Positions 1-62,449 of a stretch of DNA of 62,449 nucleotides are shown piece by piece; within the stretch, counting starts at the first letter, position 1, and each line of letters begins with the position of its first letter. Under the pieces are notes generated by a model. It made no database searches. It was not told the origin of the DNA and saw only the letters and a list, made by a program, of their open reading frames with translations. The position numbers and the translations under genes were made by a program. The stretch lies in assembly GCA_900319675.1 (NCBI GenBank), contig ONPK01000001.1, positions 1-62,449 of the forward strand, in the 5' to 3' direction. Source of the DNA: an uncultured Bacillota bacterium (GTDB lineage Bacteria; Bacillota_I; Bacilli_A; Erysipelotrichales; Erysipelotrichaceae).

Positions 1-162
1 AAGATCGACTATCTCGTACTCGTCAATAAGCTGAATCCACTGCCGCCAGACTGGGAGGATAATCTTAAGACCGTTCACTTTACAAATACGGTCGGAGACG
101 ATGTTGAAGTTGAGCAGAGAGCATATGATGCCTATCTCAAAAAGGCGACTGGGACATCGTAA
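1..162 (+). CDS. 3' end of a CDS cut by the window edge. The tail resembles the LVNK-x-NPLP segment of VanY/M15B-like peptidases but stops before any catalytic motif.
   Basis: Frame 1 is open from base 1 to TAA at 160-162: KIDYLVLVNKLNPLPPDWEDNLKTVHFTNTVGDDVEVEQRAYDAYLKKATGTS*. A terminator follows. Confidence 0.35.
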   Translation, partial: KIDYLVLVNKLNPLPPDWEDNLKTVHFTNTVGDDVEVEQRAYDAYLKKATGTS

Positions 163-177
163 CATCAGAATGACAGT

Positions 178-205
178 AAACAGACTTGAAAAAGTCTGTT
201 TTCTT
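178..205 (+). terminator. Rho-independent terminator
   Basis: 10-bp stem AAACAGACTT/AAGTCTGTTT with a GAAA loop, then a T-rich run. Confidence 0.7.
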
Positions 206-268
206 ATGCAGGAAGAACTTTCTTGCTTGTGACATAAATATTGTATAATGTACTAAAGGACTGATTAT

Positions 269-1987
269 ATGAGCAGAATACACGTACTGGATGAACATCT
301 GACAAACATGATAGCGGCTGGTGAAGTCGTTGAAAAGCCAATGGGCGTAGTTAAGGAACTCGTTGAGAATTCCATTGATGCCCAGGCAACCAGGATAATT
401 GTCAGAGTTGTCAATGGCGGAAGAGACATGATAGAGGTAAGTGATGACGGAATCGGAATGGATCAGGAAGATGCCGTCAGGGCTTTCAGCCGCCATGCGA
501 CCAGTAAGATATTAAGACCTGAGGATCTCTGGGACATTCATACCATGGGATTCAGAGGTGAGGCACTGCCTTCAATCGCCTCAGTCAGTAAGACCTCATT
601 ACTGACAAGCGATGGCAATCAGTCCACGGAAATAATCCTTGAGTACGGTAAGATCATCAAGGCCGGACCGGCAGCTTCAGCCAGAGGAACGACAGTCAGA
701 GTTGAAAACCTGTTCCTTAAGACGCCGGCCAGGCTGAAACACCTCAAGAGCGGCAATACTGAATTCAATGCGATCATTGACCTGATGCAGAAGTTTGCCC
801 TGGGAAATCCACAGATCGCCTTTGAGTTATACGCTGATGACAAACTCAAGCTACAGACACCAGGAAACGGCTCGCTTGATGAAACCATGATGCACATATA
901 CGGTCTGGAAACGGCCAAGAACAGCATCCCCGTTGAGTTCAGTGACTATGATTTCAGCGTCAGGGGCGTTCTGGTACTGCCAAGCATTAACAGATCAACA
1001 AAGCAGTACATTAACTGCTTCATAAACGGCCGTATTGTCAGAAGCTTCCTGATTCAGAAGGCCATCATTGACGCCTACAGGGAATTCATGATGCCGGACA
1101 GATATCCTGTCTGCGTACTTAACATAGATGTTGATTATCAGCTGGTGGACGTTAACGTGCATCCGTCAAAGTGGGAAATAAGACTGTCCAAGGAAAGACA
1201 GTTATGTTCACTGATCCAGACCAGTATAAACGAAATACTGAAGAAACAGTTCAAACCTGGCGAAATCAGGCTGCCTAAGCAAAACGTCAGGATAGAGGAA
1301 AAACCACTGTTTGAGACAACATACACTGAAGTAAGGCATGATGACGTTCTTCAGGAAAAAACAGAAGAATATGTTCCGGCTGAAAGGAAGGAAGAGCCGG
1401 CAGTAGTTGTTGAAAGATTCCAGTATCTGGCTCAGCTACACGGCAATTACATTCTGGCCTGTGATGAAGACAATCTTTACATAGTTGACCAGCATGCCGC
1501 CATGGAAAGGTGCATGTATGAAGACATACAGCAGGAAATCGAGAAAAATGACGTCATGACTCAGGATCTGATCGTTCCGCTGATGATCGAACTAACACCT
1601 GCTGAGATCCAGCAGATCGACAGGCTTAATGAAGTATTCAATGCCATTGGCGTTGAAATGGAAGGATTTTCCAGCAACAGCGTTCTGATCAGACGGGTTC
1701 CATTGTGGTTTGAAGACATAAACGAAGAGGAATTCATTCATGACCTGGTTGGAGAGATACTGAATGAAAAGAAGATGAATGTTCTGGATATCAGAAAGGA
1801 CAGGATAGCTTCACTGGCCTGCCACAGTTCAATCAAGTTCAACCACCGCCTTGATGCGATGGAAAGCCGAAAGCTGTTAAGCAGACTGGGAAGATGCGTA
1901 CAGCCATTCAACTGTCCTCATGGCAGACCAACCATGATGGCAATATCAGAGGCTCAGTTACAGAAGGAGTTCAAGCGTGTCCTATAA
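269..1987 (+). CDS. mutL: DNA mismatch repair protein MutL (endonuclease type)
   Basis: N-terminal GHKL motifs (IAAGEVVEKP, ELVENSIDA, DDGIGM), DQHAAMER endonuclease motif, C-terminal CPHGRP. Confidence 0.95.
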   Translation: MSRIHVLDEHLTNMIAAGEVVEKPMGVVKELVENSIDAQATRIIVRVVNGGRDMIEVSDDGIGMDQEDAVRAFSRHATSKILRPEDLWDIHTMGFRGEALPSIASVSKTSLLTSDGNQSTEIILEYGKIIKAGPAASARGTTVRVENLFLKTPARLKHLKSGNTEFNAIIDLMQKFALGNPQIAFELYADDKLKLQTPGNGSLDETMMHIYGLETAKNSIPVEFSDYDFSVRGVLVLPSINRSTKQYINCFINGRIVRSFLIQKAIIDAYREFMMPDRYPVCVLNIDVDYQLVDVNVHPSKWEIRLSKERQLCSLIQTSINEILKKQFKPGEIRLPKQNVRIEEKPLFETTYTEVRHDDVLQEKTEEYVPAERKEEPAVVVERFQYLAQLHGNYILACDEDNLYIVDQHAAMERCMYEDIQQEIEKNDVMTQDLIVPLMIELTPAEIQQIDRLNEVFNAIGVEMEGFSSNSVLIRRVPLWFEDINEEEFIHDLVGEILNEKKMNVLDIRKDRIASLACHSSIKFNHRLDAMESRKLLSRLGRCVQPFNCPHGRPTMMAISEAQLQKEFKRVL

Positions 1988-2885
1988 GATAATAGCCGTT
2001 GTCGGTCCGACAGCCGTAGGAAAAAGTGACGTGGGAGTCAGGCTCGCACAGCTTTTTGACGGCGAGATCATCAATGGCGACAGCATACAGGTATACAGAG
2101 AGCTGAACATCGGCAGCGCCAAGATAACCGAAAAGGAAATGGGAGGAGTAATTCACCATCTTCTTGACTATAAGAATGTCGGTGATGAATACAGTGTTCA
2201 GCACTTTCAGCATGATGCCAGGGAAAAGATCGATGAGATCGAGGAGAGAGGACATCTGCCGGTAGTGGTTGGCGGAACCGGTCTGTACATCAAGGCCTTG
2301 CTGTATGACTATTCATTTACTCAGATAGAGGGAAAGCTGAATGAATATGAGAACGAAAAGACGGAAGATCTTTATGAGAGGCTGTGTCAGCTGGATCCGA
2401 AGGCCGTTGAAGTAATACATCCGAATAACCGCAGAAGGATCGTCAGAGCTCTGCAGATGGCAGAAAGCGGCAATCTGAAAAGCGAACAGGAAGCCGGACA
2501 GAAACATGAGATGATCTATGATGCCTTCATTGTCGGACTGACCATGGACAGAAAGGTCCTGAAGGAAAGGATCGGCAGGAGAGTTGATCTGATGTTTGAA
2601 AACGGCCTGCTGGAAGAAGTAACACGCTTAAATGATAAATACGACTGGAACATGCATGGCTTGCATGGCATAGGATATAAGGAATTCAGAGATTATTTCC
2701 CGGGAAATATCACGCTGGATGAGGTTAAAGAACAGATAAAGACGCATACCAGACAGTTTGCCAAGAGACAGTATACCTGGTGGAATAATCAGATGCCTGT
2801 CAGATGGTATGACGTAAGTGAAGAAGGGTTTTTTGACAGAATAGTTTCAGATGTCAGGGAGTGGTTAAATGAAGAAGCTGATTAG
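1977..2885 (+). CDS. miaA: tRNA dimethylallyltransferase
   Basis: P-loop GPTAVGKS, GGTGLY, QFAKRQYTWW. GTG start overlapping the mutL end. Confidence 0.93.
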   Translation: MSYKIIAVVGPTAVGKSDVGVRLAQLFDGEIINGDSIQVYRELNIGSAKITEKEMGGVIHHLLDYKNVGDEYSVQHFQHDAREKIDEIEERGHLPVVVGGTGLYIKALLYDYSFTQIEGKLNEYENEKTEDLYERLCQLDPKAVEVIHPNNRRRIVRALQMAESGNLKSEQEAGQKHEMIYDAFIVGLTMDRKVLKERIGRRVDLMFENGLLEEVTRLNDKYDWNMHGLHGIGYKEFRDYFPGNITLDEVKEQIKTHTRQFAKRQYTWWNNQMPVRWYDVSEEGFFDRIVSDVREWLNEEAD

Positions 2886-4134
2886 GTTATTACTTGTTTT
2901 TTCAATGGTCATGGCAATGATAGGCTGTAATTCCGGTGAAAAGCCGGCAATTACGGAAGAAGAGATCGAAATTGCCGATTTTGATTACAGCAGGTATCAG
3001 GTTTATCCGGTTGAAAGTCACAAAGCCAATAGCGGCCGCCCGTACACCGACGATAATCTGCCTATATTTACCCGGAAGATGATACTTGAACTTCTTGGAA
3101 ATGAGGAGAATCAGGTATTTTCACCATTTAATCTGTACCTTAATCTGAATCTGATGGCCGGACTGACCAGCGGTGATGCAAGAAGGGAAATTCTCGACCT
3201 TCTGGGCAAGGAAGAAGATACATTACTGAAGGATTATCAGGCTCTGTGGAAAGCTTATTATGCAGATGACGGCAAAAGGGTATCAGAGTATGCCAATTCC
3301 ATCTGGCTTAATGAGAATCTTGATGTCAATGACGATAAGCTGAAACAGATTGCGGATGATTATTTCGTCCCGGGATTCAGAGGAGATATGGGCAGCAAGG
3401 ACTACACAAGGGCGTTCCAGTCATGGATGAATGACAACACGGGAAAAATGATGGGCAAGCAGATTTCCGGACTGGAGTTTGATCCGGGAACGCTGATGGC
3501 GGTAGCGTCAACCATATATTACTCAAACAGATGGCAGTATGAATACGATCCTCTGAAGACGAAAGATGCGACATTCCATGGTGTTAACTCTGACGTGAAG
3601 GTACCGTTCATGAACAAAACCTGTTCCGGATTCTATGTTGAAGGCAATGGATTCAGCGGAATCATGGACATGTTCGGTAACGGTGAAGGCTACATGCTGT
3701 TTCTGATGCCTGATGAGGGCGGAAGTATAAGAAGTGTTTTTGAGAGCGAGGACTTCATGAAGCTGATTGACGGATCGAGGGATGAATTGTTGATTCCGTG
3801 TTATCTGGATGTTTCATTACCGAAATTCGACGTTGACAGCAAGTTCAAAATTGAAGAGATCCTGCCGCGGCTTGGAGTAAGATCAATGTTTGATGCCGGC
3901 AGTAACGCATTCGCTGAACTTTCATCTACGCCAATGGAAGTTGATAAGATCGAACATGCCTGCCGTCTGATCCTTGATGAAGAAGGAGTAAAGGCAGCGG
4001 CCTATACCGTTGACATCATGTATGGCGGCGGACCGACGGAAAGAAGGAAGGTCGTTTTTGACAGACCGTTCATCTTCATGATCATGCCGGACATGAAAAA
4101 CGTACTGTTCTGCGGCGTTATCAATCAACTTTAG
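2869..4134 (+). CDS. Serpin-family protease inhibitor, predicted lipoprotein
   Basis: Signal/lipobox MVMAMIGC. Serpin core (FSPFNLYLNLNLMAGL). Hinge EEGVKAAAYT and C-terminal FDRPFIFMI. Confidence 0.8.
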   Translation: MKKLIRLLLVFSMVMAMIGCNSGEKPAITEEEIEIADFDYSRYQVYPVESHKANSGRPYTDDNLPIFTRKMILELLGNEENQVFSPFNLYLNLNLMAGLTSGDARREILDLLGKEEDTLLKDYQALWKAYYADDGKRVSEYANSIWLNENLDVNDDKLKQIADDYFVPGFRGDMGSKDYTRAFQSWMNDNTGKMMGKQISGLEFDPGTLMAVASTIYYSNRWQYEYDPLKTKDATFHGVNSDVKVPFMNKTCSGFYVEGNGFSGIMDMFGNGEGYMLFLMPDEGGSIRSVFESEDFMKLIDGSRDELLIPCYLDVSLPKFDVDSKFKIEEILPRLGVRSMFDAGSNAFAELSSTPMEVDKIEHACRLILDEEGVKAAAYTVDIMYGGGPTERRKVVFDRPFIFMIMPDMKNVLFCGVINQL

Positions 4135-4187
4135 TTGTAAGAACAGATAAATGGTGTAAAATAATAGAGCACGAAAGGGAATAAGAC

Positions 4188-4757
4188 ATGAAACTGATCG
4201 TTGGTTTGGGAAATCCGGGAGAGAAATATGAAAACACCAGGCATAATACCGGGTTTTTAGCCGTGGATAAACTGGCCGACATGATGAATGTCAGAATCAG
4301 AAGAAAAGCCTTCAGTGCATTGATTGAAAAGATAAACGTAGGCGGTGAGCAGGTCGTACTGATGAAGCCTCAGACCTACATGAATCTATCAGGAGAAGCC
4401 GTGGGAAAGGCCGTGAGATATTATCACCTGGATCCGGAAAGGGACATTCTGGTAATTTATGACGATCTGGACCTGCCGGCAGGAAAGATCAGATTAAGAG
4501 AAAAGGGCAGTGCCGGAGGTCATAATGGCATCAAGAGCATCATTGCCCATCTCCATACTGATTCCTTCTGCCGCATCAGAGTGGGCATCGGCAGTGAAAA
4601 CAAGCACGATACCATCGACTTTGTCCTGGGAAACAGCAGCGGCGAGGAAAGAAAGCTGTGGCTGGAAGCCATTGAGAGAGCCAGCCAGGCCGCAAGAGAG
4701 TTTATGACAGACCCGTTTCAGTCTGTTATGAATAAATACAACCGAGGAGAGAAATGA
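4188..4757 (+). CDS. pth: Peptidyl-tRNA hydrolase
   Basis: MKLIVGLGNPG..YENTRHNTGF, GGHNGIKSI. Confidence 0.95.
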   Translation: MKLIVGLGNPGEKYENTRHNTGFLAVDKLADMMNVRIRRKAFSALIEKINVGGEQVVLMKPQTYMNLSGEAVGKAVRYYHLDPERDILVIYDDLDLPAGKIRLREKGSAGGHNGIKSIIAHLHTDSFCRIRVGIGSENKHDTIDFVLGNSSGEERKLWLEAIERASQAAREFMTDPFQSVMNKYNRGEK

Positions 4758-7700
4758 TCGATTTGTGGAAGTCTCTGCAAAGGGATGAAGCAGTCTGGGC
4801 ATTGACTGAAGATGAACCCGGATTATCCGCAATGACTCCCGATGCAGAAGCGTTGACTGTAGCCGCCTCATTCCGTCAGAAACCGCGAATGATGGTGGTA
4901 GTCAAGTATAACCTATATACAGCACAGCAGCTTTACCGAAAGCTGACCCCCCTGTTGGAGAGTGATGTGCTGATTTTCAGCGTGGAAGAATCATTGAGAG
5001 TAGAGGCAATCGCTTCATCTCCAACCATGTACGCTTCCCAGATGGAGACCCTTACTCAGCTTTGTCTGCATGAGGAACCAAAGGTCATCATAACCCATCC
5101 GGCAGCCCTGGTCAGATACATGCCTCAGGTTGACGTCTTCAGAAGACATATTATAGACCTTAAGACCGGCAATACCGTCAGCATGGCTGAATTAAGAAAA
5201 CTGCTGATTGAAAGCGGCTACCGCTATACCAACAGGGTTGATCAGCCTCTGACCTTCTCAAGCCGTGGTGACGTAATAGATGTTTTTACCATTCAGGAAA
5301 ACTATCCGGTCAGAATTGAATTCTTTGACGATGAGATCGACAGCATCCGCTTCTTTGATCTCAATACCCAGAGAACAATTCAGCACGTAAAGGAAGTTAA
5401 GATCGTTCCGGCCAGCATCATGATCTATGATGAAGATTTTGATGAGGTCGAAAAGAGGATCAGAGTTCAGTTGGAAAGGGACATTAAGAGATGTGACTTC
5501 CCGGAAGAACTTGAAGGTAACGTGGAGAGAGACATTGACTATCTAAGAAACCACATCTTCGAACACTATCTGTACCGTTACAGATGTTTCTTCAATGAAA
5601 CCGGACGATTCCTTGACTATGTAAGAGACCCGCAGATCATACTGTCTACGGAAGAGGAAATACAGAATAACATCACACAGCTCAATGATGAAACGACCGA
5701 ATTCATCAGAGAGACCTTTGAAGCAGGGCATGGACTCTGTTATTTCAGCGTATATGCCGATTATTACCGCAGCGTCTCCGGCATGCACTGTTACGGCATC
5801 GGCGTATTCAATGACTACAAGCATCCGATAAGAAGCGGAGTTTCACCGGTATTCTTCCCGGAACTGCCGCTGGCCAAGGCCGTTGACGAGATATTGAGAC
5901 TGACCCGTAGCCGTCAGGTCATACTGGCTCTGACGGAAGGCAACCGCAAGATGATCACCGAAGAGATGTACGACAGGGGAGTGCTGGCCGATAAGGAAGT
6001 AACCTTCATGCCGGAACTGTTTGAATCGGGTTTTAACTATGAGAACATCGTCGTACTGACAGCCAGAGAGCTGTTCGGCACCAACATCCGCAAAGGCAGA
6101 TATTCAAGAAAGTTCAATGAGGCCATTCAGCTGGATGACTATCAGGATCTTAATGAGGGCGACTATGTCGTTCATAACAACTACGGCATCGGCCGTTATC
6201 AGGGCATCGTAACCCGGGAGATCAGGGGAAATCACCGTGATTATCTGAGGATCCTGTACAAGGATGATGATGAATTACTGGTACCGCTGGAACAGTTCAG
6301 ACTGGTCAGAAAGTTTGTCGGTTCCGAAGGCGTAGGCATCAGACTGAACAAAATAGGTTCAAGTACCTGGAACAAGACCAAGGAAAAGCTCAAGGCTGAC
6401 GTTGATGACATCGCCGCCAGACTTGTGCAACTTTATTCCGACAGAGAGAAGAACATCGGTTTTGCCTTCTCGCCGGATGACGAGAGAACCAGGGAATTTG
6501 AGAAGAACTTTGAGTTTGAACTGACAAGAGACCAGAAGACGGCCATCAGGGAAGTCAAGAAGGACATGGAAAGCACCAAGCCGATGGACAGACTGCTATG
6601 CGGGGACGTTGGCTTCGGCAAGACGGAAGTTGCCATGGTTGCGGCCTTCAAGGCCATCAATAATCTGAAACAGGTGGCATATCTGTGTCCGACGACCATT
6701 CTATCCCGTCAGCATTACAATACCTTTACGGAAAGATTCAAGGGGTTTCCGGTAAAGATCGCTCTCATAAACAGATTTGTCATTGAAAGCGAGCAGAAGA
6801 GAATACTTAAGGAAGTAAAGGAAGGCAAGATCGACATCCTCATCGGTACGCACAGATTACTGAGTCAGGATGTTGAGTTTGAGGATCTTGGACTTCTGAT
6901 CATAGATGAGGAACAGCGCTTTGGCGTTCAGGCTAAGGAAAAGATAAAGGAACTGAAGAGAACCATAGACGTTCTTTCCCTTTCAGCTACGCCTATCCCC
7001 AGAACGCTGCAGATGTCACTGATAGGCGTAATGTCCCTTTCACAGCTGGATACCCCGCCGATGAACAGGATGCCTATCCAGACCTATGTTGTTGAAAAGA
7101 ACGAGTATCTGGTAAAGGAAGTAATACAGAGGGAACTTGCCCGTAAGGGACAGGTATTCTACCTCCATAACAATACCGCATCAATATACAAGGTTGCCGC
7201 CAAGCTGGAGACTCAGCTGCCGGAAGCCAGAATTGCCGTGGCTCACGGTCAGATGAACAGGGATGAGATCGAGGATGTCATGTACAGGTTCATCTCCGGT
7301 GAATATGACGTACTGGTATGTACGACGATCATTGAAACGGGCATAGACATTTCCAATGCCAATACCATCATCATTGACAAGGCCGATACCTTCGGACTTT
7401 CCCAGCTGTATCAGATCAGGGGACGTGTCGGCAGAAGCGACAGGATCGCCTATGCCTATCTGATGCACGATCCTCAGAGGCAGTTATCCGAGGTAGCTAC
7501 CAAGAGATTGCAGGCCATCAAGGACTTTACGGAACTGGGCAGTGGCTACAAGGTAGCCCTGAGAGACCTTACCATAAGGGGTGCCGGCGACCTGTTAGGT
7601 GAAAAGCAGGCCGGCTTCATCAATACGGTAGGCATGGACATGTATCTGGACATGTTGCAGGACGCCCTGAATGAAAAGAAGGGCATAGTGGTGCCGCATG

Positions 7701-8167
7701 AAGAGGTAGTCAGAAAGAAGATCAGCGATGTTGACGGTTACATTCCGGAAAACTTCGCTCCACAGGACTATGAAAAGATCACGCTGTATCAGCGCATTGA
7801 TAAGCTGAAGAGTCTGGCTCAGTTGAGCGAACTGGAAGCTGAGATCACTGACCGCTACGGCAAGCTGCCGAATGCGGTAAAACTGCTGTTTGAAAAGAAG
7901 AGAATAGAGGTCATGCTGGAAAGTTACCGTTTTGACAGAATGGATGAACTGGAAAAGGAATGCCGGCTGGTATTGTCGGAGGAGTTCAGTCAGAGTGTTG
8001 ACGGGGTTAAGCTGTTTGAGCAGATAATGAATTTATCTTCAGACATAAAACTGCGCTATAATCATAATAAGATAGCTCTGATATTTGCCAAGAAGAAGAA
8101 CTGGCTGCAGTATGTAAACAGAGCAATGATCATAATTGAAAAAATGGGTGATAAGAATGAGGCTTGA
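4754..8167 (+). CDS. mfd: Transcription-repair coupling factor
   Basis: 1137 aa. CarD-like RID (GDYVVHNNYGIGRY), SF2 helicase motifs (GDVGFGKTEVA, DEEQRFG, SATPIPRT, QIRGRVGR). Confidence 0.95.
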   Translation: MIDLWKSLQRDEAVWALTEDEPGLSAMTPDAEALTVAASFRQKPRMMVVVKYNLYTAQQLYRKLTPLLESDVLIFSVEESLRVEAIASSPTMYASQMETLTQLCLHEEPKVIITHPAALVRYMPQVDVFRRHIIDLKTGNTVSMAELRKLLIESGYRYTNRVDQPLTFSSRGDVIDVFTIQENYPVRIEFFDDEIDSIRFFDLNTQRTIQHVKEVKIVPASIMIYDEDFDEVEKRIRVQLERDIKRCDFPEELEGNVERDIDYLRNHIFEHYLYRYRCFFNETGRFLDYVRDPQIILSTEEEIQNNITQLNDETTEFIRETFEAGHGLCYFSVYADYYRSVSGMHCYGIGVFNDYKHPIRSGVSPVFFPELPLAKAVDEILRLTRSRQVILALTEGNRKMITEEMYDRGVLADKEVTFMPELFESGFNYENIVVLTARELFGTNIRKGRYSRKFNEAIQLDDYQDLNEGDYVVHNNYGIGRYQGIVTREIRGNHRDYLRILYKDDDELLVPLEQFRLVRKFVGSEGVGIRLNKIGSSTWNKTKEKLKADVDDIAARLVQLYSDREKNIGFAFSPDDERTREFEKNFEFELTRDQKTAIREVKKDMESTKPMDRLLCGDVGFGKTEVAMVAAFKAINNLKQVAYLCPTTILSRQHYNTFTERFKGFPVKIALINRFVIESEQKRILKEVKEGKIDILIGTHRLLSQDVEFEDLGLLIIDEEQRFGVQAKEKIKELKRTIDVLSLSATPIPRTLQMSLIGVMSLSQLDTPPMNRMPIQTYVVEKNEYLVKEVIQRELARKGQVFYLHNNTASIYKVAAKLETQLPEARIAVAHGQMNRDEIEDVMYRFISGEYDVLVCTTIIETGIDISNANTIIIDKADTFGLSQLYQIRGRVGRSDRIAYAYLMHDPQRQLSEVATKRLQAIKDFTELGSGYKVALRDLTIRGAGDLLGEKQAGFINTVGMDMYLDMLQDALNEKKGIVVPHEEVVRKKISDVDGYIPENFAPQDYEKITLYQRIDKLKSLAQLSELEAEITDRYGKLPNAVKLLFEKKRIEVMLESYRFDRMDELEKECRLVLSEEFSQSVDGVKLFEQIMNLSSDIKLRYNHNKIALIFAKKKNWLQYVNRAMIIIEKMGDKNEA

Positions 8168-8435
8168 CAAGTATCTCAAGGTTGCCAGGATACTGAAGAG
8201 AAGAACGGTATCCAAGGAACTGGCCGCCAATCAGAGAGTAGTAGTAAACGGAAGAGTGGCAAAACCTTCCACAGACATAAAACCAGGAGATGTCATTGAG
8301 GTGACTTTCGGCCAGCGCTGTCTGGTAGTCAGAGTGCTGGAAGTAAGGGATGTTGTCAGAAAGAATGACGCTGACAGTCTTTATGAAGTCATCGAAGAAA
8401 GACATGTTGAGGAAAATGTTGAAATTTCACAATAA
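8157..8435 (+). CDS. rqcP: S4-domain RNA-binding protein, YabO/RqcP-like
   Basis: MRLDKYLKVARILKRRTVSKELA.. S4 fold, with the mfd-yabO synteny seen in Bacillus. The ORF opens at 8136, but family proteins start at MRLDK. Confidence 0.75.
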   Translation: MRLDKYLKVARILKRRTVSKELAANQRVVVNGRVAKPSTDIKPGDVIEVTFGQRCLVVRVLEVRDVVRKNDADSLYEVIEERHVEENVEISQ

Positions 8436-8473
8436 TCTGTATATTATTAGTATTACCGGTGAGGTGAAACTCA

Positions 8474-8788
8474 GTGACTGAAAAGAAGAATACCAAGAAA
8501 AAGAAAAAACCGATGAACATCGTCGTTACCGTTATCCTGTGCGCAGCCATGATCTGGGGCATAGTTTATTTCGTATGGCAGATAACCAAGGAAGTAGGCA
8601 CGACCTTTACCCTGATAGCTGACATCAACGATGCCAAGAAGGAACTGGCTGAACTGGAAGAGGAACAGGAACACCTCTTACTGCAGAAGGAACGTCTGAT
8701 GGACGATGAATACGTAAAATCCTGGGCCAGAGGAGAATTCCTCCTGGTAAAGGAAGGGGAAGAAATCTACAGGCTTCCGGGAAACTAA
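8474..8788 (+). CDS. divIC: Septum formation initiator (DivIC/FtsB family)
   Basis: Basic N-terminus, one TM helix, a coiled coil (KKELAELEEEQEHLLLQKERL), then ..YVKSWARGEF. Confidence 0.75.
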   Translation: MTEKKNTKKKKKPMNIVVTVILCAAMIWGIVYFVWQITKEVGTTFTLIADINDAKKELAELEEEQEHLLLQKERLMDDEYVKSWARGEFLLVKEGEEIYRLPGN

Positions 8789-8809
8789 CAGGTTGAAGAA
8801 CCTGTTTTT
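8787..8809 (+). terminator. Rho-independent terminator
   Basis: Stem CAGGTT/AACCTG with a GAAG loop, then TTTTT. Confidence 0.6.
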
Positions 8810-8820
8810 AGGTGATTGAT

Positions 8821-9306
8821 ATGCTGGCAAGAATAATAAAGATACTGGGAATACTCATAACGGCACTGGTAATAATCGTGACGGTCATGATTGCGGTTCC
8901 GATGGAAAAGTACGTCGTGGAATCTCCAAGCATGGAGCCTGAACTGCCTGTCGGTAGCATCATCTATGTGTACGGGGACAGTCCCTATAACATTGAAGAG
9001 GGAGACATAATCGTCTTCAGGGCGTCCGGAGCAACGACTCCTACGACGCACAGGGTGGTGGAGAACGATACTAACAGTCACCAGTTCATCACCAAGGGCG
9101 ATAACAATCCTGATAACGATATTTCTCCGGTATCCTATGTTAATTACGTTGGAAAGGTCATGTTCCATCTGCCGGTGATCGGTCATGTTCTGGCTGAAGT
9201 AACTACCGGAAAAGGCCGGATCATGCTGATAATCACGGCAGCTTCCGGACTGTTACTGGTACTGATCGGCGATCTGATGATCAAAAAGAAGGATGAAACC
9301 GAGTAA
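8821..9306 (+). CDS. Signal peptidase I, SipW/ER-archaeal type (S26B)
   Basis: SPSMEP (catalytic Ser), THRV (His), GDNN. SD AGGTGA lies 5 nt upstream of ATG 8821. The ORF opens at GTG 8812. Confidence 0.8.
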   Translation: MLARIIKILGILITALVIIVTVMIAVPMEKYVVESPSMEPELPVGSIIYVYGDSPYNIEEGDIIVFRASGATTPTTHRVVENDTNSHQFITKGDNNPDNDISPVSYVNYVGKVMFHLPVIGHVLAEVTTGKGRIMLIITAASGLLLVLIGDLMIKKKDETE

Positions 9307-9363
9307 CTGATATACAAAAGGCCGGTTTTCTAGTAAACTAGAATAGTAAGAGGAGAACGAAAT

Positions 9364-9738
9364 ATGATTTATGGAGTAGGAATTGATTCAGTAACGATCA
9401 GCGTAGTAGAGCGCTTTTTAGATAATCCTGAATACGCAAAAGACATTTTTACAGATGCAGAGGAAAAGCTGGCTGACACACAGGCCGACCGCATTGACTT
9501 CTTCGCCGGCGTTTATGCCGCCAAGAGTGCAGTATGGAAGTCAGTAGACCATCTGATCGCCGGCAAGCTTGATAACATTGACATCGAGGTACTTGAATAT
9601 GAAGATGGTGCCCCATATGTCAACATTACCGGCAGATTAAAGGAACTGCTGGAACCAACAGGCGTCAGTGATATCAGAGTATCAATTACGACTGAAGGCG
9701 ACACAGCCAGCGCAATCGCAATTGCTCAGGGCAAGTAA
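9364..9738 (+). CDS. acpS: Holo-ACP synthase
   Basis: MIYGVGIDSV.., 124 aa, AKSAVWKS, typical 4'-phosphopantetheinyl transferase. Confidence 0.9.
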   Translation: MIYGVGIDSVTISVVERFLDNPEYAKDIFTDAEEKLADTQADRIDFFAGVYAAKSAVWKSVDHLIAGKLDNIDIEVLEYEDGAPYVNITGRLKELLEPTGVSDIRVSITTEGDTASAIAIAQGK

Positions 9739-9748
9739 GTAAGATACG

Positions 9749-9773
9749 GCACTTCGTTTTGAAGTGCTTTTTT
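9749..9773 (+). terminator. Rho-independent terminator
   Basis: Stem GCACTTC/GAAGTGC followed by TTTTTT. It lies inside the long ORF call 9759.., which supports the downstream start. Confidence 0.75.
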
Positions 9774-9788
9774 GTTGGAGGGCATCAT

Positions 9789-10691
9789 ATGAAGATCCTG
9801 TGTTTTGACGTAGGCGGTACCAATACCAAGTACGCAGTCCTGGATGAGGAACTGAATCTGACTCACAAGGGAAGATTTCCCACCATTTATTCATCTCTTG
9901 ATGACTTCATCAGGGGAATTGAAAAGATATACGAAGAGGTAGCTGAGGAGGTCAGCGGCTTTGCCATGTCAATGCCGGGAGTAATTGATCCGGTGACCGG
10001 GTATGTTAAGTTCGGTGGCTCACTTGTCAGCATCATCAGAGATATCAATCTTAAGGATCTGATTAAGGAAAGACTGGGCTGTCCGGTATCAATTGCCAAT
10101 GACGCCAAATGCGCTGCCATGGCTGAGGTTGGGTACGGTTCTCTGAAGGACAGCAGAAATGCCATTGTCATCACTCTGGGCACCGGAATAGGCGGATGCC
10201 TGGTCTATAACAGGGAAGTAGTATACGGAAGCCATCTGTATTCGGGAGAATTCTCCTTCATCAGGCCGGGATTTGACAGAGACAGGGTAATACCGTGGGC
10301 ACACCGTAACGGTGCTGCCGGCTTGCTGGCCAGAGTTCAGGAGCAGCTGGGTACGGATCAGCAGTTTACCGGTGAGGAGATATTCGCAATGGCTGAAGAA
10401 GGAAACGAAAGGGTACTGGCAGCGCTTGACCAGTTCACCTATGAACTGGCAAGGCAGCTCTATAATCTGCAGTGCGTCTTTGACCCGGAAAAGGTCGCCA
10501 TAGGAGGCGGCATAAGCGAACAGCCTCTGCTGTTTGAGATGCTGGAAAAAAACCTGGAAGCAGTCGGAGAGCAGTTTGGCCGGATGTCTCCGCCAAAACC
10601 TCAGGTCGTGACCTGTCAGTTCAATAATGACTCAAACCTGCTGGGTGCCATGTACAAGTTCCTGCAGGACAGGGAAAAGGGAATAAATTAA
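9789..10691 (+). CDS. ROK-family sugar kinase
   Basis: MKILCFDVGGTNTKYAV, ANDAKCAAMAE, TLGTGIGG. SD GGAGGG lies upstream of ATG 9789. Confidence 0.85.
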   Translation: MKILCFDVGGTNTKYAVLDEELNLTHKGRFPTIYSSLDDFIRGIEKIYEEVAEEVSGFAMSMPGVIDPVTGYVKFGGSLVSIIRDINLKDLIKERLGCPVSIANDAKCAAMAEVGYGSLKDSRNAIVITLGTGIGGCLVYNREVVYGSHLYSGEFSFIRPGFDRDRVIPWAHRNGAAGLLARVQEQLGTDQQFTGEEIFAMAEEGNERVLAALDQFTYELARQLYNLQCVFDPEKVAIGGGISEQPLLFEMLEKNLEAVGEQFGRMSPPKPQVVTCQFNNDSNLLGAMYKFLQDREKGIN

Positions 10692-10717
10692 AAATAGTTC
10701 GTAATGAACTATTTTTT
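10692..10717. terminator. Bidirectional terminator
   Basis: 9-bp stem AAATAGTTC/GAACTATTT flanked by an A-run and a T-run. It overlaps the stop of the minus-strand ORF. Confidence 0.7.
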
Positions 10718-11017
10718 ATCTTCTGTAATCGTTGTTCTGTTCATGTAATCCGCTGTCTTCCAGTAGGATCTTATCAGTCTTATCTTTCTCCACACCGTTT
10801 CCACCAGTTCCTGGTAATTCCGCTGGGCGTATTCCTGACAGTTGTGGAACTCAAAATCAAGCCTGTTTGTCTCAACGTCATAGTAAAAGTCAACGAAGCC
10901 GGTTCGGCTTTCGTTTCTTTCCAGTTCCTTAAGGTATTCAGGATCCTTGCTGGAAACGACGTAGGTTCCTTTGACGTACTTATCCTTGTCGTGTCTGACA
11001 GACTGTTGTATGAACAT
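10709..11017 (-). CDS. Hypothetical protein (102 aa), cotranscribed with the TetR gene
   Basis: Long ORF downstream of TetR on the same strand, ending in the terminator. No recognisable motifs. Confidence 0.55.
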   Translation of the reverse strand: MFIQQSVRHDKDKYVKGTYVVSSKDPEYLKELERNESRTGFVDFYYDVETNRLDFEFHNCQEYAQRNYQELVETVWRKIRLIRSYWKTADYMNRTTITEDKK

Positions 11018-11079
11018 TATTCAGCCTCCGGTAACATAATTATAAATTTTTGGTATTCCGACGACAATCAGATTCGTTT

Positions 11080-11637
11080 TTACCTGTATTGTCTTCCCTG
11101 TTTGAAAATCATGTAGACTTCAGAGATTTCTTCAGCACTAAGCGCATAATTGTGAACGATCCATGCCTCCATCATCTGCAGGAATCCTCCAAACAGGAAT
11201 GAGTCATAGTATTCCCTTAATGCCTCATCGCCTTTGACGCTTGGAGCCGTCATTCTCTGGTAGGCCATGTAATTGGACACTATTTTGATCAGACGCGTCT
11301 TGAAATGAGGGAAAAGTCCCTTGGCATAAAGCAGTGACAGAAGATCCTTCTTGTCTTCCCAGTACTTGAAGAAGGAAGAAACAATCTCCTGAGCCGGTGA
11401 GTGGTACCAGGAAACGCTTTCCAATGCAGATGTCATGTGATGATCGATGCTGTAATCGATGAGATCGTACAGATCGTCGCAGTTGCGGTAGAAAGTCTTT
11501 CTGGTAATGTTGCAGTTCTGACAGAGCTCCGTTATCGAGATGTCATTAAATGATTTTTTCCTCAGCAAATCATATAGAGAGTCGGATAATGAATCAAGCG
11601 AATATATGACCTGCTTGTTCGTAGATGTGTTATACAT
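11080..11637 (-). CDS. TetR/AcrR-family transcriptional regulator
   Basis: N-terminal HTH: FNDISITELCQNCNITRKTFYRNCDDLYDL. Confidence 0.85.
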   Translation of the reverse strand: MYNTSTNKQVIYSLDSLSDSLYDLLRKKSFNDISITELCQNCNITRKTFYRNCDDLYDLIDYSIDHHMTSALESVSWYHSPAQEIVSSFFKYWEDKKDLLSLLYAKGLFPHFKTRLIKIVSNYMAYQRMTAPSVKGDEALREYYDSFLFGGFLQMMEAWIVHNYALSAEEISEVYMIFKQGRQYR

Positions 11638-11715
11638 GATACAAATGTCCCTTCTATGTATATTTTACTTCAAGATCATTGAGTTTTAAATAGTAATGCT
11701 TTTATACTATGTTCG

Positions 11716-11739
11716 TTAATAAGTCTCAGGACTTGTTAA
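11716..11739. promoter_or_regulatory. Imperfect palindrome, candidate operator in the TetR/zur divergent region
   Basis: TTAATAAGTC-TCAG-GACTTGTTAA (9 of 10 arm positions complementary). Confidence 0.35.
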
Positions 11740-11814
11740 TATACTACCCCCAGGAAGAGTTGCTTAGGCAATTCTTTCTTTTTTTTGTATTTGTGCTATA
11801 CTGTATTAGCAAAA

Positions 11815-11831
11815 TTGAAAATGGTTTTCAA
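11815..11831. promoter_or_regulatory. Perfect inverted repeat immediately upstream of the zur start, candidate Fur-family operator
   Basis: TTGAAAA-TGG-TTTTCAA, downstream of an extended -10 (TGCTATACT at 11794-11802). Confidence 0.35.
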
Positions 11832-11834
11832 ATT

Positions 11835-12248
11835 ATGAGAAAAAAGAACTACACTACAGTCCAGAAAGACACAGTATTGAACTATCTGAAAGATAACCCG
11901 GGCAGACATGTAAACGCCAGGGATGTTTATGATGAACTGAAGAAACAGGAAGAGAAGATAGGTCTGACTACGGTTTACCGCCACCTGGAAAAGCTTGTTC
12001 AGGAAGGACAGGTCATCAGATCGGTAATTGATGAGAATACACCGGCATGTTACGAGTATACGGGCTGTGAAGACAGCCACTGCTATCACTTCAAGTGCAT
12101 AAGGTGCGGAAGGATCGAGCACATTCACTGCGATGAGATAACCATCCTGGAAAACCACATCAGTAATGAGCATAACTTTACGATCATGCCGAGAATGACC
12201 GTGTTCTACGGTTTATGTGAGGAGTGCAGAAAACATGAAGAGGCTTAG
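11835..12248 (+). CDS. zur: Fur-family metalloregulator, probably Zur
   Basis: Winged helix (GLTTVYRHLEKLVQEG), CxxC..CxxC (CIRCG..CEEC). Directly upstream of, and overlapping, znuA. Confidence 0.8.
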   Translation: MRKKNYTTVQKDTVLNYLKDNPGRHVNARDVYDELKKQEEKIGLTTVYRHLEKLVQEGQVIRSVIDENTPACYEYTGCEDSHCYHFKCIRCGRIEHIHCDEITILENHISNEHNFTIMPRMTVFYGLCEECRKHEEA

Positions 12249-13191
12249 AAAGACCATTCTGGTCATCCTGTGCATTTTCATGTTAATGATGACTGGGTGT
12301 TCCGGTAACGGAGAGCACGAAAATGAAAAGATAAAAGTCGTTACGACCATATTCCCGCTGTATGACTGGGCCAGAAACATCATTGGAGACAGTGAAGACA
12401 TTGAACTCGTTCTGTTAATGAGTAACGGCTCGGATCTGCATAATTACCAGCCTTCAGTAAACGACATCATTAAGGTTACAGACTGCGATCTGTTCATTCA
12501 GGTCGGTGGCGAATCTGATGAATGGGCAAATGATCTGGTCAGGGAGAGAGAAAAGAGCGGCAGAAGTAACCTCAACCTCATGGATAATCTGGGTGATTAT
12601 CTGAGAATTGAGGAAAGAGTTGAGGGGATGCAGGCAGAAGAGGAAGAGGAAGACGAATTTGATGAGCACATATGGCTGTCACTGAAGATAGCTCAGAAGG
12701 CCTGCGAACTGATCAGGAATGAACTGTCTGCCCTGGATAAGAGAAACGGCAGTAAGTATGCAAATAACTGTGCTGAATACTGCAAATCACTGCAGAAACT
12801 GGACGATGATTACAGGAAGACGGTCGTTGAAGCAAAGAGAAACGTCATAATGTTTGCCGACAGGTTCCCCTTCAGATACATGACTGAAGACTATGGACTG
12901 GAATATTACGCGGCGTTCAGAGGATGCTCAGCTGAATCTGAAGCCAGCTTTGAGACGATAAAGTTCCTGGCTGAAAAGGCGGATGAAAGGGAACTTGATT
13001 ACATACTGATCCTGGAAAACAACGACGGCAGGATCGCCAGGACGATCATCGAAAACACGGTTAACAAGAATCAGGAGATCGTGGCAATCGATTCTCTGCA
13101 GTCGGTAACCGGGCAGGATGCCGATAACGGCACAGGTTATCTGCAGATCATGCAGAAAAACCTGGAAGTATTGAGAAAGGTATTGAACTAG
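12235..13191 (+). CDS. znuA: Zinc ABC transporter substrate-binding lipoprotein
   Basis: Lipobox MMTGC, cluster-9 SBP fold (TTIFPLYDW, HNYQPS, DEHIWLS), acidic loop EEEEEDEFDEH. Confidence 0.85.
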   Translation: MKRLRKTILVILCIFMLMMTGCSGNGEHENEKIKVVTTIFPLYDWARNIIGDSEDIELVLLMSNGSDLHNYQPSVNDIIKVTDCDLFIQVGGESDEWANDLVREREKSGRSNLNLMDNLGDYLRIEERVEGMQAEEEEEDEFDEHIWLSLKIAQKACELIRNELSALDKRNGSKYANNCAEYCKSLQKLDDDYRKTVVEAKRNVIMFADRFPFRYMTEDYGLEYYAAFRGCSAESEASFETIKFLAEKADERELDYILILENNDGRIARTIIENTVNKNQEIVAIDSLQSVTGQDADNGTGYLQIMQKNLEVLRKVLN

Positions 13192-13192
13192 C

Positions 13193-13888
13193 ATGTTACT
13201 TGAGGTAAATAAGCTTTCATTTGGATATGACAGAAAGGAGATCGTCAGAAATCTCAGTTTTACCGTGGAAAAGGGAGACTATCTCTGCGTCATAGGTGAA
13301 AACGGAGCAGGAAAGACCACGCTGATCAAGGTATTGCTGAATCTGAAGAAGCCATACAGCGGTACCATTACCTTTTCAGATGGATTAACTCAGCACGAAA
13401 TCGGCTATCTGCCTCAGCATACCTCCGTTCAGAAGGATTTTCCGGCAACGGTTCGGGAAATCGTTCTGTCGGGATGTCTGGGCAGACTTGGCAAAAAGTT
13501 CTTCTATGATGAAGAAGACCGCAAACTGGCTGATGAGAGCATCAGAAGAATGAAGATAGAATCTCTGGCCGACAGATGCTATAACGAGCTTTCCGGCGGT
13601 CAGCAGCAGCGCGTTCTTCTGGCAAGATGTCTTTGCGCGACCAGAAAGCTGATCATACTTGACGAACCATCAACCAGCCTTGACTATGAAACGACATGTG
13701 AAATGTATCAGCTGATAGCTCAGCTTAACAGGGAAGGCATTGCCATAATCATGATTTCTCACGATTTGGATAAGGCCCTTGATCAGGCAAAGCACATTCT
13801 GTTGCTTGAAGATGAAGACAGCTTCTTCGGTACCAGAGATGAGTATCTGGAAAACAGGAGAAAGGCCAGGGTGATCAGCAATGATTAG
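13193..13888 (+). CDS. znuC: Zinc ABC transporter ATP-binding protein
   Basis: Walker A GENGAGKTT, signature LSGGQQQR, Walker B ILDEP. Confidence 0.88.
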   Translation: MLLEVNKLSFGYDRKEIVRNLSFTVEKGDYLCVIGENGAGKTTLIKVLLNLKKPYSGTITFSDGLTQHEIGYLPQHTSVQKDFPATVREIVLSGCLGRLGKKFFYDEEDRKLADESIRRMKIESLADRCYNELSGGQQQRVLLARCLCATRKLIILDEPSTSLDYETTCEMYQLIAQLNREGIAIIMISHDLDKALDQAKHILLLEDEDSFFGTRDEYLENRRKARVISND

Positions 13889-14720
13889 GGAATTATTGGT
13901 CTATCTGAGCTACCCGTTTGTCCGCTATGCCTTCATAGCCGGAATACTGATAGCCCTGTGTTCTTCATTATTAGGCGTAATACTGGTGTTAAAGAGATAT
14001 TCATACATTGGAGATGGACTTTCTCATGTAGCCTTTGGGGCAATGAGCGTGGCCCTGGTCCTTGATCTGGTGAAGGAGAAGATGTTCATCATACTGCCGG
14101 TTACGATCATAACGGCTGTACTGTTATTAAGACATGGGCAGAAAGCCAGGATAAACGGCGATGCCAGAATAGCGATGCTTTCAGTAGGATCACTGGCACT
14201 GGGTTATCTGTTAATGAACGTATTCAAGGTGTCTTCCAATGTATCGGCAGACGTCTGTACGACTTTGTTTGGTTCAACGTCCATTCTTACCCTGACCAAG
14301 GGTGAGGTATGGCTGTGCTCAATACTGTCTTTGCTGGTAGTTGTACTGTTTGTATTGATGTATAACCGCATCTTTGCGGTAACCTTTGATGAGACCTTTG
14401 CTCAGGCAACCGGTACCAGAACGGACATCTACAATCTGGTTCTGGCCATTGTCATCGCCGTCATCATCGTACTGTCAATGAATCTTGTCGGTTCCCTGCT
14501 GATTTCGGCACTGGTAATATTCCCGGCCGTAACGGCAATGCAGCTGTTCAAGAGTTTCAGGAACGTTACGATAGCTTCTGCGCTGATTTCAGTGGTATGT
14601 GCCTGCTGCGGACTGATGGTTGCCGTATTCAGAGGAACGCCGGTCGGATCTACAATCGTTGTGGCAGATTTGGTAGTTTTCGTAATTTTCTATATAATAA
14701 GTATTGTCAGGAGCAGATAA
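13881..14720 (+). CDS. znuB: Zinc ABC transporter permease
   Basis: About 8 TM helices, ABC-3 family layout, overlaps the znuC end. Confidence 0.85.
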   Translation: MIRELLVYLSYPFVRYAFIAGILIALCSSLLGVILVLKRYSYIGDGLSHVAFGAMSVALVLDLVKEKMFIILPVTIITAVLLLRHGQKARINGDARIAMLSVGSLALGYLLMNVFKVSSNVSADVCTTLFGSTSILTLTKGEVWLCSILSLLVVVLFVLMYNRIFAVTFDETFAQATGTRTDIYNLVLAIVIAVIIVLSMNLVGSLLISALVIFPAVTAMQLFKSFRNVTIASALISVVCACCGLMVAVFRGTPVGSTIVVADLVVFVIFYIISIVRSR

Positions 14721-15209
14721 ATGAAGAAACTGGTTTTATGCTTAGTGATATTGCTGATGATGGCAGGCTGCGGAAAGAAGGAAGAACCTGTCGCTGTTGA
14801 TGATGGCCCGAAGGTTACGGTCACTGTTGATACGACAGAACCCGAGAAACAGCCGGAAGAGGAAAAGGAACTGATCGACATTTCCTTCATGAACGGCAAC
14901 ATGATCTACAGTGAGATATACAACATGACGGTATCCCCGGAGGAATACAACGGCAAGAGGATCAGAGTAAAGGGTCAGTTTGCCATTGGTGAGGATCCAA
15001 ACGGCAACCGCATTTTCGGCTGCATCGTTCCTGATGCACTGGGCTGCTGCCAGCAGGGTCTGGGCTTTGAATTAAGCGAAGCCAGAAAATATCCAGAAGA
15101 ATATCCTTCAACCGGTGAAGAGATCATCATTGAAGGAGAGTTTACCTATACCGAGAACGAATTCATGGTAATGATCGTTCTGAAGAACGCAAAGATGGAA
15201 AATGCCTAG
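14721..15209 (+). CDS. Cys-rich lipoprotein of unknown function, abutting znuB
   Basis: Lipobox LMMAGC. Its ATG immediately follows the znuB stop. C-terminal domain carries FGCIVPDALGCCQQG. Confidence 0.65.
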   Translation: MKKLVLCLVILLMMAGCGKKEEPVAVDDGPKVTVTVDTTEPEKQPEEEKELIDISFMNGNMIYSEIYNMTVSPEEYNGKRIRVKGQFAIGEDPNGNRIFGCIVPDALGCCQQGLGFELSEARKYPEEYPSTGEEIIIEGEFTYTENEFMVMIVLKNAKMENA

Positions 15210-15771
15210 AATGGATACCAACATACTTACCAAGACCACATTGTTAGCCGAAAACCTCTGGCTATCCTATCTGAACGAAGACAGCGTGACCGTGGACGCT
15301 ACGGCAGGAAACGGAGAAGACACGCTTTTTCTTTCAAGGCTGAGTCGAAAGGTATACAGCTTTGACATTCAGCAGGAAGCACTGGACAATACTGCAGATC
15401 TGTTGAAGAAACATGAGCGTGACAATGTCGTACTGATTCACGATTCTCACGAAAACATGGACATGTACGTTAAGGAGCAGCCTGATCTTGTTGTCTTCAA
15501 TCTGGGCTATCTGCCTGATGGCAACAAGTCGATCACGACGAAAACCGATTCTACCCTTACTGCTCTGAAAAAGAGCCTGGAAATGATCAGAGTGAACGGA
15601 CTTGTAAGCATAGTGATGTACTGGGGACACGAAGAAGGCAAGAAGGAAAGACAGGCCATTCTGGATTTCAGTGAAAAGCTTGATTCAGGAAAATACCATT
15701 GCGTATATCTGAACATGCTGAATCAGAAGAACTGTCCTCCGGAAATCATCCTGATAACAAAGAAAAAATAA
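15202..15771 (+). CDS. mnmM: SAM-dependent methyltransferase, YtqB/MnmM-like
   Basis: VDATAGNGEDTLFL, FNLGYLPDGNKSITTK, YWGHEEGKKE. Resembles B. subtilis YtqB as recalled. Confidence 0.7.
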   Translation: MPRMDTNILTKTTLLAENLWLSYLNEDSVTVDATAGNGEDTLFLSRLSRKVYSFDIQQEALDNTADLLKKHERDNVVLIHDSHENMDMYVKEQPDLVVFNLGYLPDGNKSITTKTDSTLTALKKSLEMIRVNGLVSIVMYWGHEEGKKERQAILDFSEKLDSGKYHCVYLNMLNQKNCPPEIILITKKK

Positions 15772-15794
15772 CTGAGCAAGCGCTCAGTTATTTT
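15769..15794. terminator. Bidirectional terminator
   Basis: 9-bp stem TAACTGAGC/GCTCAGTTA, A-run upstream and TTTT downstream. Contains the GtrA stop. Confidence 0.75.
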
Positions 15795-16176
15795 CAGGTT
15801 TGAATACTACGTACTTCTGGAACAGGAATTCCGTTATGAAGTTGACAAGCATCGTGAATACAAGTATGACGTAATCATTGATGCCAAGACTGGTAAGGGC
15901 GTGACCCCACCAGGTTGATAACGGCGTGAATACCAGATAGTACAGGAAGACCTGGAACATGGCCTTTGGAACGTTATTGGCTGACTTGAAGGTATACTTG
16001 CGGTTAAAAGTGAAGTTCCACAGTACCGACAGAGTCAGTGAGATGAGATAACTTGGCCAGTAAGGAAGATGCAGTACTTCCTCAAACAGCGAAAAGCTGA
16101 CTACCTGAATGATTCCGGCTGACGCAGCGATGAGTGCGTACTTGATGAACTGTAAAAATGTCTGCTTTTTCTCCAT
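15784..16176 (-). CDS. GtrA-family membrane protein
   Basis: FLQFIKYALIAASAGIIQV.., NFTFNRKYTFKS. SD GGAGGG lies upstream of ATG 16176. The ORF opens at 16230. Confidence 0.8.
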   Translation of the reverse strand: MEKKQTFLQFIKYALIAASAGIIQVVSFSLFEEVLHLPYWPSYLISLTLSVLWNFTFNRKYTFKSANNVPKAMFQVFLYYLVFTPLSTWWGHALTSLGINDYVILVFTMLVNFITEFLFQKYVVFKPENN

Positions 16177-16244
16177 GCCAAAGCCCTCCAAACATAGAAT
16201 TATGATACAATTAAATCGGGGAAGATACAATTGTAAAAATCATT

Positions 16245-16661
16245 ATGGAAATAGAGAGATCGTGTGGAGCGGTGGTTTTCACCAAGGAAAATAAAGACTA
16301 CAGGTTCGTCATAATTCAGTCTCTGGAGGGTACTTACGGTTTCCCGAAGGGGCACATGAAGGATTACGAGACCGAAAGACAGACAGCCATGAGGGAAGTA
16401 AGAGAGGAAACCGGTCTTGATGTAACGATCCTGCCTGATTTCAGGGAACTGGTAGAGTACATAATACCGGTAAACGGTCACCTCAAGAAGGTCACTTACT
16501 ACCTTGCCACGTATCATAACCAGACCCCTGTTCCTCAGCCTGAGGAAGTAAGAAAGATCGTCCTGCTGCCCTATGAAGAGGCCATGGGGGTATTTCAGTA
16601 TGAAAACAACCGCACATTACTGCAGAAGGCCTACAGAACGATTTTGAAAAATAATTACTGA
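16245..16661 (+). CDS. NUDIX hydrolase
   Basis: Nudix box GFPKGHMKDYETERQTAMREVREETGL. Confidence 0.88.
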   Translation: MEIERSCGAVVFTKENKDYRFVIIQSLEGTYGFPKGHMKDYETERQTAMREVREETGLDVTILPDFRELVEYIIPVNGHLKKVTYYLATYHNQTPVPQPEEVRKIVLLPYEEAMGVFQYENNRTLLQKAYRTILKNNY

Positions 16662-16683
16662 AAATACTTTACAAACCCGGGGA

Positions 16684-16813
16684 ATATGGTACCATATCCT
16701 CAAGAGGGAGTAACAGGCACGCAAGTGCAGTTATGTCGTCAATCGGTGGAAACACCCGGCAAACTATAGACTGTGAGACTCATATGCAACGCTGTATATG
16801 GGTCTTTATTTAT
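16684..16813 (+). promoter_or_regulatory. yybP-ykoY (Mn2+) riboswitch-like element with a terminator-like expression platform
   Basis: GAGGGAGUAAC (16704-16714), GNRA hairpin GCAC-GCAA-GUGC, GUCGUCAAU (16735-16743), GGUG-GAAA-CACC then CGGC, GAGAC (16775-16779). A 10-bp hairpin at 16775-16806 is followed by a U-rich tail. Confidence 0.6.
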
Positions 16814-16823
16814 AAGAGGACCG

Positions 16824-16854
16824 GCAGGTACAGCGAAGCAGTACCTGCTTTTTT
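16824..16854 (+). terminator. Strong rho-independent terminator
   Basis: 8-bp stem GCAGGTAC/GTACCTGC followed by TTTTTT. Confidence 0.8.
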
Positions 16855-16901
16855 AGCAGATTGTCATCAGAAAGGTAATTAATGAACAGGAGGTAAGATT
16901 T

Positions 16902-18323
16902 ATGGAGAAGTTAATTCCCTACATTGTGCCGGCATTAATAATCATTGTGGTGATGGTTATTGTGCTGACGGGTTATGTTAAGGCGTCACCTGACGTTGCG
17001 ATCATCATATCAGGACTTAAGAAGACGCCAAGAGTACTGATAGGCAGGGCGGGAATCAAGATTCCCTTCCTGGAAAAGGTTGACCACCTGCATCTTGGTC
17101 AGATATCAGTAGACATCAAGACCGATTCCTACATACCTACCAACGATTTCATCAACGTTAAGGTAGACGCAATTGCGAAGGTGCGTATTGATACATCGCC
17201 TGAGGGCATGTTAAAGGCAGAGCGTAACTTCCTGAACAAGGAACCGCAGGAAATCGCCTACGAGCTGCAGGATTCATTACAGGGCAACATGCGTGAGATA
17301 ATCGGTACCCTTGATCTCAAGACGATCAATACGGACCGTGATTCATTCAGTGACCAGGTAATGGCCAAGGCCAGCAAGGACATGGAAAAACTGGGTATTG
17401 AAATTCTTTCCTGTAACATTCAGAATGTTACTGATGAGAATGGTCTGATCAACGACCTTGGCATGGACAACACATCCAAGATCAAGAAGGACGCTCAGAT
17501 AGCCAGGGCAGAGGCTGACAGAGACGTAGCCATTGCCAAGGCAGAAGCGGACAGAGCCGCAAATGATGCTAGAGTGGCTGCTGAGACTGAAATTGCCAAG
17601 AAGAACAATGAACTGGCCATCAAGCAGGCCGAACTGAAACTGGAAAGTGACAGAAAGCAGGCCATGGCTGATGCAGCCTACGAAATTCAGAAGCAGGAAC
17701 AGCAGAAGTCCATCCAGACCGCTACCGTAAATGCCCAGATCGCCAGAGCCGAAAGAGAGGCCGAACTGAAGCAGAAGGAAGTAGAGATCCGCCAGCAGGA
17801 ACTGGCAGCCACGGTTGAGAAGCAGGCTGACGCCGACAAGTATGCCGTACAGCAGTCTGCAGAGGCTAATATGATCAAGCTTAAGAGAGAGGCTGAAGCC
17901 AAGAAGTATCTTGCCCAGATGGAAGCCGAGGCAATCGAGGCCAAGGGTAAGGCAGAAGCAGAAGCCATCCGCCTGAAGGGCATCGCTGAAGCAGAGGCCA
18001 TGGAAAAGAAGGCTGAAGCCTATCAGAAGTACAACGGTGCTGCAATGGCAGAAATGATGATCAGCATCATGCCGCAGCTGGCTGCTGAGATAGCCAAGCC
18101 AATCAGCGCAATCGATAAGGTTACGATCTATGGCGGCGGAAACGGTGACGGCAGCGTATCCCAGGTGTCAGGAAACATGCCGGTGATCATGAAGCAGGTA
18201 TTTGATACCATGTCAGAAGCCACGGGAGTAGACCTGAGGGAGATTCTGAGGGCAAATACCTACGATGCTAAGGTAAATAAGAACATAAACGTTACCGGAT
18301 TGGATAACGTAGAAGAAAAGTAA
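16902..18323 (+). CDS. floT: Flotillin (SPFH/Band 7 family)
   Basis: N-terminal TM, SPFH domain, long Ala/Glu coiled coil (AEADR.., EAEAKKY..EAEAIEAKGKAEAEA). SD AGGAGG. Confidence 0.85.
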   Translation: MEKLIPYIVPALIIIVVMVIVLTGYVKASPDVAIIISGLKKTPRVLIGRAGIKIPFLEKVDHLHLGQISVDIKTDSYIPTNDFINVKVDAIAKVRIDTSPEGMLKAERNFLNKEPQEIAYELQDSLQGNMREIIGTLDLKTINTDRDSFSDQVMAKASKDMEKLGIEILSCNIQNVTDENGLINDLGMDNTSKIKKDAQIARAEADRDVAIAKAEADRAANDARVAAETEIAKKNNELAIKQAELKLESDRKQAMADAAYEIQKQEQQKSIQTATVNAQIARAEREAELKQKEVEIRQQELAATVEKQADADKYAVQQSAEANMIKLKREAEAKKYLAQMEAEAIEAKGKAEAEAIRLKGIAEAEAMEKKAEAYQKYNGAAMAEMMISIMPQLAAEIAKPISAIDKVTIYGGGNGDGSVSQVSGNMPVIMKQVFDTMSEATGVDLREILRANTYDAKVNKNINVTGLDNVEEK

Positions 18324-18367
18324 AGGTTTGCCCCTGAAAAGGGGCAGGCCTTCAGGGGAGGTACAAC

Positions 18368-18880
18368 ATGAAGTATTATTTCAAGGAAAATTTCAGACTT
18401 TTGTACGCAGACGGTTCACTGTATGATGAAAATGAAAACGCAGTATATGACTACAGGAATACGACACTGCTGTTTCCTGACATTGAACTGTACAGAGACG
18501 GTGAGTTCATCGGACACGTTAAGAAGAACTTTACCATATTCTTAAGAGAATATGACATATATCTCGGTGATGAACTGGTAGACAGACTCAGTCAGGAACT
18601 GACTTTCTTCAGGTCAGAACTGACATTACAGGAACTGGGCTGGAAGATCAACGGCGACTTCTTCTCATGGGAATACAACATTACCGATGAGGAAGGCAAC
18701 CTGTTATGTGAGGTCAGCGAAGAGATCCTGCACTTTACGAAGCACTACAGCGTTGAAATATTCGATGAAGAGAACGAAGAGCTGCTCATTCTGCTGGTAC
18801 TGGCCATCAACCAGTTTGATAAGGACCAGGACAGCGCACAGTCAAGCGCAGCAGCAGCCAGCAGCAATAACGGGAGGTAA
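18368..18880 (+). CDS. LURP-one/tubby C-terminal-like (YxjI-like) protein
   Basis: Repeated beta-strand pattern, about 170 aa, low-complexity tail SSAAAASSNNGR. Family call is from memory. Confidence 0.5.
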   Translation: MKYYFKENFRLLYADGSLYDENENAVYDYRNTTLLFPDIELYRDGEFIGHVKKNFTIFLREYDIYLGDELVDRLSQELTFFRSELTLQELGWKINGDFFSWEYNITDEEGNLLCEVSEEILHFTKHYSVEIFDEENEELLILLVLAINQFDKDQDSAQSSAAAASSNNGR

Positions 18881-18886
18881 CAACAA

Positions 18887-20467
18887 ATGAAAAAGAAAGG
18901 TCTGTTATTTACGATAATAGCCCTGCTGATATTTGACTTATTAACTGCATATCTGACATTGCCGACGTTAAGTCTGCATAATCCGGGACTGTGGTTCATA
19001 GTCCTGATAAATCTGGCTGCGATCAGCCTGACGATCTATGGAATCTACTTCCCGGTCAAGCAGGGCTGGAAGAAGTCCAGGATATCCGTGTTCATTACTT
19101 CAGGACTGGCAGTAGCCATGCTTGTTGGAGCAATATTCTCATCACAGATGGTCAATGCCAGAGCCTATTCAAAGATACTGAGCATTGAAACAACGGAACA
19201 TCAGGAACTGCCAAAGGTTTCTGACATCAGGAAGATCCCTCTGATGGATACCGAGAGCAGCAAGGTTCTCGGTAACCGCAAGATTGGTGCCCTGAATGAG
19301 ATCGTAAGCCAGTTTGAGGTTTCAGATGCCTACATGACCATTGCCTATAAGGACATGCCGGTCAAGGTATCTGCTCTGAAGTATGCCGGATTCTGGAAGT
19401 GGATAAACAACAGAAAGAACGGCGTTCCGGGTTATGTCGTGGTAGATCCGGGCAATCTGACGGCTGAATACGTGGAACTGTCTGAGGGCATGAAGTACGT
19501 ACCAAGCGCCTATCTTGGTGAAGATCTGGCCAGACACATCTACTTCAGATATCCAACGACGTTCTTTGATGACATTCACTTTGAAATCGATGAAAGCGGC
19601 AAGCCGTACTATGTGGCTTCAACCTATGAATATACCATTGGCTTATTTGGCGGCAAGAAGATCAACGGAGCCATCGTAGTTGACCCGGTTAGCGGAGAAA
19701 TGAACAAGTATGGCATTAATGATCTGCCGCAGTGGGTAGACGTCGTGTACAATGGCGACTACATTGCCAGATACTTCGACATCTACGGCAAGCTGATCAA
19801 CGGTTTCTGGAACAGTCTGTTCGGGCAGAAGGGTCTGATCGAATCAACCACTACCACAACTTATAACAGTGACGGTGAATCAGTCAGAGACAACGACTTC
19901 GGCTACATCGTCAGAGACAATGATGTCTATGTATACACGGGCATTACGGCCGTAACCAATGACGAGTCCAATATCGGCTACCTCATGGCAAATGAGCGTA
20001 CCGGAGAGATCAGAGTATCATACTTTGAATCAACCGATGAAGACAGCGTCATGAGAGCAGCTGAGGGTGAAGTTCAGGAAAAGAGATACCGTGCTTCATT
20101 CCCGAGCCTGATCGATGTCAACGGCACCGCTGCCTACGTGATGGTATTGAAGGACAACCTGGGACTGGTCAAGATGTATGCCATCGTTGACGCTTCTCAG
20201 TATTCACACATGGCAGTTGATGATTCCCTGGAGAAGGCACTGTCCATCTTCAGCAAGGGAACGGCTGTCACGGGCGACATGAATGAAAAGAATATTACCG
20301 TAAAGAGAGTTGAACTGGTTACAGTCGGCGGTGAAACCATGGTCTATCTGGTAGATGGTGAAGACAACATCTACTACAGTGAATTCAGCGGTGAACTTCT
20401 GCTGATAGAAGAAGGCATGAACATCACCGTTGAAACAGACGGTACGGTATTCAAACTGAAGAAATAA
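18887..20467 (+). CDS. Membrane protein of unknown function (3 N-terminal TM helices plus a large extracytoplasmic domain)
   Basis: 526-aa ORF starting 7 nt after the previous stop. Hydrophobic N-terminus. No recognised motifs. Confidence 0.7.
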   Translation: MKKKGLLFTIIALLIFDLLTAYLTLPTLSLHNPGLWFIVLINLAAISLTIYGIYFPVKQGWKKSRISVFITSGLAVAMLVGAIFSSQMVNARAYSKILSIETTEHQELPKVSDIRKIPLMDTESSKVLGNRKIGALNEIVSQFEVSDAYMTIAYKDMPVKVSALKYAGFWKWINNRKNGVPGYVVVDPGNLTAEYVELSEGMKYVPSAYLGEDLARHIYFRYPTTFFDDIHFEIDESGKPYYVASTYEYTIGLFGGKKINGAIVVDPVSGEMNKYGINDLPQWVDVVYNGDYIARYFDIYGKLINGFWNSLFGQKGLIESTTTTTYNSDGESVRDNDFGYIVRDNDVYVYTGITAVTNDESNIGYLMANERTGEIRVSYFESTDEDSVMRAAEGEVQEKRYRASFPSLIDVNGTAAYVMVLKDNLGLVKMYAIVDASQYSHMAVDDSLEKALSIFSKGTAVTGDMNEKNITVKRVELVTVGGETMVYLVDGEDNIYYSEFSGELLLIEEGMNITVETDGTVFKLKK

Positions 20468-20492
20468 GGTCGGGTAACCGGCCTTTTTCTTT
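20466..20492 (+). terminator. Rho-independent terminator
   Basis: Stem AAGGTCGG/CCGGCCTT (one G-U pair) followed by TTTTT. Confidence 0.65.
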
Positions 20493-20556
20493 GGTAATTG
20501 TATGTCGGTGAATTGTGAACTATAATGATAATTGAAGGGAAATAATACATAATAAT

Positions 20557-21222
20557 ATGCTGAAATATCTGTTTTTGGGGCTTTTCTGTCTGACCAGCCT
20601 GATACACTTATACCACAGCTACATAAACGATAAGAAAAACAGGGCTAAGACCAAGCCGTTTCTGCTCATCTTTCTGATTCTGTACTATGTTACCGCTGCG
20701 AAGAACATCAACGCCATGTTGCTGGCGGCGTTAATTGCCAGCTGGCTGGGCGACGTGCTGTTAATACCGGATGGACACAAGTGGTTCATAGCCGGAGGCA
20801 TAAGCTTTCTGATAAGTCACGTGTTCTTCATCCTTGCCTATGTTCCGGGAATCATACACTATCACGTAAACTGGCTGATCGTAATACCACTGGCCATTGT
20901 CTATTTCACAATTGCCATCAGGATCATAATGGCGGTTAAGGACAATACGCCGAAGATGATGCTCATTCCGATGAACGGGTATCTGTGGGCAAACAGCATC
21001 ATGAACGTCTTTGCCCTGATGCAGTGGATGACATTGAGAAACACCGGTTCCATGGTGGCATATGTCGGAGCCGTACTGTTCTTTACCTCTGACTGTCTTC
21101 TGTTTCTGGTCAGATATCATAAGAACAAAGATCACATATGGAGAAAACACTTCCTGGTCATGGCGACTTACCTGATCGGGGAATTACTGATAACAGCGGG
21201 AATGCTGATGATAGGAGGATGA
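20557..21222 (+). CDS. YhhN-family membrane protein (lysoplasmalogenase-like)
   Basis: 7-8 TM helices, SWLGDVLLI, FLISHVFFILAY. Confidence 0.7.
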   Translation: MLKYLFLGLFCLTSLIHLYHSYINDKKNRAKTKPFLLIFLILYYVTAAKNINAMLLAALIASWLGDVLLIPDGHKWFIAGGISFLISHVFFILAYVPGIIHYHVNWLIVIPLAIVYFTIAIRIIMAVKDNTPKMMLIPMNGYLWANSIMNVFALMQWMTLRNTGSMVAYVGAVLFFTSDCLLFLVRYHKNKDHIWRKHFLVMATYLIGELLITAGMLMIGG

Positions 21223-21225
21223 CCC

Positions 21226-22134
21226 ATGAAATACGTATTCATTATTAACCCGAGCGCGGGCACGGAAAACAGCGTTGGCATGATAAGAGAGGCCGTTAAC
21301 AGATCAGAAAAGAAGGATCAGTGCGAAATCTATGTTACCAGAGGAGTGAATGATGCGACGGAATATGTCCGGGCATACTGCAAGAATTCACCGGAAGAAA
21401 AGGTCAGATTCATCGCCTGCGGAGGAGACGGGACTCTTAATGAGGTTGTAAACGGTGCCGTAGGTCAGGAAAATGCTGAGGTAAGCTGTTATCCATGCGG
21501 CAGCGGCAACGACTTCGTAAAGTGCTTTGAGGATCCGGAAAGATTCAAGGACATAGATAAGCTCTTAAGCGCAAAGGCCAGAAAGATAGACCTTTTAAAG
21601 GTGGGCGACCGTTACAGCGACAACGTTGTCAACTTCGGCTTTGATACGACCGTGGCCATCTCGGTAAACGAAGGAAGAGCCAAGGGCGGCAACGCTGCCA
21701 AGAATGCCTATACCATGGGAATCATCAAGGCATTGATCACCAGCATGAAAAATGAATTTGAAGTATATGCGGATGGGGAACTGATCAATCCGGACGGCAA
21801 GGCACTGTTATGCACTGTTGCCAATGGGCAGTATGTTGGAGGCTCCTTCAAGTGTGCGCCAAGAGCTGAACTTGATGACGGCTACATGGAAGTATGTCTG
21901 GTAAAGCCGATATCCAGGATCAGGTTCGTAAAGCTGCTGGACACCTATACCAAGGGAAAGCATCTGGATGACCCCAAGCTTCAGGATATCATGATATACC
22001 GCAAGGCCAGAAAGGTAAGGGTCAAGGCGAAGAAAGGCTTTGCCTATTCTCTGGATGGAGAGATCATATACGATCCGGACTTCACCATTGAGATAGCGGA
22101 AAAGGTACTTAGCTTTGCCGCTCCTGAGAATTAG
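21226..22134 (+). CDS. Diacylglycerol/lipid kinase (YegS/DagK family)
   Basis: IINPSAGT, ACGGDGTLNEVVNG, GSGNDF. Confidence 0.88.
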   Translation: MKYVFIINPSAGTENSVGMIREAVNRSEKKDQCEIYVTRGVNDATEYVRAYCKNSPEEKVRFIACGGDGTLNEVVNGAVGQENAEVSCYPCGSGNDFVKCFEDPERFKDIDKLLSAKARKIDLLKVGDRYSDNVVNFGFDTTVAISVNEGRAKGGNAAKNAYTMGIIKALITSMKNEFEVYADGELINPDGKALLCTVANGQYVGGSFKCAPRAELDDGYMEVCLVKPISRIRFVKLLDTYTKGKHLDDPKLQDIMIYRKARKVRVKAKKGFAYSLDGEIIYDPDFTIEIAEKVLSFAAPEN

Positions 22135-22137
22135 AAA

Positions 22138-22172
22138 AACAAGCTGAGGCATGTTGCTTCAGCTTGTTATTT
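22138..22172 (+). terminator. Rho-independent terminator
   Basis: Stem ACAAGCTGAGGC/GCTTCAGCTTGT followed by TTATTT. Confidence 0.7.
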
Positions 22173-22185
22173 CCCGGGAAATGAT

Positions 22186-22224
22186 AAAGAGAAAAGACAG
22201 ATGTTCATGTTTCATCTGTCTTTT
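22186..22224 (-). terminator. Rho-independent terminator for the minus-strand dehydrogenase gene
   Basis: 12-bp stem AAAAGACAGATG/CATCTGTCTTTT. T-rich on the minus strand after the stem. Confidence 0.7.
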
Positions 22225-22231
22225 CTTTTGG

Positions 22232-23200
22232 TTACTTCTTTGTGTAGTCGTAGAAGCCCTTGCCGGCATTGACACCGGTTTCGCCCTTGTCGATCTTTTC
22301 CTTCAGCAACTTGCCGATCTTGTACTCGGTCGTGCCTTCCTGCTGAGAAGCAGGCTTCATCTGGTTGATGTTGTAGGCTGTTTCCAGACCTACGATGTCC
22401 AGGATCTTGAATGGGCCTGCAGGAGCAGATGTTGCCAGCTGCCATGTCAGGTCAATGGTTTCCGGATCAGCAACGCCGTTTGCCCATAAGCCCTGAGCAG
22501 CTGACAGGAACGGTACCAGCATTGAGTTCAGGATGTAACCTGGCTGTTCCTTGTGAAGCTGTAAAGGTACCATGCCGATTGAAGCAGCGAACTTGACAAC
22601 TTCGTTGTAGATTTCCGGGCTTGTTGTCGGGTGACCCATGACTTCAGCCGTGTTGTTCTTCCAGATTGTATTTGCGAAGTGCAGTGACAGATACTTTTCA
22701 GGTCTGCCTGTGTATTCAGCAAACATGCTTGGTAACAGCGTTGAAGAGTTGGTTACCAGAATCGTGTCTTCATCCAGCAGATCCTTGAACTGTGTATAGA
22801 CTTCGATCTTGGCCTTTGGATCTTCAGACATTGATTCGATTACAAGGTAAGCGTCCTTAACGGCAGCTGCCTTGTCCAGTTCAATGTGAACGTTCTCTTC
22901 CAGGTTCTTCTTGCCTGCTGCGTATAATTCATCCAGGCTTTCAACTGTAGCTGACTTCCAGTCTCTGATCAGTCCTCTTGGATATACGAATGCTCCCATT
23001 GGTGTACCGACCAGGGCCTTTGCCTGTGCCAGATCTTCCAGCATTAATGCTGAATATCTTTCGATCTTTGGCTGTGTACGTCCGACAGAGCTTTCTGATC
23101 TGAGCCAGAATGTTGTGTCATAACCATAATAAGCACACATCAGGCCAATCTGTGTTCCAAGAACACCACCACCTAATACTACTACTTTCTTATTGTTCAT
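22232..23200 (-). CDS. 3-hydroxyacyl-CoA dehydrogenase family protein
   Basis: Rossmann VVVLGGGVLGTQIG, HFANTIW, GKGFYDY. SD GGAGG lies upstream of ATG 23200. The ORF opens at 23293. Confidence 0.82.
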   Translation of the reverse strand: MNNKKVVVLGGGVLGTQIGLMCAYYGYDTTFWLRSESSVGRTQPKIERYSALMLEDLAQAKALVGTPMGAFVYPRGLIRDWKSATVESLDELYAAGKKNLEENVHIELDKAAAVKDAYLVIESMSEDPKAKIEVYTQFKDLLDEDTILVTNSSTLLPSMFAEYTGRPEKYLSLHFANTIWKNNTAEVMGHPTTSPEIYNEVVKFAASIGMVPLQLHKEQPGYILNSMLVPFLSAAQGLWANGVADPETIDLTWQLATSAPAGPFKILDIVGLETAYNINQMKPASQQEGTTEYKIGKLLKEKIDKGETGVNAGKGFYDYTKK

Positions 23201-23314
23201 AATATGTCCTCCAATGCCATTATATAGCGCTTGTGATATTGCGGACAAGTAAAACTGATAGCTTGACAATAAACAGTATCTCTTCACATTCATGAAGAAA
23301 AAAAGTAAAAAAAA

Positions 23315-23341
23315 TTAGCACTCACCTATTGACAGTGCTAA
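23315..23341. promoter_or_regulatory. CIRCE element (HrcA operator)
   Basis: TTAGCACTC-N9-CAGTGCTAA versus the consensus TTAGCACTC-N9-GAGTGCTAA (1 mismatch). Confidence 0.85.
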
Positions 23342-23357
23342 AAAATGGGACTATAAC
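23329..23357 (+). promoter_or_regulatory. SigA-type promoter overlapping CIRCE
   Basis: TTGACA, 17-nt spacer, TATAAC. Confidence 0.6.
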
Positions 23358-23485
23358 ATAATTGTAAAGAGAATAAGAGAAGATTCTCAGGTAAGACAGA
23401 ATCCAAACCCTCCATTCCCTTACTTATAGACATAGTTCATTCATTAGGAAAGAACAATGAAAAAAGTAAAGGAGGTAAATGTACT

Positions 23486-23935
23486 ATGTTAACACCTAGA
23501 ATTTTTACAGAAAACCTGTTTGATGATCTGTTTGAGGACTTCCCATTCAGAAGCCTGGAAAACGTAGACCGTAAGCTGTACGGCAAGCATGCCGGCAGGG
23601 AAATGCTTACAGATGTAAAGGAACATGAAAACCACTATGCAGTTGAGATCGATCTGCCTGGCTTCAAGAAGGACGAGATCAAGCTTGAACTGAATGAAGG
23701 TTATCTGACTATTACCGCATCCAAGGGAGTAGATGAGGAAGAAAAGAACAAGCAGGGCAGGATCGTCCGTCAGGAAAGATATTCCGGCGTAATGCAGAGA
23801 ACATATTATGTCGGTGATCAGATAAAGGCTGAGGACATCAAGGCCAGGTATGAGGATGGTGTTCTGAAGCTGGAGATTCCGAAGGTCGAGGAAAAGAAAC
23901 TGCCTGAAAAGAATACCATCATGATTGAAGGTTAA
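23486..23935 (+). CDS. Hsp20/alpha-crystallin small heat-shock protein
   Basis: TDVKEHENHYAVEIDLPGFKKDEI, GVLKLEIPK. SD AAGGAGG. Confidence 0.92.
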   Translation: MLTPRIFTENLFDDLFEDFPFRSLENVDRKLYGKHAGREMLTDVKEHENHYAVEIDLPGFKKDEIKLELNEGYLTITASKGVDEEEKNKQGRIVRQERYSGVMQRTYYVGDQIKAEDIKARYEDGVLKLEIPKVEEKKLPEKNTIMIEG

Positions 23936-23942
23936 TCAAATT

Positions 23943-23972
23943 AAAAGCAGAGCCAGATGGCTCTGTTTTTTT
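23943..23972. terminator. Bidirectional terminator
   Basis: Stem CAGAGCC/GGCTCTG flanked by AAAA and TTTTTTT. Confidence 0.75.
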
Positions 23973-23976
23973 GTGC

Positions 23977-24651
23977 TTATTTACGGTCAACCTTGCCGCC
24001 AAGCTTTTCGTAGATCTCATCAATTTCGGCATTGTTGAGACCGTATCCGCAGTCAGCTTCCCTGAACACGTTCTCAAGTTCGGAATATTTGACGACCTTA
24101 TATGAAGAATGAAGATTGGTAATGTCGGTGTTGTCAGGTACGGCTATGAGACTCTGGGCCTTTCTGCCCTCAAGTGCCTGAGACAGGTGCAGATTGTATT
24201 CCTTCAGGTAAATGACGGGATTTTCAATCTTGTACTTCTTGTCGTTTCCGTCTTCAGTTCTCTTAATGTACCAGTTTCCGCTGTCACTGCCGCCGTACTT
24301 GCCTTCGGAAGTCAGATAGGCAATGGAGAGGATGCCCTTGGCATGGATCAGAGTTATTATCTGAGTTACCAGCTTTCCTTCATTGTTTGTTATGCTGGCA
24401 TAGTTGAGACGGTGATAACCGATCAGTTTCTTGAGAAGGCCTGATTTGGAGGCATCTCTGAACACATTAAGCTTGTAGAAATAATCTATGAGATAGTTGT
24501 CATAGATGTGCGGATAGATTGAATTCTTATAGCGCCTGTAGCCTAAACCTGCTCTGAAAAGAAACATCAGGATCATGAATCCGAATATTACATAAAACAG
24601 TAAGGTCATGTTTGAACTTGTTTCATTGGTCGTGCTTGATAAGGTTAACAT
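23977..24651 (-). CDS. Membrane-anchored NERD-domain-like protein
   Basis: N-terminal TM. The pattern ..IITLIHAKGILSIAYLTSEGKYGGSDSGNWY..IENPVIYLKEYNLHL resembles the NERD core. Confidence 0.5.
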   Translation of the reverse strand: MLTLSSTTNETSSNMTLLFYVIFGFMILMFLFRAGLGYRRYKNSIYPHIYDNYLIDYFYKLNVFRDASKSGLLKKLIGYHRLNYASITNNEGKLVTQIITLIHAKGILSIAYLTSEGKYGGSDSGNWYIKRTEDGNDKKYKIENPVIYLKEYNLHLSQALEGRKAQSLIAVPDNTDITNLHSSYKVVKYSELENVFREADCGYGLNNAEIDEIYEKLGGKVDRK

Positions 24652-24713
24652 AAGGTGACTCCTTTAAATCAGTAATATTATAAAGGAAAAAAAGGTAACA
24701 TTGAAGTTCAATG

Positions 24714-25865
24714 TTACCTGTAGATCTGCTTGTATAATTCCTTCATGTCCTCAACAGAGGTTTCTCTGATGGTATTTGAAGGAGATCCTGAGGCAAAGGC
24801 ATCATGTGCCATCTTGTCAATGTTGGCAAAGTATTCATCTCTGTCAATGCCGAACTCTGACATTGTCGGAACGTGCAGGTCACTTAACAGTGTGTTTAGT
24901 TCCTTCAGGAATGCCTCAGCTGCGGTCTTGTCGTCTGCGCTGTCTGAGAATCCAAGATATCTTGAAACATCGGCGAATCTGTCATATGCACCCTGTACGG
25001 CGAAGTCCATGCATTCCTTTAATAACATGGCATTGCTTAAGCCGTGAGCGACATGGAACAGAGCACCCATTGGTCTTGACATGCCGTGAACGATGGTAAC
25101 AGATGAGTTGTTGAATGAGATGCCGGCCTCTAAGGCTGCTAATGACATCTGAATTCTGGCTTCAGTGTTGTGGCCTTCGTTGTAGCATGTTCTTAAGTTG
25201 CCGAAGATCCTCTTGATGGCACTTAAGGCAAAGGTGTCTGATAAAGGCTGAGCCTTTCTTGAGGTATAGGATTCAAGGGCATGGCATAATGCGTCAATGC
25301 CTGTATGAGCGGTTACTGACTTCGGTGCACTCATCGTGAACATCGGATCAATGATTGCCAGATCAGGAATCAGGCAGGCACCTGTTAATAACATCTTTAC
25401 CTTTGTTTCGGTATCGTTGATGATCGTGAACTTGGTAGCTTCTGAACCGGTACCGGCTGTTGTTGGAATGGCAACCAGGCCAGGTCTCTTGATGTCGATG
25501 AGCTTGCCCATGTATGAAGCCAATGGTGCATCAGAAGCCAGCAGGATTGAGATGGCCTTGGCTGTATCGATTGGTGAACCGCCGCCTAAGGCGATCAGGA
25601 AATCACATCCAGAAGCCTTATAAGCCTCGGCACCCTGCTTGACGATGATGTCGTTTGGCTCAAAGTTTACTTCCGGGAATACTGAGTATTCGATTCCCTG
25701 TGTATCCAGAACCTTTAACAGGAGGTCAGCGTTTCCCAGCTTGACCATCGTAGCATCCGTTACGACAAAGGCCTTCCTGCCGAACCCGCCTAACAGCTTG
25801 CCGGCATCGTCCAGGGCGTTTTTCCCTGAAACGATGGTCTTTGGTGTCAAGAATGTGTTAGCCAT
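24714..25865 (-). CDS. Iron-containing alcohol dehydrogenase (FucO/lactaldehyde reductase-like)
   Basis: ALGGGSPIDTAKA, metal-binding His (HALESY, HGMSRP..HVAHG). Confidence 0.88.
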   Translation of the reverse strand: MANTFLTPKTIVSGKNALDDAGKLLGGFGRKAFVVTDATMVKLGNADLLLKVLDTQGIEYSVFPEVNFEPNDIIVKQGAEAYKASGCDFLIALGGGSPIDTAKAISILLASDAPLASYMGKLIDIKRPGLVAIPTTAGTGSEATKFTIINDTETKVKMLLTGACLIPDLAIIDPMFTMSAPKSVTAHTGIDALCHALESYTSRKAQPLSDTFALSAIKRIFGNLRTCYNEGHNTEARIQMSLAALEAGISFNNSSVTIVHGMSRPMGALFHVAHGLSNAMLLKECMDFAVQGAYDRFADVSRYLGFSDSADDKTAAEAFLKELNTLLSDLHVPTMSEFGIDRDEYFANIDKMAHDAFASGSPSNTIRETSVEDMKELYKQIYR

Positions 25866-26918
25866 TTATTTCACCATGTACTTTCTTAATAACTGTAATA
25901 ATCCGTCATAACCGTTAAGGAACTGGTTGATGGTAGCCTTGAAGGCTCCGTAGTACTGGAACTGTTCCTGTGGGAAGTTCTCGTCGTAAGCCTTTCTGAA
26001 TTCCTCGAGAGTCAGTAATTCATTGAGGATGGCTGGATCAACGTCTCTTGACATGTTATCCTTGATCTCAACGTTTGAGCTGTCATACTTCTTCTGCCAG
26101 CCGTAAGGAATTGTCAGGATGATGTCTCCACCGATGAATTCCTCGAAATGATGGCGGTTACGGAAGGCGGCAACTAACAGCTTTGTGCGGTAGCCTCTTT
26201 CCTTGAATATCTTATATGCCTTCTTCATGACGGCAACGCCTGCCATGTCATAGGCTTCGCTTGATACCAGAGTATCGGTAGCGCCATAGAAGCTCTTCAG
26301 ATAGTCATCAACTCTGCCTGACATGATTGTGCATACAGGATGCATCTTTGAAGAATCAAGTCCTTCAGCTGCTCTTCTCTTCAGACCTCTTTCAACTGCT
26401 TCAGCAACGGCAATTGCCTGAGCAACTGTGAATGATACGGTTGCGTTAACTGAAACTCCTCTGTATGTCATTTCTTCGATGGCTTCGATGCCGGCCTTTG
26501 AAGCAGGAACCTTTACCTGTGAGTTCTCAACTGTAGCGGCCAGGTCACATGCCTGTTCAACCATCTTCTGGCTGTTCTGATAGTACTTGGCGTTTGTCTG
26601 GAATGAGATTCTGCCAAGCTGTCCGTTTGAAGCTCTGAATTTATCCAGTAACAATGTAGAAGCATTTGCGCCTAAAGCCTTGATGACCATCCAAGCGAGT
26701 TCATCTTCTGTGCAGGTTGGATTTTCATCAACGAGTCTCTTGATCGTGTCTTCCCATTCAGGAAGTTCCTTCTTTAAGACGTTGAATACGATTACAGGAT
26801 TAGTGGTAGCGCCTGTAGCTCCTCTTTCTACTGAATAAGACAGTTCCTTATAAGAACATGAATCGTTCCACAATTCTGTCTGTGGATAAGTTTTGGTCAT
26901 TTCTGCTAATTTGCTCAT
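25866..26918 (-). CDS. Transaldolase-family protein
   Basis: TELWNDSC, GATGATTNPVIV, VKVPAS. Confidence 0.85.
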   Translation of the reverse strand: MSKLAEMTKTYPQTELWNDSCSYKELSYSVERGATGATTNPVIVFNVLKKELPEWEDTIKRLVDENPTCTEDELAWMVIKALGANASTLLLDKFRASNGQLGRISFQTNAKYYQNSQKMVEQACDLAATVENSQVKVPASKAGIEAIEEMTYRGVSVNATVSFTVAQAIAVAEAVERGLKRRAAEGLDSSKMHPVCTIMSGRVDDYLKSFYGATDTLVSSEAYDMAGVAVMKKAYKIFKERGYRTKLLVAAFRNRHHFEEFIGGDIILTIPYGWQKKYDSSNVEIKDNMSRDVDPAILNELLTLEEFRKAYDENFPQEQFQYYGAFKATINQFLNGYDGLLQLLRKYMVK

Positions 26919-26989
26919 AAATACTCCTTTAAAATTGATAAAATCTTGCTAAAATATAATATATAGATAAATAAAGATAGGTGAGAAAT

Positions 26990-27745
26990 ATGAAACTCAA
27001 TAGACAAAAGGAAATGTTGTCATACATCCGCGAAAAGAAGACAGCCAGTAACGAGGAACTTATGCATAAGTTTAACGTATCCATTCAGACGCTGCGCCGC
27101 GACATCAATATCCTGGAAGAACAGGGTGTTGTATCCAAGGTTTACGGTGGGGTCGTCTTCAATGATTCCAGAGAATCAATCAGCTCTGTTTCTTCAGTAA
27201 GTGAACGTCAGGGCTCAAATAATGAAGGAAAGGAGTACGTTGGCAAGCTGGCAGCCGGCATGGTCCAGGATGGCGATGTTATTTTCATCGACTCCGGTAC
27301 GACCGCCTACCGCATGCTGCACTACATGCAGTACCTTAAGAATGTAACGGTGATCTCTCATTCCATTGACGTCTTGCAGGCGCTCAGAGGAGTGACGAAC
27401 ATCACGGGAATCGGCGTCGGCGGTGTGCTTGATCACAACACCGGATCCTTCCTCATGGATACATCCTTATATAACTATAACTGCAACAAGGCTTTCATCT
27501 CGACCGTAGGCATTTCGGTATCACGTGGTCTGACCAACACCGTGCTTAATGAGGGAGCCATAAAGGCTGCAGTCATGAGTCACAGTGCGGTAAGATACAT
27601 CGTTGCTGATCACAGCAAGTTCGACGTAATTGCCTACAACCGTTTCGCAGATTTTTCAAAGATCGATGCAATCATCACTGATAAATGTCCAGAGGAGAAA
27701 TTCATCAATTACTTCGAGAACAACCACATTAAGTTGATCTACTGA
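26990..27745 (+). CDS. DeoR-family transcriptional regulator
   Basis: HTH (ELMHKFNVSIQTLRRDINILEEQG) plus a sugar-phosphate-binding C-terminal domain. The ORF opens at GTG 26981. Confidence 0.88.
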   Translation: MKLNRQKEMLSYIREKKTASNEELMHKFNVSIQTLRRDINILEEQGVVSKVYGGVVFNDSRESISSVSSVSERQGSNNEGKEYVGKLAAGMVQDGDVIFIDSGTTAYRMLHYMQYLKNVTVISHSIDVLQALRGVTNITGIGVGGVLDHNTGSFLMDTSLYNYNCNKAFISTVGISVSRGLTNTVLNEGAIKAAVMSHSAVRYIVADHSKFDVIAYNRFADFSKIDAIITDKCPEEKFINYFENNHIKLIY

Positions 27746-27821
27746 TTTCATACAACCATATCTTAATAGCATATTGATAACTTGTCAATGGTAAAGTTAT
27801 GATAATTTTGATAAATTTATG

Positions 27822-27848
27822 AGCAATTTCACTGGAAATTGCTTTTTT
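27822..27848 (+). terminator. Rho-independent terminator after deoR
   Basis: 9-bp stem AGCAATTTC/GAAATTGCT followed by TTTTT. Confidence 0.75.
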
Positions 27849-27851
27849 GTA

Positions 27852-27860
27852 TGCTATAAT
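27852..27860 (+). promoter_or_regulatory. Extended -10 promoter for the transketolase operon
   Basis: TGCTATAAT directly after the terminator. Confidence 0.5.
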
Positions 27861-27920
27861 TGAATTGGATAGAAAAACTTTAACATTGAAACGCTGATTC
27901 CATTGAAAAAGGAGACAACT

Positions 27921-28775
27921 ATGCACATGGAAAATCTGAACAGATTGCGCTTACTGGCCTGTGAAATCAGAATGGAAACCATGAAGATCATTGCCTCAAA
28001 GGGCAACGGTCATGTCGGAGGTTCCCTTTCCATTGCGGATGTACTTGCGGTTCTCTATGGAGAAGTTATGAAGTATGACCCGCAGGATCCCAACTGGAAG
28101 GAAAGAGACTGGCTTGTTCTTTCAAAGGGGCATGCCGGACCGGCACTTTACGCAGCACTGGGAATTGCCGGATTTTATCCAAGAGAAGCTGCATATCATC
28201 TTAATGAAGCCGAATCAGACTTCCCATCCCACGCCGATCACAACAGAACCAGGGGAGTAGACTTTACGACCGGTTCGCTTGGTCAGGGAATGTCGGAAGC
28301 GGTTGGCGTTGCACTTGGCAACAAGATGCAGGGAATCGATTCACATGTATTCGTCATCTGCGGTGACGGTGAATGCGATGAAGGCCAGATCTGGGAAGCT
28401 GCTCAGTTTGCGGCTCATAATCATCTGGATAATCTGATCGGTTTTGTTGACAGCAATGGACGTCAGCTTGACGGAACGATCGATGAAGTAATGTCCCACG
28501 GCAAGGGAATCGGCGCAAAGTTTGATGCCTTTGGCTGGGAAGTCATTGAAGTCATTGACGGCAATGACGTTGAACAGATCCTTGAAGCAGTCAGAAAGGC
28601 TTTCACAGTAAATGGTAAGCCGACAATGATCATACTTAATACCGTCAAGGGCAAGGGCATAGACTTTGCGGAAACCAGCGGTGAACATTCATCAACGCTT
28701 AACTCTCAGCAGTGGGCTGAGGTATTGGAAGAAGCAGAAAGAAAGTATGCAGAGTTAAGGGAGGCGTTACAGTGA
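27921..28775 (+). CDS. Transketolase, N-terminal subunit
   Basis: GNGHVGGSLS, SKGHAGPALYA, GDGECDEGQIWEA. SD AAGGAG lies upstream of ATG 27921. Confidence 0.9.
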   Translation: MHMENLNRLRLLACEIRMETMKIIASKGNGHVGGSLSIADVLAVLYGEVMKYDPQDPNWKERDWLVLSKGHAGPALYAALGIAGFYPREAAYHLNEAESDFPSHADHNRTRGVDFTTGSLGQGMSEAVGVALGNKMQGIDSHVFVICGDGECDEGQIWEAAQFAAHNHLDNLIGFVDSNGRQLDGTIDEVMSHGKGIGAKFDAFGWEVIEVIDGNDVEQILEAVRKAFTVNGKPTMIILNTVKGKGIDFAETSGEHSSTLNSQQWAEVLEEAERKYAELREALQ

Positions 28776-29737
28776 TGTTCAGGTTAGCAAACAGGCACGA
28801 TGTTGACTCAAGGGCAAACCGTGATGCCTACAGCGATGCAATGCTGGAAATGATGAGAAACGATGAAAGGATCGTCCACATTGACTGCGATCTGGCATGG
28901 TGCATCAATGCGACGAGAATACAGAAGGAATTCCCGGAAAGATTCTTCAATGCCGGCATAGCCGAGGCGAACGCCGTTGGTGTAGCCTGCGGCCTTGAAG
29001 CGACGGGAATGATACCGTTTGTTCATTCATTCGGCGTATTTGCCTCAAGAAGAGTATTTGATCAGGTGTTCCTGTCCGCCGGATATTCCGAAAGGGCTAT
29101 CCACATCATCGGCTCAGATCCCGGAATCACCGCTTCATTTAACGGACCGACACACATGCCGTTGGAAGATTGCGGACTATACCTGAATGTGCCGAATGCC
29201 ATCGTCATGGATCCGTGCGACTATGCACAGACCTATGCCCTGACCAGAAGATCAGCAGCCGAAAAGAGCCTGACATACATGCGTCTGATCAGAAGAACGT
29301 TCAGAACCATATATGAAGACGGTTCAGACTTCGAGATAGGCAAGGGCGTTCTGTTAAGAGAAGGAAAGGACGTTACGATAATTGCCTCAGGAGTAATGGT
29401 CTATAACGCCATTAAGGCAGCAGAACTGCTGGAAAAGCAGGGAATAAATGCAGAAGTCATAGACATGCATACCTGGAAACCGCTGGATGAAGAACTGCTC
29501 ATAAGATCTGTTGGAAAGACCGGAGCGATCGTGACGGCGGAAAACCATGAAGTAAATACCGGGTTAGGGTCAGCCATTGCCAATGTGCTTGCCGCCAGAC
29601 ATCCTGTACCGCAGGAATTCATCGGCATTCACAACAGATACGGCATGGTTGCCTCACAGGATTACCTGGAAAGAGAATTTGAAATGACACCGGAAAACAT
29701 TGCCGAGGCTGCAATCAGAGCCATCGGCAGGAAATAA
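28775..29737 (+). CDS. Transketolase, C-terminal subunit
   Basis: NAGIAEANAVG, PTHMPLED. Its ATG overlaps the TGA of the N-terminal subunit. Confidence 0.9.
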   Translation: MFRLANRHDVDSRANRDAYSDAMLEMMRNDERIVHIDCDLAWCINATRIQKEFPERFFNAGIAEANAVGVACGLEATGMIPFVHSFGVFASRRVFDQVFLSAGYSERAIHIIGSDPGITASFNGPTHMPLEDCGLYLNVPNAIVMDPCDYAQTYALTRRSAAEKSLTYMRLIRRTFRTIYEDGSDFEIGKGVLLREGKDVTIIASGVMVYNAIKAAELLEKQGINAEVIDMHTWKPLDEELLIRSVGKTGAIVTAENHEVNTGLGSAIANVLAARHPVPQEFIGIHNRYGMVASQDYLEREFEMTPENIAEAAIRAIGRK

Positions 29738-29751
29738 AGAAGGAGAAGTTA

Positions 29752-30543
29752 ATGGAAAAGAAGTTATTTGGTTATCCTCATTTTGATGAAAACGGCGAAG
29801 AGATCCTCAGCACTTACGACAACGAATACCGTGACATGCTCATGGATGTCAGAGTTTATCACCTGAAGGAAAACGAAGTCAGAACCTTTAAGAGAGACGG
29901 CGAGGAAACTGCGATCCTGCTTCTTTCAGGCAAGATCGAATATGTCTGGGAAGGCAACAGGGAAACAGTTAGCAGAAAAGACGTATTTACGGAAGGCCCT
30001 TATGCCCTGCACGTATGCACCGGCAAGGAAGTAACCGTAAGGGCACTGGCTGAAAGTGAATTCCTGGTACAGTGCACAAAGAATGAAACCGTATTTGATT
30101 CCAAACTGTACAGACCAGAAGATGCCCCATGGGGTTATTCATGCGTTGGCAAGTTCGGTAACGTAGCCAAGAGAAGAGTAAACACGATCTTTGACAAGGA
30201 CATCGCTCCATGGTCTAACATGGTACTTGGTGAAGTTCTCAACGACAGAGGAAACTGGTCAGGTTATCTGCCACACAGACATCCACAGCCGGAACTGTAC
30301 TACTTCAAGTTCGACAGACCTGAAGGATTCGGCGCAAGCTTCGTAGGAGATGAGGTATTCAAGAGTGTTGATAACTCATTCTCAGCCATAACACCTGAAG
30401 CACTGCATCCACAGTCAGTAGCTCCGGGATTCCAGATGTATACCTGCTGGATGATCCGTCATCTCGATGGTAATCCATGGCTTCAGACAACCAGAAATGA
30501 GGATGAGAAATATCTCTGGTTACATGATGCCAAGTTTGAATAA
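29752..30543 (+). CDS. KduI/IolB-family isomerase (5-deoxy-glucuronate isomerase-like)
   Basis: About 263 aa cupin. GNWSGYLPHRHPQPELYYFKF resembles the IolB metal site. Confidence 0.65.
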   Translation: MEKKLFGYPHFDENGEEILSTYDNEYRDMLMDVRVYHLKENEVRTFKRDGEETAILLLSGKIEYVWEGNRETVSRKDVFTEGPYALHVCTGKEVTVRALAESEFLVQCTKNETVFDSKLYRPEDAPWGYSCVGKFGNVAKRRVNTIFDKDIAPWSNMVLGEVLNDRGNWSGYLPHRHPQPELYYFKFDRPEGFGASFVGDEVFKSVDNSFSAITPEALHPQSVAPGFQMYTCWMIRHLDGNPWLQTTRNEDEKYLWLHDAKFE

Positions 30544-30582
30544 TCGTGATAATATTTAATTGCGTTAGGAGGATGGTAGTTT

Positions 30583-31119
30583 ATGCCTTTAAATGATATC
30601 TTAAACACTGACATTATTGACCTTGAAGTACAGGGCACCACAAAGGATGAAGTTCTGCACAACATGGCTAACGTTCTTTTAAAAAATGGATATATTAATG
30701 ATGTAGACGTTTTTGTAAAGGACATTTATGAGAGAGAAGCTGAAGGTCCTACAGGAATGGGTTCACACCTTTCAATTCCTCACGGCAAGTCAAATTCTGT
30801 TCTGCGCAACGGCATCATGATCGGCAAGACAGTCAATCCGATCCGCTGGGAAAGCAGCATGAGTGATGACGGCTTCCAGGATACGCATCTGATCTTCCTG
30901 TTCTGTGTCAGCGCTGACAAGGAATTTGCCAGAAACCACATGATGTTATTAAGCGAACTGGCCGGCAAACTCGGTAACGACGTAAGAGTAACCAAGCTGT
31001 CTCAGGCTCAGACAAAGGAAGAAATCAAGAATCTGATACTCTGCGAAGACGATGAATTAGGAGAAGTTGACAAGGTCTTGAACGAAGAAGAGATAGTTGA
31101 CCTTGACATTGACTTCTAA
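30583..31119 (+). CDS. PTS EIIA component (fructose/mannitol type, EIIA-2)
   Basis: EREAEGPTGMGSHLSIPHGKS (phospho-His), acidic C-terminal tail. Confidence 0.85.
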   Translation: MPLNDILNTDIIDLEVQGTTKDEVLHNMANVLLKNGYINDVDVFVKDIYEREAEGPTGMGSHLSIPHGKSNSVLRNGIMIGKTVNPIRWESSMSDDGFQDTHLIFLFCVSADKEFARNHMMLLSELAGKLGNDVRVTKLSQAQTKEEIKNLILCEDDELGEVDKVLNEEEIVDLDIDF

Positions 31120-31253
31120 TCTTATCAAAAGTTACTCATTTTTAAAAATAATATTATCAATTTGATATAAATATTATAATTAGTATTGAGTCATACGAAA
31201 TGTTATATTAAAATAAGTTCAAGCTAATTCAAGATTATGAAAGGAGTTTCTAT

Positions 31254-31568
31254 ATGAAAATTGTTGCAATTACAGCTTGCACGGCAGGCATTGCTCACAC
31301 CTACATCGTAGCTGAAAAGCTGCAGAAGGCTGCAGAAGAGTTAGGCTATGACATCAAGGTTGAAACTCAGGGCTCAGCAGGCGTTGAGAACGAACTCACA
31401 GCTGAAGACATCAAGAACGCTGATGTAGTTCTGTACACTCATGACATCGCTATCCGTGGCGCTGATCGTTTCAAGGGCAAGAAAATTGTTGACGTTCCTA
31501 TTTCAGTTGCAATGAAGCAGCCAAAGAGCCTGCTCACTACGATTGAAAAGAAACTGGCAGCAAAATAA
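31254..31568 (+). CDS. PTS EIIB component (fructose type)
   Basis: MKIVAITACTAGIAHTY (phospho-Cys), 104 aa. Confidence 0.88.
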   Translation: MKIVAITACTAGIAHTYIVAEKLQKAAEELGYDIKVETQGSAGVENELTAEDIKNADVVLYTHDIAIRGADRFKGKKIVDVPISVAMKQPKSLLTTIEKKLAAK

Positions 31569-31616
31569 TCATTTATTAGTTAGGTTTTATTTAACTGGAA
31601 AGGGAAAGAATTATTT

Positions 31617-32732
31617 ATGAAATTTCAAGATTTTAGAAAGCACATTATGACCGGTATCTCATTCCTGATTCCTATGGTTGTCATGGCTGGTATCACAGGT
31701 GCTATTCAGAAGGCTTATTCTTGGAGCGGCGTTCCACTGTCAGACCCAACAATCGGTGGCTTAGCATATTCTGGTTACTCAATCGCTAAGATTTCTGACT
31801 TCATGCACATGTTAGGCGAAATGAACGGAAACGGCTTCAACTGGGCATATGCATTCTTATGTGCTGGTATCGCATTCTCAATTGCTGACAGACCTGGTAT
31901 CGTTCCTGGTTTCGCAATTGGTTACTATGCTGGTGGTCCTACAAAGACTGGTTTCGTCGGCGCTATGCTGATGGGCTTCTTAGTTGGCTACTTCGTAAAG
32001 TGGATGAAGACCTGGAAGATGCCTAAGGCTTTACAGGGCTTAATGCCAGTATTAATCATTCCTGTAATCGCTACATGCTGCGCTACATTCGTATTCTTCG
32101 GAATCCTGATGAAACCATTATCAGCAATCATGTTAGCATTCCAGAAGTGGATTCAGTCATTAGCTGCTGGTTCATTATTCGTAGTTGGTGCCGTTATCGG
32201 TGCTTGCATGGGCTTCGACATGGGTGGTCCTATCAACAAGACTGCTTCAATGGCTGCTAACGCATTATATGCAGACAACAACCAGACTGGCGGAATCGGT
32301 GAATGTGCTGAAACAGCAAAGATCATCGGCGGTATGACACCTGCAATCGGTGTTGGCTTAGCTGCTATCTTAGCTCCAAAGAAGTTCACTCGTCAGCAGA
32401 AGGATGCTGCTTATACATGTATCCCTATGGGCTTATGCTTCATCACTGAAGGCGTTCTGCCATTCGTTGCTGAAGACCCATTAAGAGTTGTTCCATCATC
32501 AATGGTAGGTTCTGCAATCGCTTCAGGCTTAGCAATGGTATGGGGTGTTGGTACTCCTGCTTCACACGGTGGTATCTTAGTTGCTCCACTGTCAAATAAG
32601 CTTGGTCTGTGGTTACTGGCTTTAGTCATCGGTTCTGTCATCACTGGTGTTCTGTACGCAGTTCTGAAGAAGACTCCATCAGAAGAAGACACAGCTGAAG
32701 AAGAAGTTGTTGAACTCGACATCGACTTATAA
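31617..32732 (+). CDS. PTS EIIC component (fructose type)
   Basis: Multi-pass membrane protein, GFDMGGPINK, FITEGVLPF. Confidence 0.88.
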   Translation: MKFQDFRKHIMTGISFLIPMVVMAGITGAIQKAYSWSGVPLSDPTIGGLAYSGYSIAKISDFMHMLGEMNGNGFNWAYAFLCAGIAFSIADRPGIVPGFAIGYYAGGPTKTGFVGAMLMGFLVGYFVKWMKTWKMPKALQGLMPVLIIPVIATCCATFVFFGILMKPLSAIMLAFQKWIQSLAAGSLFVVGAVIGACMGFDMGGPINKTASMAANALYADNNQTGGIGECAETAKIIGGMTPAIGVGLAAILAPKKFTRQQKDAAYTCIPMGLCFITEGVLPFVAEDPLRVVPSSMVGSAIASGLAMVWGVGTPASHGGILVAPLSNKLGLWLLALVIGSVITGVLYAVLKKTPSEEDTAEEEVVELDIDL

Positions 32733-32835
32733 AATACAGTCACTTATCTGAATTACTATTTGTAACAAATTAAAAGGTTATTTGATCTAAACTTGAATTA
32801 GGCTGAAACTTCATATAGAAAGAGGATGAATTGTT

Positions 32836-33720
32836 ATGTATGTAAACATGAAATATATCCTTGATAACGCTAATCGTGATGGCTATGCAGTAATGGCTGT
32901 CAACAGTGTTAACATGGAAATGGCTAGAGCAGTCATCGAAGCTGCTGAAGAAGAACATTCACCAATTATCGTTCAGTTTGGTGTTGGTCAGATGTCAAAG
33001 CTGGCTCACCCATCAGAAATGGTTCCAATGATCAAGGCAATGGCAGAAAGAGCAAGCGTTCCAGTATGTCTGAACCTCGACCACGGTCCATCTCTGGAAG
33101 CTGAAATCGATGCAATCAAATGGGGATTCTCAAATGTAATGATCGATGCTTCATCATTACCATATGAGGAAAACGTAAGACGTACACGTATGGTAGTAGA
33201 TCTGGCACATGCAAAGGGAATTTCTGTTGAAGCAGAATTAGGCCATGTTGGTCAGGCAGCTGACGGTGACGGCCGTACAGCAGATATGTATACTAATGTT
33301 GAACAGGCAGTTCAGTTCGTCAAGGAAACAGGTGTTGATGCTTTAGCAGTAGCTATCGGTACAGCACATGGTAAGTATCCTGCTGGATTCGTTCCAACAC
33401 TGGATTTCGGAAGACTTGCTGAATTAAAGGCTGCTCTGAAGATGCCGTTAGTATTACATGGCGGCTCAGGCTCAGGTGATGAAAACATCCGTAAGGCCGT
33501 AGCTGGTGGCATCAATAAGATTAACGTTTGTACAGATGCTTTCCACGCTGCTGAAACAGCAATGAAGGCTAAGTGGGAAGCTGAACCAAATACTGATTAT
33601 CTCGGCATTGAAATGGTAGCTGAAAAGGCTGTCAAGGAATTTGTCAGAAATTATATCCGCTTAATTGGTTCAAATGACCGTTATACATTTGAAGCTGCTG
33701 ACAACGGCAGTAACGAATAG
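32836..33720 (+). CDS. Class II ketose-bisphosphate aldolase (FBA/tagatose-bisphosphate aldolase family)
   Basis: YAVMAVN, LNLDHG, ELGHVGG-like ELGHVGQ, LVLHGGSG. Confidence 0.88.
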   Translation: MYVNMKYILDNANRDGYAVMAVNSVNMEMARAVIEAAEEEHSPIIVQFGVGQMSKLAHPSEMVPMIKAMAERASVPVCLNLDHGPSLEAEIDAIKWGFSNVMIDASSLPYEENVRRTRMVVDLAHAKGISVEAELGHVGQAADGDGRTADMYTNVEQAVQFVKETGVDALAVAIGTAHGKYPAGFVPTLDFGRLAELKAALKMPLVLHGGSGSGDENIRKAVAGGINKINVCTDAFHAAETAMKAKWEAEPNTDYLGIEMVAEKAVKEFVRNYIRLIGSNDRYTFEAADNGSNE

Positions 33721-33728
33721 TTAAGAAC

Positions 33729-33754
33729 AAGGGCGGAGAAATCCGCCCTTATTT
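33729..33754 (+). terminator. Intra-operon stem-loop / weak terminator
   Basis: 9-bp stem AAGGGCGGA/TCCGCCCTT with a GAAA loop and an interrupted T-run. Confidence 0.5.
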
Positions 33755-33784
33755 AGTCTCTGGAGAGAGACACAAGGAGAAAAC

Positions 33785-34441
33785 ATGAAAATTGCAATGA
33801 TTAACGAATTCTCACAGGCTGCTAAGAACGATCTCGTTGTAAGCGTACTGAAGGAAGTCGTAGAACCAATGGGACATACAGTTTACAATACCGGCATGAC
33901 AACGGCAGAAGCTCCATTACAGCTGGGCGAACCTGGCTATCTGACATACCTGAACATCGGCGTACAGGCTGCTCTGTTATTAAATTCAGGCGCAGTAGAC
34001 TTCGTAGTTACAGGCTGCGGTACAGGTCAGGGTGCTCTGATGGCATGTAACATGATGCCTGGTGTAGTATGCGGATACTGTATTGAACCATCTGATGCAT
34101 ATCTGTTCTTACAGATCAATAACGGCAATGCTCTGTCAATTCCATATGCAAAGGGATTTGGCTGGGGTGCTGATGTTAACATGAAGAACATCTTTAACAT
34201 TGCCTTCGGTTCACCAAAGGGCATGGGCTATCCAAATGAACCTGGCCGTAAGGAATCTCAGAACAGAAACGCAGCCAAGCTGGTTGAAGTTAAGGCTGCA
34301 GTCGCAAAGCCATTAGTTGAGGCATTAAGCGCTATGGATCAGGACATCGTCAAGAAGTCTCTGACTCCTAGATTCCTGGAGTGCTTCTTCGCTGGCTGCA
34401 AGGACGAAGAATTAAAGAAGTTCGTAGAGGGACTTTTATAA
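33785..34441 (+). CDS. RpiB/LacA/LacB-family sugar-phosphate isomerase (long form)
   Basis: VVTGCGTGQGALMACN, 218 aa. Confidence 0.7.
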   Translation: MKIAMINEFSQAAKNDLVVSVLKEVVEPMGHTVYNTGMTTAEAPLQLGEPGYLTYLNIGVQAALLLNSGAVDFVVTGCGTGQGALMACNMMPGVVCGYCIEPSDAYLFLQINNGNALSIPYAKGFGWGADVNMKNIFNIAFGSPKGMGYPNEPGRKESQNRNAAKLVEVKAAVAKPLVEALSAMDQDIVKKSLTPRFLECFFAGCKDEELKKFVEGLL

Positions 34442-34448
34442 TGTAAAT

Positions 34449-34476
34449 AAAACGATGTTTTCTGACATCGTTTTTT
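34449..34476 (+). terminator. Rho-independent terminator
   Basis: Stem AAACGATGT/ACATCGTTT followed by TTTTTT. Confidence 0.7.
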
Positions 34477-34493
34477 GAAGAGGAGAGAAAATT

Positions 34494-35555
34494 ATGAACA
34501 GTTATTATCTGCCATGTTATACGATTGGAACAGACGCATTTGAAAACTTCGAAAGCGTAATGTCATTTTACGGCCGTAAGGTAGCGCTGCTGTATGGTGA
34601 AAAGGCCTTTAAGGCTTCTAAGGACAAGGTACTGCCTGCACTGAAGAACTTTGACATCATCTATCAGACGGTCTACGGCAAGGAAGCTTCATATGCCAAC
34701 ATTGACAGACTGGCCGCAGTTGAACAGATCAGCAGGGCTGACCTGATCCTGGCTGTTGGCGGTGGCAAGTGTCTGGACGTTGCCAAGGTAGTCGGCGATA
34801 AGCTCGGCAAGCCGGTATTCACCGTTGCCAGTATTGCCTCTACATGTGCTGCAGTTACCAGGATAGCCGTATTGCATAACGATGACGGTTCATTCAGGGA
34901 GGTTTACAGACTAACAAATCCTCCTGTACACTGTTTCATTGATCCGGAGATCATAGTCAACGCCCCGGCCAGATACTTCTGGGCAGGCATGGGTGACACG
35001 ATGGCCAAACACGTTGAATGTGTTTTCTCTTCAAAAAATGATGTCCTGGATTTTGAAAGTGCTCTGGGAAGAACCATCTCAGTACTGTGCTATGATCCTA
35101 TTCTGGAAAAGGGCGAGAAGGCCTATGATGACGTAAAGAATCACGTCGTATCCGGTGAGGTTGAGGATGTCATCAAGTCAATAATCATCGCTACCGGTGC
35201 GGTTTCACTGAGCGTCAATCCTGACTATAACTCAGCACTGGCTCATGCCCTGTACTATGGTCTGACGGTAAGAGAGTGGATGGAACAGAAGCACCTGCAC
35301 GGTGAGATCGTTTCCTACGGCACCCTGGCACAGCTGTTGATCGACGGACAGATGGAGGAACTCAGAAAGGTCTATGACTTCAATAAGGCCGTTAAGCTGC
35401 CTGTATGCCTGAAGGATCTTGACCTGGACAGAGATGATCCGATGGATGACATTCTGGATGCCACCATCATCAATCCGGAACTTAACCACATTCCATATCC
35501 GATAACCAAGGAAATGGTCAGAGAGACCATTCTGAAGCTGGAAGATTATAAATAA
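34494..35555 (+). CDS. Glycerol dehydrogenase-like iron-type alcohol dehydrogenase
   Basis: AVGGGKCLDVAKVV, GMGDTMAKH, HGEIVSYG. Confidence 0.8.
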   Translation: MNSYYLPCYTIGTDAFENFESVMSFYGRKVALLYGEKAFKASKDKVLPALKNFDIIYQTVYGKEASYANIDRLAAVEQISRADLILAVGGGKCLDVAKVVGDKLGKPVFTVASIASTCAAVTRIAVLHNDDGSFREVYRLTNPPVHCFIDPEIIVNAPARYFWAGMGDTMAKHVECVFSSKNDVLDFESALGRTISVLCYDPILEKGEKAYDDVKNHVVSGEVEDVIKSIIIATGAVSLSVNPDYNSALAHALYYGLTVREWMEQKHLHGEIVSYGTLAQLLIDGQMEELRKVYDFNKAVKLPVCLKDLDLDRDDPMDDILDATIINPELNHIPYPITKEMVRETILKLEDYK

Positions 35556-35574
35556 AAAAGAAGCTTGCGCTTCT
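35553..35574 (-). terminator. Terminator for the small minus-strand membrane gene
   Basis: Stem AGAAGC/GCTTCT with a GCAA loop (minus strand) followed by TTTTTTATTT. Confidence 0.6.
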
Positions 35575-35797
35575 ACAGATTTTTGGTAGGGATGAGAGCC
35601 AGGGCAATGGATATGCCAAGAATAATCATGGCTGCCTTGCGCAGTGCCTTTTCCTTGTCGTTGTAATCCAGGGGAGTGCCCGGAGATTTCTGCTGTCTCG
35701 TTGAGAAGGAAACCCGGACATAGCCAATCATGAAGATACCTGCGAAGGTACCGATGTACATCAGGATGTCCCTGATCAGAATAAGTGTTTTAACCAT
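35573..35797 (-). CDS. Small two-TM membrane protein (74 aa)
   Basis: Two hydrophobic helices flanking a basic loop. Own terminator. TATAAT lies 6 nt upstream of the ATG. Confidence 0.5.
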   Translation of the reverse strand: MVKTLILIRDILMYIGTFAGIFMIGYVRVSFSTRQQKSPGTPLDYNDKEKALRKAAMIILGISIALALIPTKNL

Positions 35798-35846
35798 ATC
35801 AGTATTATATTACAGAGATGGATATTTGGAAAGGATATAAAAGCAT

Positions 35847-36497
35847 ATGAAAGTAGTATTAATTCATACCAGCCCGGTTTCCCTGAACGATCTGAAGGCC
35901 TTATTCAAGGAGATCATTCCGGAAGTCGAAATGGTAAATATCATTGACGATTCCCTGCTTGAGGAAGTAAAGAAGAACGGCCAGATCAATCCAGCCATCA
36001 TCAGCAGGATGTGTGCATATGTTCAGGTTGCCAAGACACTGCAGCCTGACCTGATCTTCAACCAGTGCTCTTCCGTCGGTGAAGCCTTTGACATTGCCAG
36101 GAAGCAGGCTGACTGCAAGACTCTGAAGATTGATGAGGCCATGGCTGAAAAGGCCGTTGAACTCGGAACAAGGATCGGTGTGGTAGCCACGGTAGCTTCC
36201 ACGGTAAAACCCAGCTGCAATCTTGTCAGAACCAAGGCTAAGGAAGCCGGCAAGGATGTATGCGTAACTGAATATCTGGTAGACGGTGCTCTGGACATCT
36301 TAATGAGCGGCGATGTTGACAAGCATAACGAACTGGTCATCAAGGCCATCCGCAAGGCTGAAGCCGAAAACGACGTAGTCGTACTGGCTCAGGGTTCAAT
36401 GACTGCCATTCTGCCATTATTAGGCAAAACGGAAAAGCCTGTTCTGACTTCACCAAGACTCGCCGTTGAAAGAGTCAGAAAGGAATTAGGCCTTTAA
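35847..36497 (+). CDS. Asp/Glu/hydantoin racemase-superfamily protein
   Basis: 216 aa, two-lobed pattern with NQCSSVG and VLAQGSM in place of the paired Cys motifs. Confidence 0.65.
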   Translation: MKVVLIHTSPVSLNDLKALFKEIIPEVEMVNIIDDSLLEEVKKNGQINPAIISRMCAYVQVAKTLQPDLIFNQCSSVGEAFDIARKQADCKTLKIDEAMAEKAVELGTRIGVVATVASTVKPSCNLVRTKAKEAGKDVCVTEYLVDGALDILMSGDVDKHNELVIKAIRKAEAENDVVVLAQGSMTAILPLLGKTEKPVLTSPRLAVERVRKELGL

Positions 36498-37915
36498 TGA
36501 CGATATCGGCTGATATTCTGAATTCATATGAATATCCCGAAATAAACATAGATGATCTTCTTGCTCAGGAAATTGAGAAGGATGATCACGTCTTTGTCGT
36601 GCTTGACGACGATCCAACCGGTGTTCAGACCGTTCATGACGTCAACGTTTATACTGACTGGCAAACCGATACGTTGATAAATGCTTTCAGAGAGGACAGA
36701 CTGTTCTTCATTCTGACCAACTCAAGAGCCTTAAGCGTGGAGGAAACGACCAGACTGCACAGGGAGATCGTTGAAAACGTAAGCTGGGCAGCGAAAAAGA
36801 CCGGAAAGAAATACTTCTTCATTTCCAGGGGTGACTCTACCTTAAGAGGACATTATCCACTGGAAACGGATCTGCTTTGCGAAGGCTTATTAAGACAGTA
36901 TGGCAGGGTAGACGGTGACATTCTCTTTCCGTTCTTCAAGGAAGGCAACAGATTTACCGTTAACGACATTCACTATGTCAGATACGGCAATGAAATGGTA
37001 CCGTGCGGAGAGACTGAATTTGCCCAGGACCAGACCTTTGGCTACGCCAGTTCAGACCTCAAGGCTTACATTGAGGAAAAGTGTGAAGGGACTTATAGGA
37101 AGGAAGATGTCATCAGCGTTTCTCTGGAAGAGTTAAGAAAGGCTGACATTGACAGCGTTCTGAATAAGCTTATGGGTACAGAAAACCATCGCCGCATCAT
37201 TGTCAATGCCGTGGATTACATTGACGTAAAGATCTTCTGTCTGGCGCTGTACAAGGCCATTTCTGCGGGAAAGGTATTCATGTTCCGTACGGCAGCTTCA
37301 TTTGTCAGATGCGTAGGCGGCATCAGTGAAAAGCCTCTTCTGACAAGGGAAGAAATGGTGACAGGATCGTCATCTGTTAACGGCGGTGTCATCGTTGTGG
37401 GCTCACATACGGACAAGACGACCAGACAGCTTAACAAACTGCTGGAACTTGATAATGTCGTTCCCGTAGCCTTCAGGTCATCACTGATACTTGAGGGAAG
37501 TGAGGCGATCGAAAGGGAGATCCAGCGCTGTCTGAGCGAAGAGGAAAAACTGATAAATGAAGGCAAGAACCCTGTAGTCTACACGGAAAGACAGGTCATC
37601 AGTCTGCCGGATGATACCAGGGAAAAGGCTCTGAAGAGGAGCACGGCCATATCCGAGTGTCTTCTGCAGATGGTTAAGAGATTAAGCGTGGAACCGTCCT
37701 TCGTGGTTGCCAAGGGTGGCATTACTTCCGCAGATGTCGGTGTAAAGGCACTGGCCATCAGAAAGGCGAGAGTTGCCGGACAGATCCAGCCGGGAGTTCC
37801 GGTATGGATAGCCGATGAGAATTCAAAATTCCCTGACATTCCCTATGTAATATTCCCGGGAAATGTCGGTGATGATGAAACGCTGTATAACGCAGTGAAA
37901 ACATTGATAGGATAA
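36497..37915 (+). CDS. Four-carbon acid-sugar kinase family protein (DUF1537, OtnK/DtnK-like)
   Basis: VVLDDDPTGVQTV N-terminal motif, 472 aa, C-terminal KGGITS. Its ATG overlaps the upstream TAA. Confidence 0.75.
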   Translation: MTISADILNSYEYPEINIDDLLAQEIEKDDHVFVVLDDDPTGVQTVHDVNVYTDWQTDTLINAFREDRLFFILTNSRALSVEETTRLHREIVENVSWAAKKTGKKYFFISRGDSTLRGHYPLETDLLCEGLLRQYGRVDGDILFPFFKEGNRFTVNDIHYVRYGNEMVPCGETEFAQDQTFGYASSDLKAYIEEKCEGTYRKEDVISVSLEELRKADIDSVLNKLMGTENHRRIIVNAVDYIDVKIFCLALYKAISAGKVFMFRTAASFVRCVGGISEKPLLTREEMVTGSSSVNGGVIVVGSHTDKTTRQLNKLLELDNVVPVAFRSSLILEGSEAIEREIQRCLSEEEKLINEGKNPVVYTERQVISLPDDTREKALKRSTAISECLLQMVKRLSVEPSFVVAKGGITSADVGVKALAIRKARVAGQIQPGVPVWIADENSKFPDIPYVIFPGNVGDDETLYNAVKTLIG

Positions 37916-37951
37916 AAAATAAGGATTTCAGTAACGAATGCTGAAATCCTT
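37914..37951. terminator. Bidirectional terminator between convergent genes
   Basis: 11-bp stem AAGGATTTCAG/CTGAAATCCTT. The A-run on the plus strand gives a T-run for the minus-strand gene. Confidence 0.7.
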
Positions 37952-38914
37952 ATATTCTTCTATGGTATCTTCAATTTCAGGATGGTCTTTTGCCCAGGCC
38001 TGTCTGTATCTGATTATCAGATCACGCTTGCGGAACAGCTGTTCGTTTTCCCTGTTGCCGTAGATCTGAGCCAACTCTTTCGTGGAAGGCATCTTTCCGT
38101 AAAAGGCGTCATCCTTTTCCTCAAGCTCCTTCAGAATGTCCTTGCCTGTTAAATGCAGATAAGGGGAATCATCTCTCAATACCTTTACCAGTATTCTGGT
38201 CTCCGGTTCTTCAAATTCATTCTCTTCAAGCCATTCTCTTTCAGTCTTATAGGGGCTCTTGCCGAAGTTCTTTTTTATTACCTTTGGCAGCCTGTCAAAG
38301 TCTTCTCTGGTAAGTCTCAGATCTTCCAGGTATCTTCCCCGTCCCTTGGAATGCGGCAGGAAGATGAAGAAGTTACGGGCGTCCAGATCATGGAGATACC
38401 TGTACAGCTTGCCGGCCTGATCCATGTTCTCCTTATTGAGCGGCATGCTGATCCTTACCGGCATGTGCAGTCTCATGCAGGCTCTTAAAGTATCTACCAG
38501 ATAGTCAAAGTCGCCCTTTCTTCCGGCAAACCTGTCATGGTATTCTCTTAAACCGTAGAAAGTCAGATCAACGAGGTTGATTCCCCAGTCCTTCAGATCG
38601 GTAATGAAGTTGGCTATGGCACCCAGATCACGGAACTTAAGTCCGTTCAGCTGCAGGAAATCCCCGGAAGGATATCCCAGTTCCTGAGACATCCTTATGT
38701 AGTCATGCAGGCAGGGATCATCCATGCAGTAGCCCATGTAATAGCTGAAGTGAACGTCAGTGTTCCTGAACTCTTCGTCAAGGCGCCTGATGAAAGCTTC
38801 CGTTTCCTCAAAACCGGTCGTGTTAACCTTGTTTTCACAGGCTAAAAGACAGTAACGGCAATGACTGTTACAGGGAACTCTGAGATCTTCAATCGTGAAT
38901 GATGTTGTTTTCAT
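37928..38914 (-). CDS. Radical SAM protein of unknown function
   Basis: CNSHCRYC (CX3CX2C) at residues 15-22, 328 aa. Confidence 0.75.
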   Translation of the reverse strand: MKTTSFTIEDLRVPCNSHCRYCLLACENKVNTTGFEETEAFIRRLDEEFRNTDVHFSYYMGYCMDDPCLHDYIRMSQELGYPSGDFLQLNGLKFRDLGAIANFITDLKDWGINLVDLTFYGLREYHDRFAGRKGDFDYLVDTLRACMRLHMPVRISMPLNKENMDQAGKLYRYLHDLDARNFFIFLPHSKGRGRYLEDLRLTREDFDRLPKVIKKNFGKSPYKTEREWLEENEFEEPETRILVKVLRDDSPYLHLTGKDILKELEEKDDAFYGKMPSTKELAQIYGNRENEQLFRKRDLIIRYRQAWAKDHPEIEDTIEEYKDFSIRY

Positions 38915-38935
38915 ACCCTCATTCTAACAGAATGT

Positions 38936-38964
38936 TTGTTAAAATGTCATTCTGGACTTATAAT
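38936..38964 (+). promoter_or_regulatory. Candidate SigA promoter placing the TSS at or next to the murI ATG
   Basis: TTGTTA, 17-nt spacer, TATAAT. ATG 38972 begins 7 nt after the -10. No SD. Confidence 0.4.
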
Positions 38965-38971
38965 ACAGATA

Positions 38972-39688
38972 ATGAATATCGGCGTATTTGACTCAGGAAT
39001 CGGCGGACTTACCGTCTTGGAAGAACTAATCAGGGAGCTGCCTCACTGTAACTTCTTCTTTTATGGTGACAATAAGAACAATCCCTATGGCGATAAGAGT
39101 GATGAGGAGCTGATCAGGATAACCTCAGGCGTCGTTGATGAACTGAATAAGAAAGGCTGCAGAATGATCGTCATTGCGTGCGGTACCGCTACGACCAGAT
39201 GCATGGACAGACTGCAGGAACTGTACCCGGACAACATCTTCATCGGCACCTTACCGGCCGTAAAGACCGCCTGTGAAAAGGACTTCAGAAACATCATGGT
39301 AATGGCTACGACGGCAACCATCACCTCAGCCAAACTGAAGGAAATAATCGATGAGAACATCCGTGAGGGACAGAACATCTATCCGGTTGCCTGTCCGGGA
39401 CTGGCTGATGCCATAGAGGCCAACGATGAGAAGGCCATTGGCAGGATCCTGAACAGGATCAGAAGAGAATACAGAGATAAGAACATCGATGCCATTGTAC
39501 TGGGCTGTACGCATTATCCCTTCATCAGGGATGAAATACAGAAGAAATTCCCCAAGGCCGTACTGATGGACAGTGCCAGGGGAGTAGCCAGGGCTGTCAG
39601 TCGCCAGCTCAGAGAGAGCGGTCTGATGGTCGATGAAAAAGAAAAGGGAACCCTTGAAGTAACGTTTACCAGAAAAAAAGCTGCCTAG
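38972..39688 (+). CDS. murI: Glutamate racemase
   Basis: MNIGVFDSGIGGLTV, IACGTAT, LGCTHYPF. The ORF opens at TTG 38936. Confidence 0.9.
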   Translation: MNIGVFDSGIGGLTVLEELIRELPHCNFFFYGDNKNNPYGDKSDEELIRITSGVVDELNKKGCRMIVIACGTATTRCMDRLQELYPDNIFIGTLPAVKTACEKDFRNIMVMATTATITSAKLKEIIDENIREGQNIYPVACPGLADAIEANDEKAIGRILNRIRREYRDKNIDAIVLGCTHYPFIRDEIQKKFPKAVLMDSARGVARAVSRQLRESGLMVDEKEKGTLEVTFTRKKAA

Positions 39689-39700
39689 GCAGCTTTTCGT
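39672..39700. terminator. Bidirectional terminator
   Basis: Palindrome AAGCTGCCTAGGCAGCTT flanked by an A-run and a T-run. Confidence 0.7.
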
Positions 39701-39704
39701 TTAC

Positions 39705-40880
39705 TTAGAAATATAATGAATCAACTTCAGGAATGTTCTTGTCCAGACACTCTCTGGCCTTGTCGATCAATGGCTTGCCATCTTCATAGCCGTATCTCTT
39801 GATCGTTCTTCTTAAGATGCGGGTAAAGCCGACTATTGAGGCCTTCTTGATGATCTCCTGAATTTCTTCCTCACTGCGTCCTTCCAGATACTTGTGCATG
39901 AACTTGTTGAAGAACAGTACGCTGTCATCCCATTCCAGTCCCAGGAAAGACTTGGCAACGCTGTGGTCAGCGCTGTTGAAGCCGATGTAGGCATTGAATA
40001 CGGCTGCCAGTTCGAAGATCGGATGTCCTTCACACAGGGTGTCCATGTCGATGAGCAGAACTTCGCCATTCTGCATCATGACATTCTTGAGGTGATAGTC
40101 CCCGTGCAGCATGTGATGGGTTTCCGGGATGTCATTCATCATCTTATTCAGTTTTTTCCATTCATCTAACGGCAGGTGATCCTTGAGGAAGTCTACCCAG
40201 TCAACAGCTACGGCCTTCATGGATGGCATTTCGCCTTCCTTTACCTCGGTAGCGTGGATCTTCTTGATTAGTTCAACGTCCATGTCTACGATCTCATCCA
40301 TGGTGTATCTACCGTTGATGAGCAGTTTGGCAAATGAATCGGCATTGAGCAGTTCAAATACGGAACCGAAGTTCTCTCCTACCTTTACGACATCGTAAGG
40401 AATGGCAGTCGGGATGCCAAGAATGAGAGCCTTTCTGGCCATCTCACGTTCTCTCTTGATGTCATCCAGAGAGCTGTACTTGTTATAGACCTTGACGATG
40501 GTATCGGCATCATAGCGGTATACCGTACCGTTGGCTCCCTGTCCGATGACTTCACAGCCGTCAACTGAGAACTTGCGGTAGGCCTTTTCAATGGTCATCA
40601 TTTCCGTGAAACCGGTCATTTCCAGGATCTCGTATACTTCGCTTCTGACGTTGGTTACCTTGAATTCGGAATAGTCCTTCTTAAGCCTGAGAATGATTCT
40701 TAATCCGGCACTGGAAATGTAGTTAAGATCTTCTGCATCCAGAATCAGTTCATTGAACTGCTGGTTTTCCAGAGCGTCTCTTATTTCCTTTTCGGTGTCA
40801 GGTGCGTTTGAAGAATCAACATTGCCGCTGACGGAAACAGTCATTACTCCTTCTTTTAATTCAGCTTTTACGTTACTCAT
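39705..40880 (-). CDS. STAS domain fused to an APH/choline-kinase-like phosphotransferase domain
   Basis: N-terminus: ..LILDAEDLNYISSAGLRIIL..VYEILEMTGF (STAS). C-terminus: GQGANGTVY, VKVY, HGDYHLKNV, LIDMD (kinase-like). Confidence 0.75.
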   Translation of the reverse strand: MSNVKAELKEGVMTVSVSGNVDSSNAPDTEKEIRDALENQQFNELILDAEDLNYISSAGLRIILRLKKDYSEFKVTNVRSEVYEILEMTGFTEMMTIEKAYRKFSVDGCEVIGQGANGTVYRYDADTIVKVYNKYSSLDDIKREREMARKALILGIPTAIPYDVVKVGENFGSVFELLNADSFAKLLINGRYTMDEIVDMDVELIKKIHATEVKEGEMPSMKAVAVDWVDFLKDHLPLDEWKKLNKMMNDIPETHHMLHGDYHLKNVMMQNGEVLLIDMDTLCEGHPIFELAAVFNAYIGFNSADHSVAKSFLGLEWDDSVLFFNKFMHKYLEGRSEEEIQEIIKKASIVGFTRILRRTIKRYGYEDGKPLIDKARECLDKNIPEVDSLYF

Positions 40881-41451
40881 GCTTTATTCCTCCAAATATC
40901 AGGTTGAGATAGTATTTGTATTCGTGCCAGGCATTTGACTCATGCAGATCCCTGGTCAGTTCGAGAACACTGTTGTAGTACCAGTACTGTTCAGCCGGGT
41001 CAGACTCATTGAACTTCTTCCAGAGGTCGTCTCCTTCGTGAACATAGTCACGGAAACAGGCTCTGATGTTGGACAGCTTGTCAGCCAGCCACAGTTTCTT
41101 GACGTCAATGTCATTCATTTCAGCCATGCGCTGCAGGGATTCCTGCTTTCTGATCTTCCAGGTCTGATCGGAAGGCAGGTCCTTTCTCTTGTTTTCGGTT
41201 TCAGATTCCACCAGCTTGGCTATCTTTTCCGAGAAGTTAGCCCTGATGTCTTCCATTGTCACGTCGGTATCTTCCACAGTGTCATGCAGCAGGGCTGCGG
41301 AGAGTACTTCGTCATCATCACTTAAGGTAGCTACGATGGCGCACACCTCGATAGGGTGCAGGATGTATGGTATGGTAGTCCATTTCCTTTTCTGACCTCT
41401 GTGAGCATCGATGGCAAACTGCAGGGCCTTGTCAAAATACTTTTCTTTCAT
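40873..41451 (-). CDS. Small RelA/SpoT-type HD hydrolase (small alarmone hydrolase-like)
   Basis: AHRGQKRK..IPYILHPIEV..AALLHDTVEDT, 192 aa, no synthetase domain. Confidence 0.8.
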   Translation of the reverse strand: MKEKYFDKALQFAIDAHRGQKRKWTTIPYILHPIEVCAIVATLSDDDEVLSAALLHDTVEDTDVTMEDIRANFSEKIAKLVESETENKRKDLPSDQTWKIRKQESLQRMAEMNDIDVKKLWLADKLSNIRACFRDYVHEGDDLWKKFNESDPAEQYWYYNSVLELTRDLHESNAWHEYKYYLNLIFGGIKHE

Positions 41452-41452
41452 C

Positions 41453-43309
41453 TTACTTCCCCAGTTTCTTGATTACAGTCAGGACGTTCTGACCGTTCTC
41501 ATATACATAATTAAGCTTGTCCATGGTCTTTCTGACTAAGAAGAGACCGAGTCCGCCGATCTTTCTCTGTTCCAGAGGCGCATTGACATCAGGATCTGCC
41601 TGTTCAAGCGGATTGAACGGGACTCCTGAATCTCTGAATGTCATGGCTATTTCCTCTTCGTTTACTTCCATTTCCACGCTTATGTCACCGTTCTTGCCGT
41701 CTCTGTAGGCAAACTTTGTGACATTGCTCATCAGCTCATCGATGACGACATCTATCTGAGTCTGGATCTTCTGCGGGATGTTGCTCTTCTGCAGTCTGTC
41801 ATTAACGAACTCCGTGACCTTTTCAATGCTGTCAACGACAGCAGGCAGGGTTATCTTCTGCACTTCACTGCCCTTGTATCTTAAAGCCAGCATCGTCAGA
41901 TCGTCAAACTGTTCGTTGCCTTTTTCAAAATCGTGGATGTCCTTTTCAATGTTGTCACAGAATTCTTTCATATCGCAGTTGTAATTCCCTCTGATCACAT
42001 TCAGCAGTCTTTCCGTACCGTACAGTTCGTTGGTGACGTTTTCTGCTTCGGTAACACCGTCAGTATACAGATATATGATGTCGCCCTTTTCGAGCTTTAT
42101 TTCAAAGTCAGGATATTCTATGTTCTCCATGCCGCCCAGAATGAAGCAGGGCTTGCAAGTGAGAACTTCAGGTTCACCGTTTCTGACGATGACTGGAGGG
42201 CAGTGTCCGGCATTTGCATAGGTTATCTTGCCGGTGTTGAGATCAATGATTCCCATCCATGCCGTGACGAACAGTCCGGTCTTGTTGTTGTCGCACAGAG
42301 TATTGTTTACGGCGCGGAATATTTCCGAAGGCTTCAGTCCGCGTTTCGCGTGGCTCTTCATCAGGGTCTTGGCAACGGCCATGAACAGTGAAGCTGAAAT
42401 GCTCTTGCCGGAAACGTCGGCCATAACGAATGCCAGATGACTGTTGTCGACGAGGGCAAAGTCGTAATAGTCACCGCCTACCTCTCTGGCGGGTTTCATG
42501 ATGGCGTAAAGATCAAATTCGGTACGGTCAGGGAAGGCCGGGAACTCATCCGGAATCATGCCTTTCTGGATGTCTCTGGCCAGAGTAAGTTCTGACTCGA
42601 TCCTTGAGGTCTTCTGCGTGATGGCTGCCTGTTCCAGTACCATTGCCCGTCCTCTTTCAGCGATGTTAACGCTGATTACGGCTATCAGGATGTAGGTAAG
42701 CAGTTTCGGGAGGTAGGAATACAGCAGGGTATTCCTCATTAACATTCCCTCATCGAGGCCTATTGCCCTGAAACTGTTGCCAAGGAATCGGCTTATGACG
42801 GTAATTACCGTGTCCTGAGGGAGAGTAACGACGTTCAGATCTATTACTCCAGCTCTGACGCTGCCGATCGTTGACAGAGTAAACAGTATTACCGTCAGAA
42901 ATGCGATGGTCTTGGTCAGGGAACGTGAGAAGTAACGGCTGCTCAGAAGAACCGGTATCGCCATCAGCAGGGGAACCTTATATGACAGGAATACGTCTGC
43001 ACTGGCGCAGGCTAAGGTCAGTGATGCCAGGAGCACAAGCTTCAGCCACCATGTCTCCTGCTTGAAGTAGTGACTGAGAATGTACGGTATTGACAGTTCT
43101 ACGATGCCGACCCATACTGCCATGTTGATCAGTGTTGAAGACATCGGGAAGATGTCCAGCACATGCAGCAACCATGTGGTCAGAAGCAAGGCAATCCCCA
43201 ATCCTATTACGTGAGTTACAAGCTTGTTTGCCTGAACCTCACTGTGCCAGAATACCTCATCAGTTTTCCTGAACATCCGTTTTATTTCATTTAAGATGCT
43301 CTTTAACAT
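41453..43309 (-). CDS. Multi-pass membrane PP2C/SpoIIE phosphatase fused to an RsbW/SpoIIAB-like GHKL Ser kinase domain
   Basis: About 230-aa hydrophobic N-terminus. PP2C (ARDIQKGMIP, REVGGDYYDF, YTDGVTEA). C-terminus (ELMSNVTKFAY, GGLGLFLVRK). Confidence 0.78.
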   Translation of the reverse strand: MLKSILNEIKRMFRKTDEVFWHSEVQANKLVTHVIGLGIALLLTTWLLHVLDIFPMSSTLINMAVWVGIVELSIPYILSHYFKQETWWLKLVLLASLTLACASADVFLSYKVPLLMAIPVLLSSRYFSRSLTKTIAFLTVILFTLSTIGSVRAGVIDLNVVTLPQDTVITVISRFLGNSFRAIGLDEGMLMRNTLLYSYLPKLLTYILIAVISVNIAERGRAMVLEQAAITQKTSRIESELTLARDIQKGMIPDEFPAFPDRTEFDLYAIMKPAREVGGDYYDFALVDNSHLAFVMADVSGKSISASLFMAVAKTLMKSHAKRGLKPSEIFRAVNNTLCDNNKTGLFVTAWMGIIDLNTGKITYANAGHCPPVIVRNGEPEVLTCKPCFILGGMENIEYPDFEIKLEKGDIIYLYTDGVTEAENVTNELYGTERLLNVIRGNYNCDMKEFCDNIEKDIHDFEKGNEQFDDLTMLALRYKGSEVQKITLPAVVDSIEKVTEFVNDRLQKSNIPQKIQTQIDVVIDELMSNVTKFAYRDGKNGDISVEMEVNEEEIAMTFRDSGVPFNPLEQADPDVNAPLEQRKIGGLGLFLVRKTMDKLNYVYENGQNVLTVIKKLGK

Positions 43310-43317
43310 GAGGCCTC

Positions 43318-43617
43318 CTATTTTATGTTCAGTATGCTGCTGAAACCGGTAATGTCGAATATTTCCATGATGTACTCATTGACATTGGAGACAACAAGAT
43401 TGCCGCCCTTTTCGCTGACCTTCTTCTGAGTCAGCAGAAAGACACGCAGTCCTGAAGAAGATGTGTATTCAAGCTTGCTCAGATCAAGCTCAATGTCGTC
43501 AGTTGTTTCCAGGGTTTCATTGACTGCTTTTTCCAGTTCGCTGCTGTTGGATGTATCAAGACGTCCCTCAAGGTAAAGGACAGTCTTTCCGTTGATCGTT
43601 TCTTTTTTTATGTCCAT
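43318..43617 (-). CDS. STAS-domain anti-sigma-factor antagonist-like protein
   Basis: 99 aa, LEGRLDTSNS, LEYTSSSGLRVFL, IMEIFDITGF. Confidence 0.85.
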   Translation of the reverse strand: MDIKKETINGKTVLYLEGRLDTSNSSELEKAVNETLETTDDIELDLSKLEYTSSSGLRVFLLTQKKVSEKGGNLVVSNVNEYIMEIFDITGFSSILNIK

Positions 43618-43662
43618 ATTATCCTGCCTTATTTACATAGTATTAATACACTACCATTTTGC

Positions 43663-43690
43663 CACAAAAAAAACGATGTTTCCATCGTTT
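43663..43690 (-). terminator. Rho-independent terminator separating the upstream gene from the STAS operon
   Basis: Minus strand: AAACGATG-GAAA-CATCGTTT followed by TTTTTTTT. Confidence 0.8.
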
Positions 43691-44183
43691 AGAGAAATAC
43701 TTTGAGAAATCCCAGCACGCCATAGCAGGCTAATGTGAGAATTACACCGGCCATTACCACTCCCAGAACTATGCTCAGGAAACCTCTCTTGAAGTCAAAG
43801 CCGAGGATGGTAGCTACCAGAGATCCGGACCAGGCACCTGTTCCGGGAACCGGAATGCCTACGAACATCGTCAGGGCGAAGAACCCGTACTTCCTGACGG
43901 CTTCACTCTTGGCGTTCAGCTTTTCCTCATATCTGGTGAAGAAACTGCCGAAGGTCTTGGTCGTCTTGAGCCACTTGATGATCTTCATGCCAAACAGCAG
44001 CAGGAAAGGCACGGGCAGAAGATTGCTTACTACACAGATCGGCAGGACCTTGTACCACGGCATGCCCTTGGCAGCGCCGAAGATGATCGCTCCTCTTTCC
44101 TCGATCAGGGGAATCAGTGAAATCATGAACAGGGCAAATTCATTACCCAGTCCTGCAAAGAAGTTAAAGATGTTCTGTATCAT
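43689..44183 (-). CDS. Small multidrug export-like membrane protein (COG2426 type)
   Basis: SLIPLIEERGAI, PVPGTGAWSG. The ORF opens at 44291, but a family-like start is at MIQNIF. Confidence 0.6.
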   Translation of the reverse strand: MIQNIFNFFAGLGNEFALFMISLIPLIEERGAIIFGAAKGMPWYKVLPICVVSNLLPVPFLLLFGMKIIKWLKTTKTFGSFFTRYEEKLNAKSEAVRKYGFFALTMFVGIPVPGTGAWSGSLVATILGFDFKRGFLSIVLGVVMAGVILTLACYGVLGFLKVFL

Positions 44184-44263
44184 ATTTGTCCCTTTCCAGC
44201 ATATCCGGTGCTTATTAAATATATCAAATATGATATAATTAATGCAACAGGTGGTATTTTCGT

Positions 44264-44599
44264 ATGCGAGTACTGAACAATAAGAATTCATTGCTGTTCA
44301 ACGGCACAAATCTCATTGTAGACATCTATGAGGAGCTGTTTTCATATCGCTTTGAAGAGATCAACAGGATATCCATTCTCACCACTCAGCAGAGGCTGGT
44401 CAATGAGACGGTATTCCTGGTTTTTGATGTCGTAAACGAAATATATCTCATAGGACTGACACATCCGGATTTTGACAGAGTTCTGTTAAGTGAGCTTCCT
44501 CAGATCATGGATGTTGATCATAACATGGTAATAGAAGCCATGCAGAACAAATCCGATCATCAGTATGTTCTGTATCATAAGCAGGAGGGTAGCAATTAA
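44264..44599 (+). CDS. Hypothetical protein (111 aa)
   Basis: ORF with SD GGTGG, ending 1 nt before the glpA-like start. No recognised motifs. Confidence 0.5.
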   Translation: MRVLNNKNSLLFNGTNLIVDIYEELFSYRFEEINRISILTTQQRLVNETVFLVFDVVNEIYLIGLTHPDFDRVLLSELPQIMDVDHNMVIEAMQNKSDHQYVLYHKQEGSN

Positions 44600-44600
44600 T

Positions 44601-46043
44601 ATGTATGATGTAGTCATAATAGGCGGCGGTATCGTAGGAAGCAGCGTTGCCTATTACCTCTCTAAGTATCAGCTGAAAACGGTATTGCTGGAAGCTGATA
44701 ACGACGTTTCCAACGGAACCACCAAGGCTAACTCAGCAATCATCCACGCCGGATATGACCCTGAAGAAGGAACATTGATGGCCTTCCATAACGTCAGAGG
44801 TGCCAGACTGGCAAAGGAATTATGTACAAAGCTTGACGTTCCATACAAACAGTGCGGAGCTATGGTAATAGGCTTTGACGAAGAAGACGAGAAGATGATT
44901 CATACCCTGTATGAAAGAGGGCTGGCAAACGGTGTTGAGGGACTTGAGATCCTTGATGGCAAGACCGTACAGAAGCTGGAACCGTGTGTTTCCGACAGGG
45001 TAACATGTGCCTTGCTGGCAAATACCAGCGCCATCGTATCCCCATGGGAATATGCCCTGGCTCTGGCAGAGACAGCAGTCAGAAACGGCGTTGAAGTAAA
45101 GCTGAATAACAGGGTTACGGCCATTACCAGAAACGGAGAGGGATTCACCGTAACGACAGTAAAGGGCAAGTATGAATGCCGCTACATCATCAACTGTGCC
45201 GGCTTATATGCCGATAAGGTTCATCAGATGATCGGTGAAAAGGAATTTGAGATCATTCCTTCCAGAGGTCAGTATTATCTGCTGGATAAGGCAGAAGGCA
45301 GAAGGACCTCAAGAACCATATTCCAGTGTCCGACCAAGGACGGCAAGGGCGTACTGGTTTCACCAACCGTACACGGCAACCTGATCGTCGGACCTAACGC
45401 TGAAGACAACGATGACTTCTCCGTATCAACGACTACGGAAGGTCTAAACTTCGTCAAAAATGCCAGCAAGAAGAGCATTCCGACGGTTGATTTCAGGGAA
45501 AACATCAGAAACTTTGCCGGTGTCAGATCCAAGAGCGACAGACCTGACTTCATTCTGGAAGAAAGCAGAAGCGTCAGAAACTTCTACAACATCGCAGGCA
45601 TCAAGTCACCGGGTTTAAGCTCAGCCCCGTCACTGGCTCTTGAGGCTGTTGAATGGTTAAGAAGCAAGGGCGAACAGCTGAAGGAAAAGGACAATTTCAT
45701 CGATGAGAGAAAGAGGATCAGATTCAAGGAACTGAGCGGTGAGGAAAAGCAGGAACTCATCAGGAAGGAACCTGCCTATGGAAGAGTGATCTGCCGCTGT
45801 GAAACGATTACCGAGGGTGAGATACTGAACGCCTTGAGAACACCTATTCCTGCCGTATCAATTGACGGTGTAAAGCGCCGCTGCAATGCCGGCATGGGCA
45901 GATGTCAGGGCGGCTTCTGTTCGGAAAGAGTTGCGGAAATACTGATGAAGGAATTACATCTGGACGGTCTGGAAGTCCTGCAGGACAAAGAGGGATCAAA
46001 CGTACTGGTAGATTATTCCAAGGGGGGCAGTTCAAATGTATGA
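44601..46043 (+). CDS. FAD-dependent oxidoreductase, GlpA/glycerol-3-phosphate dehydrogenase-like, with a BFD-like [2Fe-2S] domain
   Basis: YDVVIIGGGIVGSS, CRCETITEGEI, CQGGFC. SD AGGAGGG. Confidence 0.85.
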   Translation: MYDVVIIGGGIVGSSVAYYLSKYQLKTVLLEADNDVSNGTTKANSAIIHAGYDPEEGTLMAFHNVRGARLAKELCTKLDVPYKQCGAMVIGFDEEDEKMIHTLYERGLANGVEGLEILDGKTVQKLEPCVSDRVTCALLANTSAIVSPWEYALALAETAVRNGVEVKLNNRVTAITRNGEGFTVTTVKGKYECRYIINCAGLYADKVHQMIGEKEFEIIPSRGQYYLLDKAEGRRTSRTIFQCPTKDGKGVLVSPTVHGNLIVGPNAEDNDDFSVSTTTEGLNFVKNASKKSIPTVDFRENIRNFAGVRSKSDRPDFILEESRSVRNFYNIAGIKSPGLSSAPSLALEAVEWLRSKGEQLKEKDNFIDERKRIRFKELSGEEKQELIRKEPAYGRVICRCETITEGEILNALRTPIPAVSIDGVKRRCNAGMGRCQGGFCSERVAEILMKELHLDGLEVLQDKEGSNVLVDYSKGGSSNV

Positions 46044-47289
46044 CGTTATAATTATCGGCGGCGGTCCTGCCGGATTGGCCAGTGCCAAGGCCTGTCTTGA
46101 TAAGGGACTTGAGAAGGTCCTGATCGTAGAGAGAGACAAGGAACTGGGCGGAATTCTGAATCAGTGCATTCACAACGGATTCGGTCTGCACATGTTCAAG
46201 GAAGAACTTACCGGTCCTGAGTTTGCCGGCAGGTTCATAGACATGTTAAGAGATACCAAGGTTGAGGTAATGCTGGATACCATGGTATTAAGCATAGAGG
46301 ATGATCACACAGTACACGTGATCAATACCGTTAACGGCTACCAGTGCCTGAAGGCCAAAAGCATCATTCTTGCCATGGGCTGCAGGGAAAGAACAAGAGG
46401 AGCCATCGCCATTCCCGGTACCAGAGCTGCCGGCGTATTCACGGCCGGTACTGCTCAGAGATACATGAACATCGACGGCTACATGGTCGGTAAGAGAGTA
46501 GTCATTCTGGGTTCAGGGGACATCGGTCTGATCATGGCCAGAAGAATGACTCTGGAAGGCGCCAAGGTCCTGGCCTGTGTTGAGATCAATCCTTATTCAG
46601 GCGGCTTGGCCAGAAACATCAAGCAGTGTCTTGAGGATTTCAACATTCCGCTGTATCTGTCTCACACCATCACTGACATCAGGGGTGAGAACAGAGTTGA
46701 AGGTGTTACCGTCAGCAAGGTTGACGGACATTTCCAGCCGATCAAGGGTACGGAAATGTACTTTGACTGCGATACCGTATTACTGTCAGTTGGCCTGATT
46801 CCGGAAAATGAATTAAGCAAGGCAGCCAACATCAAAATCGATCCGCGTACAAGAGGACCGATCGTATATGAAAACATGGAGACAAGTGCTGAAGGCATCT
46901 TTGCCTGCGGCAACGTCGTTCACGTACATGACCTGGCGGATAACGTAGCCTTGGAGGCTAAGAAGGCCGGGGAAAGCGCAGCTGAATATGTCAGCGGATT
47001 AAGAAGGACTGACAAGAAGGTAATTGAGATAAAGACATTGCCTGGTGTCGGTTATACCGTTCCTCAGCATGTAAGAGTACCGCTGGATAACAAGTTCGTT
47101 GAAGTATTCTTCAGAGTAAACAGGGTATTCGGCAACAGCGTCATCCTGGTAAAGGATGAAAAGGACAATGTGGTCAGTCAGTTCAAGAGAGAATTCATTG
47201 TCCCCGGCAGCATGGAAAAGATCATCATTCCAAAGGTAATGCTGGAAAAGGCTGAAGGAAATCTGACGGTTTCCGTGAAGGAGGATTAG
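46036..47289 (+). CDS. FAD/NAD(P)-binding pyridine nucleotide-disulfide oxidoreductase
   Basis: YDVIIIGGGPAGL, VVILGSGDIGL, ACGNVVHVHD. Confidence 0.85.
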   Translation: MYDVIIIGGGPAGLASAKACLDKGLEKVLIVERDKELGGILNQCIHNGFGLHMFKEELTGPEFAGRFIDMLRDTKVEVMLDTMVLSIEDDHTVHVINTVNGYQCLKAKSIILAMGCRERTRGAIAIPGTRAAGVFTAGTAQRYMNIDGYMVGKRVVILGSGDIGLIMARRMTLEGAKVLACVEINPYSGGLARNIKQCLEDFNIPLYLSHTITDIRGENRVEGVTVSKVDGHFQPIKGTEMYFDCDTVLLSVGLIPENELSKAANIKIDPRTRGPIVYENMETSAEGIFACGNVVHVHDLADNVALEAKKAGESAAEYVSGLRRTDKKVIEIKTLPGVGYTVPQHVRVPLDNKFVEVFFRVNRVFGNSVILVKDEKDNVVSQFKREFIVPGSMEKIIIPKVMLEKAEGNLTVSVKED

Positions 47290-47291
47290 TT

Positions 47292-47636
47292 ATGACTGAA
47301 TTGATCTGCATTGGCTGTCCAAAGGGATGCCATCTTAAGGTTGATGAGGAAAACGGATATAAGGTCACGGGCAACAGCTGCCCGGTAGGTGCTGAATACG
47401 GTGCCAATGAGTTAAGGAATCCAACCAGAGTCCTGACTTCAACGGTTAAGATCGTCGGCGGTCTGCATGACTGTCTGCCGGTCAAGACCAACAAGCCGAT
47501 TCCGAAGCCATTACTGCTTGAGGCAATGGCTCAGTTAAGAAACATAGAAGTAAAGTCTCCGGTCAGGATGGGCGACGTGATCGTTGAAAACCTTTTAGGT
47601 ACCGGGGCAGACGTAATTGCGACAAGAAACATGTAG
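47292..47636 (+). CDS. DUF1667-domain protein
   Basis: ELICIGCPKGCHL..GNSCPVGAEY. Third member of the conserved trio. Confidence 0.8.
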   Translation: MTELICIGCPKGCHLKVDEENGYKVTGNSCPVGAEYGANELRNPTRVLTSTVKIVGGLHDCLPVKTNKPIPKPLLLEAMAQLRNIEVKSPVRMGDVIVENLLGTGADVIATRNM

Positions 47637-47646
47637 GGAAGTAAGA

Positions 47647-48855
47647 ATGGAAAAACTGGCAGAGAAAAGAGTAATCAGAGACCCGATCCACGGCTATGTT
47701 CACATTGAGGACAAGGTCATATGGGATCTTCTGAACACCAAGGAATTTCAGCGCTTGAGAAGAGTCAGACAGCTGGGAAGCACACTGATGGTTTTTCCAA
47801 GTGGTGAACACTCCCGAATGATGCATTCTCTGGGCGTCTATGAAGTTGCCCGCAGAATGATAAACGAGGTCGATGACATTGCCAATACCCTGACCGAAAG
47901 GGAAAAGATGATCCTGATGGTTGCGGCACTACTGCATGACGTGGGTCATGCCCCGTTCTCACATTCCTTTGAAAGCATCATGAACTGCAGGCATGAGGCC
48001 TACACGATCCAGATCATCAAGGGACCAAGCGAGATAGCGGACGTGCTGTCGGCAATCGACAGTGATCTGCCGGCTGAAGTGGCATCAGTCATAGATCATA
48101 CTCATCCAAACACGATACTGAGCCAGCTGATAAGCTCACAGCTTGACGCTGACAGACTTGACTATCTGTTAAGAGACTCCTACTTTACCGGCGTCAGCTA
48201 CGGCCAGATCGACCTGGACCGCATCTTGAGAACGATGAGGGTAAAGGACAACAGAGTCGTGGTAAAGCGCAGCAGCATCTATACGGTGGAAAACTACATC
48301 ATGGCCAGATATCACATGTACTGGCAGGTGTACTATCACCCCAATTCAAGAAGCTACGATGCCCTGCTGAAGTCCATATTTACCAGATTAAGAGACCTCT
48401 ATCAGCAGGATAAGTCCATCACCGATGCCTACCCGATGTACAGGGAACTGCTGGAAAAGGGAAGCCTGTCCAATGAAGACCTGTATCTGCTGGATGACTC
48501 AACCTGCATGTACAGCTTCTCATTAATGAGAAGGTCTGAAGATCCCGTACTCAGTGATCTGGCCAGAAGGATCCTGGACAGAGACCTGTTTGAGTTCATG
48601 AATGCCGATAAGGAAGAGTATCTGAAGCAGAGATGCGAGGAAAAGGGTCTTGATCCGAGGTACTATGTGGTAAAGGACTATCAGAAGCAGATCCCGTATC
48701 TGCCATATACCGGTGACGGTACCGATAACATCTACGTACTGCTGGATAACGGCGTCATAGAGGAGCTGTCAAAGGTATCTGAGGTCGTCAAGTCGCTTTC
48801 AACGATCAATGAACAGGACGAAAGGGTATTCTACCCGAAGGAAATAGAAAAATGA
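47647..48855 (+). CDS. HD-domain phosphohydrolase (YwfO/SAMHD1-like dNTPase family)
   Basis: IRDPIHGYV, FQRLRRVRQLG, HSRMMHSLGV, LLHDVGHAPFSH, DADRLDYLLRD. Confidence 0.85.
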   Translation: MEKLAEKRVIRDPIHGYVHIEDKVIWDLLNTKEFQRLRRVRQLGSTLMVFPSGEHSRMMHSLGVYEVARRMINEVDDIANTLTEREKMILMVAALLHDVGHAPFSHSFESIMNCRHEAYTIQIIKGPSEIADVLSAIDSDLPAEVASVIDHTHPNTILSQLISSQLDADRLDYLLRDSYFTGVSYGQIDLDRILRTMRVKDNRVVVKRSSIYTVENYIMARYHMYWQVYYHPNSRSYDALLKSIFTRLRDLYQQDKSITDAYPMYRELLEKGSLSNEDLYLLDDSTCMYSFSLMRRSEDPVLSDLARRILDRDLFEFMNADKEEYLKQRCEEKGLDPRYYVVKDYQKQIPYLPYTGDGTDNIYVLLDNGVIEELSKVSEVVKSLSTINEQDERVFYPKEIEK

Positions 48856-49832
48856 TAGAAAAGTGTTATTACATCAAGAGCAGCAGCATTAATCCGTATT
48901 ACAACCTGGCGCTGGAAGACTATCTGTTCCATAACATCCCGGCCAACAGCCTGGTGTTCTTCCTGTGTCAGAATCAGAATACGGTCATGATCGGGAAGAA
49001 CCAGAATGCCTACAAGGAATGTCACCTGCAGGCCATGGAAGAAGATCACTGCTACCTCGCCAGAAGAAGCAGCGGTGGCGGAGCCGTATTCCAGGACATG
49101 GGAAATCTGAACTACAGTTTCATGATGTACATGGACAGCTACGACATCGAGAAGCAGACACAGACCATCGTCAATGCCCTTAAGAGTCTGGGTGTGCCGG
49201 CAGTGATTTCCGGCAGAAACGACATAGAGGCAGACGGCTACAAGGTATCAGGCAATGCCTATCTTACCGAAAAGGAACACTGTCTGCATCACGGAACGGT
49301 AATGCTGAATGTTGACAAGGAAAAGATGTTCAGATATCTGAACGTATCTGACAAGAAGATCCAGGCCAAGGGCTTTGATTCAGTCGTATCCAGAGTTGCC
49401 AACATCACGGAGTTCAATCCGACCATTACCCTTAATCAGCTGCAGCAGGCACTGTTACAGGCTGTAGCCAATACCTACGGTCCGCTGTATGAGCTTAACA
49501 TCTCCGGCAGCCTTGATGAGATAATTGAACACTATCATTCATACAAGTACATCTACAATACGATGGGAAGATTCACGGTCATCGTTCATGACTACTATTC
49601 ATTCGGTGAACTGCAGATGTATGTGGACATCGAAAACGGAACCATCCAGCACATGGACATGTTTACGGATGCCATGGATGTGGAGATCGAGGACAAGCTC
49701 CACAAGCTGTTTGACAACATGCACATTGACGACAACAGTTTCAAGACCAGGCTGTTCACCCTGTTTGACAGGGACATGCATGCCGACATGGGAAAGATCT
49801 ATCTGGCAATAAAGAGATACATGGCTTATTAA
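48852..49832 (+). CDS. lplA: Lipoate-protein ligase
   Basis: NPYYNLALEDYL, RRSSGGGAVFQD, KVSGNA. Confidence 0.88.
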   Translation: MIEKCYYIKSSSINPYYNLALEDYLFHNIPANSLVFFLCQNQNTVMIGKNQNAYKECHLQAMEEDHCYLARRSSGGGAVFQDMGNLNYSFMMYMDSYDIEKQTQTIVNALKSLGVPAVISGRNDIEADGYKVSGNAYLTEKEHCLHHGTVMLNVDKEKMFRYLNVSDKKIQAKGFDSVVSRVANITEFNPTITLNQLQQALLQAVANTYGPLYELNISGSLDEIIEHYHSYKYIYNTMGRFTVIVHDYYSFGELQMYVDIENGTIQHMDMFTDAMDVEIEDKLHKLFDNMHIDDNSFKTRLFTLFDRDMHADMGKIYLAIKRYMAY

Positions 49833-49837
49833 AATGG

Positions 49838-49861
49838 AAAGATGCCTCGGGCATCTTTTTT
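49838..49861 (+). terminator. Rho-independent terminator
   Basis: Stem AAAGATGCC/GGCATCTTT followed by TTT. Confidence 0.75.
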
Positions 49862-49987
49862 GGTGAAATGTCTGAAAATGAGACGTTCTGTTCATAAAAT
49901 GAAACATATTCCAGATATTCCCAATTGGGACAGAAAAAGCGTTTTCGCTTGTCAAAAAAATAATAAAAAAAATTTAATGCATAACTA

Positions 49988-50015
49988 TTGCAATATAATG
50001 TCCATGTATTATAAT
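49988..50015 (+). promoter_or_regulatory. SigA-type promoter for rpoE
   Basis: TTGCAA, 16-nt spacer, TATAAT. Confidence 0.55.
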
Positions 50016-50075
50016 GCTTACAGTGAAAACCACAATAATTACTCATTTTATATCAGTAACGGGAGGCGAATGATA

Positions 50076-50414
50076 ATGAGTGTAAGGACAATTGATGTCG
50101 CTTATGATTATTTGAAGGCTCAAAAGCACAGTGTTTCCTTCAGAGATCTGTGGCAGGTAGTAAAAGCTCAGCTTGGATTTACCGATGCACAGGCCCAGAA
50201 GAAAATCTCGCAATTCTACACAGATCTGACTCTTGACGGCAGATTCACATCACTTGAAAACAACGTATGGGATCTCAAGAGCAATCACAAGTTCGATGAA
50301 GTATTCATCGATACAGCCAATCTTCTTGATGAAGATCCTGAGGATGAAGAGGAAATCGAACAGGACAGTGATGAACTGGATCTGGAAATGGACGACAGTA
50401 AGGAAGACTATTAA
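50076..50414 (+). CDS. rpoE: DNA-directed RNA polymerase delta subunit
   Basis: HARE-HTH N-terminal domain (AYDYLKAQKHSVSFRDLW..FYTDLTLDGRF) plus an acidic tail. SD GGGAGG lies 9 nt upstream. The ORF opens at 49842. Confidence 0.88.
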   Translation: MSVRTIDVAYDYLKAQKHSVSFRDLWQVVKAQLGFTDAQAQKKISQFYTDLTLDGRFTSLENNVWDLKSNHKFDEVFIDTANLLDEDPEDEEEIEQDSDELDLEMDDSKEDY

Positions 50415-50419
50415 AACGG

Positions 50420-50445
50420 ACGCTCACAGTAATGTGAGCGTTTTT
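50420..50445 (+). terminator. Rho-independent terminator
   Basis: Stem ACGCTCAC/GTGAGCGT followed by TTTT. Confidence 0.75.
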
Positions 50446-50501
50446 CGTGTACAGAAAAACAAATCAAAAGTATAATTACTATATAAATAAGGAGAAGGAC
50501 C

Positions 50502-51617
50502 ATGAATAATTTTAGTGCAGACAATAAATTCAAGCTTGGCTTTGGCTTGATGAGACTTCCGAAGAATGAAGACGGAACGATAGATGTACCTCAGGTAAGC
50601 CAGATGGTAGACCTGTTTCTGGAAGCCGGTGGTACCTACTTTGATACCGCATTTGCCTATCCTGGTTCTGAAGAGGCAATCAGACAGGCACTGGTAGAAA
50701 GATATCCAAGAGAAAGCTATACTCTTGCCAGCAAGCTCATCGTTCAGCCGGGGTCTAACACCGATGCTGAAACGGCAAGGCAGGAATTCAATACGACCAT
50801 GGAAAGGACCCATGCCGGTTACCTGGACTACTACCTGGTACACGCCATTCAGAGAGGCAACTACCAGAAGTATGAAGACCTGGGCATCTGGGACTATGTC
50901 AGAGAACTGAAGGAACAGGGTCTGGTTAGACACTATGGCTTCTCATTCCATGGCGATCCTGAGTTACTGGAAGAATTACTGAACAGACATCCTGATGCTG
51001 AATTCGTTCAGCTGCAGATCAACTATGCCGACTGGGAGAACCCGGGCGTACAGTCCAGAAGAAATCTGGAGATCTGCCGTGAACACGGCAAGCTGGTTAC
51101 CGTAATGGAACCGGTAAAGGGCGGCATACTTGCTGAACCGATCGATACGGTCAAGGCCATCTTCGATGCCGAGAACAACGGCATGTCATATTCATCATGG
51201 GCAATCAGATTCGTTGCCAGCCAGCCTGGCATCCTGACTGTATTAAGCGGCATGAGCAGCCTTGAGCAGATGAAGGACAATCTGAGCTACATGAGAGAGT
51301 TCAGACCTCTTGATGAACATGAGACGGAAGTCATCAGAAAGGCACAGAAGGCCATTGATGAAGATCAGTCCATTCCTTGTACTGCATGTCACTACTGTAC
51401 GAAGGGCTGTCCGATGGGCATCCCGATTCCGGAAATCTTTGCGGTTGAAAACCGTAAGAAGGGCAGTCCGGAATTCCGTACCAAGAGAGAATATGTCATC
51501 GTTACCCAGGGCAAGGGCAAGGCCAGTGACTGCATCCAGTGCGGTCAGTGTGAGGCCGTATGTCCTCAGCACCTGCCGATCATAGAATTGCTGGAAAACT
51601 GCAGGTCAATGGAATAA
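50502..51617 (+). CDS. Aldo/keto reductase fused to a 4Fe-4S ferredoxin-type C-terminus
   Basis: GLMRLP, FDTAFAY, and CTACHYCTKGCP plus CIQCGQCEAVCP. Confidence 0.85.
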   Translation: MNNFSADNKFKLGFGLMRLPKNEDGTIDVPQVSQMVDLFLEAGGTYFDTAFAYPGSEEAIRQALVERYPRESYTLASKLIVQPGSNTDAETARQEFNTTMERTHAGYLDYYLVHAIQRGNYQKYEDLGIWDYVRELKEQGLVRHYGFSFHGDPELLEELLNRHPDAEFVQLQINYADWENPGVQSRRNLEICREHGKLVTVMEPVKGGILAEPIDTVKAIFDAENNGMSYSSWAIRFVASQPGILTVLSGMSSLEQMKDNLSYMREFRPLDEHETEVIRKAQKAIDEDQSIPCTACHYCTKGCPMGIPIPEIFAVENRKKGSPEFRTKREYVIVTQGKGKASDCIQCGQCEAVCPQHLPIIELLENCRSME

Positions 51618-52448
51618 TGAAAACCGAAAACATTACAGTAGGCCTGAACACCGAGTATCCGCTCAAGGGTTTACTGACACTGCCTGATGATTTTAGCAGT
51701 CCTGTACCGGCTGTGGTACTGGTACACGGTTCAGGTCCCAGCAACATGGATGAAAAGGTCATGAAGCTGACGCCGTTCAGGGATCTGGCAGAAGGACTGG
51801 CTGAAAGGGGCATCGCTTCCATAAGGTATGACAAGAGGACCTATGTTCATGCCCGCAAGATGCTCAAGGTCTCTGTTACGGTAAGGGAAGAAACCATTGA
51901 AGACGCCATCCTGGCAGCTGACATGCTGAGAAACGATCCAAGGATCGATCCGCAGAGGTACGAACTTCCGCCTTGAGGACATTGTCATAAGACAGTTAAG
52001 ACAGGGTGCAGCCAGCGGCGGTTTCATCATGAAAAAGCTCATAGGCCTTGAAAGCAGGATCTATGAGAAGAAGTTCAGGGGACTGTACGAAATGAGTGAT
52101 GAGGAAGCCAGAAAGAAGAGCTTCGCTCCGGGCATGAGTCTTTATTACTTCAAGGAAATGGGTCAGAAGACGGCAGTCGATTACCTCAGGGAAAATGACA
52201 AGCCGGTATTGATCATGCAGGGAGGCAGGGATTTCCAGGTACTGCCTGAAGAAGACTATGCTGATCTTAAGAAGCAGCTGGAAACAAGGGGGAACGTAAC
52301 CTTCAGGCTTTATCCTTCACTGAACCATGTCTTCGTTGAAGCGATCTACGATGACATACTGAAGGCCAGCAAGGACTACAGCGTTGAACGTCACATCCCC
52401 GAAGAGGTCATTAACGACATTGCTCAGTTCATAAATGAAAGAAATTGA
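51617..52448 (+). pseudogene. Alpha/beta hydrolase disrupted by an internal deletion/frameshift that removes the nucleophile elbow
   Basis: The N-terminal fragment (VVLVHGSGPSN..DPRIDPQR) stops at 51976. The C-terminal part (PVLIMQGGRDFQV..LNHVF) continues in another frame from about 51951. No G-x-S-x-G anywhere. Confidence 0.55.
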
Positions 52449-52474
52449 CACCGCTCATGCGGTGTTTTTCTTTT
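52448..52474 (+). terminator. Rho-independent terminator
   Basis: Stem ACACCGC/GCGGTGT followed by TTTTTCTTTT. Confidence 0.75.
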
Positions 52475-52510
52475 CATCGGGTGTATAATTACGAAAGAGG
52501 GGGAGTTATC

Positions 52511-53179
52511 ATGATAAACATCGGTCAAATAGTATTGGATAATTTCAGCAGAAGTTTTGAGATAAGGGAAAATGACATCGGCAGTGATGCCGTTCTCAAG
52601 AAGAACATGATGAAGTTCGTCACCAGAACTTATGACATCAAGGATTACGGGCATCTGTGTGTTATGAACATGGAAGGCATGCTTGGATTAATGAAGATGG
52701 AAACAGTCATTCTGGTTCCGTTTGACAAGGACGTGCCGCTGGTTGACTTTGACTACATAAGTGCCATGGGCAAGGAAACCTACATTGCCGAATTCTACAG
52801 ATACATGCTTAAGGAGTATCCGGAGGAATACGTCAGTGAGCTGGCAAAGTGCCCTGAACAGTATCCTGAGTTGGGAGAATACAACAGCGGTGAACACTGG
52901 TATGACAGTGAGAAGTATTACTGCTCATGCGGCAAGACCGGCAAGAAGAGCGCAGACAAGTTTGCCCAGATAACCAGGGCTTACATGGATACGTTCTGCA
53001 AGCAGGTAGTGAAGATGGAAAAGTGCGACAGAGAGGCCAAGACGGCTGAAATCAGAAGGTTCGCTGAGACTCTGGTAGCCAAAGGCGGACCGGCAGTTGA
53101 TACCTTCAAGAAGATGTTCGGAGAAGAGATGACCAGAAGGATCGTTCTTGAGAACATGTATGGATTAAAACGGCTGTAA
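52511..53179 (+). CDS. Hypothetical protein. Weak resemblance to ferredoxin-dependent bilin reductase-fold proteins.
   Basis: SD GAGGGGGAG upstream of ATG 52511. The ORF opens at 52445 but spans the upstream terminator. Motif layout HLCVMNMEG..VPLVDFDYI..KKMFGEEMTRR. Confidence 0.6.
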   Translation: MINIGQIVLDNFSRSFEIRENDIGSDAVLKKNMMKFVTRTYDIKDYGHLCVMNMEGMLGLMKMETVILVPFDKDVPLVDFDYISAMGKETYIAEFYRYMLKEYPEEYVSELAKCPEQYPELGEYNSGEHWYDSEKYYCSCGKTGKKSADKFAQITRAYMDTFCKQVVKMEKCDREAKTAEIRRFAETLVAKGGPAVDTFKKMFGEEMTRRIVLENMYGLKRL

Positions 53180-53191
53180 AAGGCCGTTTTT
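53167..53191 (+). terminator. Rho-independent terminator
   Basis: Stem AAAACGGC/GCCGTTTT followed by T. Confidence 0.65.
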
Positions 53192-53239
53192 GTGTTTACA
53201 CTGAAACATAACTGAAATATAATTTGGTTAGAAAAGGAG

Positions 53240-53320
53240 ATGATCCACAGCATGACGCATACGGATGATTATCACAGTAGGAACATAACTTATCATGGCG
53301 GTCATGCTGCAAATGGATGA
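53240..53320 (+). CDS. Candidate leader peptide in the mgtA 5' region (26 aa, or 22 aa from ATG 53252)
   Basis: MIHSMTHTDDYHSRNITYHGGHAANG*. AAGGAG upstream. The stop is embedded in the hairpin GTCAT..ATGAC, which is followed by TTTTTT. Confidence 0.3.
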   Translation: MIHSMTHTDDYHSRNITYHGGHAANG

Positions 53321-53346
53321 CACTTTTTTCAGCAGCATAAAGACCG

Positions 53347-53362
53347 CCTCCTAAAAAGGAGG
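53347..53362 (+). promoter_or_regulatory. RBS-sequestering hairpin in front of mgtA
   Basis: CCTCC-TAAAAA-GGAGG, where GGAGG is the mgtA SD (7 nt before ATG 53370). Confidence 0.5.
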
Positions 53363-53369
53363 TTTTTAT

Positions 53370-55988
53370 ATGGCAAGAAAGAACAATAATACCGACAGCA
53401 GGCTCGTTGAAAAGAAGCTCGAAGATTATGCTCTTCTGAACAAGGAAGAGCTGTTCGAGCGTTTTGAAATTGACAACGGCGGCTTAAGCACGGAACAGGT
53501 AGCGGCCAATACCGAAAAGTACGGTAAGAACATAATCAACCAGAGCAACGAGAACACATTGATAATCCGTCTTAGAGACGCCATCATCAATCCGTTTAAC
53601 ATCGTTCTGTTGGCAGTATCTGGCGTTACGTACTTTACTGACGTAGTACTGGCTGAAAAGGCCAGCTATGCGACCTTCGCGATGCTTCTGATCATCGTGG
53701 CCATTTCCTCTGCCGTATCCTTCATACAGTCAGAAAAGAGCAACAACGCAGCCAGACAGCTGCAGAAGATGATAAGCAATAACATCGAGGTAATAAGAAA
53801 CGGCTATACTTTGAGCATCAACATTGAGGATGCCGTTCCCGGTGACATCGTTAAGCTGGGAGCTGGCGACATGGTACCGGGCGATGTCCGCTTCTACGAT
53901 CTGAAGGACCTGTTCATTGACCAGTCACAGCTGACCGGTGAATCGGTACCGGTGGAAAAGTTCACCGATTGCCGTGAACATGACAATATCACCGAGCTGT
54001 CCAACATCGGCTTCATGGGCAGTAACATCGTTTCAGGCAGTGCCAAGGCGGTAATTCTTTCCACGGGTAATTACACCTACTTCGGTTCAATGGCCAAGTC
54101 ACTGTCTTCCGAAGATACCAGAAGCACTTTTGATGAGAACATGGATTCAATATCCAAGCTGCTCATCAGGTTCATGTTCGTAATGATCCCGGTGATCTTC
54201 ATTGCCAACCTTCTGACCAAGAACAACTGGCTGGATTCCCTGATGTTCGGCATTACGATTGCCGTAGGTCTGATGCCAGAGATGTTACCGGTAATCATGA
54301 CAAGCTCCCTGGCCAAGGGCGCCATCACCATGAGCAAGAAGAAGACCATCGTCAAGCGACTGGGTGCCATTCAGACCTTTGGTGAAATGGATGTCCTGTG
54401 TACCGATAAGACCGGTACTCTGACCGAGGACAAGGTAATACTGGAAAAGTATCTCAATGCCAGAGGTGAGGAGGACATCAGAGTTTTGTCTCATGCCTTC
54501 TTAAACAGCTACTTCCAGACGGGAATGAAGAACCTGATGGACAGAGCCATCATTGCCAGAGGCGAGAAGGAAGGACTTAACAGACTAAAGAGAGAATATG
54601 TAAGGGAAGACGAGATACCGTTTGACTTCCAGAGAAGAATGATGTCCGTTGTAATGAGGGACAAGAACATCAAGCGTCAGCTCATTACCAAGGGAGCTGT
54701 TGAGGAAGTAATATCCCGCTGCCGTTACGTTGACGTTAACGGACAGGCAGAGGAGATAAATGATGAATGGCTTGACATCGCCCGCAAGGTGGCTGATGAC
54801 AATGGCCGTGAGGGCATCAGGGTAATTGCCGTTGCTCAGAAGAATGACATTCATGATGTTGATACCTTCGGCATTGATGATGAAAAGGACATGGTATTGC
54901 TGGGATTCATCGGTTTCCTGGATCCGCCTAAGGAATCAGCCAAGCCGGCTCTGGACAACCTGAAGAAGAGCGGCATCAAGACCGTCGTTCTTACCGGTGA
55001 CAGTGAAGGCGTTGCGATTGCCGTTTCCAAGAGACTTGGAATCGACGTTACCTACACATATAACGGCGCAGCCGTAGACAAAATGAGTGATGAGGAGCTG
55101 AAGGAAGCCTGCGACAGATGTTACGTATTTGCCAAGCTCAACCCGATGCAGAAGAAGAGGATCGTTGACATTCTGCAGCAGCAGGGTCATACCGTTGGCT
55201 ACATGGGTGACGGCATCAACGACTCACCGCCTCTGAAGCAGGCAGATGTCGGCATATCAGTAGATACGGCCGTAGACATCGCCAAGGAAGTAGCTGACAT
55301 CATCCTTCTGGAGAAGGATCTGCAGGTGCTTGAGGACGGCGTCATGGAGGGCAGAAAGACCTTTGCCAACATGAACAAGTACCTCAAGATGGCCATCTCC
55401 GGTAACTTCGGCAACATGCTGTCAGTAGTGATCGCATCACTGTTACTGCCGTTCTTGCCGCTGAAGCCGGTACACATTCTGGTTCAGAACATTCTCAATG
55501 ACTTCGCCCAGCTGGGCATGCCGTTCGACAATGTTGAACCTGAATACGTTGAAAAGCCGAAGAAGTGGAACGTTACGGGAATCAGGAAGTTCATGGTTTA
55601 CTTCGGATTACTGTCAACCGTTCTTGACGTATTGTGCTTCGGCGTACTGTGGTTTGTATTCCGTTATGACGATCCGTCAGTGGCAGAGTTCTTCCAGTGC
55701 GGATGGTTCATGTTTGGCGTAATTTCCCAGACAATGGTAATTCATACCATCAGAACACATAAGATCCCGTTCATCGGGGCAAACGCTTCAAAACAGCTGT
55801 ACATATCCAACATTGCCGTCGTCATCATTACGCTGGTGATCGGCATGACGGACATCTCCGGAATATTCGACATGGGCAAGGTGCCCGGAATCTATGGATT
55901 ATGGATGCTGTTACTGCTGTTGATCTACCTGATCATGGCACAGATAATGAAGAAGATCTACATCAAGGTCAATAAGGAATGGATATAG
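53370..55988 (+). CDS. mgtA: Magnesium-translocating P-type ATPase
   Basis: 872 aa, DKTGTLT, TGDSEGVA, MGDGINDSPPLKQADVGISV. Confidence 0.9.
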   Translation: MARKNNNTDSRLVEKKLEDYALLNKEELFERFEIDNGGLSTEQVAANTEKYGKNIINQSNENTLIIRLRDAIINPFNIVLLAVSGVTYFTDVVLAEKASYATFAMLLIIVAISSAVSFIQSEKSNNAARQLQKMISNNIEVIRNGYTLSINIEDAVPGDIVKLGAGDMVPGDVRFYDLKDLFIDQSQLTGESVPVEKFTDCREHDNITELSNIGFMGSNIVSGSAKAVILSTGNYTYFGSMAKSLSSEDTRSTFDENMDSISKLLIRFMFVMIPVIFIANLLTKNNWLDSLMFGITIAVGLMPEMLPVIMTSSLAKGAITMSKKKTIVKRLGAIQTFGEMDVLCTDKTGTLTEDKVILEKYLNARGEEDIRVLSHAFLNSYFQTGMKNLMDRAIIARGEKEGLNRLKREYVREDEIPFDFQRRMMSVVMRDKNIKRQLITKGAVEEVISRCRYVDVNGQAEEINDEWLDIARKVADDNGREGIRVIAVAQKNDIHDVDTFGIDDEKDMVLLGFIGFLDPPKESAKPALDNLKKSGIKTVVLTGDSEGVAIAVSKRLGIDVTYTYNGAAVDKMSDEELKEACDRCYVFAKLNPMQKKRIVDILQQQGHTVGYMGDGINDSPPLKQADVGISVDTAVDIAKEVADIILLEKDLQVLEDGVMEGRKTFANMNKYLKMAISGNFGNMLSVVIASLLLPFLPLKPVHILVQNILNDFAQLGMPFDNVEPEYVEKPKKWNVTGIRKFMVYFGLLSTVLDVLCFGVLWFVFRYDDPSVAEFFQCGWFMFGVISQTMVIHTIRTHKIPFIGANASKQLYISNIAVVIITLVIGMTDISGIFDMGKVPGIYGLWMLLLLLIYLIMAQIMKKIYIKVNKEWI

Positions 55989-56000
55989 GAGGCATGGACA

Positions 56001-57023
56001 ATGACTGAAAAGTTAAATGACGAAATAATGGACGAAAGATATTATGCCCAGGAAATATTCGATCTGGTCCGCAAGACACCGGATAAGAAGAAGCTTGCCA
56101 ATGCCCTGTCATACTATCATGACAACGACATAGCCAGTGCTCTGAGCTATCTTACACCAAAGGAAAGAAAACATCTTTATGATTCGATCGGCATAGAGAA
56201 TACTTCCCGTGTCTTCGCCTATCTGGATGAAGACGTAGACAAGTACTTCGCTGAACTGGAAGCTGAACAGGCTGCCGACATCATTGAGGAAATGGACGCC
56301 GACGATGCCGTCGACATCCTGGAAGGGCTGAATGATACCAAGGCCAGGGAGATCATCAAGAATCTGGAACCGGAAGCCAAGGAGGATATTGAACTGATCA
56401 ATTCCTACGCTGACAATCAGTTCGGTTCACTGATGACAACCAACTACATTGCCGTGAAATACGGCCTTTCCCTCAAGGATACAATGACGTCTCTGATAGA
56501 GCAGGCTAAGGAAAACGATAACATCGGTACGATTTACCTGCTGAATGAAAACGATACGCTGCACGGCGCAATTGACTTAAGAGACGTACTTACCGCCAAG
56601 AATGAAAAGGATTTTGAGGACAGGATCATCACGTCATACCCGTATGTATATGCCGACAGGCTGATCAGTGACGAATCACTGGACATGCTGATCGACTATG
56701 ATGAAGACTCCATTCCGGTACTGTCTGAACAGACAAATGAACTGTTAGGTGTCATTACCGCTCAGGATCTGGCAGAGATCTCATTCGACGAACTCGATGA
56801 GCCGGAAGAAATGGAAGCGGCCAAGCCTGTTGAAAAGAAAGACAGAAGCTGGATGCTGATACTGTGCGGTCTGGTCGTTCTGGTAATCGCTGCCCTGATT
56901 GGTCACGGCTCATTACCTGATGACAAGACCAGGGAAACGGCCTTCATCCTGCTGCTGATTGCCGGTGCCGTAATGAGCGGTGCAGGATTGTACGTTTCCA
57001 CTTCCCGTAAGAGAGAACAATAG
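56001..57023 (+). CDS. MgtE N-domain plus CBS-pair protein with two C-terminal TM helices (no MgtE channel domain)
   Basis: MgtE_N-like acidic helices (AADIIEEMDADDAVDILEGL), CBS pair (FGSLMTTNYIAV.. / ..IPVLSEQTNELLGVITAQDL), then WMLILCGLVVLVIAALIG and AFILLLIAGAVMSGAGLYV. Confidence 0.75.
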   Translation: MTEKLNDEIMDERYYAQEIFDLVRKTPDKKKLANALSYYHDNDIASALSYLTPKERKHLYDSIGIENTSRVFAYLDEDVDKYFAELEAEQAADIIEEMDADDAVDILEGLNDTKAREIIKNLEPEAKEDIELINSYADNQFGSLMTTNYIAVKYGLSLKDTMTSLIEQAKENDNIGTIYLLNENDTLHGAIDLRDVLTAKNEKDFEDRIITSYPYVYADRLISDESLDMLIDYDEDSIPVLSEQTNELLGVITAQDLAEISFDELDEPEEMEAAKPVEKKDRSWMLILCGLVVLVIAALIGHGSLPDDKTRETAFILLLIAGAVMSGAGLYVSTSRKREQ

Positions 57024-57031
57024 GACGTAAT

Positions 57032-57062
57032 AAAAGACAGAACATGATGTTCTGTCTTTTTT
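57032..57062. terminator. Bidirectional terminator
   Basis: Stem AAAAGACAGAAC/GTTCTGTCTTTT. Confidence 0.75.
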
Positions 57063-57066
57063 ATGT

Positions 57067-57864
57067 TCAGAATTCAATTCTTTCCAGATCGTCGGGTACG
57101 AATATCCCTCCGCTGAAGTAATCTCTTCCTTCTTCGGTGTAATCGCGCTTCCTGACATCCATGTGTCTGTCCTCAGTGTGATATATGAGAATGTTCTCTG
57201 CCTTTATTTTTTCCGCTGTCTGACAGGCTTCCATGACGGTTGAATGCTTGGCGTGATGCGGATTGAATATACAGGCATCCCTTTCCATGCAGAAGGACTC
57301 ATGCATTAAGAGCTTACAGCCTTCAGCGAGATGGAAATTCTCTTCTGCCAATGGCTCATCCCCGCAGAATACATATCTGTCATCTTTGTGATCCTTCATT
57401 ATGAAGCCGTATTGAGTTACCTTTCTGGCGTGAGTATCAAAGAAGGTGACCTCATTGTCCAGGATGTCTGCCTTCTGACCGTCCTCTACGGTGATGAAGA
57501 AGAGATTTATTCCCAGCAGGGCAGTGACGCTGTCTTCAAACTGCAGTTCTGCAAGAGTCGAAACCAGATTCATTACGTCACGGTTGCCGTGTATTCTCAA
57601 CAGGGTATCCGGATTCTTTCTTGTGCGGGATATGAAACTGCGCAGTATCCAGGATATGCCGGTAATGTGATCGGTGTGCTTGTGGGAAATGAAGATGTCG
57701 TGGATGTTTTCCAGCCTGTAGCCGGCTCTGGCGATTTGCGGCAGGATCTCATAGCCGCCACCCGTATCAACCAGCATGGCTCTGTCGTTGTCTTCCATGA
57801 TGAAACAGGTATTGAAGCAGTTGTTTACCATGGCGTGTCCGGTTCCCAGCATCGTTATCTTCAT
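57067..57864 (-). CDS. MBL-fold metallo-hydrolase
   Basis: MLGTG, SHKHTDHITG. The ORF opens at GTG 57873. Confidence 0.85.
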   Translation of the reverse strand: MKITMLGTGHAMVNNCFNTCFIMEDNDRAMLVDTGGGYEILPQIARAGYRLENIHDIFISHKHTDHITGISWILRSFISRTRKNPDTLLRIHGNRDVMNLVSTLAELQFEDSVTALLGINLFFITVEDGQKADILDNEVTFFDTHARKVTQYGFIMKDHKDDRYVFCGDEPLAEENFHLAEGCKLLMHESFCMERDACIFNPHHAKHSTVMEACQTAEKIKAENILIYHTEDRHMDVRKRDYTEEGRDYFSGGIFVPDDLERIEF

Positions 57865-57922
57865 CTTTCTCACCTCAGGACTATCTTATCATAAAAGAAA
57901 AAACAGTTCATATTGAACTGTT

Positions 57923-58801
57923 TCAGTTGTTTTCGTCTTCCAGGTTGTGGTATACGAACAGCATTCTGTTCTTGCCGTTGAGGTCCTTGAGAACTTCATA
58001 GTGATCCATCGGGAAGTACTTCTTCAGTTCTGCTACGATGGCATCCTTTTCGTCATAGCCTATCTCAAAGGCCATGAAGCTCTTTTCCTTTATTACCTTG
58101 GCGGCATTTTCAAATATCTTTCTGTAGAAGAACAGTCCGTCCTGACCTCCGAATAAGGCAACGTGCGGTTCATATTCTTCTACGCTCTTCTGTACTTCCT
58201 GTTCGACAGGAATGTATGGAGGATTGGACACGAGTATGTCCAGTCGGATGTTGTTATCAATCAACGGCTGCAGCATGTCCCCCTGCATGAAGGTTATCTC
58301 ACATTCATTGAATCTGGCGTTTTCCTCAGCCTGCTTAAGAGCAGTCTCGGAGATGTCAGTTGCGTACATTCTGAATTTCGGTTCTTCCTTTTTCAGGGCG
58401 ATGGCTATGGCTCCGCTGCCTGTACCTACGTCAGCGATGGTTATCTCTTCCTTATCCCTGAAGAAGTAGTCGCTGTCAGCCAGTATGTTGGCAACCAGTT
58501 CCTCGGTCTCATATCTCGGTATCAGTACCTCGGGAGAGACGTTGATCTGGTAACCGTAGAACCACTGATGTCCGACGATGTACTGCAGAGGCTCATTGTT
58601 CAATAGCCTTCTGACACCGTCCTGGTACTTCTCGTAGAGTTCTTCGGGCATTTCATCCTCATAATGAAGATAAAGGTCATTATGAGTCATGTTGCACAGT
58701 TCCAGCATCAGAAGCTGTACGGCTTCATCAGAAAGGTCACTGTCCTTGATGTCCCTGAAGGTCTGCCATAATACGTCATGGTAGCTGGCCATCTTATTCA
58801 C
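57923..58801 (-). CDS. prmC: Release-factor glutamine N5-methyltransferase
   Basis: DVGTGSGAIA, VSNPPYI. Overlaps the prfA end. Confidence 0.92.
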   Translation of the reverse strand: MNKMASYHDVLWQTFRDIKDSDLSDEAVQLLMLELCNMTHNDLYLHYEDEMPEELYEKYQDGVRRLLNNEPLQYIVGHQWFYGYQINVSPEVLIPRYETEELVANILADSDYFFRDKEEITIADVGTGSGAIAIALKKEEPKFRMYATDISETALKQAEENARFNECEITFMQGDMLQPLIDNNIRLDILVSNPPYIPVEQEVQKSVEEYEPHVALFGGQDGLFFYRKIFENAAKVIKEKSFMAFEIGYDEKDAIVAELKKYFPMDHYEVLKDLNGKNRMLFVYHNLEDENN

Positions 58802-59855
58802 CGGCTATCTTGGCCTTCTGATCAGCTTCCAGTAAGGCGGCGATGATGTCATCGAGCTTGCCTTCCATTACTCTGTCAAGCTGCTGAAGGGTGAAGTTGA
58901 TTCTGTGGTCGGTAACTCTGTTCTGCGGATAGTTGTATGTTCTGATCTTTTCGGAACGGTCACCGGTACCGATCTTGCTGCGGCGTTCTGCACCTTTTTC
59001 GGCTTCGGCCTTTCTCTGGTAGTAGTCATATACTCTGGCCGTGATGATCCTCATGGCCTGTTCACGGTTCTGGATCTGGCTTCTGCCATCCTGGCAGTTA
59101 ACGGAGATACCAGTTGGAACGTGGGTGATCCTGACGGCTGAGTCAGTCTTGTTGATATGCTGGCCGCCGGCACCGCTGGCTCTGTGAGTCTCGATGATCA
59201 GGTCTTCCGGATTGATGTCGATCTCGGCATCCTCTACATCCGGCAGACACAGTACGGTTGCGGTAGAAGTATGGATCCTTCCGGCTGATTCGGTCTTCGG
59301 TACTCTCTGTACGCGGTGAGCACCTGATTCAAACTTCAGTTCCTTGTATACTTCCTTGCCCTTGACTAAGAAGCTAATGATGGTGAAGCCGCCGGCTTCG
59401 CTTTCTTCAGCTTCGTATATCTCGATCTTCCAGCCCTTGCTTTCAGCATATCTGGTGTACATTCTGTAAAGGTCACCGGCGAAGATGTTTCCTTCGTCAC
59501 CGCCGGCTGCGCCTCTGATTTCGATGATGGCATTGCAGTCATCGTTTGGATCCTTTGGTATTAACAGGATTTCCAGATGGTCGATCAGCTGCTGTTCCTT
59601 TTCTCTGAGTTCAGTCAGTTCAAGTTCAGCCATTTCTCTTAATTCATGGTCTGAAAGCAGTTCCTCATCGTCCTTGATGTGCTGCATTACTTCCTGCAGT
59701 TCCTGGTAAGCCTTTACCGGGGCTTCCAGATTTGACTGTTCCTTACTCAGGCGGGCGTATTCTCTGTTATCAGAAAAAGATGAATTGATCAGCAATTCAT
59801 TTATTTCGTTATATCTGTCCAGCATTCCCTGCAGTCTCTTTAACATTTTATCCAT
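58794..59855 (-). CDS. prfA: Peptide chain release factor 1
   Basis: PDVE-type decoding loop region, SGAGGQHINKT (GGQ). Confidence 0.95.
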   Translation of the reverse strand: MDKMLKRLQGMLDRYNEINELLINSSFSDNREYARLSKEQSNLEAPVKAYQELQEVMQHIKDDEELLSDHELREMAELELTELREKEQQLIDHLEILLIPKDPNDDCNAIIEIRGAAGGDEGNIFAGDLYRMYTRYAESKGWKIEIYEAEESEAGGFTIISFLVKGKEVYKELKFESGAHRVQRVPKTESAGRIHTSTATVLCLPDVEDAEIDINPEDLIIETHRASGAGGQHINKTDSAVRITHVPTGISVNCQDGRSQIQNREQAMRIITARVYDYYQRKAEAEKGAERRSKIGTGDRSEKIRTYNYPQNRVTDHRINFTLQQLDRVMEGKLDDIIAALLEADQKAKIAGE

Positions 59856-59925
59856 AGTATTTTACCTCCTGGTAAGCGTCTAAATTATACCTTGAATAAG
59901 GCATATTATCAAATCGTATAGGGCA

Positions 59926-59953
59926 GAAAAAACCTCAGCCAACTGACTGAGGT
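59926..59953 (-). terminator. Rho-independent terminator after rpmE
   Basis: Minus strand: ACCTCAG-loop-CTGAGGT followed by TTTTTTC. Confidence 0.7.
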
Positions 59954-59969
59954 CATCTTTCCAAATCTC

Positions 59970-60173
59970 TTACTTAAGTCCGTATTTCTTATTGAATTTT
60001 TCAATACGTCCTGCTGCAGCCTGGAAACGCTGTCTGCCTGTGTAGAATGGATGACAGTTTGAACATGTGTCAACTCTGATCTCCTTCTTTGTAGAATGAG
60101 TGATGAACTCATTTCCGCAAGATGTGCATACAACTTTTACTTCGTACAGGTTAGGATGAATCTTATTCTTCAT
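59970..60173 (-). CDS. rpmE: 50S ribosomal protein L31 (Zn-ribbon type)
   Basis: [30 protein letters not shown]. Confidence 0.93.
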
Positions 60174-60250
60174 GCTTTCGTTCTCCTTCCGCCTTGGATT
60201 TCAGTCGAATCCAAAGTAAGTGCCCATTAATATTAACATGTAGAAATCTA

Positions 60251-61519
60251 TTAATCAATAGTTTCACGCCAGATTTTTGCGCCGATATCCTTTAATTTTC
60301 CGTCCAGATTTTCATATCCTCTGTCGATGTGGAAAATGTCATGAATGGTGGTAATTCCCTCAGCCAGTAAGCCTGCAACTACCAGTCCGGAACCGCATCT
60401 TAAGTCGGTGGCCCATACGTCAGTACCCACTAACGGGGTCTTGCCGATGATGGTTGCTCTCGGGAAGGTGACAGATGTGTTGGCACCCATTCTGTTGAGC
60501 TGTTCGCAGTGCTTGAAGCGCTCCGGATAGATGGTTTCGGTCACTGTTGAAATGCCGGTTGCCTGAGTCAGCAGACTTGTTAACGGTGCCTGTAAGTCGG
60601 TGGCAAAGCCCGGATACGGAGCCGTCTTAATGTCTACGGCCTTGAGCTTGTCACTGCGGTAGATGTCAACGTAGTCGGTCTTGGCATCGATGTGAACGCC
60701 TGCTTCCTTGAGCTTGCTCATTAAGGCATCCAGGTGATATGGGATGACGTTTTCCAGAGTAACGTGATCAGCCATGGCAGCGGCCAGGATCATGAAGGTT
60801 CCGGCTTCAATGCGGTCCGGAATGATCTCGTGGAAACATCCGCCCAGTTCCTTTACGCCGTCAATGGTGATGATGTTGGTACCGGCACCCTTGATGGATG
60901 CGCCCATCTTGTTTAACAGGGTGATGACGTCAATGATCTCCGGTTCTCTGGCGGCATTTTCGATGATCGTTCTGCCTTCAGCGTATACGGCTGCCATGAT
61001 GATGTTGATGGTAGCACCGACACTGGCGATGTCCAGATAGATCTTGTTGCCTCTGAGCTTTTCGGCAACAATGGTATAGGTATTGGTTTCCTGATTGTAA
61101 TCAACATCGGCACCCAGGGCTTCAAATCCCTTGATGTGGAGGTTGATCGGTCTTGGACCCAGATTGCAACCACCTGGATTCTTGATTACTACCTTGTGGT
61201 ACTTGCCTAACAGGGCGCCCATGAAATAGTAGGATGCTCTGAGCTTGCTGACAGCTTCAATGTCCAACGGCTTGTTGGTCATGTGACTTGGGTCAATGTA
61301 TATTTCACCTTCTATGGTTGACTGTACTTCTATGTCCAGGTATTCCAGACACTTCTTAAGGCTTCCGACAACGGATATATCAGGAATTCCTACCAGTCTT
61401 ACCGGCTTGGTAGCCAGCACAGAAGCAGGAATGAGAGCGACGGTAGCGTTCTTGGCTCCGGATACTCTGATCGTACCGTTAAGGGTGTGTCCGCCTTCGA
61501 TTCTTATAACTTCTTCCAT
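60251..61519 (-). CDS. murA: UDP-N-acetylglucosamine 1-carboxyvinyltransferase
   Basis: GAKNATVA, PGGCNLGPRPINLH (active-site Cys), 422 aa. Confidence 0.93.
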   Translation of the reverse strand: MEEVIRIEGGHTLNGTIRVSGAKNATVALIPASVLATKPVRLVGIPDISVVGSLKKCLEYLDIEVQSTIEGEIYIDPSHMTNKPLDIEAVSKLRASYYFMGALLGKYHKVVIKNPGGCNLGPRPINLHIKGFEALGADVDYNQETNTYTIVAEKLRGNKIYLDIASVGATINIIMAAVYAEGRTIIENAAREPEIIDVITLLNKMGASIKGAGTNIITIDGVKELGGCFHEIIPDRIEAGTFMILAAAMADHVTLENVIPYHLDALMSKLKEAGVHIDAKTDYVDIYRSDKLKAVDIKTAPYPGFATDLQAPLTSLLTQATGISTVTETIYPERFKHCEQLNRMGANTSVTFPRATIIGKTPLVGTDVWATDLRCGSGLVVAGLLAEGITTIHDIFHIDRGYENLDGKLKDIGAKIWRETID

Positions 61520-61656
61520 AATTAAAAGCTCCTATCTGGTTCTTTAAGTATAGCATATTTTATTGTATGAATTATGTGAAGTTTTGGGCTGTCCTTTGGG
61601 TATACATGAAAGGTCATCTGTGCTAAAATGTTGATAGCGTAAAACAAGAGGAACCC

Positions 61657-62265
61657 ATGACAGAACTACTAGATAAGCGCAGCATTAATAAGGTAGTGTC
61701 ACTTCTGCAGGCAGAAGAAATTGTTTCTTTTCCCACCGATACGGTTTTTGGTATCGGTGTTATTTATAATAGCGGGAAAGCTGTTAAGAAGATGAAGGAA
61801 GCCAAGGGCAGGGATGCAGCAAAGCCGTTTCCCCTGATGGTTGCCTCAGTAGAACAGATGGATGAAGTTGCCTTTCTGGGTGACAGGGAAAGAAGAATAG
61901 CTGCCAGGTTCATGCCGGGTGCCTTGACGCTGGTACTGAATAAAAAGGATACGGTCAGGGATGAATTCGTAAACGGATTCAGGACCGTTGCCATCAGGAT
62001 ACCTGATGACAGATTTGTCTTAAGAGTACTGAAGAAAGCCGGCCCGATGTTTGTGACAAGTGCAAACCTGTCAGGTCAGCCGGCAGGAAATACCCATGAA
62101 GAAGTTCTGGCCCAGCTGGACGGCAGGATAGCCGCAGTTGTAAAGGGTGAAGCCAGATCACATGTTGCCAGTACGATCATTGACTGTACCGGCGAAGAAT
62201 TAAGGTGTCTGAGAGAGGGAACGCTGAGTTTCCAGGATATAAAAGAGGTTGCGTATGAAGGATAG
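61657..62265 (+). CDS. tsaC: L-threonylcarbamoyladenylate synthase (YrdC/Sua5 family, short form)
   Basis: [32 protein letters not shown]. Confidence 0.88.
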
Positions 62266-62449
62266 GGAAGTCGCAAGAGCCATAAGAAGAGAACTGTACA
62301 GGCAGAAAAACAACATAGAACTCATAGCTTCTGAGAACTATGCTTCCAGGGATGTCATGCAGGCAAGCGGTTCGGTTCTGACAAACAAATATGCTGAAGG
62401 ATACCCGGGCAGACGTTACTACGGCGGATGTGTCAATGTTGACTTCATT
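62255..62449 (+). CDS. glyA: Serine hydroxymethyltransferase (5' part, truncated by the window end)
   Basis: [39 protein letters not shown]. Its ATG overlaps the tsaC end. Confidence 0.9.

Follow-up and report, generated by a model that had tools for sequence, protein, structure and literature searches.

A four-gene operon on the minus strand of the window (the whole 62,449-nucleotide stretch of DNA that was analyzed) probably encodes a chromosomal, sigma-independent Ser-phosphorylation module of the partner-switching type, with enzymes as its predicted outputs. In this gut bacterium, it would tie a Ser-phosphorylation partner-switch sensor to two enzymes at the place where a sigma factor is usual; hundreds of gut species have the module.

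Gene order and boundaries of the operon

A scan for ORFs and terminators shows four close-set ORFs bracketed by two hairpin terminators. Genes 1 and 2 are separated by an 8-nt gap, genes 2 and 3 by a 1-nt gap, and genes 3 and 4 overlap by 8 nt.

44291-43689, minus strand: Sm_multidrug_ex gene (Pfam)
43671..43690, minus strand: terminator-like hairpin with U-run (fold -8.9 kcal/mol, z = -2.94)
43618..43670, minus strand: intergenic leader and putative promoter region (consensus scan)
43617-43318, minus strand: gene 1, 99 aa, free single-domain STAS protein (Pfam STAS, 1.7e-17)
43309-41453, minus strand: gene 2, 618 aa
42605..43309, minus strand: gene 2 residues 1-235, multi-pass membrane N-terminal domain (hydropathy)
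41876..42445, minus strand: gene 2 residues 289-478, PP2C/SpoIIE-family Ser phosphatase (Pfam SpoIIE, 8.5e-53)
41468..41845, minus strand: gene 2 residues 489-614, RsbW/SpoIIAB-like GHKL Ser kinase (HATPase_c_2, 5.3e-22)
41451-40873, minus strand: gene 3, 192 aa, single-domain RelA/SpoT-type HD hydrolase (Pfam HD_4, 5.3e-23)
40880-39705, minus strand: gene 4, 391 aa, STAS-APH fusion
40584..40871, minus strand: gene 4 residues 4-99, N-terminal STAS domain (Pfam STAS, 7.7e-16)
39708..40568, minus strand: gene 4 residues 105-391, kinase domain of the APH/choline-kinase (eukaryotic-like) fold (Pfam APH, 9.2e-11)
39676..39697, both strands: palindromic bidirectional terminator (fold -13.5 kcal/mol, z = -2.87)
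38936-39688, plus strand: murI (TIGR00067, 1.4e-50)

The ORF analysis reproduces exactly the coordinates, strand, and junctions given in the first-pass annotation, and profile searches uphold its domain calls for all four proteins: a single-domain STAS protein, a membrane domain, PP2C/SpoIIE phosphatase, and GHKL kinase in one polypeptide, a RelA/SpoT-type HD hydrolase, and a second STAS domain with an APH-like kinase. The full set of RsbU/V/W-type parts that it listed is likewise present, with every catalytic motif and both phospho-acceptor serines intact, and the flanking genes are, as described there, murI and a small exporter.

The terminators proposed on both sides of the operon are stable hairpins followed by U-runs, with z values of about -2.9 each. 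The one at 43671..43690 ends the Sm_multidrug_ex gene upstream and bounds the operon on its 5' side. The other, which on the minus strand consists of a 10-bp stem followed by UUUUUUU, is common to the operon and the convergent murI. The region contains 7 terminator-like sites versus 5.1 +/- 2.6 in shuffled sequences, a count not above chance; what matters for these two is their position at gene ends, not the number of such sites. The leader contains a weak -35/-10-like match, TTAATA-17-GATAAT (43646-43618, minus strand), which fits 9 of 12 consensus positions and alone is not significant. The module is neither mobile nor defense-like, because the GC content of the operon is native, PADLOC returned no matches for the module, and plasmid and phage searches found no copies of it.

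Free and fused STAS domains

Gene 1 scores over the model cutoff of TIGR00377 (73 bits). Its putative phospho-acceptor is Ser54 (codon 43456-43458), inside the loop YTSSSGLR; the Ser aligned with SpoIIAA Ser58 is kept in 62/62 free STAS homologs. The STAS domain of gene 4 aligns with SpoIIAA without gaps and has its putative phospho-acceptor, Ser57 (codon 40710-40712, loop YISSAGLR), in the Ser58 position. This Ser is invariant among 63 homologs in one alignment and 88 in another. Free and fused STAS domains fall into distinct paralog classes, and the split between them is old. Both classes contain the phospho-acceptor Ser (156/156 STAS domains) and share a Y-x-S-S-[AS]-G-L-R loop, mostly YISSAGLR, which argues for one kinase/phosphatase serving both.

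The membrane phosphatase/kinase and the sigma factor question

About six hydrophobic helices lie within residues 25 to 218 of the N-terminal domain of gene 2, which matches no Pfam family. It is conserved only in near relatives (loci L001, L008, L009, L013, and L021), and other lineages have 5TMR-LYT or HAMP domains in its place; this domain is presumed to be the signal input. The metal-binding motifs of the PP2C domain (GGDYYD, DVSGK, TDG, and DD) are kept across 57 homologs, and the N-box and G-box positions of the GHKL domain across 79. A gene 2 homolog with 40% identity leads the same quartet in L094, and other family members adjoin a free STAS protein (L093) or a 5'-nucleotidase-STAS fusion (L095).

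The kinase domain matches the NCBIfam RsbW and SpoIIAB models (1.4e-12 and 2e-7, respectively), and it could bind a sigma factor encoded elsewhere. It would then sequester this sigma factor, with the free STAS protein as its antagonist and the HD_4 and STAS-APH proteins as co-expressed passengers or side branches. Fused PP2C-GHKL regulators of distal sigma factors exist, such as Shewanella CrsR, which sequesters RpoS, and in a single locus (L082) an ECF-like sigma gene is located immediately 5' of a free STAS gene. However, the matches to RsbW and SpoIIAB are far under the equivalog cutoffs (47 versus 145 bits and 31 versus 135 bits). The first-pass annotation had described the operon and its flanks as sigma-less. 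Indeed, no sigma factor is found in the flanks, nor in the 62-kb window with a locally built sigma profile (a weak test). A cognate sigma factor displaced here and encoded beside orthologous copies, the exception that it had raised, does not recur among 135 flanking genes (68 upstream or intervening and 67 downstream): Sigma70 is absent from the 25 most frequent Pfam families of each flank. Of 80 genome loci, just 4 have any sigma-like ORF within 7.5 kb, for the most part on the opposite strand, a rate that we estimate to be close to background. In addition, STAS-APH comes after the kinase gene in approximately 82% of the loci, and a distal sigma factor would leave the STAS-enzyme fusions unexplained. 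Control of such a sigma factor is thus unlikely.

The hydrolase and the STAS-tethered kinase

The best PDB matches of gene 3 are Lmo0812 (4yf1, 6.6e-26), 7qoe, and 7qoc, which have been placed in the MixSpo/RelH family (PMC10434055). Its motifs HP, LHD..ED, and ADK are kept across 46 homologs, and it is predicted to be a MixSpo/RelH-like small alarmone hydrolase (SAH). The 8-nt overlap suggests that genes 3 and 4 are probably translationally coupled. HD_4 homologs with about 50% identity, chosen independently, are located directly upstream of STAS-APH in 4/4 cases; 3 of the 4 HD_4-anchored loci have no kinase nearby.

In gene 4, the Pfam APH match spans residues 110 to 300. K130, H259-G260-D261, N266, D278, and D280 are invariant among 63 homologs, mean column identity is 75%, and a basic C-terminal helix is conserved. 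The AF2 model (pLDDT 93) gives best Foldseek matches to APH(2''), MTR kinase, Cph, MPH, FN3K, and choline kinase; with 12 to 17% identity to every solved kinase, the modeled fold names no substrate. The TIGR02172 score (98 bits) is under the 228-bit cutoff, and gene 4 is not an identifiable antibiotic kinase.

The APH-fold domain might instead be a protein kinase that phosphorylates its own STAS domain, the free one, or other proteins, making gene 4 self-contained. Several loci with the HD_4, STAS-APH, and STAS genes have no GHKL kinase nearby and still have the conserved Ser, the domain weakly matches a YihE/SrkA-type protein kinase model, and Hanks-type kinases, such as PknD of Mycobacterium tuberculosis, can phosphorylate STAS proteins. 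Nevertheless, the best 50 Foldseek matches listed are all small-molecule kinases, the best family matches are APH, choline kinase, and TIGR02172, and a dedicated GHKL Ser kinase adjoins in most loci, all of which makes this assignment quite unlikely.

The arrangement of HD_4 before the kinase with an 8-nt overlap resembles antitoxin-toxin pairs, and the pairing is strict in the HD_4 homolog look-ups. SAHs are known as antidotes of toxic alarmone synthetases (PMC7229694 and PMC9765508). By analogy to such toxSAS/SAH modules, the kinase might stop growth by phosphorylating an essential nucleotide or RNA end, with HD_4 undoing the modification and the partner-switch parts gating the pair. This is very unlikely given the lack of PADLOC matches and of plasmid or phage copies, the native GC content, and the housekeeping neighbors. 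Further, the kinase is highly conserved, unlike fast-evolving toxins, and is present without HD_4 in 43% of the loci, which would be lethal were it a toxin.

Phyletic distribution and gene neighborhoods

The STAS-APH family includes at least 7,998 clusters and is found in 517 species genomes, mostly from gut and rumen Bacillota. In a census of 68 species-level STAS-APH loci, the clusters contain HATPase_c_2 (the GHKL kinase) in 56 cases (82%), a free STAS protein in 44 (65%), PP2C in 41 (60%), and HD_4 in 39 (57%). With 19 of the 68 loci, the exact quartet is more frequent than any other combination. PP2C and HD_4 are therefore not obligatory, and the conserved core comprises less than the four genes. 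A GHKL kinase is missing from 12 of the 68 clusters, with STAS-APH alone in 7, and the Ser is kept in these, so the STAS handle can work without a kinase or through one whose gene lies elsewhere.

The order kinase, HD_4 (where present), STAS-APH is near-invariant. Together with the gene set, it is maintained across Erysipelotrichaceae, Oscillospiraceae, Lachnospiraceae, Acutalibacteraceae, Christensenellales, and Coriobacteriia, in agreement with the expectation of synteny across Bacillota. An ordinary RsbV/RsbW/RsbU-like set that happens to adjoin two unrelated metabolic genes would fit the dispensability of PP2C and HD_4 in many loci. This extremely improbable explanation is effectively refuted by the synteny census: gene order is kept from Erysipelotrichaceae to Coriobacteriia despite unrelated flanks, the association was found from three independent anchors (genes 4, 3, and 2), and stop and start codons overlap.

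Some of these clusters include STAS-HD_4 and STAS-HAD fusions, whose STAS domains are of the free-STAS class. These fusions and the 5'-nucleotidase-STAS fusion of a related locus all have the same phospho-loop, suggesting that the outputs are most likely STAS-controlled phosphoryl-transfer enzymes. These fusions and the strict HD_4/STAS-APH adjacency favor the earlier proposal that the hydrolase and/or the STAS-tethered kinase serve as outputs.

Predicted mechanism

From the gene content, intact residues, conserved order, lack of a sigma factor in cis, and STAS-enzyme fusions observed in other loci, we infer the following protein-protein contacts, direction of regulation, and substrates for the sigma-independent module. 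The kinase and PP2C domains of gene 2 would set the phosphorylation state of one conserved Ser in each of the two STAS domains, in a direction determined by a signal from the membrane or envelope that the ~6-TM domain senses. Ser57 of gene 4 would make its STAS domain a built-in on/off or sequestration handle of the fused kinase. The free STAS protein (Ser54) may compete for the kinase domain, making a true partner switch, or may control the gene 3 hydrolase in trans, as hinted by the fusions elsewhere. The latter idea is weakened because a free STAS protein is also present where HD_4 is missing, and in L015, whose HD_4 carries a STAS domain of its own. The hydrolase and kinase would be a dedicated, translationally coupled pair that most likely works on one and the same small anionic compound or pathway, of nucleotide- or alarmone-like type, and may do so in opposite directions.

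Comparison with known systems

Literature searches found no description of the four-gene module, in line with the first-pass annotation, which did not recognize it as a described system. The principle itself has precedents, however: sigma-less partner switches have been described, as has one STAS-enzyme fusion (Anabaena All4160).

The RsbU/RsbV/RsbW-SigB and SpoIIE/SpoIIAA/SpoIIAB-SigF systems of Bacillus subtilis have the same STAS, GHKL Ser kinase, and PP2C parts, with the phospho-acceptor Ser in the SpoIIAA Ser58 position. In contrast, the operon and its relatives have no sigma factor in cis, its kinase and phosphatase form one membrane-anchored polypeptide, and a second STAS domain is part of an enzyme; its proteins score far under the cutoffs of all equivalog models.

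Pseudomonas HsbR is a dual kinase/phosphatase regulator with a STAS output, HsbA. In Vibrio fischeri, SypE combines an RsbW-like kinase and PP2C on one protein and sets whether the STAS protein SypA is phosphorylated (PMC8256260). Both resemble gene 2 in this domain combination and in a STAS protein with a non-sigma target. However, SypE and HsbR are soluble with a REC input, whereas gene 2 has the ~6-TM input and no REC domain, and SypA and HsbA are free STAS proteins with an unknown or protein target, as opposed to an enzyme fusion.

Anabaena All4160 is a STAS-glycosyltransferase switched by Ser phosphorylation via the Alr3423 kinase and the HenR PP2C (bioRxiv 10.64898/2026.04.08.717354). 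Like gene 4, it joins a STAS domain at the N-terminus to an enzyme and has a sigma-independent output, and its SpoIIE-like phosphatase and RsbW-like kinase are a precedent for control of a STAS-fused enzyme. All4160 is a membrane glycosyltransferase for envelope polysaccharide in cyanobacteria, whereas gene 4 is a predicted soluble APH-fold kinase from another phylum. The Anabaena genes are dispersed, and that system lacks an alarmone-type hydrolase as well as a second free STAS protein in an operon.

The MixSpo/RelH SAHs (RelH of Corynebacterium glutamicum and L. levettii, Lmo0812 of Listeria monocytogenes) are, like gene 3, single HD_4 domains of ~190 aa with the hydrolase motifs. PMC9765508 and PMC7229694 describe SAHs as stand-alone ("orphan") enzymes or partners of toxic synthetases, whereas the subfamily of gene 3, a predicted hydrolase, goes together with a STAS-kinase gene and regulators of the partner-switch type, with an occasional fusion to STAS. 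Gene 4 matches the APH/choline-kinase/MTR-kinase superfamily and TIGR02172 in fold, catalytic Lys, HGDxxxxN, and DxD. It differs from them in its low identity to any solved member, in scores far under all resistance-enzyme and TIGR02172 cutoffs, and in the added N-terminal STAS domain and conserved basic C-terminal helix.

In the stressosome, one of the two STAS paralog classes carries an extra domain, as in the operon. Unlike the icosahedral stressosome, the operon shows no sign of such an assembly and has no downstream RsbU/SigB. The pairing of one GHKL kinase with two STAS classes is also common to both, as outlined for RsbR/RsbS/RsbT (PMC9237128 and PMC6614362). In RsbR, STAS is C-terminal to a sensor domain, whereas in gene 4 it is N-terminal to the catalytic domain.

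Operon organization and domain composition

Four closely packed minus-strand genes between two terminators were described in the first-pass annotation, and the open reading frames (ORFs), their junctions (from the ORF coordinates, gaps of 8 nt and 1 nt and then an overlap of 8 nt, in gene order), and all the domain calls are reproduced exactly, the last by a Pfam profile search of the four proteins:

43617-43318, minus strand: gene 1, 99-aa ORF; STAS domain at residues 3-98 (1.7e-17)
43309-41453, minus strand: gene 2, 618-aa ORF; SpoIIE/PP2C domain at residues 289-478 (8.5e-53) and HATPase_c_2 domain at residues 489-614 (5.3e-22)
41451-40873, minus strand: gene 3, 192-aa ORF; HD_4 domain at residues 9-146 (5.3e-23)
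40880-39705, minus strand: gene 4, 391-aa ORF; STAS domain at residues 4-99 (7.7e-16) and APH domain at residues 110-300 (9.2e-11)
43690-43671, minus strand: terminator-like hairpin and U-run that ends the upstream Sm_multidrug_ex exporter gene
39676-39697: palindromic hairpin that closes the operon, with a minus-strand run of seven U after it; also serves the convergent murI gene

Both hairpins fold stably (-8.9 kcal/mol at 43690-43671 and -13.5 kcal/mol at 39676-39697; z of about -2.9, well beyond shuffled controls). It is their position that counts, because the number of terminator-like matches across the region (7, versus 5.1 +/- 2.6 in shuffles) is not above chance. The operon has a GC content of 0.471, compared with 0.462 for the window as a whole. 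At the gathering threshold, Rfam finds no families in the whole 62-kb window (no tRNA, rRNA, riboswitch, or leader), and a riboswitch for ppGpp or PRPP, or another RNA element acting in cis, is accordingly rejected.

Active sites and relation to named families

The catalytic motifs and both phospho-acceptor serines are intact. In a gapless alignment of the STAS domain, Ser57 of gene 4 corresponds to the phosphorylated Ser58 of SpoIIAA, and the equivalent residue in gene 1 is Ser54. Gene 2 starts with about six hydrophobic helices, all ahead of residue 218; its PP2C part contains the metal-binding motifs GGDYYD, DVSGK, TDG, and DD (conserved in 57 homologs), and its GHKL domain retains the N-box and G-box positions (conserved in 79 homologs). 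The hydrolase motifs H..HP, HD..ED, and ADK/R are present in gene 3 and conserved across 46 homologs. In gene 4, Lys130, His259-Gly260-Asp261, Asn266, and Asp278/Asp280 are invariant in 63 homologs. The three hallmarks of a partner switch are therefore all found: a STAS protein with a Ser in the Ser58 position, a GHKL kinase with N and G boxes, and a PP2C/SpoIIE phosphatase.

Genes 1 and 4 both pass the NCBIfam superfamily model for anti-sigma-antagonists, TIGR00377 (73 and 65 bits, respectively, versus a cutoff of 53.45). The equivalog models for SpoIIAA (52 bits for gene 1 and 48 for gene 4, versus 114.75), RsbW (47.3 versus 145), SpoIIAB (31 versus 135), and SpoIIE (49.6 versus 490.8) are all missed by a wide margin, so that the parts are right in kind but are orthologs of no named system.

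Absence of a sigma factor

In Gram-positive bacteria, alternative sigma factors are classically controlled by partner switching. Unlike in the RsbU/V/W systems, no sigma factor held by the kinase is found here in cis: ORF analysis, Pfam, and our own sigma profile recover none in the operon or its flanks, as noted in the first-pass annotation, and the sigma profile, a weak test, recovers none in the rest of the 62-kb window. The related loci have varied surroundings (including SDF transporters, flavodoxins, aconitase, and TetR), and Sigma70 is absent among the 25 most frequent Pfam families listed, both for the 68 upstream or intervening genes and for the 67 downstream genes. Among 80 genome loci, the sigma profile finds only 4 with a sigma-like ORF within 7.5 kb, most of these ORFs being encoded on the other strand, which is about the background rate by our own rough estimate; only one of the 80 (L082) has it adjoining a free STAS gene. 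Since no recurrent Sigma70 is seen among the families listed for the 135 flanking genes and the sigma-like ORFs are about at background, a cognate sigma factor that is merely displaced here, the refutation that the first-pass annotation had allowed for, is rejected as a general explanation. A sigma factor encoded in trans and held by the GHKL domain is rather unlikely.

Phyletic distribution and gene neighborhoods

The STAS-APH architecture (~393 aa) is matched by at least 7,998 of 8,000 scored candidates, with both domains present in 120/120 of the matches listed; the few homologs that have names are labelled "anti-sigma factor antagonist." With each species represented by a single genome, relatives are found in at least 517 genomes. 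The closest one (96% identity) comes from an Erysipelotrichaceae metagenome-assembled genome from sheep ileum, presumably of the same organism as the window or a near relative of it. Other carriers include Solobacterium, Bulleidia, Oscillospiraceae, Acutalibacteraceae, Lachnospiraceae, Ruminococcus, Christensenellales, and Peptococcaceae and, outside these groups, Coriobacteriia (Atopobiaceae and Collinsella tanakaei). Plasmid and phage searches return no counterpart of the fusion.

Gene neighborhoods were compared using the ORFs in the loci of the best 80 of the 517 genomes and profiles built from the domains of the window; the counts below refer to the 68 loci with a visible upstream side.

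Families found in the STAS-APH clusters (68 loci)
HATPase_c_2 kinase: 56/68 (82%)
Free STAS: 44/68 (65%)
PP2C: 41/68 (60%)
HD_4: 39/68 (57%)

The commonest combination is exactly that of the window (19/68 loci). The gene order is conserved, almost always kinase, HD_4 (when present), and STAS-APH, with the free STAS gene at either end, so the quartet is syntenic elsewhere, a check that had been proposed for it, and its chance juxtaposition, refuted by these synteny data, has a negligible probability. The kinase is either free-standing (~135 aa) or fused to PP2C, and the PP2C proteins start with a membrane domain of the window type, a 5TMR-LYT domain, or a HAMP domain.

STAS-APH stands alone in 7/68 loci, where a Pfam scan of the neighbors reveals no recurrent partner (GGDEF-EAL, UDP-glucose dehydrogenase, aconitase, and a thiamine transporter). 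At two such loci, both from Lachnospiraceae, the divergent neighbor is a GGDEF-EAL protein of c-di-GMP turnover with a periplasmic-binding domain (L022:4133-6907 and L050:3631-6402). A UDP-glucose dehydrogenase gene lies downstream of STAS-APH in L022 and also in L058.

The HD_4 hydrolase

The best PDB relatives of gene 3 are Lmo0812 (4yf1), 7qoe, and 7qoc, all three assigned to the MixSpo/RelH small alarmone hydrolases (SAHs) (PMC10434055). Its size (~190 aa), motifs, and nearest PDB matches all fit this type, and gene 3 is accordingly predicted to be a MixSpo/RelH-type SAH. HD_4 and the STAS-APH gene that follows it form the tightest pair in the module: when HD_4 homologs of ~50% identity on long contigs were picked regardless of gene 4, STAS-APH was immediately downstream in 4/4, indicating that this SAH subfamily is dedicated to the kinase. 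Three of these four loci have no GHKL kinase nearby.

No RelA/SpoT synthetase domain is found by Pfam in the operon or among the top 25 families listed for the flanks. In this, the operon differs from the toxSAS-SAH pairs and anti-phage defense systems: it encodes no synthetase-domain toxin and has no PADLOC match. A kinase/hydrolase pair that works in a toxin-antidote-like manner is very unlikely, given the lack of any PADLOC, plasmid, or phage signal, the very strong conservation, and the absence of HD_4 from 43% of loci. A defense system or toxin-antitoxin identity was likewise rejected after negative results from PADLOC, plasmid and phage searches, and GC content.

STAS-tethered enzymes and two STAS classes

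STAS domains are recurrently fused to phosphoryl-transfer enzymes. The phospho-acceptor Ser is kept in 156/156 STAS domains (62 free, 88 on APH, 1 on HD_4, and 5 on HAD), which share the loop Y-x-S-S-[AS]-G-L-R, most often YISSAGLR. In addition to STAS-APH, the fusions are:

L015:6099-6992: STAS-HD_4, 297 aa, between a 5TMR-LYT-PP2C-HATPase_c_2 gene and STAS-APH
L025:3757-4839, L027:4801-5925, L056:3875-5008, L063:3191-4285, and a 382-aa ORF in L078: STAS-HAD (Cof-type), inside STAS-APH clusters
L095:2928-4973: Metallophos/5'-nucleotidase_C-STAS, 681 aa, with a YISSAGLR loop, directly upstream of a gene 2 homolog

The HAD domain of the L025 protein, the one covered by the Pfam scan, matches Hydrolase_3 (1.6e-50), and the other four STAS-HAD assignments are inferred from size and STAS match. 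The carriers of STAS-HAD are several genomes of Erysipelotrichaceae, Solobacterium, and Atopobiaceae. The 5'-nucleotidase fusion keeps the serine loop as well.

Free and APH-fused STAS domains show 52 to 55% identity within each class and 36% between the classes, even inside one locus, and the nearest neighbor of each domain always comes from its own class. The two classes are old paralogs, judging from these sequence relationships. By class-specific profiles, the STAS domains of the HD_4 fusion (121.6 versus 74.2 bits) and the 5'-nucleotidase fusion (119.5 versus 58.7 bits) clearly belong to the free class, to which those of the HAD fusions are assigned more weakly. Because the phosphohydrolase-fused domains fall in the free class, these few fusions provide a Rosetta-stone hint that gene 1 might partner phosphohydrolases such as gene 3, the other class going with the kinase.

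The membrane phosphatase-kinase

PP2C and HATPase_c_2 are joined in one polypeptide in gene 2 (Pfam) and, equally, in most relatives. In this, gene 2 resembles SypE, HsbR, and CrsR; unlike these proteins, it has no REC input and carries the ~6-TM domain instead. No Response_reg match is found in gene 2, and its sole RssB-like NCBIfam match spans the PP2C part.

Full-length homologs of gene 2 (~40% identity) are found in four different contexts. L094 has the quartet as in the window. In L093, the cluster comprises a DHH phosphoesterase, the phosphatase-kinase, a free STAS protein, and an unknown gene; in L092, the homolog is found beside a MatE-HATPase_c_2 fusion. In L095, the 5'-nucleotidase-STAS fusion adjoins a PAS-adenylate/guanylate cyclase and two cNMP-binding proteins (L095:371-2899), an arrangement in which cyclic-nucleotide metabolism seems to be coupled to a module resembling a partner switch.

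The MatE (MATE transporter-like) domain is fused to a second HATPase_c_2 domain in L042:6751-8523, L092:6971-8722, and L094:2057-3802. Such ORFs (~577 to 590 aa) are also found in L048, L074, and L082 and recur beside the clusters; they may represent an alternative membrane sensor-kinase.

The STAS-APH kinase

The AlphaFold2 model of gene 4 (pLDDT 93, pTM 0.79) has as Foldseek neighbors APH(2''), MTR kinase, capreomycin and macrolide phosphotransferases, FN3K, and choline kinase, all at 12 to 17% identity, the same range as for the solved APHs. The modeled fold suggests a generic small-molecule kinase without pointing to a substrate. A PDB sequence search with gene 4 yields only a marginal match, hygromycin kinase. 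The cutoffs for the resistance enzymes APH(6) (17.5 versus 325 bits) and APH(3') (16.2 versus 205 bits) are missed, and the nearest named family, TIGR02172 (98.4 bits versus a cutoff of 228.2), does not include gene 4. The protein is acidic overall, with one conserved basic element:

39789-39845: conserved basic helix in gene 4, spanning residues 346-364

The conserved positions of this helix (K346, R354, R357, R358, K361, and R362) are compatible with an anionic substrate or, alternatively, a partner-binding site, and give a hint at most. The APH domain could itself be the kinase of the STAS domains or of other proteins, as the loci without a GHKL kinase would favor; the structural neighbors of the model speak against this, and it appears unlikely.

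One gene 4 homolog, P0005, looks chimeric: its last ~90 residues (from residue ~300 on) match the window protein exactly, and the rest is ~60 to 70% identical. It is likely an assembly chimera, its source contig being 1.7 kb long.

A probable sigma-independent partner-switching module

Taken in general terms, the operon probably encodes a sigma-independent module of the partner-switching type; any particular wiring deserves far less confidence. Gene 2 would sense a membrane signal and set the phosphorylation state of Ser54 in gene 1 and Ser57 in gene 4. By analogy with All4160, the state of Ser57 might switch the APH-fold kinase through gene 4's own STAS domain. The free STAS protein might compete for the kinase domain or regulate the hydrolase. 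The hydrolase and the kinase would act on one pathway, possibly on one common nucleotide-like molecule. A more specific reading, tentative and well short of likely, is that the APH-fold kinase and the RelH-type hydrolase make and break an undescribed phosphorylated nucleotide-like signal, or that they add a phosphate reversibly to a nucleotide or to the end of an RNA, with one membrane sensor flipping the balance by phosphorylating two STAS classes, one on each enzyme. If so, a Ser-phosphorylation partner switch would directly drive a second-messenger cycle in gut anaerobes.

Partner switches without a sigma factor are already known, namely, SypE/SypA, BtrUVW, RbaVW, and HmpUVW (PMC8256260), and fused kinase-phosphatases have also been described. 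One STAS-enzyme fusion is known as well, All4160, an Anabaena STAS-glycosyltransferase proposed to be switched via HenR and Alr3423 (bioRxiv 10.64898/2026.04.08.717354). Like it, gene 4 has an N-terminal STAS domain with the conserved Ser on a catalytic domain and an RsbW-like kinase and PP2C, here encoded alongside, and would be phospho-regulated; unlike it, the output domain has the APH fold and is not a glycosyltransferase. In agreement with the initial impression that the architecture matches no described system, a literature search found no description of the STAS-APH family or its dedicated RelH-type hydrolase, no account that connects an SAH with partner switching, and none of the broader group of hydrolases tethered to STAS domains and placed under a TM-PP2C-GHKL sensor. 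In the SAH literature found here (PMC9765508, PMC7229694), these enzymes are either stand-alone proteins or antidotes to toxic synthetases.

In at least 517 gut and rumen species, the parts of the switch appear to be wired to enzymes, among them a putative (p)ppGpp-type hydrolase. The module names a testable candidate regulator for SAHs and offers a direct, testable link between Ser-phosphorylation switching and alarmone/nucleotide metabolism in gut anaerobes. If the general scheme is true, envelope sensing by Ser/Thr phosphorylation would be tied directly to this metabolism, without transcription; thousands of proteins labelled only "anti-sigma factor antagonist" would gain a function; and STAS-tethered enzymes (kinase, HD_4, HAD, 5'-nucleotidase, and cyanobacterial glycosyltransferase) would represent a general regulatory design.

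Additional neighbors of the clusters

An SDF (sodium:dicarboxylate symporter) gene is found directly upstream on the same strand in many Clostridia loci (L002 to L007, L011, L017, L019, L020, L023, L024, L052, and L060), and SDF profile matches are also found nearby in L043, L084, and L085. The upstream membrane gene of the window is the Sm_multidrug_ex exporter, not SDF, and a terminator lies between it and the operon. A 111-aa ORF without a Pfam match, at 44264-44599 on the plus strand, diverges from the exporter gene and overlaps the start of the next ORF, an FAD-dependent dehydrogenase; L001 has a 106-aa gene, also without a Pfam match, at the equivalent position. Five loci from Lachnospira/Eubacterium (L026, L030, L031, L037, and L061) have neither free STAS nor PP2C and encode a 144-aa Peptidase_A24-like membrane protein (e.g., L026:5549-5983), followed immediately by HATPase_c_2, HD_4, and STAS-APH.
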